Shown here: one piece after another, positions 1-42,611 of the stretch
How the letters are laid out: every line of letters starts with the position of its first letter
Numbering within the stretch: the first letter of the stretch is position 1
Source: Alphaproteobacteria bacterium
Lineage (GTDB): Bacteria > Pseudomonadota > Alphaproteobacteria > Micavibrionales > SZUA-601
Reading direction: 5' to 3'
Length of the DNA stretch: 42,611 bases
NCBI GenBank assembly: GCA_964231155.1
Contig: CAXRKA010000083.1
Coordinates: 1 to 42,611, forward strand
Translations under genes and position numbers: made by a program
Notes under the pieces: model-generated
What the model saw: the letters and a program-made list of their open reading frames with translations, nothing else
The model's database searches: none
What the model was told of the DNA's origin: nothing

Positions 1-841
1 TCATTTTGATAACACCATAAGAAATAGCCTCACGAATATCTGCTTGAGATGACCCAGAGCCACCATGGAAGACGAAACTGAGTGGTTGGTCATCCTCTAA
101 TCCCAATTGCTCTTTGAGATACTCTTGTGAATTTTTAAGAATGATGGGTCGCAATTCCACATTGCCCGGCTTGTAAACACCATGAACATTCCCAAAAGCC
201 GCAGCCACCATAAATTCATCACCCACCTCTTTGAGTGCTTTATAAGCTTCTGTGACCTCTTCTGGCTGTGTATAGAGGCGTGCTGAATCAACATCTGTGT
301 TATCAACACCGTCTTCTTCTCCACCTGTTACACCCAATTCAATCTCGATCATCATATCAATAGCATGCATGCGTTTAAAATAATCCACAGAAATAGCGAT
401 GTTCTCATCAAGCTCTTCTTCTGATAGATCAAGCATATGAGATGTATAGAGCGGTCGTCCTGTCTGCTCATAAAACTCTTCGCCTGCATCCAATACACCA
501 TCAATCCATGGCAAGATATTTTTTGCACAATGGTCTGTATGTAAGATCACGGGAACGCCGTATTCTTTGGCCATTGAATGCACATGATGTGCCGCAGAAA
601 CCGATCCCTTAATCGATGCATTCAGATCAGAGTTATCTAAACCTTTGCCAGCATAAAACTCTGCACCCCCTTTAGAGAGCTGAATTATCACTGGGCTATT
701 GAGCTTGGCGGCTGTTTCAAGAACAGCATTGATCGTTGAAGACGATGTGACATTGACCGCCGGAAGGGCGGCGTTTTTTGTCTTACATTCCTCTAATAAA
801 TCCCACGCTTCTGCTGCATTAAGCACCCCAGAATGAGCCAT
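1..841 (-). CDS. fbaA: Fructose-bisphosphate aldolase, class II (N-terminal ~280 codons; C-terminus runs off the window edge)
   Basis: Absent from the ORF track because there is no stop inside the window. The reverse-strand ATG is at 841..839. My translation reads MAHSGVLNAAEAWDLLEECKTKNAALPAVNVTSSSTINAV ... AAHHVHSMAKEYGVPVILHTDHCAKNILPWIDGVLDAG ... LEDDQPLSFVFHGGSGSSQADIREAISYGVIKM and stays open to base 1. It is colinear with E. coli-type class IIa FBA (ALPAVN, HTDHCAK and FHGGSGS motifs). Confidence 0.9.
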   Translation of the reverse strand, partial: MAHSGVLNAAEAWDLLEECKTKNAALPAVNVTSSSTINAVLETAAKLNSPVIIQLSKGGAEFYAGKGLDNSDLNASIKGSVSAAHHVHSMAKEYGVPVILHTDHCAKNILPWIDGVLDAGEEFYEQTGRPLYTSHMLDLSEEELDENIAISVDYFKRMHAIDMMIEIELGVTGGEEDGVDNTDVDSARLYTQPEEVTEAYKALKEVGDEFMVAAAFGNVHGVYKPGNVELRPIILKNSQEYLKEQLGLEDDQPLSFVFHGGSGSSQADIREAISYGVIKM

Positions 842-915
842 GATCCGCACCTCTATCTCCCATTTGAATATAGTTTCAGAATAGGATTTTCATATGCAAG
901 ATACAAGTCTGGCTT

Positions 916-1479
916 TTAGAAAGATAAAACTATTGTCCTGTGTTTAAAAGGTAAACAAGCAGCATTGGAATCCAGTATTTTGACAAAACTATCATTGAAA
1001 TTCTGGTCAAACTCCTCAATATTACGAATGTTTTTTCCACCGTAGATAAAATCATTGTCTACATGAACAACGACAAGTGTAATTGGATCACCATTACCAT
1101 TGGGCCCAAACAATCTAAGGCCATTGGACTCAAAAGAATCCTGCACTTCAATCCAACCAGATTGAGCGGACATAATATCACCTTGACCACTTAACCCATC
1201 AAATCGCGTTCTTGCGTTTGCATCTGCTTGAGTTTCAAAGACGTGGCCATACTTCATAGTCATGTTCACAACATAGTTGCGCCCGTCAGAGCAGGCACCA
1301 GGCGCGGTTGCTATAAAATTTAATATTGGGGTGGATGTATCAATGCCCAAAAATGAAATTGTATTGGCCTCAAGATCAATGCGTTTCTCAATATCCAATT
1401 CATTGGGTTCACAACCCATAAATACCATCGCAGGGATGGCAACGGACCAAAATAATCTATTTAACATTTTTAAAGACAT
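916..1479 (-). CDS. Hypothetical secreted protein / putative lipoprotein
   Basis: 187-aa ORF. The N-terminus MSLKMLNRLFWSVAIPAMVFMGCEPNE looks like a signal peptide ending in a lipobox-like FMGC. No family recognised. Confidence 0.5.
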   Translation of the reverse strand: MSLKMLNRLFWSVAIPAMVFMGCEPNELDIEKRIDLEANTISFLGIDTSTPILNFIATAPGACSDGRNYVVNMTMKYGHVFETQADANARTRFDGLSGQGDIMSAQSGWIEVQDSFESNGLRLFGPNGNGDPITLVVVHVDNDFIYGGKNIRNIEEFDQNFNDSFVKILDSNAACLPFKHRTIVLSF

Positions 1480-1604
1480 TATGATTACTATTATTTTAGT
1501 TATTCAACAGAAACTAAAACTACCATATTACATAAGAATTTTCAACTTCATTAAAGTTTTTGAGAGATTTCTAGGATATAATCCCCCTCTAGAAAAGAAA
1601 ATAT

Positions 1605-2879
1605 ATGAGCAAAGAAGAAAATACTCAGGATCTTGGTGATGCTTTCAAAGGGCAGCTCACCCAAGATCAGCTGGATGAAAAGATTAAACTGCACAAGCTA
1701 TTTTTGCTTGGTAAGCGTGGTGGGCAACGCCTTGCCATACAATTTATGAATTTATCCGGATTGGATTTTTCTGGAAAAGATCTGTCACAATCGACCTTGG
1801 CTGGATCCGCGCTTATTGGATCCAATCTATCCAATACTTTGCTTGAACAGACCAATTTATTCGGTTGTGATCTGCGCTATGCCAATATGGAGGGCGCTAT
1901 ATTTACAAAAGCCGATTTACGTGGTGTTTGTGCACGTGGTGCACGCCTCAATGGTGCCAAAATGGAAAATGCTGATTTACGTGCAGGGCAAGTCTTAACC
2001 TATGGTGATACGGGTGATCTCACGTCACTTTATGTAGAAATTGAAGCACCAAGTGCAGATGGTGTAACAGATTTCTCTAAAACCAAGATGCGCAAAGCAA
2101 AATTAACGGGCGCAGAAGCCCCAAATGCTGATTTCAGTGATTCTGAAATGACGGATGTTCGCCTTAAAGGCGCCAATCTTAAGAAAGCGACATTTAACAA
2201 TGCCAATCTTGAAAATGCTGACTTTGCAGGCGCTGAATTATCGGGCGCACGACTTGATAACGCTATTCTTTATGGCGTGAATATTACGTCGAGTGAATTT
2301 GATAGCGTGCACCTTGGTAGCGCTATTACTGATGAACATAAAGGGAGAAATCTTGAAGAGCTCACAGATTCTCTTGAAGATCTCATATCCAACCATATTC
2401 AGTGGGTGAGTTCTACAGGACAAGGGGGTAAGCGTCTTGACTTAAGTGGCTATGATGTTCGTCAGCTCAAGCAGCTTAAAGCCGCTAAGCTTACAGCTGT
2501 TACTGCCGAGAACGCCAACTTCTACGGTATGGATTTGATAGAGATTGAATTACAAAGCTCGAAGCTCAATAACTCAGATTTCCGTTACTGTGAACTGACT
2601 GATGCTGACTTCCGTGGTTCTAGCCTGATTGGCTCCAAATTCTCTCGAGCGAACCTTAAAGGTGCAGACTTTAGTCCACTGATTTTGGAAAAGGATGACA
2701 AGAAAATTCCTGTTAATCTGGCAGGGGCTAATTTCCGTTACTGTGATCTATCCGATGTCAATTTCTCAAATGCCAATCTCATTGGTGCTGATTTCTCAAA
2801 TGCAAAAGTATTGAACACCAATTTTAAAGGTGCTGATCTATCCAACACAATCTTTGCTGGCACAGTTAAAGAGGAATAA
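1605..2879 (+). CDS. Pentapeptide-repeat protein (two repeat blocks)
   Basis: 424-aa ORF dominated by A(D/N)LxX pentapeptides, e.g. ANLKKATFNNANLENADFAGAELSGARLDNA and ANFRYCDLSDVNFSNANLIGADFSNAKVLNTNFKGADLSN. Each of the two blocks is preceded by a similar lead-in: LHKLFLLGKRGGQRL and ISNHIQWVSSTGQGGKRL. Confidence 0.85.
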   Translation: MSKEENTQDLGDAFKGQLTQDQLDEKIKLHKLFLLGKRGGQRLAIQFMNLSGLDFSGKDLSQSTLAGSALIGSNLSNTLLEQTNLFGCDLRYANMEGAIFTKADLRGVCARGARLNGAKMENADLRAGQVLTYGDTGDLTSLYVEIEAPSADGVTDFSKTKMRKAKLTGAEAPNADFSDSEMTDVRLKGANLKKATFNNANLENADFAGAELSGARLDNAILYGVNITSSEFDSVHLGSAITDEHKGRNLEELTDSLEDLISNHIQWVSSTGQGGKRLDLSGYDVRQLKQLKAAKLTAVTAENANFYGMDLIEIELQSSKLNNSDFRYCELTDADFRGSSLIGSKFSRANLKGADFSPLILEKDDKKIPVNLAGANFRYCDLSDVNFSNANLIGADFSNAKVLNTNFKGADLSNTIFAGTVKEE

Positions 2880-2927
2880 TTCTTCTGACATATTGCACGA
2901 CAGTGAAAATCGCTTAGTATCATAAGC

Positions 2928-3299
2928 ATGATTCAGCTCGCTTTTATTTTTATTGGTGGTGGTTGTGGTGCCTCCCTTCGCTATGGCTTCCATTTAATGT
3001 TTGGAGCACACGCCTCTTATTGGACAACTCTCTTATCCAATGGTTTAGGGTGTTTTTTAATGGGATTGGCGTTTGTTCTATTGCCACAATATCTTTCCAA
3101 TGATCCTCAACTACAGCGCGCCATAACTATAGGTTTTCTTGGTGCTCTCACAACGTTTTCAGCCTTCTCTTATGATGCCTATCAACTCTGGATCAATGGA
3201 GACACTTTAAGTTCTGCCGCCTATATTATAGGCTCTGTTGTCGTTGCCTTAGGCACATTTATTCTGGGAGTGAGCCTATCAACTCATATGGTGCAATAA
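2928..3299 (+). CDS. crcB: Fluoride ion channel CrcB/FluC
   Basis: 123 aa with four hydrophobic helices. Carries GGGCGASLRYG near the N-terminus and GFLGALTTFSAFS centrally, both typical of CrcB. Its stop overlaps the next start (TAATG). Confidence 0.85.
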   Translation: MIQLAFIFIGGGCGASLRYGFHLMFGAHASYWTTLLSNGLGCFLMGLAFVLLPQYLSNDPQLQRAITIGFLGALTTFSAFSYDAYQLWINGDTLSSAAYIIGSVVVALGTFILGVSLSTHMVQ

Positions 3300-4234
3300 T
3301 GCCGGCGATTTATCTCACCATTCCACAACGTGATGATGGCCAGCGCCTTGATCGCTGGATCCGGCAGAAATATCCATCCATGCCCTTTTCACAAATACAA
3401 AAATCCTGTCGTACAGGTGAAATACGCCTTGATCGAGGACGCGTGAAGGGCCAAGAACGTCTAAAAGCGGGTCAAGAACTTCGATTGCCACCTCAGTTTC
3501 AAGGCAAAGAGGCTTCTGTAGATATCCCCGTGCTGACATCAGCAGAAAAAGACTTTATACGCTCTACAGAAATCAGCCGTGATGAAAATATCATCGTGAT
3601 CAACAAACCATCTGGTCTCGCGACACAGGGAGGCCACAAGATTACACAGCATGTTGACCATCTCGCTAGGGGCCTGGTTGATCTTGAAACAGAAGAACCG
3701 CCCCGCCTTGTACATCGTCTTGATAAAGACACAAGTGGTGTTCTTGTTCTTGCGCGAGATAGAGACACAGCCACACAAATGATGAAGGCCTTTCAACGCC
3801 GTGACGTTGAAAAAATATATCTAGCAATTGTGGTTGGGTCTCCCAAAGCCAAGAGTGGTGTCATTGATGCGCCATTAAAGAAACAAAAAACAGACGATGG
3901 AGATCGTGTTCTTGTTGATCCAACTGGCGATGAAGCGATCAGCCACTATCAAGTGCTGGACAAAACACCGAACCAATCACACACACTTGTTGCGCTCTTT
4001 CCCAAAACAGGCCGTCAGCATCAGCTGCGTGCCCATTGCCATCACCTTGGCACACCGATTTATGGTGATGAAAAATATAATGCTGTTCACGATGCCGAAC
4101 GCTTATTTCTTCATGCTTATCAAATTACTGTGCCCTTGGCTGAGCGCAGCTTTAAAGCTGAACTGCCAGAAAGCTTTTTAACAGCGCTTGAAAGATTGGG
4201 GCTAGAATTTGACCCCAACTTAGTAAATACGTAA
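3299..4234 (+). CDS. RluA-superfamily 23S rRNA pseudouridine synthase (RluC/RluD type, with S4 domain)
   Basis: N-terminal S4-like segment (QRLDRWIRQKY ... GEIRLDRGRVKG) followed by the catalytic HRLDKDTSGVLVLA motif; 311 aa. Confidence 0.85.
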   Translation: MPAIYLTIPQRDDGQRLDRWIRQKYPSMPFSQIQKSCRTGEIRLDRGRVKGQERLKAGQELRLPPQFQGKEASVDIPVLTSAEKDFIRSTEISRDENIIVINKPSGLATQGGHKITQHVDHLARGLVDLETEEPPRLVHRLDKDTSGVLVLARDRDTATQMMKAFQRRDVEKIYLAIVVGSPKAKSGVIDAPLKKQKTDDGDRVLVDPTGDEAISHYQVLDKTPNQSHTLVALFPKTGRQHQLRAHCHHLGTPIYGDEKYNAVHDAERLFLHAYQITVPLAERSFKAELPESFLTALERLGLEFDPNLVNT

Positions 4235-4900
4235 GGTCACTTGGCGACCCGCTGAGGGCGAATAATACTCATAAATAAAACCCTCTTCTTTGGGTTTGAG
4301 CGCTGAGCCCTCACCGATACGATCATCCACTTCTTGACGATAGGTCAAATAATCGCGCATTTGGAAGATATTGACGGATTTAAGACTTTCCGCAATTTCT
4401 TCTTCTGCCCCTGGTGCCATTTCACCAACATTGATAATATTTTGTCGGAACGACTCGATAAGAGACATTCTAAAGTGAGAAAAAATGCGCTGGTGCTCTC
4501 TTATCTCACGGCCGATATTTTGGAATGTATTATAATCTTCAAGATAAATCTCTCGCCATTGTTCAATAAGGTCTTCAACCACGAGGGGGACATACTCCAC
4601 ACGATACTTCTCTTCATACTGAAAAACAGTTACCACATTTTCTTGGAAGGGTACAACCACATTCCGAGGAATACGTGATGTGAGTGTTTGTTCAAAATCA
4701 ATATCGGCTATTTTGTCTTCTTTGAAAGCCTCAATCGCCGCAATCACTGATGCACGTGTTTGATCTTTGAGGAAGGCTTCATACATACGTAAAGCAAGAT
4801 CGGCAGAACCACAGAAAAAATGACCATCGTTCAAATTAAACCGCATCGTCAAATGACGGAGATGTTTTTGTGCCGATTCCATAAAGAGTATGTTTGCCAT
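4220..4900 (-). CDS. Hypothetical protein (226 aa, acidic, cytoplasmic)
   Basis: Long ORF with no TM segment or signal peptide and no family recognised. Its 3' end overlaps the convergent pseudouridine synthase gene by 15 nt. Confidence 0.4.
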   Translation of the reverse strand: MANILFMESAQKHLRHLTMRFNLNDGHFFCGSADLALRMYEAFLKDQTRASVIAAIEAFKEDKIADIDFEQTLTSRIPRNVVVPFQENVVTVFQYEEKYRVEYVPLVVEDLIEQWREIYLEDYNTFQNIGREIREHQRIFSHFRMSLIESFRQNIINVGEMAPGAEEEIAESLKSVNIFQMRDYLTYRQEVDDRIGEGSALKPKEEGFIYEYYSPSAGRQVTLRIY

Positions 4901-4985
4901 AATATGATGCTATCGTATTTCTCTAAGTACAACAAACGATATTTTCCCCCTGTTCTTTTATCGAAGATTTCGTCACAATGAGACT

Positions 4986-6554
4986 ATGTCGTTTTTAAAA
5001 GCCACTATGACTGTTGGAAGTTTTACCCATATGAGCCGTATTCTTGGGTTTACACGGGATATTTTAACTGCGGCACTTCTAGGTGCTGGACCCATTGCCG
5101 ATGCCTTTTTTGTGGCCCTGAAGCTGCCTAACTTTTTTCGCCGTATTTCTGCTGAAGGGGCTTTTGGCGTCTCGTTTATTCCCTTGTTTTCAAAAACCCT
5201 AAAATCAGAAGGCAAAAAAGAAGCTGAGCATTTTGCCAATCTCTCCATGGGCTTTATGCTCGCTGTTCTTATTCCCTTCGTTATTCTGGCCCTTATTTTT
5301 ATGCCTGAGATTATCCGCTTGATTGCCCCTGGTTTTGAGCCAGGTGGCGTAGATGGCCGTTTTGATATGGCTGTAGAGATGACACGCATTACATTTGCCT
5401 ATATTTTATGCATGTCACTTGTGGCCCTTTTTGGTGGGGTGCTGAATAGCTTTGATCGCTTTGCACCCTTTGCTGCCGCCCCTATCATCTTCAATCTTTG
5501 TTTGATAACTGCGCTTCTTGTGGGAGGTGAATATACGCCCACTGTTGGCCATGCCATGTCTTGGGGTGTCACGATTGCAGGTGTTCTACAATTTCTGATC
5601 ATTGGTTACTATGCGCGGAAAACTGGTATTGCTTTACGTCCATTGTGGCCACGCCTGACGGCAAAAATCAAAAAGCTTTTTTCACTGATGGGGCCTGGGA
5701 TTATTGGTGCTGGCGTGGTCCAAATCAACCTTCTGGTCGATGTTATTCTGGCCTCATTTTTGCCTGCAGGTGCAGTGTCTTACCTTTATTACGGTGATCG
5801 TTTAGCACAATTGCCACTTGGGATTATTGGAATTGCCATAGGTACGGCTCTTCTCCCCAAACTCTCCAAAGCTCTAGAGAACAAAAAATCAAAATCTCAA
5901 AATGAGACGAAGAGTCTCATTAACCTCGCCTTTGTTTGGGGCGGGTTACTGGCTTTGCCCGCCTGTTTTGCGCTTATTGCTGTTCCTGATTTATTATCCA
6001 CTGCACTTTTCCAGCGTGGGTCATTTGATGAGGTCGCTGCACTCGCAACAGCTGGTACTATTCGCGCTTATGCTTTGGGCTTACCGGCTTATATTGCAAT
6101 CAAAATTCTATCAACACAATTTTATGCCCGTGAAGACACGGCGACACCCGTTAAAATTGCCATCATCTCTGCCACAACAAATATTATTCTCTCGATTATT
6201 CTTATCCAATATATGGCCCATGTTGGTATTGCTCTTGCCACATCTATCGCAGCCACACTCCAGGCTCTCATTCTCTACACACTTTCTCGTAAAAGAGGGC
6301 ATGCGGATATAACGAGAACCACAACTGTATTACTCTTCCGTGTGATTATTGTTTCCTTGGTGATGGCTGCTGTGATCTTCACGCTCAAGATCTGGGGTTA
6401 TCCTTACTGGGTTAATGGGGGATGGTCATCTGTTATCACAATGCTCGCGATTGTCACCATTGGAAAAATAACCTATTCAAGCCTTATTATTATAACAAAA
6501 ACCATGACAATTTCTGATTGTCGTTCTATGCTCAAGACAACAATGAAAACATAG
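4986..6554 (+). CDS. murJ: Lipid II flippase MurJ (MviN)
   Basis: 522 aa and highly hydrophobic (~14 helices). The N-terminal signature SRILGFTRDILTAALLGAGPIADAFFVALKLPNFFRRISAEGAF is typical of MurJ. Ends in TAG. Confidence 0.9.
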   Translation: MSFLKATMTVGSFTHMSRILGFTRDILTAALLGAGPIADAFFVALKLPNFFRRISAEGAFGVSFIPLFSKTLKSEGKKEAEHFANLSMGFMLAVLIPFVILALIFMPEIIRLIAPGFEPGGVDGRFDMAVEMTRITFAYILCMSLVALFGGVLNSFDRFAPFAAAPIIFNLCLITALLVGGEYTPTVGHAMSWGVTIAGVLQFLIIGYYARKTGIALRPLWPRLTAKIKKLFSLMGPGIIGAGVVQINLLVDVILASFLPAGAVSYLYYGDRLAQLPLGIIGIAIGTALLPKLSKALENKKSKSQNETKSLINLAFVWGGLLALPACFALIAVPDLLSTALFQRGSFDEVAALATAGTIRAYALGLPAYIAIKILSTQFYAREDTATPVKIAIISATTNIILSIILIQYMAHVGIALATSIAATLQALILYTLSRKRGHADITRTTTVLLFRVIIVSLVMAAVIFTLKIWGYPYWVNGGWSSVITMLAIVTIGKITYSSLIIITKTMTISDCRSMLKTTMKT

Positions 6555-7567
6555 GATCATTCTTCGTGGGACGCATTCTTTCCGGTATTCAACCCAGCAA
6601 TATTCTCACCCTCGGTAATTACATTGGTGCCATCAAAAATTGGCTGACCATGCAAGATCAGCATGACTGTTATTTTTGTATTGTTGATTTGCACGCTGTG
6701 ACCGTCGATAAAGACCCACAAGAATTAAAAGAAAGCATTTACAGGGCCACAGCTGGCTATGTGGCTTGTGGCATCGATCCAGAGAAAAGTGCCATATTTC
6801 TACAATCCTCTGTCTCTGCACATTCAGAAATGGGCTGGCTTTTGCAATGCCATACACCGCTTGGCTGGCTCAACCGCATGACACAGTTCAAGGATAAGGC
6901 TGGGAAGAACAAAGAAAAATCCTATGCTGGACTTTATACTTATCCCGTTCTTATGGCCGGTGATATCTTGCTCTATAACGCCACCCATGTTCCGGTTGGC
7001 GAAGATCAAAAGCAACATGTCGAACTGACACGTGATATCGCGCAGTCCTTTAATCAGAAATACAATAAAGAGGTTCTGACATTACCAGAACCCATCATTC
7101 CCAAGACGGGCGCACGCATTATGTCACTGCGTGATGGCACATCAAAGATGAGCAAATCGGATCCGTCTCACTATTCCCGGATCAGCTTATTGGATGACGC
7201 CGATGCTATTGCACAAAAAATTCGCAAGGCCAAAACTGACCCAAACCCATTACCAGATAATAAGGATGGTTTTGAAGGCCGCCCAGAAGCTCTCAACCTT
7301 ATGACGATTTATGGTGTTATGTCTGAGCAAAGTCTTGAGGCTGTTATTGGTGAGTTTGCTGGACAATCTTTCTCAGATTTTAAGCCTGCACTGGCCGATC
7401 TTTTGATTGAAAAGCTGGCACCGATTTCTAGCCGTATGCACGAACTTCTGGATGATAAAGCAGAGCTAGAGAATATCTTGAAAAAGGGGCGTGAAAAGGC
7501 CTCAATTGTTGCCGATCAAACGGTTAAAGATGTAAAAGATGCTATGGGGTTTGTTGATCTATCATGA
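6518..7567 (+). CDS. trpS: Tryptophan--tRNA ligase
   Basis: Class I motifs are present: SGIQPSNILTLGNYIGAIKNW (TIGN-type HIGH motif) and KMSKS. The ATG at 6518 overlaps murJ by 37 nt; an in-frame GTG at 6566 would give a more typical N-terminus, so the start is uncertain. The stop overlaps the next start (ATGA). Confidence 0.9.
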   Translation: MSFYAQDNNENIGSFFVGRILSGIQPSNILTLGNYIGAIKNWLTMQDQHDCYFCIVDLHAVTVDKDPQELKESIYRATAGYVACGIDPEKSAIFLQSSVSAHSEMGWLLQCHTPLGWLNRMTQFKDKAGKNKEKSYAGLYTYPVLMAGDILLYNATHVPVGEDQKQHVELTRDIAQSFNQKYNKEVLTLPEPIIPKTGARIMSLRDGTSKMSKSDPSHYSRISLLDDADAIAQKIRKAKTDPNPLPDNKDGFEGRPEALNLMTIYGVMSEQSLEAVIGEFAGQSFSDFKPALADLLIEKLAPISSRMHELLDDKAELENILKKGREKASIVADQTVKDVKDAMGFVDLS

Positions 7568-8428
7568 CCTTAAACGCAGAGACCATCCATCAAAGAGTTA
7601 TGAATTTTATGCAAGAGGCTGGTCAATATGCCCTCTCCAAATACCGCCAAGATCTTGATGGTCATCAAAAATACAACAATTCTCTTGTTACCGAAGTTGA
7701 CCTTTATATCTCAAATCTTTTTTCCAAAACATTTTCCGATATCATTCATGACTCCGATCATTTGGTGGTTGATGAAGAGACAGCAGAAGATATAGATATT
7801 GAAAGTCTTGAGCCCCTCCACGAATACGAAACTTTATGGTCGCTTGATCCCATTGATGGAACCGTGCCGTTTGCACGCAGTATGGCCATGTGGGGCATCT
7901 CTCTTGGCATTGCAAAACGTGGGAAGCCATGGATAGGTGCTGTTTATCTTCCCGCTTTAGGAGAGCTCTATACCCACAACGGCGTAACACCTCAATTTAT
8001 CACTGACCCCTTTACTGATATAGCCAAAACAATTGAACTATCTTTTCAAAAGGATCGCCCCAAAGGCGCAATGCCATTATTTTTTGCACCAGCGCATTAT
8101 ATTAACAGTAAAAAAAAATAATGGCCAATTCCGTATCATAAACTTCTACGCAGGCTCTGTTCAGCGCTCGATGATGGCACGCAATTGTGCCACAGGCTCC
8201 CTTAAAGGTGATAATCTCTGGGACTTGGCAGGCGCTTTTCCTATTTATTATGCTTTGGGCCTACGTGAAATAAACATGAAAACCAAAGAACCGATTGAGA
8301 TGATTTCACAAGATCTTTTTAATAAGCACTGGCAATTAAAAGAGCCACATATTTTGTGCCACCCTGATGACTTTGACGACCTTATGAGTATCATTGATAA
8401 AACTGTTTTGGCTGATATTGTTCAATAA
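7564..8428 (+). pseudogene. Inositol monophosphatase-family (SuhB/CysQ/HisN-like) gene split by a frameshift in an A9 tract
   Basis: ORF 7564..8121 carries VTEVD and the metal-binding WSLDPIDGT motif, then stops right after ...INSKKK*. ORF 8033..8428, one frame over, carries the C-terminal family motif WDLAGA. The two frames meet at the A9 run 8110..8118. Removing one A gives a continuous ~287-aa IMPase-like protein (...AHYINSKKNNGQFRIINFYAGS...). Confidence 0.75.
8110..8118 (+). repeat. A9 homopolymer at the frameshift site
   Basis: The sequence agtAAAAAAAAAtaatgg is read directly from the window. It is the longest homopolymer I noticed in a coding region here. Confidence 0.95.
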
Positions 8429-8464
8429 AAGCGGTTGTGATCCCATATCATCCACCTATATAAT

Positions 8465-9205
8465 ATGCTTATGAAATATATTTTTATACTTATCACCGCG
8501 TTAATTTTTTCCTCTGGCTTTTCTTTATCTGCAGATGCACGTAACTTTGTTTGGTCGGATCCCGACCTCGGTTATTCCTTGATGTTCTCAGAAAGTTGGA
8601 CCATGAACTTGGCCACAGGCACCGGTGATGATGTGGAACGTGCAAAATTTATTTTGCCTGGTCGCGGCGATCCATTTTGCCGTATTGCTGCTAAACGTGA
8701 TAAACGCTTTATGATCCATACCGTTGAAGCTTATCGTCATATTTTATTTGATGAAATTCGTTGGGATTACTGGGACCACGTCACAGCGGACATGAATGAT
8801 CGTTTCTTTTATTTTGCCAATGACGGTGGATTATCTCAAGGCAGTGCACGTTATACACTTTTGGATTACTCTCCGGTTTCTGAAGAAGAGCGGACAGAAT
8901 CCAAAGAGCCTGTGATTTTACGTCGTGCCATGATCTATGCATCGATCTATGGTGATCTACATATGGTTATTCATTGCGATGCTCCTCAGGCGAGCTTTAA
9001 TAAACATCTTCCTGCTTTTAATCAGTTGCTCTCTATGGTGCATTTTGTCCCACAATACACTGTACAAAAAACAGGCTGGTATCGTAATTTTCTGAATGAT
9101 GGAGATACAAGTGTTCATCGTTATAAGCCCGGATCATTTGATAGCCTCACACGCCAAGAACCAGAAAAAATAGAATATGAGCGCAAGTATCGCTCACATC
9201 CTTAA
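8465..9205 (+). CDS. Hypothetical secreted protein
   Basis: 246 aa. The N-terminus MLMKYIFILITALIFSSGFSLSADA is a classical signal peptide. No family recognised. Confidence 0.5.
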   Translation: MLMKYIFILITALIFSSGFSLSADARNFVWSDPDLGYSLMFSESWTMNLATGTGDDVERAKFILPGRGDPFCRIAAKRDKRFMIHTVEAYRHILFDEIRWDYWDHVTADMNDRFFYFANDGGLSQGSARYTLLDYSPVSEEERTESKEPVILRRAMIYASIYGDLHMVIHCDAPQASFNKHLPAFNQLLSMVHFVPQYTVQKTGWYRNFLNDGDTSVHRYKPGSFDSLTRQEPEKIEYERKYRSHP

Positions 9206-9226
9206 ACTGCATTACGGTTATCTACC

Positions 9227-9805
9227 ATGTTTATTCAAACTGAAAAAACACCCAACCCGAACTCGATCAAATTTCTACCCGGTCAGGATGTAATGCCACC
9301 AGAACTGGGCACGGCTGATTTTCGTTCCATTGAAGAGGCCACTTTGTCTCCGCTGGCAGAGCGTTTATTTGGTATTCACGGCGTTGAAGGTGTGTTCTTA
9401 GGCCGTAACTTTATTTCGATCACCAAAGAAGAGGGCCGTGACTGGATTGCACTGAAACCTCTTATCCTTGGCCTGATTATGGATCATTTGACAACGGGGC
9501 AAACAATCATAGAAACCACCCAAGCATCAAATACCAAAAACCAAAGACCTGTTGTTGATTGGTCAGACATTGATGATGAGGTGACAAAACAGATCGTTGA
9601 ATTGATCGAGACACGTGTACGCCCCGCAGTGGCTCGCGATGGTGGAGATATTCGTTTTTCTCGTTTTGAGCACGGCATCGTTTATTTAGAACTGCAAGGC
9701 GCCTGTGCAGGCTGTCCAAGCTCAACGATCACTCTGAAATCAGGCATTGAAAATATGCTCAAACATTATGTACCCGAGGTTTCAGAAGTCCGCGCCGTAG
9801 GGTAA
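9227..9805 (+). CDS. NFU1-type Fe-S cluster scaffold (Nfu N-terminal domain + NifU C-terminal domain)
   Basis: Starts MFIQTEKTPNPNSIKFLPG (Nfu_N signature). The C-terminal half has RPAVARDGGDIRF and GACAGCPSS (CxxC cluster-binding motif). Confidence 0.85.
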   Translation: MFIQTEKTPNPNSIKFLPGQDVMPPELGTADFRSIEEATLSPLAERLFGIHGVEGVFLGRNFISITKEEGRDWIALKPLILGLIMDHLTTGQTIIETTQASNTKNQRPVVDWSDIDDEVTKQIVELIETRVRPAVARDGGDIRFSRFEHGIVYLELQGACAGCPSSTITLKSGIENMLKHYVPEVSEVRAVG

Positions 9806-9808
9806 ATC

Positions 9809-11512
9809 TTACTGTTCTAATTCTTCTGCTAAAATATCTTTACGAGACAGTTTACCAATCATTGTTTTTGGTAAGGGCTCATCTCGAAATTCGATATGCT
9901 TTGGCATTTCAATCGGAGAAAGATAATCCTTCAAAAATGTTTTTAGCTCACTGGCTTTCAGGCTTTGTCCATCTTTAAGTTTCACCCAAATTTTAACGGT
10001 TTCACCACGATACTCATCGGGCAGACCAGCACAAATTACCTCTTCAACGGCAGCATGCTTATAAACTGCCTCTTCAACATGACGTGGATAAACATTATAA
10101 CCACCACATAAGATCATGTCTTTTAAGCGATCAACGATGAAAATATAACCCTCTTCATCAATATAGCCCACATCCCCTGTACGAAGGCGTCCATCAATGA
10201 TTGTATCGTTGGTAGCCTCTTCATTTTGCCAATAGCCCTTCATCACCTGAGGGCCGATAATACAAATCTCGCCCGTTTCGCCGTAAGGCAATGGCTTGGA
10301 ATGATCCGCGTCTTCATCATCTGGCAATGGCCAAATTTCAAAAATCGTTTGTGGTAATGGCAACCCTATAGAGCCTTCTTTGTTTTGGCCACGCAACGGA
10401 TTACACGCCGCCACAGGTGAACTCTCTGTCAAACCATACCCTTCAACCAAATGTCCGCCTGTACGTTGTTCAAACTTACGCTTCACCTCAACTGGCAGGG
10501 GCGCGCCCCCAGAAATACAAAAACGAATAGAGGAGATATCATATTGATCAATCTTCTTATGCTGATTGATTGCTGTGTAAATTGTGGGTACGGCAGGAAA
10601 AACCGTGACTTTTTTCTTGGTGATGAGTTTTAAAGCATCATTCAAGTCAAATCGTGGCATGGCAATAATCTTTAAACCCAATTTCACGGACAAGTTCATC
10701 AAAACAGTCATCGCAAACACATGGAAAAAAGGAATAGCGGCAAGCGTGATCTCTTTACCCACTTCCGCATTATGAAACCACATGCGCGATTGAATAGTGT
10801 TCACATAGAGGTTTTCATGTGTGAGCATAGCCGCCTTGGGCACACCCGTTGTACCCCCTGTATATTGGAGTAAAGCAACATCATCTTTAATATTCACTTC
10901 AACGGGTAATAGTGGCTCACTCCCCAAGATATCATCAAAAAGCACAATGCTTTCATGAGAGAGATCCGCTATCTCTTTCCGTTTGAGCAATGGAAAGAGA
11001 ATGTTCTTGGGGAATGGCAAGAACTGCTGCATGGGGCAAACAATGATTGTGTTTAGAGTCGTTGATGAGACATGCTCGACCAACTTTGGCAAAAGCGCCT
11101 CTAGATCAAGTGTGACCATGGCCGTTAGCCCTGAGTCTTGAATAAGATGTTCTATTTCATGCTTGGAATAGAGGGGATTGGCATTCACAACAATGCCGCC
11201 CATCCGCAAAATACCATAGTAGAAAATAATATATTGTGGACAATTCGGAAGAAATAACCCGATACGATCGCCCTTTTTAAACCCACGATCTTGTAGGCCT
11301 CTGGCAACACGTTTGCTTAAATCATTGATTTGAGCATAAGTCGTAGTATGCCCCAGAAAATCAACCGCAACATGATGGGGAAACTTCTCGGCTGTCTCAT
11401 CCAGAAGTGAGGCCATATGCTGGGGCTCAATCTCTGCATTCCAATCAATTTCCTGAGGATAGTGTTTTAGCCAAGGGAAATCTTTTGTGTCTTGAGGCAT
11501 AAGGGTCTCCAA
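9809..11512 (-). CDS. fadD: Long-chain fatty acid--CoA ligase (AMP-binding family)
   Basis: 567 aa with the AMP-binding motif LQYTGGTTGVPKAAMLTHENL and later GYGLTE and TGDVGYIDEEGY. The N-terminus WLKHYPQEI is FadD-like. Confidence 0.85.
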   Translation of the reverse strand: METLMPQDTKDFPWLKHYPQEIDWNAEIEPQHMASLLDETAEKFPHHVAVDFLGHTTTYAQINDLSKRVARGLQDRGFKKGDRIGLFLPNCPQYIIFYYGILRMGGIVVNANPLYSKHEIEHLIQDSGLTAMVTLDLEALLPKLVEHVSSTTLNTIIVCPMQQFLPFPKNILFPLLKRKEIADLSHESIVLFDDILGSEPLLPVEVNIKDDVALLQYTGGTTGVPKAAMLTHENLYVNTIQSRMWFHNAEVGKEITLAAIPFFHVFAMTVLMNLSVKLGLKIIAMPRFDLNDALKLITKKKVTVFPAVPTIYTAINQHKKIDQYDISSIRFCISGGAPLPVEVKRKFEQRTGGHLVEGYGLTESSPVAACNPLRGQNKEGSIGLPLPQTIFEIWPLPDDEDADHSKPLPYGETGEICIIGPQVMKGYWQNEEATNDTIIDGRLRTGDVGYIDEEGYIFIVDRLKDMILCGGYNVYPRHVEEAVYKHAAVEEVICAGLPDEYRGETVKIWVKLKDGQSLKASELKTFLKDYLSPIEMPKHIEFRDEPLPKTMIGKLSRKDILAEELEQ

Positions 11513-11567
11513 AATCGGGGTACATTTTACGTTTATTCAATTATAAAAGGGCTTTATTTCTAAAACA

Positions 11568-12659
11568 TTATCCTTTTTTGACTCTTTTGCTTGGGTCTGA
11601 TTTTTGGCGCATTTCATAGAGTCTTGAAATCGTGCGCTGAAATTCATACTGCAAACGCTTGCCTTGATAAAGATCTTCTGGCTGACAATCCGCACGGACA
11701 AACAGTGCCACATCTGCATCATAGAGAACATCAATCAACGTCATAAAACGTTTGGCCTTTTCATTGCTACTCTTAGAAAAAGGTTTCAAGTCATCGAGAA
11801 ACACCGCCTTACAGTGCTCGACCAATTTTATAAACTCACGTGGACCCAGATCCCTTGAGAGCAAATCATCGGCCTGTGTTATCAGCATATTATTGGCCAT
11901 TAGAAATGGCTCAGATCGCTCACCCAAAATCTCAATCTCTGTTTCCTTTGGTGGTTTATCTTTGGTGAGAATAGAAATAATACGATTGAACTGATCATGG
12001 CTCTCTTTGTTTAGGGGTAAAAGCCAGCGTGGTGCATTGTCTTTAAAGGTCTGACGATAATCTGGCCCACTCAGAAAAGACAGCTGTTTAAAGTGATCTT
12101 CTATAAGGTCAATAAAGGGCAAAAATCGTTCACGCTGAAGTCCATCTTCATAAAGGTTTTCTGGTGGCCAATTTGTCGTCACGATAATGAATACCCCCGC
12201 TTTGATAAAGCCTGTTATGAGGGGGTGTAAAATCATGGCATCAGCAACATCTGTGACATGAAACTCGTCAAAACACAAAATGTCAAAGTCTTTGGCCATT
12301 TCAGCTGCCAGCTGTTCAACACGTGTATCGTTCTCACTGTCTTTCGTATCCGTACGCGCTGCATGCAAAGCATCGTGCACTTCAATCATAAAATTGTGAA
12401 AATGAACACGCTTCTTAGGCACGCCCTTAAGCTGGTTAAAGAACCAATCCATCAGAACCGTTTTTCCACGGCCAGACGGGCCATAGAGGTAAAGGCCGTA
12501 TGTTTCATCACTGTCTTGAATGGTCAATAAACGTGATAAAAAACCTTTGCTTTTCTTCTGAAAACTTTGCTGATCGAGGCAATGATCCAAAACAGCTTTA
12601 GCACGTTTTTGATCATCATCCAGCTCTAAATCATCGATAGAAGATACTATTTCACTCAT
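11568..12659 (-). CDS. zapE: AFG1-like ATPase ZapE
   Basis: Walker A in the AFG1 context GLYLYGPSGRGKTVLMDWFF, plus Walker B ILCFDEFHVTDVADAMIL; 363 aa. Confidence 0.85.
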   Translation of the reverse strand: MSEIVSSIDDLELDDDQKRAKAVLDHCLDQQSFQKKSKGFLSRLLTIQDSDETYGLYLYGPSGRGKTVLMDWFFNQLKGVPKKRVHFHNFMIEVHDALHAARTDTKDSENDTRVEQLAAEMAKDFDILCFDEFHVTDVADAMILHPLITGFIKAGVFIIVTTNWPPENLYEDGLQRERFLPFIDLIEDHFKQLSFLSGPDYRQTFKDNAPRWLLPLNKESHDQFNRIISILTKDKPPKETEIEILGERSEPFLMANNMLITQADDLLSRDLGPREFIKLVEHCKAVFLDDLKPFSKSSNEKAKRFMTLIDVLYDADVALFVRADCQPEDLYQGKRLQYEFQRTISRLYEMRQKSDPSKRVKKG

Positions 12660-12772
12660 ATCTCTATTTTTGACACGTATGTTTTAACAAAATCAACCAA
12701 AACACCCAAAAACAAAATACATTTACTTAACTTTGACATTTACTTTCAACTTTATCTGCATAAGTTTTTCAA

Positions 12773-13249
12773 CTAATCAAATACGCAACTTGTCTCGTTA
12801 AAGAGAGAATAAAATGCATACTTAACTAAAGGGATAAATTGGTTATCAGAATCAGAGCCATGGAAACCAAACATAACCCAACTATTGTAATGTATTTTTT
12901 TGCCGGTAAACATAAAGAACTGCTTGTCAAAATGATTGGGAAATATATACCCAAATTCCCCAGAGATGGTCTCTTTTGTCTTAATATTCTCTGCTTTTAC
13001 AAGGTATGCCGTTTCAGCATAGTTTATATTGACCCCAACCTCTAAAGGTGGTGAGTCAAACTCTATTACACCTTGAAATAAAACATCTTCCGTATTCGCC
13101 GTTGGTGATAATGTGACAATGAAGTTATCAGACGTTGCATTCATAAAAACAACCTTGCCCCTTTCACAACCTCGATACATTGCAGAAAGCAAAAATAGAC
13201 TTATGCTAAAAAGTAGAATCAGAAAAATTATTTTGCATTTTTTTATCAT
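12773..13249 (-). CDS. Hypothetical protein with N-terminal signal/anchor (158 aa), low GC
   Basis: N-terminus MIKKCKIIFLILLFSISLFLLSA, no family recognised. Lies 6 nt downstream of the interrupted gene 13256..13657. Sample lines give about 30-33% GC. Confidence 0.45.
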   Translation of the reverse strand: MIKKCKIIFLILLFSISLFLLSAMYRGCERGKVVFMNATSDNFIVTLSPTANTEDVLFQGVIEFDSPPLEVGVNINYAETAYLVKAENIKTKETISGEFGYIFPNHFDKQFFMFTGKKIHYNSWVMFGFHGSDSDNQFIPLVKYAFYSLFNETSCVFD

Positions 13250-13255
13250 AATGCC

Positions 13256-13657
13256 TTAATTCTTATCTTTTTTCTTGACCTCGGGGGGCCTAATAATAAG
13301 CAGACCCTTATCAAGTGCGTCACGCGCTATATCTTCAGGGCTTTTATCTTTGTTTTGAGGATCAAGAGCCAATTCTCTAGCAATCTTATTATTTTCTAGG
13401 TCCATTAGCAAGGATCCTTGTGTTTGGTCTGGTCTAGAGCGCTCATAAGCATCAGTAAATTCTTTTGCTTTTTCAGCACCAACATCTCTAGTAATTTTGA
13501 TATTCTATATGGCATGCCTATAGGCATCTGCTTTATTATCACTCTCATAATATCCCAGATCACGGAGACCTTGTTTGACACCGCGCACATCAGAGCCTTT
13601 GTTCATCTGTCGATTGCCCACGCTCTGATCTAAAAAGAATCCTAGTCTTGAATCCAT
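13256..13657 (-). pseudogene. Small gene interrupted by an in-frame TAG (50 codons + TAG + 82 codons)
   Basis: Not in the ORF track. Reverse-strand ATG at 13657 is preceded by GGAGAAGAAAG. Translation is MDSRLGFFLDQSVGNRQMNKGSDVRGVKQGLRDLGYYESDNKADAYRHAI*NIKITRDVGAEKAKEFTDAYERSRPDQTQGSLLMDLENNKIARELALDPQNKDKSPEDIARDALDKGLLIIRPPEVKKKDKN, then TAA at 13258..13256. The TAG lies at 13507..13505. Eighty-two open codons after the stop in ~33% GC DNA argue for recent coding. Confidence 0.5.
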
Positions 13658-13683
13658 CTTTCTTCTCCTCACCTTTTCTCCAA

Positions 13684-13712
13684 ATACAAAAAGCCCCCTT
13701 AACGGGGGCTCT
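13684..13712 (-). terminator. Rho-independent terminator downstream of hslU
   Basis: Perfect 7-bp GC-rich stem AGCCCCC/GGGGGCT (13692..13710) with a 5-nt loop. On the minus strand it is followed by TTTTTGTATTT. Confidence 0.7.
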
Positions 13713-13802
13713 GATTTTGATGTTTATTGTTTTATTCTCTCAACTTTAAGGCTCTCACATTTTCACATTCTGTCAAGGGGGTAAATATAAGAAAATTCTG
13801 GT

Positions 13803-15176
13803 TTACAAAATAAACTTGGAAAGGTCTTTATCTTTAGCAAGATCACCAACGCGCTCTTCAACCAGCTGTGCTGTGATTTTGAGTGTTTCACCGCCACGCT
13901 CAGAAGCCTCAAAACTAATCTCTTCAAGAAGTTTCTCAAGCACAGTTTGGAGGCGACGTGCGCCAATGTTCTCAACAGATGCATTAATTTCGACTGTCAG
14001 CTTGGCTATGGCATCAATCGCCTCTTCTTCAAATTCCAAAGTGACATCTTCGGTATTTAAAAGCGCTATATATTGCTTAATCAAGCTGGCCTCTGTTTCC
14101 GTCAATATCTTGCGGAAATCATCTTCTGTAAGGGGATTGAGCTCAACACGGTTTGGCAAGCGCCCTTGTAATTCTGGAAGAAGATCGCTCGGCTTAGCCA
14201 CATGAAAAGCGCCAGAAGCAACAAACAAGATATGATCTGTTTTCACTGGGCCATGTTTTGTCATGACAGTTGTGCCCTCAAGCAATGGCAAGAGATCACG
14301 CTGGACACCTTCACGAGAAACATTGCCGCCTTTGTAATCACTGCGTGTTGTGATCTTGTCAAATTCATCAATAAAGACGATGGCATTTTGCTCAACAGCA
14401 TCAATCGCATCACTCATGACTTTATCTTTGTCTAAAAGCTTATCCGCTTCTTCTTGCTGAACAATCTTAGTGGCCTGCTCAACGGTCATTTTCTTTTTTG
14501 TTGTGGATGGCCCACCAATAGCATCTTGAATCATATCGCCGATATTGATCATGCTCATTTGTGCACCAGGCATGCCAGGTACATCAAAGGTATTGCCAGG
14601 ATTGGCTGATTGCATGACATCAATTTCAATCTCTTTAAAATCAATGTCACCATTACGAAGCTTTTTGCGGAAACTCTCCACGGTTGCTTCACCCGCACCC
14701 TCGCCAACAAGGGCTTTCAAGATACGTTCTTCTGTTGCAACCTCAGCTTTCGCCTGAACCGTTTGGCGGTGGCGCTCACGTGTTTGATTGATAGAAATCT
14801 CGACCAAATCACGAACAATGGACTCAACATCACGGCCGACATAACCCACCTCAGTGAATTTCGTGGCCTCAACTTTAATAAACGGCGCATGCGCAAGCTT
14901 AGCAAGACGGCGGGCAATTTCTGTTTTACCAACACCGGTGGGCCCGATCATGAGAATATTCTTGGGCAGAACCTCTTCGCGAATAGGCCCCTCCAAACGC
15001 TGGCGACGCCAGCGATTACGCAACGCAATCGCAACTGCACGTTTGGCTCGTGTTTGGCCAATAATATAGCGATCCAATTCAGAGACAATTTCACGCGGCG
15101 TAAAAAATGCCACATTGTTCTTTTTACTCTTCGCGGGATCAACTTTAACGTCAGGTATTTGAGGGGATGTCACCAT
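13803..15176 (-). CDS. hslU: ATP-dependent protease ATPase subunit HslU
   Basis: [33 protein letters not shown], Walker [18 protein letters not shown], and FIDEFDKI; 457 aa. Lies 3 nt downstream of hslV. Confidence 0.95.
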
Positions 15177-15179
15177 AAT

Positions 15180-15728
15180 CTATAGCGTTTCTATTGTAAT
15201 ATTATCGTTGGTATATACACAGATCTCAGCGGCAATATTCAAGGCTTTTTCTGCAATTTGTTTTGCATCGAGATCCTGGTCCTGAAGCGCGCGCGCTGCC
15301 GCCAGTGCATAGTTTCCACCAGAGCCAATAGCAATAACGCCATCTTCTGGTTCCAAGACATCACCTGTTCCAGATAAAATCAAAGAGGTTTCTTTATCAC
15401 AGACTGCCATCATGGCTTCAAGACGACGTAAATATTTATCTGTGCGCCAATCCTTGGCCAGTTCAACGCAAGCACGTGTGAGTTGATCCGGATATTGCTC
15501 TAATTTTGATTCAAGGCGCTCAAATAATGTAAAAGCATCCGCTGTTGCACCGGCAAAGCCAGCGATCACTTTACCATCAGATAATGTGCGTACTTTACGT
15601 GCTTTTGATTTCATGACAGTTTGGCCCATGGACACTTGTCCATCGCCAGCCACAACGACCTGCCCATTTTTTCTCACAGATATGATTGTTGTGCCGTACC
15701 ATTGTGTTGGGTTGGAATGATCAAACAT
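15180..15728 (-). CDS. hslV: ATP-dependent protease subunit HslV
   Basis: The conserved core starts at [33 protein letters not shown] (catalytic Thr in GTTI). The track ORF extends 36 codons further upstream (to 15836) with non-HslV-like sequence, so I place the start at the ATG at 15728, giving 182 aa. Confidence 0.9.
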
Positions 15729-15864
15729 AGCAAAAGACCTTTTTATTCTTACCCCTAACAATCTATAGAGATCATGCAACAAGTCAATACCCGCAAAACT
15801 CAACAAAAACGCACATTCTAAAATCTTTCTTTTCATTCGGAAGGGTTCGTTTTATACTCTTTGC

Positions 15865-16629
15865 ATGAAATTGATCCCCTCAATGAATATATCCAATGGG
15901 CGCTCTCAAAGAATTTTGAGCGATGCGGCTGACAATCTTGAAACCAGTACAGCTGACCCGATCACTCAAGCCAAAATTTTTCAAGACAAAGGCTTTAAGG
16001 ATATTTATATCGTTGATCGCGATGGTCGTCTTGAGGATTACGAGGCCAATTTTAAAACCATCGAACAAATTATCAAAAAGACAAAACTTAATGTTCTTGT
16101 TGGTGGCGGTATACGCTCACGCGAACGCATTGACACCTGGTTTGATGCTGGTGTTGAAGCCGTTACACTCGGCAGTATTGCTTTGCGTGATCCCGAACTG
16201 GTCAAGGCCGCTGCAAAGAGTTATCCACGCCGTGTTATTCTGGGTATTAGCATGCAAGATAACCGTGTCGTTTCACGCTCACAAAATACAATATCTGATC
16301 TTCGCCCGATGGATCTTGCGCTACAATTCGATGGCTCTCAGCTACGCTGTATATTGCTCACCGATGTAAACCGTGATGGCGCACTGATGGGCGCCAACGT
16401 TGATATTGCCGCTGATGTTGCTATGGCGATCACGACACCAGTTTATCTTTCTGGTGGTGTCAGCTGTATTGCTGATCTACAAGAGATTAAGTCGCTTGAG
16501 AAACTTGGCGTTGAAGGTGTTTTATGTGGGCGTGCTCTCTATGATAAAAAAGTTGAAGCCGATATGGCCCTGTCCATTATGGAAGCAGAGACAGAAAACC
16601 GTCCCCACCTCCCAACAGACGGTTTTTAA
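15865..16629 (+). CDS. HisA-like (beta-alpha)8 barrel protein with substituted catalytic Asp (orphan)
   Basis: Colinear with HisA. Phosphate-binding motifs are kept: VGGGIRS, DVNRDGALMG, LSGGVS and GVLCGRALY. The N-terminal IPALDLxDG is IPSMNISNG here. Confidence 0.7.
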   Translation: MKLIPSMNISNGRSQRILSDAADNLETSTADPITQAKIFQDKGFKDIYIVDRDGRLEDYEANFKTIEQIIKKTKLNVLVGGGIRSRERIDTWFDAGVEAVTLGSIALRDPELVKAAAKSYPRRVILGISMQDNRVVSRSQNTISDLRPMDLALQFDGSQLRCILLTDVNRDGALMGANVDIAADVAMAITTPVYLSGGVSCIADLQEIKSLEKLGVEGVLCGRALYDKKVEADMALSIMEAETENRPHLPTDGF

Positions 16630-17450
16630 TCATCTTCTAGAGCAAAAACAGCATTAATAGAGGCTCTGATCTCAATTTCACCGACGGCAACGCTCGCTTG
16701 ATTACCCCCGCCATAAGCAAAATCCGCTGTCATCATTCTGCTTTTGGCCATCGCTGGCATTGCTTCGGCCAAAGGAATATTGACCACAGGAACATTCACG
16801 CGATCCACATTGATCTGAATGGGCCCACCCACTTCGGCATCAAGGGCCTTGGCGACTTCTTCTGCTTTTTTCTTAGCGTTCTCAGCAGCTAAGAGGCGCG
16901 CCTGACGCTTCAAATCATCCTCTTTTTCTGTCTTAAATTGCATACTGTAAACACTGAGCTGAACATCATTCTTCAAAGTAATATTCAGCATACGAGAGAG
17001 TAGCTCTGGAAACTTCTCAATATCACGGTACTTCAGAGTTAAGCCACGACTGGTGTTATAATAATCAACGACAGATCCTTGACAAAACTGAGGATCAATA
17101 CCGATCTGCTGTAAACGCTTTTCATTGTGGCAAGATACATAAACAGGATGAACGCGGATCATGCTTGTCTGTATATCCTTTTCAGCAACAGAAAAACCTT
17201 GTTTCAAAACAGATATAATTTGTCCCATAGCATCCCCAGAATAATTCACAGCTTTGCCTGCCTCACGATGACGCCCTGTCACATTCATACGTATAACAGC
17301 ATAATCAGGCTCTACTGAGATTATGCCATCTGCAGAAACTTGGATATTGGGTTGGGTCGCCAGTTGAGCCTCCGCATTCAGTGGTGAGCACATAAACAAG
17401 AAAAATGTAAGAAACAAAACTGAGCGCATATATGGGAAGTTCATTGACAA
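16626..17450 (-). CDS. Periplasmic SIMPL-domain (DUF541/YggE-like) protein
   Basis: Signal peptide MSMNFPYMRSVLFLTFFLFMCSPLNAEA, then ISVEPDYAVIRMNVTGRHREAGKA, the typical SIMPL start. Size and repeat layout fit. Confidence 0.6.
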   Translation of the reverse strand: MSMNFPYMRSVLFLTFFLFMCSPLNAEAQLATQPNIQVSADGIISVEPDYAVIRMNVTGRHREAGKAVNYSGDAMGQIISVLKQGFSVAEKDIQTSMIRVHPVYVSCHNEKRLQQIGIDPQFCQGSVVDYYNTSRGLTLKYRDIEKFPELLSRMLNITLKNDVQLSVYSMQFKTEKEDDLKRQARLLAAENAKKKAEEVAKALDAEVGGPIQINVDRVNVPVVNIPLAEAMPAMAKSRMMTADFAYGGGNQASVAVGEIEIRASINAVFALEDD

Positions 17451-17506
17451 TTGTCCTTTATCGGTAAAATAATAGATGTAAACCTAATGTCACAAAAGGA
17501 TTCACC

Positions 17507-17986
17507 ATGGACTTTATAGCAATTCAGCATGATTTTAAAGATCAAGGATATGATTCTTTTGCGTATCTAGAAACTCTGGCTCATAACGAAGAGACCAATA
17601 CTCTTTTTAAGACAATTGAAGCCGAGGACGCAGATGGTGTCTACCAATTCATCAGGCACTTTGAAGTGCTTTACATGAAGATGTACGGTGGTTTTTATGC
17701 TCTGAATATATTGATCAATGAGGATAGTATTAAAAGTGCCGTTCTTGAAGAAGTTCGGCTGCTTGAGAATATGGTTGGTCTCATGCGTGACAACGCCTTT
17801 GATGTTTTCTGTGATGAAGAAACAATCATGACAGCCTTTAAAGAGACGGCCAGTTTTATTGGTGAACATCATCAGCGCAATGGCGCTCAATTAACATTAG
17901 GAAAACAAGATTACCTCGATGCTACACGCTTGACCGTTCGTCATCTCCATGACCTCATCCAAGCCAAGAAGGCTACTCCTGCATAA
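17507..17986 (+). CDS. Hypothetical protein (159 aa)
   Basis: Clean ORF followed by a terminator hairpin. No family recognised. Confidence 0.4.
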   Translation: MDFIAIQHDFKDQGYDSFAYLETLAHNEETNTLFKTIEAEDADGVYQFIRHFEVLYMKMYGGFYALNILINEDSIKSAVLEEVRLLENMVGLMRDNAFDVFCDEETIMTAFKETASFIGEHHQRNGAQLTLGKQDYLDATRLTVRHLHDLIQAKKATPA

Positions 17987-17988
17987 AT

Positions 17989-18021
17989 AAAACCCCCATT
18001 ATCTTCTGTAATAGGGGTTTT
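17989..18021. terminator. Bidirectional terminator hairpin between convergent genes
   Basis: AAAACCCC-c-ATTA [tcttctg] TAAT-a-GGGGTTTT forms a 12-bp stem with one mismatch. An A-run on the left and a T-run on the right let it serve both strands. Confidence 0.6.
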
Positions 18022-18051
18022 GAGTAAAATACAGCTCTGTTCTAGAGTGTT

Positions 18052-19011
18052 TTAAAGTGTATTTCTCTGTGCTTCTGAGCCAGGTTTATTTGTGATGCCA
18101 CTGACATCTTCATCAAGGATTGTGACTGTGGTCCCCATCACGTTTTCTTCATTCTCCACAAAGTTCTTATAGCTGTATTTTTCAAGCTCTAGACCTTCAT
18201 AAATTGTGGAATTGACTTTGGCCTTTCCTGAAGTGATCGTGTTTTTATTAAATTGCCATGCTGATCTCCCGGATAGGAAGCTCCAAAAAGCTGCATTTCC
18301 AATAATTGGCCAAGCAACATTTGTAAAAATAGCAAGCAATATATGACATGCCGTTGCCATCCCCCAAAAGGTCGTTTGCCCAACACGATAACGAAATTCA
18401 TACTCTTGATGATCCTCACTGCCATGAATCTCTTGATCTTTCATGGCCGAAAAATCTGTTTTTGTGTCTTTTTCAAGATTACCATATATATACTGCAGCT
18501 CTGTTTGGTCTTCTGTGTAATCAATTGTTGCTTTAAGCTTATTCAACTGCTTTTTCATCTTTGACTGGTGTTTATGAACGCTTTTGATACTGCGCTTTAA
18601 AATAAAAATCTTAGACAGAGCATTGGAAATAAAGGGGGCTGATAGCCAACTACCATTCGCTGCTAGAATTGTACCTGTCAAAAGGTTTCCCAAAAATGAG
18701 GCAATTTGTGCCCCAGATTTTCCTGTAGCCATCACGCTTTTACCGTTTTTATAATCTTTTCCAGAATAAGGAAACCTTCCAGAGCAGTCCTTTGTCCATG
18801 GCAGGGCAAATGTATTATTCTCCATACATTGCATCATCCACTCAACTTTGGCGATTTCGTCCTTTTTCCAATCACCAGTGGGTGTTGGTTTATCCGGTAG
18901 TGGCTCTGTGATTTGAGGATCAATTCTGTTCCCATCAAAGTCTCTCACCTTTTTTAAGCCATTAGGCGTTGTTTGATACAGCGACTGGCCATCTCCACCC
19001 ATAAGTTCCAT
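18052..19011 (-). CDS. Hypothetical membrane-associated protein (319 aa from the SD-supported start)
   Basis: The ATG at 19011 is preceded by GTGGAGACAAATC (GGAG about 9 nt upstream). The track start at 19050 has no SD and adds an odd MCILILILPWRQI. There are two long hydrophobic stretches, GAQIASFLGNLLTGTILAANGSWLSAPFISNAL and TTFWGMATACHILLAIFTNVAWPIIGNAAFWSFL. No family recognised. Confidence 0.45.
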   Translation of the reverse strand: MELMGGDGQSLYQTTPNGLKKVRDFDGNRIDPQITEPLPDKPTPTGDWKKDEIAKVEWMMQCMENNTFALPWTKDCSGRFPYSGKDYKNGKSVMATGKSGAQIASFLGNLLTGTILAANGSWLSAPFISNALSKIFILKRSIKSVHKHQSKMKKQLNKLKATIDYTEDQTELQYIYGNLEKDTKTDFSAMKDQEIHGSEDHQEYEFRYRVGQTTFWGMATACHILLAIFTNVAWPIIGNAAFWSFLSGRSAWQFNKNTITSGKAKVNSTIYEGLELEKYSYKNFVENEENVMGTTVTILDEDVSGITNKPGSEAQRNTL

Positions 19012-29165: not shown

Positions 29166-30401
29166 TTACTCAAATATAGGTTCAGCTGGTAACCATTCTG
29201 CCTGAAGTGCATCCAAATCTCCACCCTCTTTGATACAACGACGCACATCACTGAGAAGCGTTTGCATCGCAGCAATATTGTGCTGGGTGAGCAACTGCAT
29301 GCCAAGGAGCTCACCCGCCTTAAAGAGGTGGTGAATATAAGCACGTGAAAATTCAGATGTGTAACACTTTAGATCCGCCATAATGGGACGATCATCATTT
29401 TTATATTTTGCATTGTTAATGTTGATACGCTCAGCGGAGTGGCCTTTCACCAAGGCATGACCGTGACGTGCCAGACGTGTTGGGTGGACACAATCAAATG
29501 TATCGACACCAAGTTTTACACCCTCAAAAATATCGAGTATATGGGCATAACCCAAGAGATGAATAGGGCGCCCCTCAGGAGCAATCTCCGTACACCAACG
29601 TGTAATTTTGAATAGATCGTCTTTACCCTTACCCATCGATCCACCAATGGCCGTTCCAAAAAATGGGCGATCCTTAAGATACTGAATGGATATCTCGCGT
29701 AGGTCCTTGAAATGCGCACCCTGGATAACACCATACATCGCCTGTGTATTGTCGTGGTGTTTGGCAAATTCTTGTAAAGAACGATCTCCCCAACGCATAG
29801 ATCGCTCAACACCTTCGGCCGTATAAGATTTGGAATCTTTATAAGCCGTACATTCATCCAATTGTACAATCAAATCCGCGCCTAACTTGCGCTGAACTTG
29901 AATAGAAATTTCAGGAGACAGAAGCAGCTTTTGACCGCCTTTATAGGATCGAAAATATGCGCCTTCTTCTGTGATTTTAAGGAGTGACTTTTCTTTTGTG
30001 GACAAAGACTGGCCACCGGTATCTTTAGCCACAGAACCATGCTGCATGGCAAAGATCTGATAGCCGCCTGAGTCTGTCAGCATCGGGCCATCCCAGCCTG
30101 TAAACTTATGAAGGCCGCCCATCTGTTCAACCAAATCAGCACCCGGTTGAATCATCATATGATAGGTGTTGGCCAAGATGATTTGTGTGCCCACCTCTTT
30201 AACCTGTCTTGGGCTTGCGGCTTTAACGGCCGCCTTAGTGCCACAAACAATATAATTGGGGGTTTCAACAATGCCGTGAGGGGTGACAATTTCCCCACAA
30301 CGGGCCATAGATTTATCATCTGTCGCAGTGATTTTAAAATCAAAGTTATTGTAGGTGATATCTGGAATACTCATGCCCAACACGATAGGCATATTTGGCA
30401 T
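29166..30401 (-). CDS. tgt: tRNA-guanine transglycosylase homologue (divergent)
   Basis: Carries GIVETPNY, ILANTYHMMIQPG, GPMLTDSGGYQIF, QLDECT, SMRW, GVIQG, TFDCVHPTR, FSRAYIHHL and TQHNIA, all colinear with bacterial Tgt. It deviates at the zinc site and in the substrate pocket (see findings). Confidence 0.8.
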   Translation of the reverse strand: MPNMPIVLGMSIPDITYNNFDFKITATDDKSMARCGEIVTPHGIVETPNYIVCGTKAAVKAASPRQVKEVGTQIILANTYHMMIQPGADLVEQMGGLHKFTGWDGPMLTDSGGYQIFAMQHGSVAKDTGGQSLSTKEKSLLKITEEGAYFRSYKGGQKLLLSPEISIQVQRKLGADLIVQLDECTAYKDSKSYTAEGVERSMRWGDRSLQEFAKHHDNTQAMYGVIQGAHFKDLREISIQYLKDRPFFGTAIGGSMGKGKDDLFKITRWCTEIAPEGRPIHLLGYAHILDIFEGVKLGVDTFDCVHPTRLARHGHALVKGHSAERININNAKYKNDDRPIMADLKCYTSEFSRAYIHHLFKAGELLGMQLLTQHNIAAMQTLLSDVRRCIKEGGDLDALQAEWLPAEPIFE

Positions 30402-30431
30402 TTTTCCAAGTAAATTCCGATTTATTCAGGT

Positions 30432-31037
30432 TTATTCGGGTTGATGCGTATAGAGCAACGAGGTTGTTGTCTTGTCTTTTTCCCATGGACCAACAATTTC
30501 AAAGCCATTGTCGAGATAAACAGAAACGGGTGATGTATCCACATCAATCTTAAACGCTTTTCTGCCCCCATGAATAGCATGCTCTTGGTTTTTGATCAGA
30601 TCAATACGGGTTTGAGTAAGTGCACTACCAATGCCCTGATGACGCGCATCTGTTTTAACAATGAGCCAACCTAAAAACCAGCGTCGTCCATGAGTAAGAC
30701 CCAGCCCATAAGCTGCAAAACCAACAAGATCTGTGTTTTGATAAGCAAAGACCCACCGATAACGTGGGTCTTTTAATTCAGATTCAAATTCAGAAATATA
30801 CTCTTCAACATCATTACCATAGGCATCAACAAAAATGCCCAACATTTGATTAGTCAAATCTAGATAGGACGTAATATTGGACTGCGAAGTCACAATATCA
30901 AAATTTTTGTAATGTCTGACATCACCCTCTTCCAAAACACACAAACCCCATTCATGATTAATGAGGTTTAGTATAACAATAATATTATTATGTGAACAGA
31001 AAAAGTGCTTATTTTTTCTTAGACTTACCGCCGCCAA
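30432..31037 (-). CDS. GNAT-family N-acetyltransferase
   Basis: Acetyl-CoA motif A region WLIVKTDARHQGIGSALTQTRIDLIKNQ. The first ATG (31037) overlaps the rpsT 3' end by 29 nt, so the true start may be further downstream. Confidence 0.65.
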   Translation of the reverse strand: MAAVSLRKNKHFFCSHNNIIVILNLINHEWGLCVLEEGDVRHYKNFDIVTSQSNITSYLDLTNQMLGIFVDAYGNDVEEYISEFESELKDPRYRWVFAYQNTDLVGFAAYGLGLTHGRRWFLGWLIVKTDARHQGIGSALTQTRIDLIKNQEHAIHGGRKAFKIDVDTSPVSVYLDNGFEIVGPWEKDKTTTSLLYTHQPE

Positions 31038-31293
31038 GAGCTTTGATTCGTTGAACCAATTGTGACTTTTTGCGTGCCACTGTGTTCTTTTTCATGATGC
31101 CTTTAGCAACACCGCGATCAATTTCAGGCTGAAGTGAAGCGTAAGCCACTTGTGCATCATTTGCATTACCAGCCAAAATAGCCTCTTCAACTTTACGAAT
31201 AAAGCGACGAATACGTGAGCGGCGGCTCTTATTGACCACGCGTGCACGCTCATTACGACGAATACGTTTTTTTGCAGATTTTAAATTTGCCAT
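31009..31293 (-). CDS. rpsT: 30S ribosomal protein S20
   Basis: MANLKSAKKRIRRNERARVVNKSRRSRIRRFIRKVEEAI; 94 aa, very basic. Classic S20. Confidence 0.92.
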   Translation of the reverse strand: MANLKSAKKRIRRNERARVVNKSRRSRIRRFIRKVEEAILAGNANDAQVAYASLQPEIDRGVAKGIMKKNTVARKKSQLVQRIKALGGGKSKKK

Positions 31294-31381
31294 GTTTTTT
31301 ACCGTTTATTTTGATTCTATTTATATATCTTTGTCTTCTCGAGAGCGCATTCAAAGGCAAAATTGGCGACAAGTCAAGCAA

Positions 31382-31762
31382 TTATTGCGGTTTTACGAAA
31401 AACTTTACCTGTAAAATACCACTATCTGTCACTGGTGTAATGGTGAGGGTTTCACCTTGACGCTCATAAGCGTTATAACTGGTCGCAGCCCAACCCAGCT
31501 GTGGTAAAACTTGAGAGTAAAAACCCAGGACAGCATCTGTCGTCACATCCCCTTCAGCTTCTGCAATCACAATACGGCCTTCTGGCTTATCAAAGCTCAT
31601 AGAAAGTTCTTCAATTTCATAAAGACCGGGCATCAACGGCAAATCAGGAACGATGGATAAAAACTCTGACGTTTCTTCAGTTACAGATTGTGCAGAAGCC
31701 TGAGCCACACTGAAGGTGAAGCCCAATATCATCATAAAAATAGCGAATGTACGCAGTATCAT
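31382..31762 (-). CDS. Hypothetical secreted protein (126 aa)
   Basis: Signal peptide MILRTFAIFMMILGFTFSVAQASA. No family recognised. Confidence 0.5.
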   Translation of the reverse strand: MILRTFAIFMMILGFTFSVAQASAQSVTEETSEFLSIVPDLPLMPGLYEIEELSMSFDKPEGRIVIAEAEGDVTTDAVLGFYSQVLPQLGWAATSYNAYERQGETLTITPVTDSGILQVKFFVKPQ

Positions 31763-31776
31763 AGGCTTATTATAGA

Positions 31777-32616
31777 CTATTTTTGACAGTTTGGACAGTA
31801 AAAGCTCGCACGATTAGATTGTACAATGCGTTTTATTTGACCATCACATTGTCTGCATGGCTCTTCATCTCGCCCATAGGCATGAAGGTCATGCTGGAAA
31901 CGCCCCAAATCACCATTGACCATGATATGATCTTTGAGTGTTGTGCCGCCAGCAGCAACAGCGCGCGTCAAAACATCTTTAATAGCGATTGTTAAATTCT
32001 GACACTCTTTTTTTGTGAGGCGATCAATAGAGCGTGTGGGACGAATACCCGCTTGGAACATCGATTCACTGGCATAAATATTGCCCATACCCGCTGCTAT
32101 TCTTTGATCCATAATAAAGTTCTTCACATTGGTTTTTCGCCCGCGTGATTGTTGATAGAGCCAATCAGATGTAAACGCATCTGTTAGACAATCTGGGCCT
32201 ATATTTTTAAACAAGGGATCCTGCCGAATATCAAGTGATGTTGATAGTCTTAAAAAACCAAAACGCCGGGCATCATTAAAGATCACTTGGTGAATGCCGT
32301 TTTGTGTTTGCGCTTTCAATATAACGTGATCATGTTTTTCGCGGTTAACGCGGTGATCGCCTGAAACAATTTTAACCCGTCCAGACATGCCTAAATGTAA
32401 AACAGCGCGCGGTCGGCCAGATCCAAAATTCATAATGATATATTTGCCAATACGATCCAAAGATTGAATGGGCGCATCCTTAATCGCCTTTTCAAAATTA
32501 TCCGGAATAGGCAAACGTAAATCACGACGATAAATATCAACATCTGTCATGATACCGCCTGTAATGGTGTTATCCATTCCACGGCACACTGTTTCAACCT
32601 CTGGTAACTCTGGCAT
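31777..32616 (-). CDS. mutM: Formamidopyrimidine-DNA glycosylase
   Basis: MPELPEVETV N-terminus (catalytic Pro2/Glu3), an H2TH region, and the C-terminal zinc finger CRQCDGQIKRIVQSNRASFYCPNCQ. Confidence 0.92.
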   Translation of the reverse strand: MPELPEVETVCRGMDNTITGGIMTDVDIYRRDLRLPIPDNFEKAIKDAPIQSLDRIGKYIIMNFGSGRPRAVLHLGMSGRVKIVSGDHRVNREKHDHVILKAQTQNGIHQVIFNDARRFGFLRLSTSLDIRQDPLFKNIGPDCLTDAFTSDWLYQQSRGRKTNVKNFIMDQRIAAGMGNIYASESMFQAGIRPTRSIDRLTKKECQNLTIAIKDVLTRAVAAGGTTLKDHIMVNGDLGRFQHDLHAYGRDEEPCRQCDGQIKRIVQSNRASFYCPNCQK

Positions 32617-32630
32617 AATAAAAACCCCTA

Positions 32631-32659
32631 AATAAAAAACCCCTGCATTTACAGGGGTT
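32631..32659 (-). terminator. Rho-independent terminator after the 84-aa gene
   Basis: Stem AACCCCTG/CAGGGGTT (32638..32659) with a 6-nt loop. On the minus strand it is followed by TTTTTTATTT. Lies 31 nt downstream of the stop at 32691. Confidence 0.65.
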
Positions 32660-32690
32660 GATATAGAGCAATCTTTAAAATATTCAAAAA

Positions 32691-32945
32691 TTAAATTTCG
32701 AGTTTACCTGTCTTATTCTTTAAGAGCGATGGTGCACCATCCATGATTTTTTGTAAATACTTGTTCAATGGCTCTACAGCTTTACGGCCTTTAAGTTTAT
32801 GGATAACATCGCCAGGAAAAACTTCCTTAATGTGACCTTCTCCATTAGTAACTATTTTCTGTACACCTTCAAGAAAAGTATCAACGCGTGTTTTATACGC
32901 CTCTTCCAACGGATGCTTTGTTTGTTTGTCTATAAGAACTGGCAT
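32691..32945 (-). CDS. Hypothetical small protein (84 aa)
   Basis: ORF followed by a good terminator. No family recognised. Confidence 0.4.
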   Translation of the reverse strand: MPVLIDKQTKHPLEEAYKTRVDTFLEGVQKIVTNGEGHIKEVFPGDVIHKLKGRKAVEPLNKYLQKIMDGAPSLLKNKTGKLEI

Positions 32946-33038
32946 AGCTTTATACCCCGTTTTTTTATTTGTTTATTACCATAATTTTTACATGAAAAGC
33001 TTTATGTTAAGTTAAATATGGCTTTTTATCTATTTTTT

Positions 33039-34430
33039 CTAAAGATTAGCTGAAACACCGGTATCTGACAAGATCTTCTGCTGTTGTTTGGCGAGTTTTT
33101 CTGCATCAAATCCTTCAATCAGACCTTGGAAAAGCTCATACCAATTGAGCTCTGCTTGAAGATGGATAAAAACAGACCCTAGACCCAAAGCCGCGCGGTC
33201 CATAAAGACAAACTCTTTGGGAATGACAATACCACCACCGGCTTTACGAAGATCAATATGAACTTTTTGCGCAATTTCACGCCCATAAACACCTTTATCG
33301 CCCTTACCAATCACGCGTGTTGTATTATCAAGAATAGGATCATAAAGGAAGCGCGCCCAAACCATGAGAATATCGATCACTTCGTTTGATAATCCTTCAA
33401 AGCCCCATTGTTCAAAGGCCTGCACCGCCATGTCTCGATTGTCTGTTTGGAGAGCCCTATAAAGATTAATAACGCCAGTAACAAATTGTGTAGGAAAGAC
33501 GCGAATACAGCCAAAGTCCAGTAAATTGACGCTGTAATCGTCTTGAATAAAGTAATTCCCCAGATGTGGATCGCCATGAATAACGCCATAATGATAAAAA
33601 GGAATATACCAGGCCTGAAATAAACTCTTAGCAACGACTTTTTTTACGGATTGGTCCGCATCTTTAAAATCAAGAATAGGGCAACCATGCAACCATTGAC
33701 TTGTCAGGAGACGTTTTGTTGAAAGCTCTGGATAGACCTGAGGGACATGCACATGGGCGTTATCCTTAAATATAGCGCCGTAAAGCTGTTGATATTTAGC
33801 TTCTAATTCATAATCGAGCTCTTCCCATAGACGCTCTTCGAGTTCTTTAATGGCATGTTGCGTGCCAAATGTACGATCAACCGTATCAAAAATCTTCATC
33901 ACCAACTTCAATTGTTGCAAATCCGCTTTGACCGCTGATTCCATATCCGGGTATTGGATTTTACAGGCCAGCTCTTCTCCGTTAAGAGAACGTGCTTTAT
34001 GAACCTGGCCGAGTGAAGCGGCGGCTGTTGCTGAACGTTCAAAATGCTCAAACTTATCTTGCCAATCATTGCCCAGCTCACCAGCCATACGACGGCGTAC
34101 AAAAGGCCAGCCCATAGACGGCGCATTGGATTGAAGCTGCTGGAGCTCAAAGGCATATTCGTCCGGTATAATATCGGGAATAGTTGCCAGAAGTTGAGCC
34201 ACCTTTACAATCGGTCCACGCAATGCACCAAGTGCCTCTTTCAGCTTTTGAGCGTGTTGCTTGCGATCAATATCTTGGCCCAAATAGCGCTCGCTGGCCA
34301 ATTTTAACAACATACCCCCAACGCCAGAGCTGGTTTGTGCATAGCGCTTTAAACGTTTACCCAATGTATCTTCATCCACTGGGCGTGATTGATCGTGTGA
34401 GGATGTCTTGTTTTTTTGTGTCGAACTCAT
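33039..34430 (-). CDS. ABC1/UbiB-family atypical protein kinase
   Basis: ABC1 core AAASLGQVHKARSLNGEELACKIQYPDM and HGDPHLGNYFI with LLDFGC. At 463 aa it has no C-terminal TM helices, so I do not assign it to UbiB proper. Confidence 0.75.
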   Translation of the reverse strand: MSSTQKNKTSSHDQSRPVDEDTLGKRLKRYAQTSSGVGGMLLKLASERYLGQDIDRKQHAQKLKEALGALRGPIVKVAQLLATIPDIIPDEYAFELQQLQSNAPSMGWPFVRRRMAGELGNDWQDKFEHFERSATAAASLGQVHKARSLNGEELACKIQYPDMESAVKADLQQLKLVMKIFDTVDRTFGTQHAIKELEERLWEELDYELEAKYQQLYGAIFKDNAHVHVPQVYPELSTKRLLTSQWLHGCPILDFKDADQSVKKVVAKSLFQAWYIPFYHYGVIHGDPHLGNYFIQDDYSVNLLDFGCIRVFPTQFVTGVINLYRALQTDNRDMAVQAFEQWGFEGLSNEVIDILMVWARFLYDPILDNTTRVIGKGDKGVYGREIAQKVHIDLRKAGGGIVIPKEFVFMDRAALGLGSVFIHLQAELNWYELFQGLIEGFDAEKLAKQQQKILSDTGVSANL

Positions 34431-34472
34431 ATAGGATCAATATAGATAAGAAACCACAAAAACCAAGAACAA

Positions 34473-35237
34473 TTGCTTATGTTGAAAACATTAAAGGCTA
34501 CTTTTTCTTCCAAGTTTGAAAGCGCCCTTGATTTGGTTTTGCCGCCCCTATGCCCTGTCACGCGTGAGGCCGTTGCTCAACAAGGCGATGTTCACCCATC
34601 ACTTTGGAAAGAGCTTAACTTTATTACACCACCTCTCTGTGAAACATGTGGTATCGCTTTTCCAGTCGCTAGTCCCGAACAGGATACCACTAAGAGCCTC
34701 TGCGCATCATGCCTTCGATCAACACCTCAGTACACAAAAGCACGCAGCTTATTTTTCTATGAGGGCAAGGTACGAGATATGATTCTTTCCTTTAAGCACG
34801 GTGATAAAACCCATCTGGCCCCTATCTTTGCTGGTTGGATGATGCAGCGGTTTAAAGATGATATTGATTCCGGAGATACCATTATTCCTGTCCCTGTTCA
34901 TAAGAAACGCCTTATTCAACGCCGCTTTAATCAATGCGCCTTGATTGCACAACACCTCGCCAAGACATCTGGTAAACCATGTATACTAAATAATGGAATT
35001 GTGCGCACGAAACATACACCGCCACAATCTGGCAATATGGATGCACGAAAAAAGAACGTCAATAAGGCATTTTCTGTACATCCAAGCGGCCAGGTACAGA
35101 TTAAAGACAAAAAGATTATTCTGATTGATGATGTTTATACAACTGGATCTACACTGAATGCCTGTTCAGAAACGCTCCTTGAATACGGCGCCCAAACAGT
35201 CACAGCATTAACAATAGCCCGTGTTATTAGACATTAG
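34473..35237 (+). CDS. comF: ComF-family phosphoribosyltransferase-domain protein
   Basis: N-terminal double Cys pairs (LPPLCPVT ... CETCG ... CASCL) and the C-terminal PRTase motif IILIDDVYTTGSTL. Confidence 0.8.
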   Translation: MLMLKTLKATFSSKFESALDLVLPPLCPVTREAVAQQGDVHPSLWKELNFITPPLCETCGIAFPVASPEQDTTKSLCASCLRSTPQYTKARSLFFYEGKVRDMILSFKHGDKTHLAPIFAGWMMQRFKDDIDSGDTIIPVPVHKKRLIQRRFNQCALIAQHLAKTSGKPCILNNGIVRTKHTPPQSGNMDARKKNVNKAFSVHPSGQVQIKDKKIILIDDVYTTGSTLNACSETLLEYGAQTVTALTIARVIRH

Positions 35238-37053
35238 TTCTTGGAGATAATTGAAGTGTCTTTGTCATGATATCACGCGCTAATGGTGCAGCCGTCCGTG
35301 AACCACTGGATCCATGTTCTGCGATCACAGAGACAATATAACGTGGATTATCTTCTGGGGCATAACCAACAAAGAGTGCGTGGTGACGCAAACGCCACGG
35401 CATTTCATCAACATCAAAGCCTGCCTCACGTTGTTCTGCAGTAATACGGCGCACCTGAGCCGTACCTGTTTTTCCACCCATTTTTGTATTGGCAGCTAAG
35501 CGAGAACCGAAGGCCGTGCCTTTTTGATGATTAACAGCGTGGTTCATGCCTTCTTTAATCAATTTAAGATACTTCTCTTCAAAAGGTAGTTTTTCTCTGA
35601 CAATTTCTCCGTGAAGTTCAGGCTTAATAAATTGAGGCGTGACCTTATAGCCGCCATTGACCAGTTGTGCCAACATAATCGCCAGCTGCATTGGCGTCGT
35701 TTGGACAAGACCCTGGCCGATAGAAGCAAGAATTGTATCACCAATCTTCCATTCTTCCCCACGATGCTTTTGCTTCCAATCTCTGGTCGGAACAAGACCT
35801 TGCTTTTCTCCAGCAATATCCATGTCGTGCTTAACACCAAGACCCAGATTTTTGGCTGTTTCCGAGATCTTATCCATGCCCACTTCGCGTGCTATATTAT
35901 AAAAGAAAACATCACAGGACTCTGAAAGGGCTGATTTTAAATTCATCACACCATGTCCTCCACGTTTCCAACAATGGAACTTGTGGTTCCCAACCTCAAT
36001 GAAACCTTGGCAAGTTTCTTTGTGATTGGTACGAATAATTTTATTCTCCAAAGCCGATAAAGCCGTCACCATTTTAAACGTTGATCCCGGTGGATACTGA
36101 CCCGCGATGGCTTTATTGATCAGTGGTGCTTCAGGGTTGGACAAAAGCGCCTCCCATTGAGAGGGCGACAAACCATCCGTGAATAAATTAGCATCATAAG
36201 ATGGTACAGACACAGAGGCATAAACAGCGCCTGTATTTGCATCCATAACGATGACGGATCCTGAGTGATGTTTTTTCATCTTCTCAAACGTATAGCGCTG
36301 TAACTCTACATCTAGAGAAAGATAAAGATCTTGACCCTGTGCCGCTTCATTACGCTCTAACTCTCGGACTTTTCGTCCGCGTGCATTGACCTCTTCTTGA
36401 GCTTGGCCAGGTAAACCCTGAAGCCGTTTTTCATGATGTTTTTCAATCCCTGTTTTTCCAATCTGAAAACCAGGGATGGTCAAAACGGGGTTTTTATCAA
36501 TTTCAGATGCACTCACAGCACTTACATATCCCACCGTATGTGCTGCCACTTCTTTTTCAGGATAATAACGACGCCGGTTTTCTTCTACGCTTACGCCAGG
36601 CAAGTGAACGAGATTCACCTCAATGGTTGCCATTTCTTCCCAGGTGAGGCGTTCACGCACAACAATGGGAACAAAGCTGCGCTGTTTTTTTCTAATCTTT
36701 AATGCATTGCTCACAGCATGATCTGGTAGCGGGATAAGGCGGCCAATTTTTCCTAAAGTCTCCATAAAATCTGGCGTACGCTCCGGAACAATCAACAATG
36801 AAAAGTTTTGCTTATTCATTGCCAATCGCCGACCCTTGCGATCTAGAATCTCACCACGCTCTGGCTTAATAAGCTTAATATTGATGCGGTTTTCATCCGC
36901 AAGCATCTGATACTTCTGACTTTGAAAGATTTGTAGATAGGTCAAGCGGCCTGCAAGAACACCCATCAAGACCAAGTTTAAGCCCGCCAAAAGAAAGGCG
37001 CGGCGTTGAAATATCTTGCTGTTATCATTATGCCCTGGACCCATGGTTTCCAC
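35227..37053 (-). CDS. mrdA: Penicillin-binding protein 2 (elongasome transpeptidase)
   Basis: N-terminal anchor RRAFLLAGLNLVLMGVLAGRL, then SGSVIVMDANTGAVYASVSVPSYDAN, the SxxK motif PGSTFK, and KTGTAQV. It sits directly after mreD. Confidence 0.9.
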   Translation of the reverse strand: METMGPGHNDNSKIFQRRAFLLAGLNLVLMGVLAGRLTYLQIFQSQKYQMLADENRINIKLIKPERGEILDRKGRRLAMNKQNFSLLIVPERTPDFMETLGKIGRLIPLPDHAVSNALKIRKKQRSFVPIVVRERLTWEEMATIEVNLVHLPGVSVEENRRRYYPEKEVAAHTVGYVSAVSASEIDKNPVLTIPGFQIGKTGIEKHHEKRLQGLPGQAQEEVNARGRKVRELERNEAAQGQDLYLSLDVELQRYTFEKMKKHHSGSVIVMDANTGAVYASVSVPSYDANLFTDGLSPSQWEALLSNPEAPLINKAIAGQYPPGSTFKMVTALSALENKIIRTNHKETCQGFIEVGNHKFHCWKRGGHGVMNLKSALSESCDVFFYNIAREVGMDKISETAKNLGLGVKHDMDIAGEKQGLVPTRDWKQKHRGEEWKIGDTILASIGQGLVQTTPMQLAIMLAQLVNGGYKVTPQFIKPELHGEIVREKLPFEEKYLKLIKEGMNHAVNHQKGTAFGSRLAANTKMGGKTGTAQVRRITAEQREAGFDVDEMPWRLRHHALFVGYAPEDNPRYIVSVIAEHGSSGSRTAAPLARDIMTKTLQLSPRTNV

Positions 37054-37590
37054 CTATACAAGGAAAGATTCACTGCGCTGCAAGCGTCGATCAATCTTCA
37101 TAAACAGATAAATAATAAGAGGATAAGCTGCCATGGTCACAACGGTGTTCAAAATCATAGGAAGTGCTGGAAAAGGAAGCTGTCCTTCTAGTGTCGTATA
37201 AGCCAACCAGGTCATACCATGATAAGCCAGAAGAATAATGGCAAAACAAGCCCAAATCGCTGAGAAACCCTGACCACGCAAGAAACGTCTTTGTGCACGT
37301 GCAAAAAGAAAAATAGTCAAATAAAGGAACGCATGAAGGCCAATTAAAGCGCCGCCAATAAAATCATTGGTGAGTCCAATCAGGAAAACCACCGTGATCT
37401 GTAAAACTATAGGACGATAAATAGCCCAGAAATAAATACCCACCAAGGGAATAGGACTAACCAGTGTATGATATTGGGTATAGGGGATGGGCAGATAGGT
37501 AATAGCCATCAACACAAACAAAGACACAGGCGCCAAGAATGAAGCAACGGTGGCATGATAAAGTAGTTGTAGTGATTTTAAACGACGCAT
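37054..37590 (-). CDS. mreD: Rod shape-determining protein MreD
   Basis: 178-aa polytopic membrane protein located between mreC and mrdA with no gaps. Confidence 0.75.
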   Translation of the reverse strand: MRRLKSLQLLYHATVASFLAPVSLFVLMAITYLPIPYTQYHTLVSPIPLVGIYFWAIYRPIVLQITVVFLIGLTNDFIGGALIGLHAFLYLTIFLFARAQRRFLRGQGFSAIWACFAIILLAYHGMTWLAYTTLEGQLPFPALPMILNTVVTMAAYPLIIYLFMKIDRRLQRSESFLV

Positions 37591-37611
37591 AGGTCGATTA
37601 TAGCGCGCAAA

Positions 37612-38481
37612 TTAAAATTCTTCTATGCCTGATTGACGACCAAAATCAACCACCTGCACATAATCAGCACGTTTATAATGTGCGAGTGGTTTAGCATAGA
37701 GCTCATCTTTTGATGATTGCACCATATGAGCCACGGGAATACCCGGAACCAAGAGACCGCCACGGCCTGATGTTACAAGGCGCTCACCCATTTTAATCTC
37801 AGCCGTTTCATCCAAGTATTTTAAAGAAAGCTTGTCTGTGTTTGTTCCAGCTAGCATTACAGCATGGCGGGTATCTTCAGAAACAACCGGCACGCGCGCA
37901 TTTACATCCTGTATGAGTAAGGCCCGTGATGAAACATCGCCCGTTTCAATGATAATGCCAATCAAGCCTTCTGGTACCATAACAGCAAATCCTTGCTTCA
38001 CACCATCTTCTTTACCCTTATCAAGGGTGAGTGTCTTCGAGTACATGCCACCCGTATCAGATATAATACGCGCCGTCATGTAATTGGCGCGCGGCAAAGG
38101 ATCCAGGCGCGTTAAGGCTTGCAAAGCTTTATTTTCATTCATTAATGCCAGCGCACGGTCTTTCCACTGTAATAATTCCTGATTTTGTAATCTCAGTTCT
38201 GCATTCTCTGTAGCAAGATTTTGAAGACCCGAGACTTCATAGCCACGATCAATAACGGCACGAACCGGTAATATTAATGTTGAGAATATGGGTGATGTAA
38301 TATCAGAAAGTTGTGTTTGCGTAACATGAACCCAGTTTTTAGAAAGTGATGAGGCCACCATGAGAACAAGGGCCAAACCAATATAGAGACCTATCAATAC
38401 GCGTTCACCAACGCGCTGAGACAACGAGACCGCTAAGATACGGTCGAAAACTGAAAATTTGCGTCGTCTGCGATTATTCAT
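37612..38481 (-). CDS. mreC: Rod shape-determining protein MreC
   Basis: N-terminal anchor, a coiled-coil (ENAELRLQNQELLQWKDRALALMNENKAL), and a C-terminal beta domain (VTSGRGGLLVPGIPVA). Position is downstream of mreB. Confidence 0.85.
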   Translation of the reverse strand: MNNRRRRKFSVFDRILAVSLSQRVGERVLIGLYIGLALVLMVASSLSKNWVHVTQTQLSDITSPIFSTLILPVRAVIDRGYEVSGLQNLATENAELRLQNQELLQWKDRALALMNENKALQALTRLDPLPRANYMTARIISDTGGMYSKTLTLDKGKEDGVKQGFAVMVPEGLIGIIIETGDVSSRALLIQDVNARVPVVSEDTRHAVMLAGTNTDKLSLKYLDETAEIKMGERLVTSGRGGLLVPGIPVAHMVQSSKDELYAKPLAHYKRADYVQVVDFGRQSGIEEF

Positions 38482-38520
38482 AGACGCGAGTCACCTGTAT
38501 TATTATTTACTGTACGAATC

Positions 38521-39570
<1,050 letters not shown>

Positions 39571-39671
39571 TTAGTCATTTATATATCTTGCAGAGTTGTT
39601 AAACGCTCGAATGTCATTAATAAAGCGCAGATAGCTTAAGTAATCAAGCCTTTTGATAGGTTCTGTGTAAA

Positions 39672-39700
39672 TAAAAAAGGGCGCGAAAATCGCGCCCTTT
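39672..39700 (-). terminator. Rho-independent terminator after the porin gene
   Basis: Stem AAAGGGCGCG/CGCGCCCTTT (39676..39700) with a 5-nt loop. On the minus strand it is followed by TTTTTTATTT. Lies 22 nt downstream of the stop at 39723. Confidence 0.7.
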
Positions 39701-39722
39701 CTTTAATTCAATATCATTCAAA

Positions 39723-40844
39723 TTAGAATGAGATGTCCGTACCGACCAAGATGCTTGTTGCATCGTTATCAGTAGCATCACCGTCACTGTCAAACTCGTA
39801 GAAGTTTACAGAACCGCGGAAGCTCATGCCTGGACCGTATGTGTAACCAGCACCAATGGATAGACGATCTAGCTCATCATCACCAGTTGTTGCATCTTCA
39901 CCTTCAGAAGTAAGGTAAGATACACCAACGCGGTAAGCACCAGATGTATAATCACCACCGATAATGAATGTGTCTACATCACCATCTGTATCAATACCAT
40001 TGTTTGTTTCGTGGTATGCAGCACCGATTGAGAAAGCATCAAATGATAGCTTACCAGCGATGTTGTACTCATCAAGGTCATCAGACCCGACTGTGCCTGT
40101 TGCTGTACCAGTAGCGTCTTCTGCAGAAGCTGTCGCATAACCTGCACCGAAGTGAACACCAACACCATTAAACTCACCGTCGTAACGCGCAGCAATTTCA
40201 TAATGTGAGTCAAACTCTCCAGTGTCGTTGTCTGTTTCTGCACCAGCTAGGTTTTCAGTCGCTAGTTCTTGGCTGATGTCTGGTGAATATGTTACACCAA
40301 CTTGGAAACCGTTGAACTTAGGTGTCAAGAATGTGATCTTGTCAGCATCACCTGATGGGTCAGTTGCATAACTTGTGCTAGCAGCAAAATTAGCAGGAGC
40401 GTTAACGAACAAGAACTCAGGATCTAGACCGTCAATGTTAGAGTCTGCAGATGGAGCAGCGACTTGTAGCAAATAAGCAGCACCGTCTTCAGCACCAATA
40501 TTTACTCGACCCCAGTTGCCTGAGAAGTAAACATATGATTCTTCAACGTCTAAAGCTTCATTGTCTATTGCGATTGAATTAGCATTATCATCTGGCTCAG
40601 CCTGGATTTCAACGTTCACACCAACTGTTAAACCGTTGTCTAGAGTTGTTTCACCATTGAAGTGAATCTCAGCAGCACGCTTAAGATCCTGCTCAGCTAG
40701 GTCAGCTGTATCTTGGTCAGTTGTACCAGCATATGCTTTGAAGTTACCACCGACGCTTAGGTCGATTCCAGCAGCAGAAGCACCTGTCGCTGTGAAAGCA
40801 ACAAGACCAGCAATAGCTGTAGTTGTTAGTAGTAGTTTTTTCAT
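39723..40844 (-). CDS. Outer-membrane porin (beta-barrel)
   Basis: Signal peptide MKKLLLTTTAIAGLVAFTATGASA, alternating amphipathic strands rich in G/Y/T/D, and a C-terminal ...VGTDISF ending in Phe. Followed by a strong terminator. Confidence 0.65.
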   Translation of the reverse strand: MKKLLLTTTAIAGLVAFTATGASAAGIDLSVGGNFKAYAGTTDQDTADLAEQDLKRAAEIHFNGETTLDNGLTVGVNVEIQAEPDDNANSIAIDNEALDVEESYVYFSGNWGRVNIGAEDGAAYLLQVAAPSADSNIDGLDPEFLFVNAPANFAASTSYATDPSGDADKITFLTPKFNGFQVGVTYSPDISQELATENLAGAETDNDTGEFDSHYEIAARYDGEFNGVGVHFGAGYATASAEDATGTATGTVGSDDLDEYNIAGKLSFDAFSIGAAYHETNNGIDTDGDVDTFIIGGDYTSGAYRVGVSYLTSEGEDATTGDDELDRLSIGAGYTYGPGMSFRGSVNFYEFDSDGDATDNDATSILVGTDISF

Positions 40845-41003
40845 CTGAGTATCCTTTCAGAATGTTAGATTTTCACCTTAATAAGGCATAATTGCCCCGT
40901 TAAGAACACCTCTATTTAATATGGACTAGAGATAATGGTCAACACCGTTTAGAGGTTTGATCTCACAAAAACATGGGTATGTTACATTTTTGCAACAGTT
41001 TTG

Positions 41004-41699
41004 TTAGGAATTCGGGCCAAATATTAAACTTTTAGTAAGAATGCCCAACTTTCTTGCAGAATTTATTACAGTTGTATAAAACCAGCCATAGGCCTCAAAC
41101 CGTCTTTTACTTGTATAAATAGGGCTGTCTACCGCACGAACCCTAGCGCCCCTAAATTTAAGCCGATTCACAAACACCCAATCTTCGCTATACTTGTTTT
41201 CTTTGGGAAATCCCCCTACATCTTTAAACACATGCATGGGTAAACAAAGGCCCTGGTGCCCAGACGGCAAATCAAAAATCTGTGCCATCTCATTGCCAAT
41301 AAATCCATTAATGGCACACGCCCAGGGACCGTCGTCTAAAAAACGCAATGGGGAAAAGTAATAAATATTTCGTGCTGAAGCATTGTGTTGAATTTCTTTA
41401 GAAAGAATCGCATGCAAGCGACTCAAAGCAATAGGAGAAATGGCAGTATCAGCATGTAAAAACAAGACATACGGTCGTGTGGCTTGGGCTGCGCCATCAT
41501 TCATGGCTTTAGCCTTTGTTTCTCCAGTCGTTTCAACCCATTGAACCCCCATAGGCAGGTCTTCTATAGGATCTTCTGAAACCATAAGGATTTCTGTATG
41601 AGGAATAAAAACTGACAGCTGCTGAAGCAGCTCCATATGCTGCGTTTCTGAAAGTGCAACCGGTATAACTATGCTGAGTAAATCTGCCTTTTCTTCCAT
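41004..41699 (-). CDS. Family-2 glycosyltransferase (TIGR04283-like small GT)
   Basis: LSIVIPVALSE, KAKAMNDGAAQATRPYVLFLHADT, LPSGHQG, FPKENKYSEDWVFVNRL and YTSKRRFEAYG follow the pattern I recall for this small GT-A family. Confidence 0.6.
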   Translation of the reverse strand: MEEKADLLSIVIPVALSETQHMELLQQLSVFIPHTEILMVSEDPIEDLPMGVQWVETTGETKAKAMNDGAAQATRPYVLFLHADTAISPIALSRLHAILSKEIQHNASARNIYYFSPLRFLDDGPWACAINGFIGNEMAQIFDLPSGHQGLCLPMHVFKDVGGFPKENKYSEDWVFVNRLKFRGARVRAVDSPIYTSKRRFEAYGWFYTTVINSARKLGILTKSLIFGPNS

Positions 41700-41812
41700 T
41701 CTTTTGTAACGCCTAGTTTGTGAGCAAATTGATATTTATGCTTTTATGCTCGTTTCATATGAGATACAATACGGGCTTGGGATTTTGAATGAAACAATAA
41801 TTTGATTCTTTT

Positions 41813-42541
41813 ATGAGCAATATAAGCGGCGTAAAATTTGCTCTCCCTACGGGGGAAGACAATATTGATTTTGCCATCATACTTCCGATAGAAGATGGTG
41901 GACCAAAACAAGATACTCTTACAATGATTCGTCCTAATCGACTGGTCAGGGTGATGGCGCGTTTCTTGGCGAGCCAGGATATCTATTTCCGCTCCTCTGG
42001 CGGAGACGCACTTCTCTTACATTCTTTGCCTTGCGTGGGCGGGGAAGAGGACTCCGTTGAAACACAGTTAGAATTCATGGAAAATGCTGCGATAGAGCGC
42101 TGCGTATTTTTGATTGGTCAAAAACGCGATGATATTGATAAAGCTTGGTGTGCATTTAAGGGCAAACTGAAAACGGCCATTGAAAATATAAAAAGTGATG
42201 TCCAAGAATCACCCTTTCTTCCTCAGGATAATAAATTCTCTCGTACAGGAATTACGGTTTTGACTGCATTGGTTCGAGAACTTTGCGAGCATACCGTTGA
42301 CGATCATAAAAAAGGGCGACAAGAGCTTTTAAGAGAATTGTCCGACTATATTGTTTATAGCCCCAATCGTGGCGATAAATTCAAAGCGCGTGTGAACAAT
42401 ATGTTGAACACACCTGTTGAAGACAACCGTGAGGCGCGTATATTCCAAATGCTTTACGGTCGCTCTGTTCTGCCTGCCGATGCACACAAAGATGAAGCGC
42501 CAAAACCAATACCACAGCGCGAAGAATACTTCCCTGAATAG
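41813..42541 (+). CDS. Hypothetical protein (242 aa)
   Basis: Clean ORF divergent from the glycosyltransferase. No TM segment or signal peptide, and no family recognised. Confidence 0.4.
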   Translation: MSNISGVKFALPTGEDNIDFAIILPIEDGGPKQDTLTMIRPNRLVRVMARFLASQDIYFRSSGGDALLLHSLPCVGGEEDSVETQLEFMENAAIERCVFLIGQKRDDIDKAWCAFKGKLKTAIENIKSDVQESPFLPQDNKFSRTGITVLTALVRELCEHTVDDHKKGRQELLRELSDYIVYSPNRGDKFKARVNNMLNTPVEDNREARIFQMLYGRSVLPADAHKDEAPKPIPQREEYFPE

Positions 42542-42611
42542 CTTTCCTCTTGGCATTCAAAAAACAATTGTGTAGCCTTTGGCAAAAGAATACACCCGTA
42601 AAATGAAGCGC

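Follow-up and report, generated by a model that had tools for sequence, protein, structure and literature searches.

Bacterial tRNA-guanine transglycosylase (Tgt; EC 2.4.2.29), a textbook zinc enzyme and drug target that places the queuosine precursor in tRNA, is typified by the Zymomonas mobilis and Escherichia coli enzymes, which are coupled to QueA and QueG. In Z. mobilis TGT, room for the preQ1 aminomethyl group is provided by Glu235 and by a peptide switch at Leu231/Ala232. Human QTRT1 combines a GGLSGGE loop with a zinc site, forms a heterodimer with QTRT2, and carries no insert; its TGT fold and catalytic aspartates recur in the protein described here. Mutagenesis in E. coli has tied the Cys158-equivalent residue to preQ1 recognition, and this position is occupied by Val in QTRT1 (PMC3074131) and by Leu in chlamydial-type enzymes (PMC12301720). 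The Tgt zinc site has been called 'absolutely conserved' (PMC3074131), and a queuine signature, GG[LS][AS]G, has been published (PMC11570991). A chlamydial-type or 'bacterial-like' class, attributed to Manna and Harman 2016 as cited in PMC12301720, comprises the Chlamydia trachomatis TGT and the BL-TGT of algae and protists; the C. trachomatis enzyme is cited in PMC11570991 as using queuine. For Chloropicon and Galdieria, a mitochondrial salvage pathway consisting of BL-TGT, QueA, QueG, and YhhQ has been proposed (PMC12301720).

The window analyzed here is the whole 42,611-nucleotide stretch of contig CAXRKA010000083.1 (assembly GCA_964231155.1), from an alphaproteobacterium of the order Micavibrionales. 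Its genome is 1.43 Mb and 78% complete, and a whole-genome search returned a single TGT-family gene, that of the window, with no second, canonical tgt in this 78%-complete assembly. The features of the gene are as follows, with Z. mobilis numbering given for equivalent residues.

29166..30401, minus strand: tgt, tRNA-guanine(34) transglycosylase, a 411 aa ORF and the sole TGT-family gene in the genome
30072..30074, minus strand: Asp110, equivalent to Asp102 (general acid/base, in TDSGGYQ), by alignments; invariant in the 70-sequence alignment A1
29991..30044, minus strand: 18-residue class-specific insertion QHGSVAKDTGGQSLSTKE, residues 120-137, opposite a gap in Z. mobilis in three alignments; pLDDT 64-75
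29850..29858, minus strand: Asp182-Glu183-Cys184, equivalent by alignment to the base-binding Asp156 and to Cys158, the preQ1-selective Cys being kept
29610..29645, minus strand: substrate loop GGSMGKGKDDLF, residues 253-264, in place of GGLAVGEGQDEMF; one residue shorter, Glu235 replaced by Lys, model pLDDT 79
29544..29561, minus strand: HLLGYA, residues 281-286, in place of YLMGVG by alignments; the His at the Tyr258 position defines the class
29493..29495, minus strand: Asp303, equivalent to the nucleophile Asp280 (TFDCV), by alignments; invariant in A1
29349..29381, minus strand: what survives of the zinc motif CxCxxC, reading MADLKCYTSEF (residues 341-351), with Cys346 as its one remaining cysteine and LCSH as the ligand string; pLDDT is 95-98 without metal
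29280..29282, minus strand: His374, equivalent to the fourth zinc ligand His349 and retained, by alignment and ligand string

The protein was aligned to Z. mobilis TGT with HMMER, by BLOSUM62 pairwise alignment, and by profile-profile comparison with hhalign; all three were concordant, and 14 known anchor residues fell on a single offset in the Z. mobilis numbering reconstructed here. The pairwise alignment gave 44% identity over 351 columns. The sequence scored 385.1 bits against TIGR00430, the bacterial Tgt equivalog model (cut-off 306.75), and 384.7 bits against PF01702 (cut-off 26.3), and its HMMER match to bacterial Tgt (300 bits) exceeded that to human QTRT1 (228.8 bits). An AF2 model (pLDDT 91.2) has the TIM barrel and C-terminal helical subdomain of the family and superimposes on Z. 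mobilis TGT in Foldseek with a target-normalised TM of 0.93 and an rmsd of 1.6-1.9 A (about 1.7 A). Sequencing noise is not the source of the LxCY(T/A)S remnant of the zinc site or of the GGSMGK loop, since both recur in the nearest relatives: P0002 (79% identity) and the Tgts of genomes G003 and G006.

All of the catalytic, guanine-face, and tRNA-contact residues checked by HMMER and pairwise alignments are conserved, in agreement with the first-pass annotation, which had recognized a real Tgt with intact catalysis. In addition to Asp110, Asp182, Cys184, and Asp303, the protein keeps Tyr106 (Y114), Gln203 (Q227), Gly230 (G254), and Arg286/289 (R309/R312), as well as the aromatic dimer-interface positions (F351, Y355, and H358), and its catalytic residues do not vary in any of 70 homologues, which range down to 54% identity. 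What the window's enzyme shares with canonical Tgt is thus its fold, the catalytic Asp pair, Asp156, Cys158, Gln203, Gly230, and Arg286/289; it differs from canonical Tgt in lacking the Cys3 ligands, in its shorter loop, in the replacement of Glu235 by Lys, Tyr258 by His, and Met260 by Leu, and in the 18-residue insert after Tyr106.

The first-pass annotation had read these differences from a by-eye alignment; the three methods confirm them and restore neither the zinc cysteines nor LAVGE. In the substrate loop, all three aligners convert GGLAVGEG to GGSMGKG with Leu231 deleted, M256 at the Val233 position, and K258 at the Glu235 position; this equivalence, drawn from sequence and profile alignment, is at odds with the ungapped reading in PMC12301720. 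The change and shortening of the loop and the replacement of YLMGVG by HLLGYA (Tyr258 to H281, Met260 to L283, Val262 to Y285, and Gly263 to A286) therefore stand as first described. The parallel drawn with the Val233 change of queuine-using enzymes is not supported, the aligners placing Met rather than Gly or a gap at this position. The insertion has the expected length of 18 residues, and its position is narrower than the GGYQI-LSPE interval initially given, as it starts directly after DSGGYQIFAM.

The pocket had also been described as remodelled in this particular protein, a view that the wider comparison does not bear out. The insertion is present in 120/120 best homologues, and the alternative to the GGLAVGE loop and YLMGVG occurs in 122 of 177 sampled sequences, a sample enriched for relatives. 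These 122 sequences, termed H-type for the His at the Tyr258 position, have a median insert length of 18 (0 in the 55 canonical sequences) and a loop of 12 residues in 99 cases, compared with 13 residues in 52 of the 55 canonical sequences. The insert, the short loop, and His258 are class-level traits rather than private remodelling of the window's gene. The class also includes the chlamydial and eukaryotic "bacterial-like" TGTs, so the link to chlamydial Tgt drawn at the outset was apt: an insert of 18 residues at the same position, a 12-residue GGS[LMV]GK loop, and a HLLGIG-type pocket are shared with Chlamydiota Tgt, and GGSMGK itself is found in several Chlamydiales. The two groups nevertheless differ in that the chlamydial-type enzymes have DEL(P)P, with Leu for Cys158, and FDSS (DEL and (F/Y)DSS in 18/18), together with an intact CxCxxC and genomes without QueA (18/18), whereas the window's enzyme has DECTA and FDCV, has lost its zinc cysteines, and comes from a genome with QueA and QueG. 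H-type and canonical labels cluster strongly (5 changes versus 47 expected). In a more careful tree, the chlamydial sequences form a clade of 8 (support 100/99), and the window's Tgt falls in a separate clade of 40 rows (support 100/95), an alphaproteobacterial branch of the class that keeps Cys158 and FDCV. A clean split into an H-type and a canonical clade was rejected, as the careful tree nests the canonical sequences next to chlamydial-type rows and certain other H-type ones; either H-type is a grade or its rooting is unclear, and no claim of monophyly is made.

The zinc site was correctly described as degenerate in the first-pass annotation, with one of three cysteines and the His remaining: in three alignments, Cys318 corresponds to L344, Cys320 to C346, and Cys323 to T348 or S349 according to where the gap is set, and the conserved SRAYIHHL dimer-interface helix follows the remnant. 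The ligands of the window's Tgt thus read LCSH in place of Cys3His. The expectation that a Tgt without structural zinc would be unusual was not borne out, because zinc-ligand loss is recurrent, being found in 24 of 123 cluster representatives (about 20%), as well as in cultured Rhizobium, Brucella, Bradyrhizobium, and Devosia, and is the rule among the cultured Hyphomicrobiales genera inspected. Hyphomicrobiales Tgts (Rhizobium, Mesorhizobium, Brucella, Bradyrhizobium, Devosia, and Methylobacterium) resemble the window's enzyme in having lost zinc ligands naturally in an otherwise intact Tgt, with the motif reading S-x-C-P-A-x-R-D-Y or S-T-W-P-A-x-R and His349 often replaced by Asn, Ile, or Ala; elsewhere they are canonical, with GGLAVGE, YLMGVG, and no insert. 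Their loss of the zinc ligands is independent of that in the window's order. Because 24 of the 123 representatives and the Hyphomicrobiales Tgts lack the site, Zn(Cys3His) is not truly defining for bacterial Tgt, and the description of its ligands as 'absolutely conserved' is wrong, as shown by the window's gene, by the order to which it belongs, and by those cultured Hyphomicrobiales that were inspected.

Genes acting downstream of Tgt were located elsewhere in the genome, namely QueA (contig C174, 5197-6339; E 5.8e-104) and QueG (contig C44, 2681-3670; 444.8 bits), both with intact frames, so this is not a genome with tgt as its only queuosine gene. QueA was always accompanied by QueG or QueH among 26 genomes of the order, with no exception. 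Genes for the substrate tRNAs tRNA-Asp(GTC) and tRNA-Tyr(GTA) are present. Neither QueC nor QueF was found in the 78%-complete genome; QueF is missing from all 9 family relatives as well, and for QueC the genome and the 9 relatives gave only sub-threshold or partial matches (N-terminal PP-loop region). A complete de novo preQ1 pathway had been named at the outset as a finding that would argue against altered base specificity; none is present in the organism's own genome, and the downstream preQ1-dependent steps are. Among importers, QueT was not found in the 78%-complete genome, nor was YhhQ in a PF02592 search or by tblastn with the relatives' YhhQ, although 7 of the 9 family relatives encode YhhQ; the gidB-parA site, where one relative carries yhhQ, lacks it here. 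The gene set follows the same logic as that of Chloropicon and Galdieria, an insertion-type Tgt with QueA and QueG in the absence of preQ1 synthesis, which implies preQ1 salvage. The Chloropicon and Galdieria enzyme is eukaryotic, organellar, of chlamydial-type descent, and has Leu at the Cys158 position, whereas the window's is bacterial, keeps the Cys, and has no zinc site; YhhQ is seen here only in relatives.

The reading that we favor, with a probability of roughly 60%, is that the gene product works without metal as a transglycosylase on G34 of tRNA and inserts preQ1 obtained by salvage, with queuine use possible only as a side activity. It would belong to the alphaproteobacterial branch of the H-type, insertion-bearing class and be functional as a tRNA-guanine(34) transglycosylase. 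[quoted passage not shown] This base would be preQ1 taken up from outside, import being required because a cell with no QueC or QueF could not make preQ1. QueA would then convert preQ1-tRNA to epoxyqueuosine-tRNA, from which QueG would produce queuosine. The C-terminal subdomain is predicted to fold without the Cys3His zinc, and the site may have been lost in steps during the history of the order, passing from three Cys (the G016 type) through two (the G004 type) to the single Cys of the window's Tgt. Such an enzyme is plausible by analogy with the inspected Hyphomicrobiales genera that lack the ligands, other members of Hyphomicrobiales having working Tgts: the Bartonella henselae bTGT complements E. 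coli (PMC11570991), and Sinorhizobium meliloti is reported to need Q biosynthesis (PMC3568095). In favor of preQ1 stand the retained Cys184, the intact QueA and QueG, the YhhQ importers of family relatives, and the order relative G017, described below. The outcome for the organism would be an ordinary one, that of a small-genome bacterium scavenging preQ1 and finishing queuosine itself. Counting against preQ1 are the remodelled Leu231/Ala232 switch and Glu235 position, the failure to find YhhQ, QueT, or Qng1 in the 78%-complete assembly and, for a pure preQ1 reading, the membership of C. trachomatis TGT in the same class and the co-occurrence of Qng1 with QueA in the family relative G001, through which queuine may also be used.

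One alternative is a dual-substrate enzyme, whose remodelled pocket would take preQ1, for later processing by QueA and QueG, and also queuine (inserted directly), the cell using whichever 7-deazaguanine it scavenges. This is possible but rather unlikely. It would fit the class shared with chlamydial Tgt, cited as queuine-using in PMC11570991, and the same source indicates through B. henselae bTGT that such use can occur. In the window's own order, moreover, three tgt-only genomes with Qng1 (G016, G021, and G022) carry the same Tgt class, and a member of the same family (G001) has Qng1 together with QueA, QueH, and YhhQ. However, Cys158 is kept, as opposed to Leu or Val in queuine-type enzymes (PMC12301720; PMC3074131), Qng1 was not found in the 78%-complete assembly, the aligners place a bulky Met at the Val233 position, and GGSMG does not fit the queuine signature. 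A dedicated queuine transglycosylase, as in Chlamydia and eukaryotes, is very unlikely even though the missing GGLAVGE, the shortened loop, and the insertion-bearing class all point that way. Queuine specificity, proposed in the first-pass annotation, would deprive QueA and QueG of their substrate, since both work on preQ1-tRNA alone, yet both are intact here and QueA with QueG or QueH is conserved across the family. Chlamydial-type genomes have QueA in 0/18 cases, so the lifestyle looks different, and the window's Tgt lies outside their clade and keeps Cys158 and FDCV; furthermore, an order relative (G017) with QueC, QueF, QueA, and QueH, and hence a full de novo pathway, has a zinc-cysteine-free Tgt with the same GGSMGKG loop.

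A further alternative, which we consider doubtful, is that a metal is still bound by reduced or altered ligands: Cys346 and His374, assisted by water or by carboxylates, for example those of Asp343 and Glu350. Its attraction is that the His is kept in every zinc-cysteine-free or cysteine-poor Tgt of the order, that Cys346 is conserved in the organism's own genus and sister genus, and that in P0121, the closest representative at 50% clustering, the motif is replaced by the His-rich PGHHHEHTSHY, a sign that metal sites of another kind can arise. Order members closely related to the organism with no motif Cys at all (NVSH, ANSH, and SFSH) in an otherwise unchanged protein argue against it, as does the frequent loss of the His in Hyphomicrobiales; the confident modelling of the region without metal is weak evidence because AF2 ignores metals. 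Highly improbable is a gene in decay or an enzyme with a different nucleic-acid target, whether DNA, as for DpdA, or some other RNA. This idea, part of which was raised early on, draws solely on the unusual pocket and insert. The protein scored only 19.9 bits against the DpdA profile NF041059 (cut-off 200) and 107.4 bits against the archaeal TgtA (G15, preQ0) profile TIGR00432 (cut-off 350), the locus is flanked by hemB, a GNAT gene, and rpsT with no dpd-like neighbours, and the gene is the sole Tgt of a genome that keeps QueA and QueG, with the catalytic invariance noted above.

In this order, a single Tgt class goes with either of two gene sets for queuosine salvage, Qng1 by itself or QueA together with QueG/H, which makes it unsafe to annotate a chlamydial-type pocket as meaning queuine; Cys158 and the presence of QueA should be added to the annotation rule. 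Loop motif and QueA were perfectly associated in 23 genomes (13/13 versus 0/10), an association for which no significance can be claimed because the tree gives only 1-2 independent contrasts. As a general rule for QueA, the loop motif was rejected, since GGSMGK also occurs in QueA-less Chlamydiales. A more speculative proposal, which we hold to be unlikely, is that the insertion-type Tgt switched bases several times within this one order, with the loop encoding the switch and stepwise zinc decay running alongside, the window's Tgt then being a metal-free user of preQ1 and queuine. Under this proposal, genomes with Qng1 and no QueA, the putative queuine users, have loops of the form GG[SC]LGx, and those with QueA and QueG/QueH, the putative preQ1 users, have GG[SY][MF]GK. 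If true, the order would be a natural series for mapping Tgt specificity determinants and zinc-site replacement. As it stands, the order spans three-, two-, one-, and no-Cys forms, a graded natural series for learning what replaces the metal.

The gene of interest encodes a Tgt homolog, in which a profile search placed the Pfam TGT match at residues 33–404 (384.7 bits). The protein scored 385.1 bits against TIGR00430, above the cut-off of 306.75 for the bacterial Tgt equivalog; identity as an archaeal TgtA (107, cut-off 350) or a DpdA (19.9, cut-off 200) was rejected. No other TGT-family match was found in its genome, assembled as 1.43 Mb on 187 contigs (estimated completeness 78%), which belongs to an uncultured alphaproteobacterium with a small genome. 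The closest public relatives carry the labels 'uncultured Bdellovibrionales' and 'Pseudobdellovibrionaceae', ranks under which NCBI places Micavibrio, and the organism may thus be related to Micavibrio. The gene belongs to a co-directional string of rpsT, a GNAT gene, tgt, hemB, an ORF without a Pfam match, a TGS1-like methyltransferase gene, and upp; no queuosine genes were found among these neighbors from rpsT to upp. In this string, tgt is followed two genes downstream by the TGS1-like gene and the adjoining 246-aa ORF.

29166–30401, minus strand: tgt, 411-residue ORF
27355–28095, minus strand: 246-aa ORF without a Pfam match, adjoining the TGS1-like methyltransferase gene
26705–27343, minus strand: TGS1-like RNA cap guanine-N2 methyltransferase (PF09445, 83.7 bits)

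Searching PDB sequences with HMMER returned Z. mobilis TGT as the top match (E 2.6e-88), with human QTRT1 ranked below it (228.8 bits). The Z. mobilis sequence was reconstructed from the HMMER output, and a single numbering offset fits 14 published anchor residues. Pairwise alignment gave 44% identity over 351 columns. The two enzymes share D110 (Asp102 in Z. mobilis), Y114 (Tyr106), D182 (Asp156), C184 (Cys158), Q227 (Gln203), G254 (Gly230), D303 (Asp280), and R309 and R312 (Arg286/289), and the dimer-interface aromatics F351, Y355, and H358 and the fourth zinc ligand, H374 (His349), are also kept. The sole surviving zinc cysteine is C346 (Cys320), with L344 at Cys318 and T348 or S349 at Cys323. 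GGLAVGEG reads GGSMGKG, one residue shorter, YLMGVG reads HLLGYA, and an 18-residue insert (residues 120–137) directly follows DSGGYQIFAM. HMMER, BLOSUM62 pairwise, and hhalign profile-profile alignments agree on a predicted loop placement in which Leu231 is deleted, M256 falls at Val233, and K258 at Glu235; an ungapped reading for related enzymes, unlike this placement, puts Gly at Val233 (PMC12301720). The first-pass annotation had described this combination of kept catalytic residues, altered zinc site, loop, and pocket, and an insert, and the same three methods bear it out, restoring neither three Cys nor a LAVGE loop. The AlphaFold2 model it had proposed, built from 70 homologs, has a pLDDT of 91.2 (95–98 in the former zinc region, 79 in the loop, 64–75 in the insert) and matches Z. 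mobilis TGT with a TM of 0.93 and an rmsd of ~1.7 Å (Foldseek).

The pocket and insert are traits of a class. All of the 120 best homologs, which are from uncultured Alphaproteobacteria and 55–79% identical, carry the insert, a 12-residue loop (GGCLGGS/GGSLGGS/GGSMGKG), and HxLG(I/Y)G. For a wider survey, the best 150 representatives of 50%-identity clusters were scanned, giving a sample total of 177 sequences. His was found at the Tyr258 position in 122 of the 177 (His-type; median insert 18 residues, loop of 12 in 99/122) and Tyr in 55 (canonical type; median insert 0, loop of 13 in 52/55). These labels cluster strongly on the tree (5 changes versus 47 in shuffles). His-type members include Tgts of Chlamydiota, Dependentiae, and some intracellular Gammaproteobacteria, as well as eukaryotic proteins of Euglena, Salpingoeca, and Hepatocystis. 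Because the class with insert, short loop, and His258 holds the Chlamydiota Tgts, the likeness to chlamydial Tgt drawn at first pass was apt. According to the passage of PMC12301720 that cites Manna and Harman 2016, the class is their 'chlamydial' or 'bacterial-like' TGT group, and a quotation of Yuan et al. 2019 in PMC11570991 attributes direct queuine insertion to the C. trachomatis TGT of this group.

Judged by motifs and phylogeny, the window's Tgt is nevertheless not strictly chlamydial-type. Chlamydial-type Tgts (n = 18) have DEL(P)P, with Leu at Cys158 (noted also in PMC12301720), FDSS, an intact CxCxxC, and GGS[LVM]GK, whereas the window's Tgt and its order retain DEC(T) and FDCV. In an IQ-TREE phylogeny (LG+C20, 69 rows), the window's Tgt groups with its own family (11 rows, support 100/100), and this group is nested within a clade, supported at 100/95, that comprises 40 alphaproteobacterial His-type rows. 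The Tgts of the chlamydial clade (100/99) are placed on the opposite side, next to the canonical type, and monophyly of the His-type is therefore not claimed. QueA was found in none of the 18 chlamydial-type genomes.

Loss of the Tgt zinc site is recurrent. The CCCH ligand set (Cys318/Cys320/Cys323/His349 positions) is missing in 24 of 123 full-length cluster representatives, 12 of them canonical type (12/54), including a Devosia cluster. In Tgt loci of cultured Rhizobium, Mesorhizobium, Brucella, Bradyrhizobium, Methylobacterium, Nitrobacter, Methylosinus, and others the motif is S-x-C-P-A-x-R-D-Y or S-T-W-P-A-x-R, with His349 mostly replaced by Asn, Ile, or Ala; Caenispirillum and Paracoccus Tgts retain CCCH. 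Of the zinc cysteines, two or three are gone from the canonical Tgts of cultured Hyphomicrobiales (loci L125–L197; the first six genera named here and Devosia), in most cases together with the His, which runs counter to the published 'absolute conservation' of the zinc ligands (PMC3074131). Published work on two species outside the inspected loci shows that Hyphomicrobiales include organisms with a demonstrably working Tgt: E. coli can be complemented with the bTGT of B. henselae (PMC11570991), and Q biosynthesis is needed by S. meliloti (PMC3568095). Within the window's order the loss forms a graded natural series, a point of modest wider interest: CCCH in two other families (f7, f8), CCEH in most of the window's family (f1), LCSH in its genus and sister genus, and QCSH, SFSH, ANSH, or NVSH elsewhere, with His349 kept in every Tgt. 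The nearest 50%-identity cluster representative, P0121, has a His-rich PGHHHEHTSHY in place of CxCxxC (ligand string HHTH), which may be an alternative metal site.

Besides the window's own genome, the family searches covered 25 relatives from its order; in the own genome they identified two queuosine genes.

Contig C174, 5197–6339: QueA
Contig C44, 2681–3670: QueG

QueF, YhhQ, QueT, and Qng1 were not found in this 78%-complete assembly, nor was QueC, for which the only match was a 21-bit PP-loop hit. The first-pass annotation had suggested altered base specificity, possibly for queuine, and a genome check; this functional reading is borne out only in part: no de novo preQ1 pathway was found in the assembly, but QueA and QueG are present and, with Cys158, point to preQ1. 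At a probability of roughly 60%, the window's Tgt is a working, probably metal-free member of an insertion-bearing class that would transfer scavenged preQ1 into tRNA, the preQ1-tRNA then being converted to queuosine by QueA and QueG in turn. The strongest evidence for preQ1 insertion is the retention of QueA with QueG, as QueA acts on preQ1-tRNA (pathway summary, PMC11570991). The kept Cys158 agrees with it; with the equivalent Cys145 of E. coli mutated, the Km for preQ1 is 55- to 2460-fold higher (PMC3074131). Queuine may be used as a side activity, since G001, a relative in the same family, encodes Qng1 alongside QueA, QueH, and YhhQ. Qng1 (Q_salvage, PF10343) is a mostly eukaryotic queuine-releasing enzyme, and was found in none of 14 control genomes.

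The own-genome QueA (contig C174, 5092–6354) is ~420 residues long, versus ~345 in most relatives, with lower model scores; the sister genus matches it in length (G003 and G006, with open frames of 421 and 397 aa), and the extra length may reflect a lineage-specific insertion or extension. In the relative G007, yhhQ sits between gidB and parA, and it is absent from the syntenic site on contig C127 of the incomplete own assembly. On the same contig, a 432-residue ORF with no assigned function (1415–2710) lies between gidA and gidB.

Among nine same-family relatives, QueF was found in none and QueC only as sub-threshold or partial matches. QueA is present in eight, the exception being the 64%-complete G002, and all eight also have QueG or QueH; YhhQ occurs in seven, with one to four genes each. 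Across the 26 genomes of the order, QueA and QueG/QueH co-occur without exception. Families f6, f7, and f8 have tgt without QueA, QueG/H, YhhQ, or QueC, and without QueF above cut-off (sub-threshold only in G016 and G022). Three f7/f8 genomes (G016, G021, G022) combine this tgt-only set with Qng1, as would be expected of genomes that salvage queuine directly. That a single Tgt class goes with two distinct sets of salvage genes inside one order is again a modest wider point. The loop reads GG[SY][MF]GK in 13/13 QueA-positive genomes and GG[SC]LG followed by non-Lys in 9/10 QueA-negative ones (exception G015, ADCLGN). This association is a lead, not a rule: the independent contrasts available from the tree number just one or two, and GGSMGK is found in Chlamydiales without QueA as well. 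G017 encodes QueC, QueF, QueA, and QueH with a Tgt that has no zinc cysteine and a GGSMGKG loop like the window's. G010 (96% complete) has eight Vut_1/YhhQ paralogs, QueA, and QueH, with only a 39-residue TGT-model fragment (locus L029), its tgt being either broken, missing, or at a contig edge. In the complete genomes G019 and G025, QueC adjoins QueF without QueA, QueG, QueH, or YhhQ, and the Tgts (loci L010 and L012) have no zinc cysteines and a GGCLGGS loop; tRNA modification in them might end at preQ1, or preQ0/preQ1 may have a different use.
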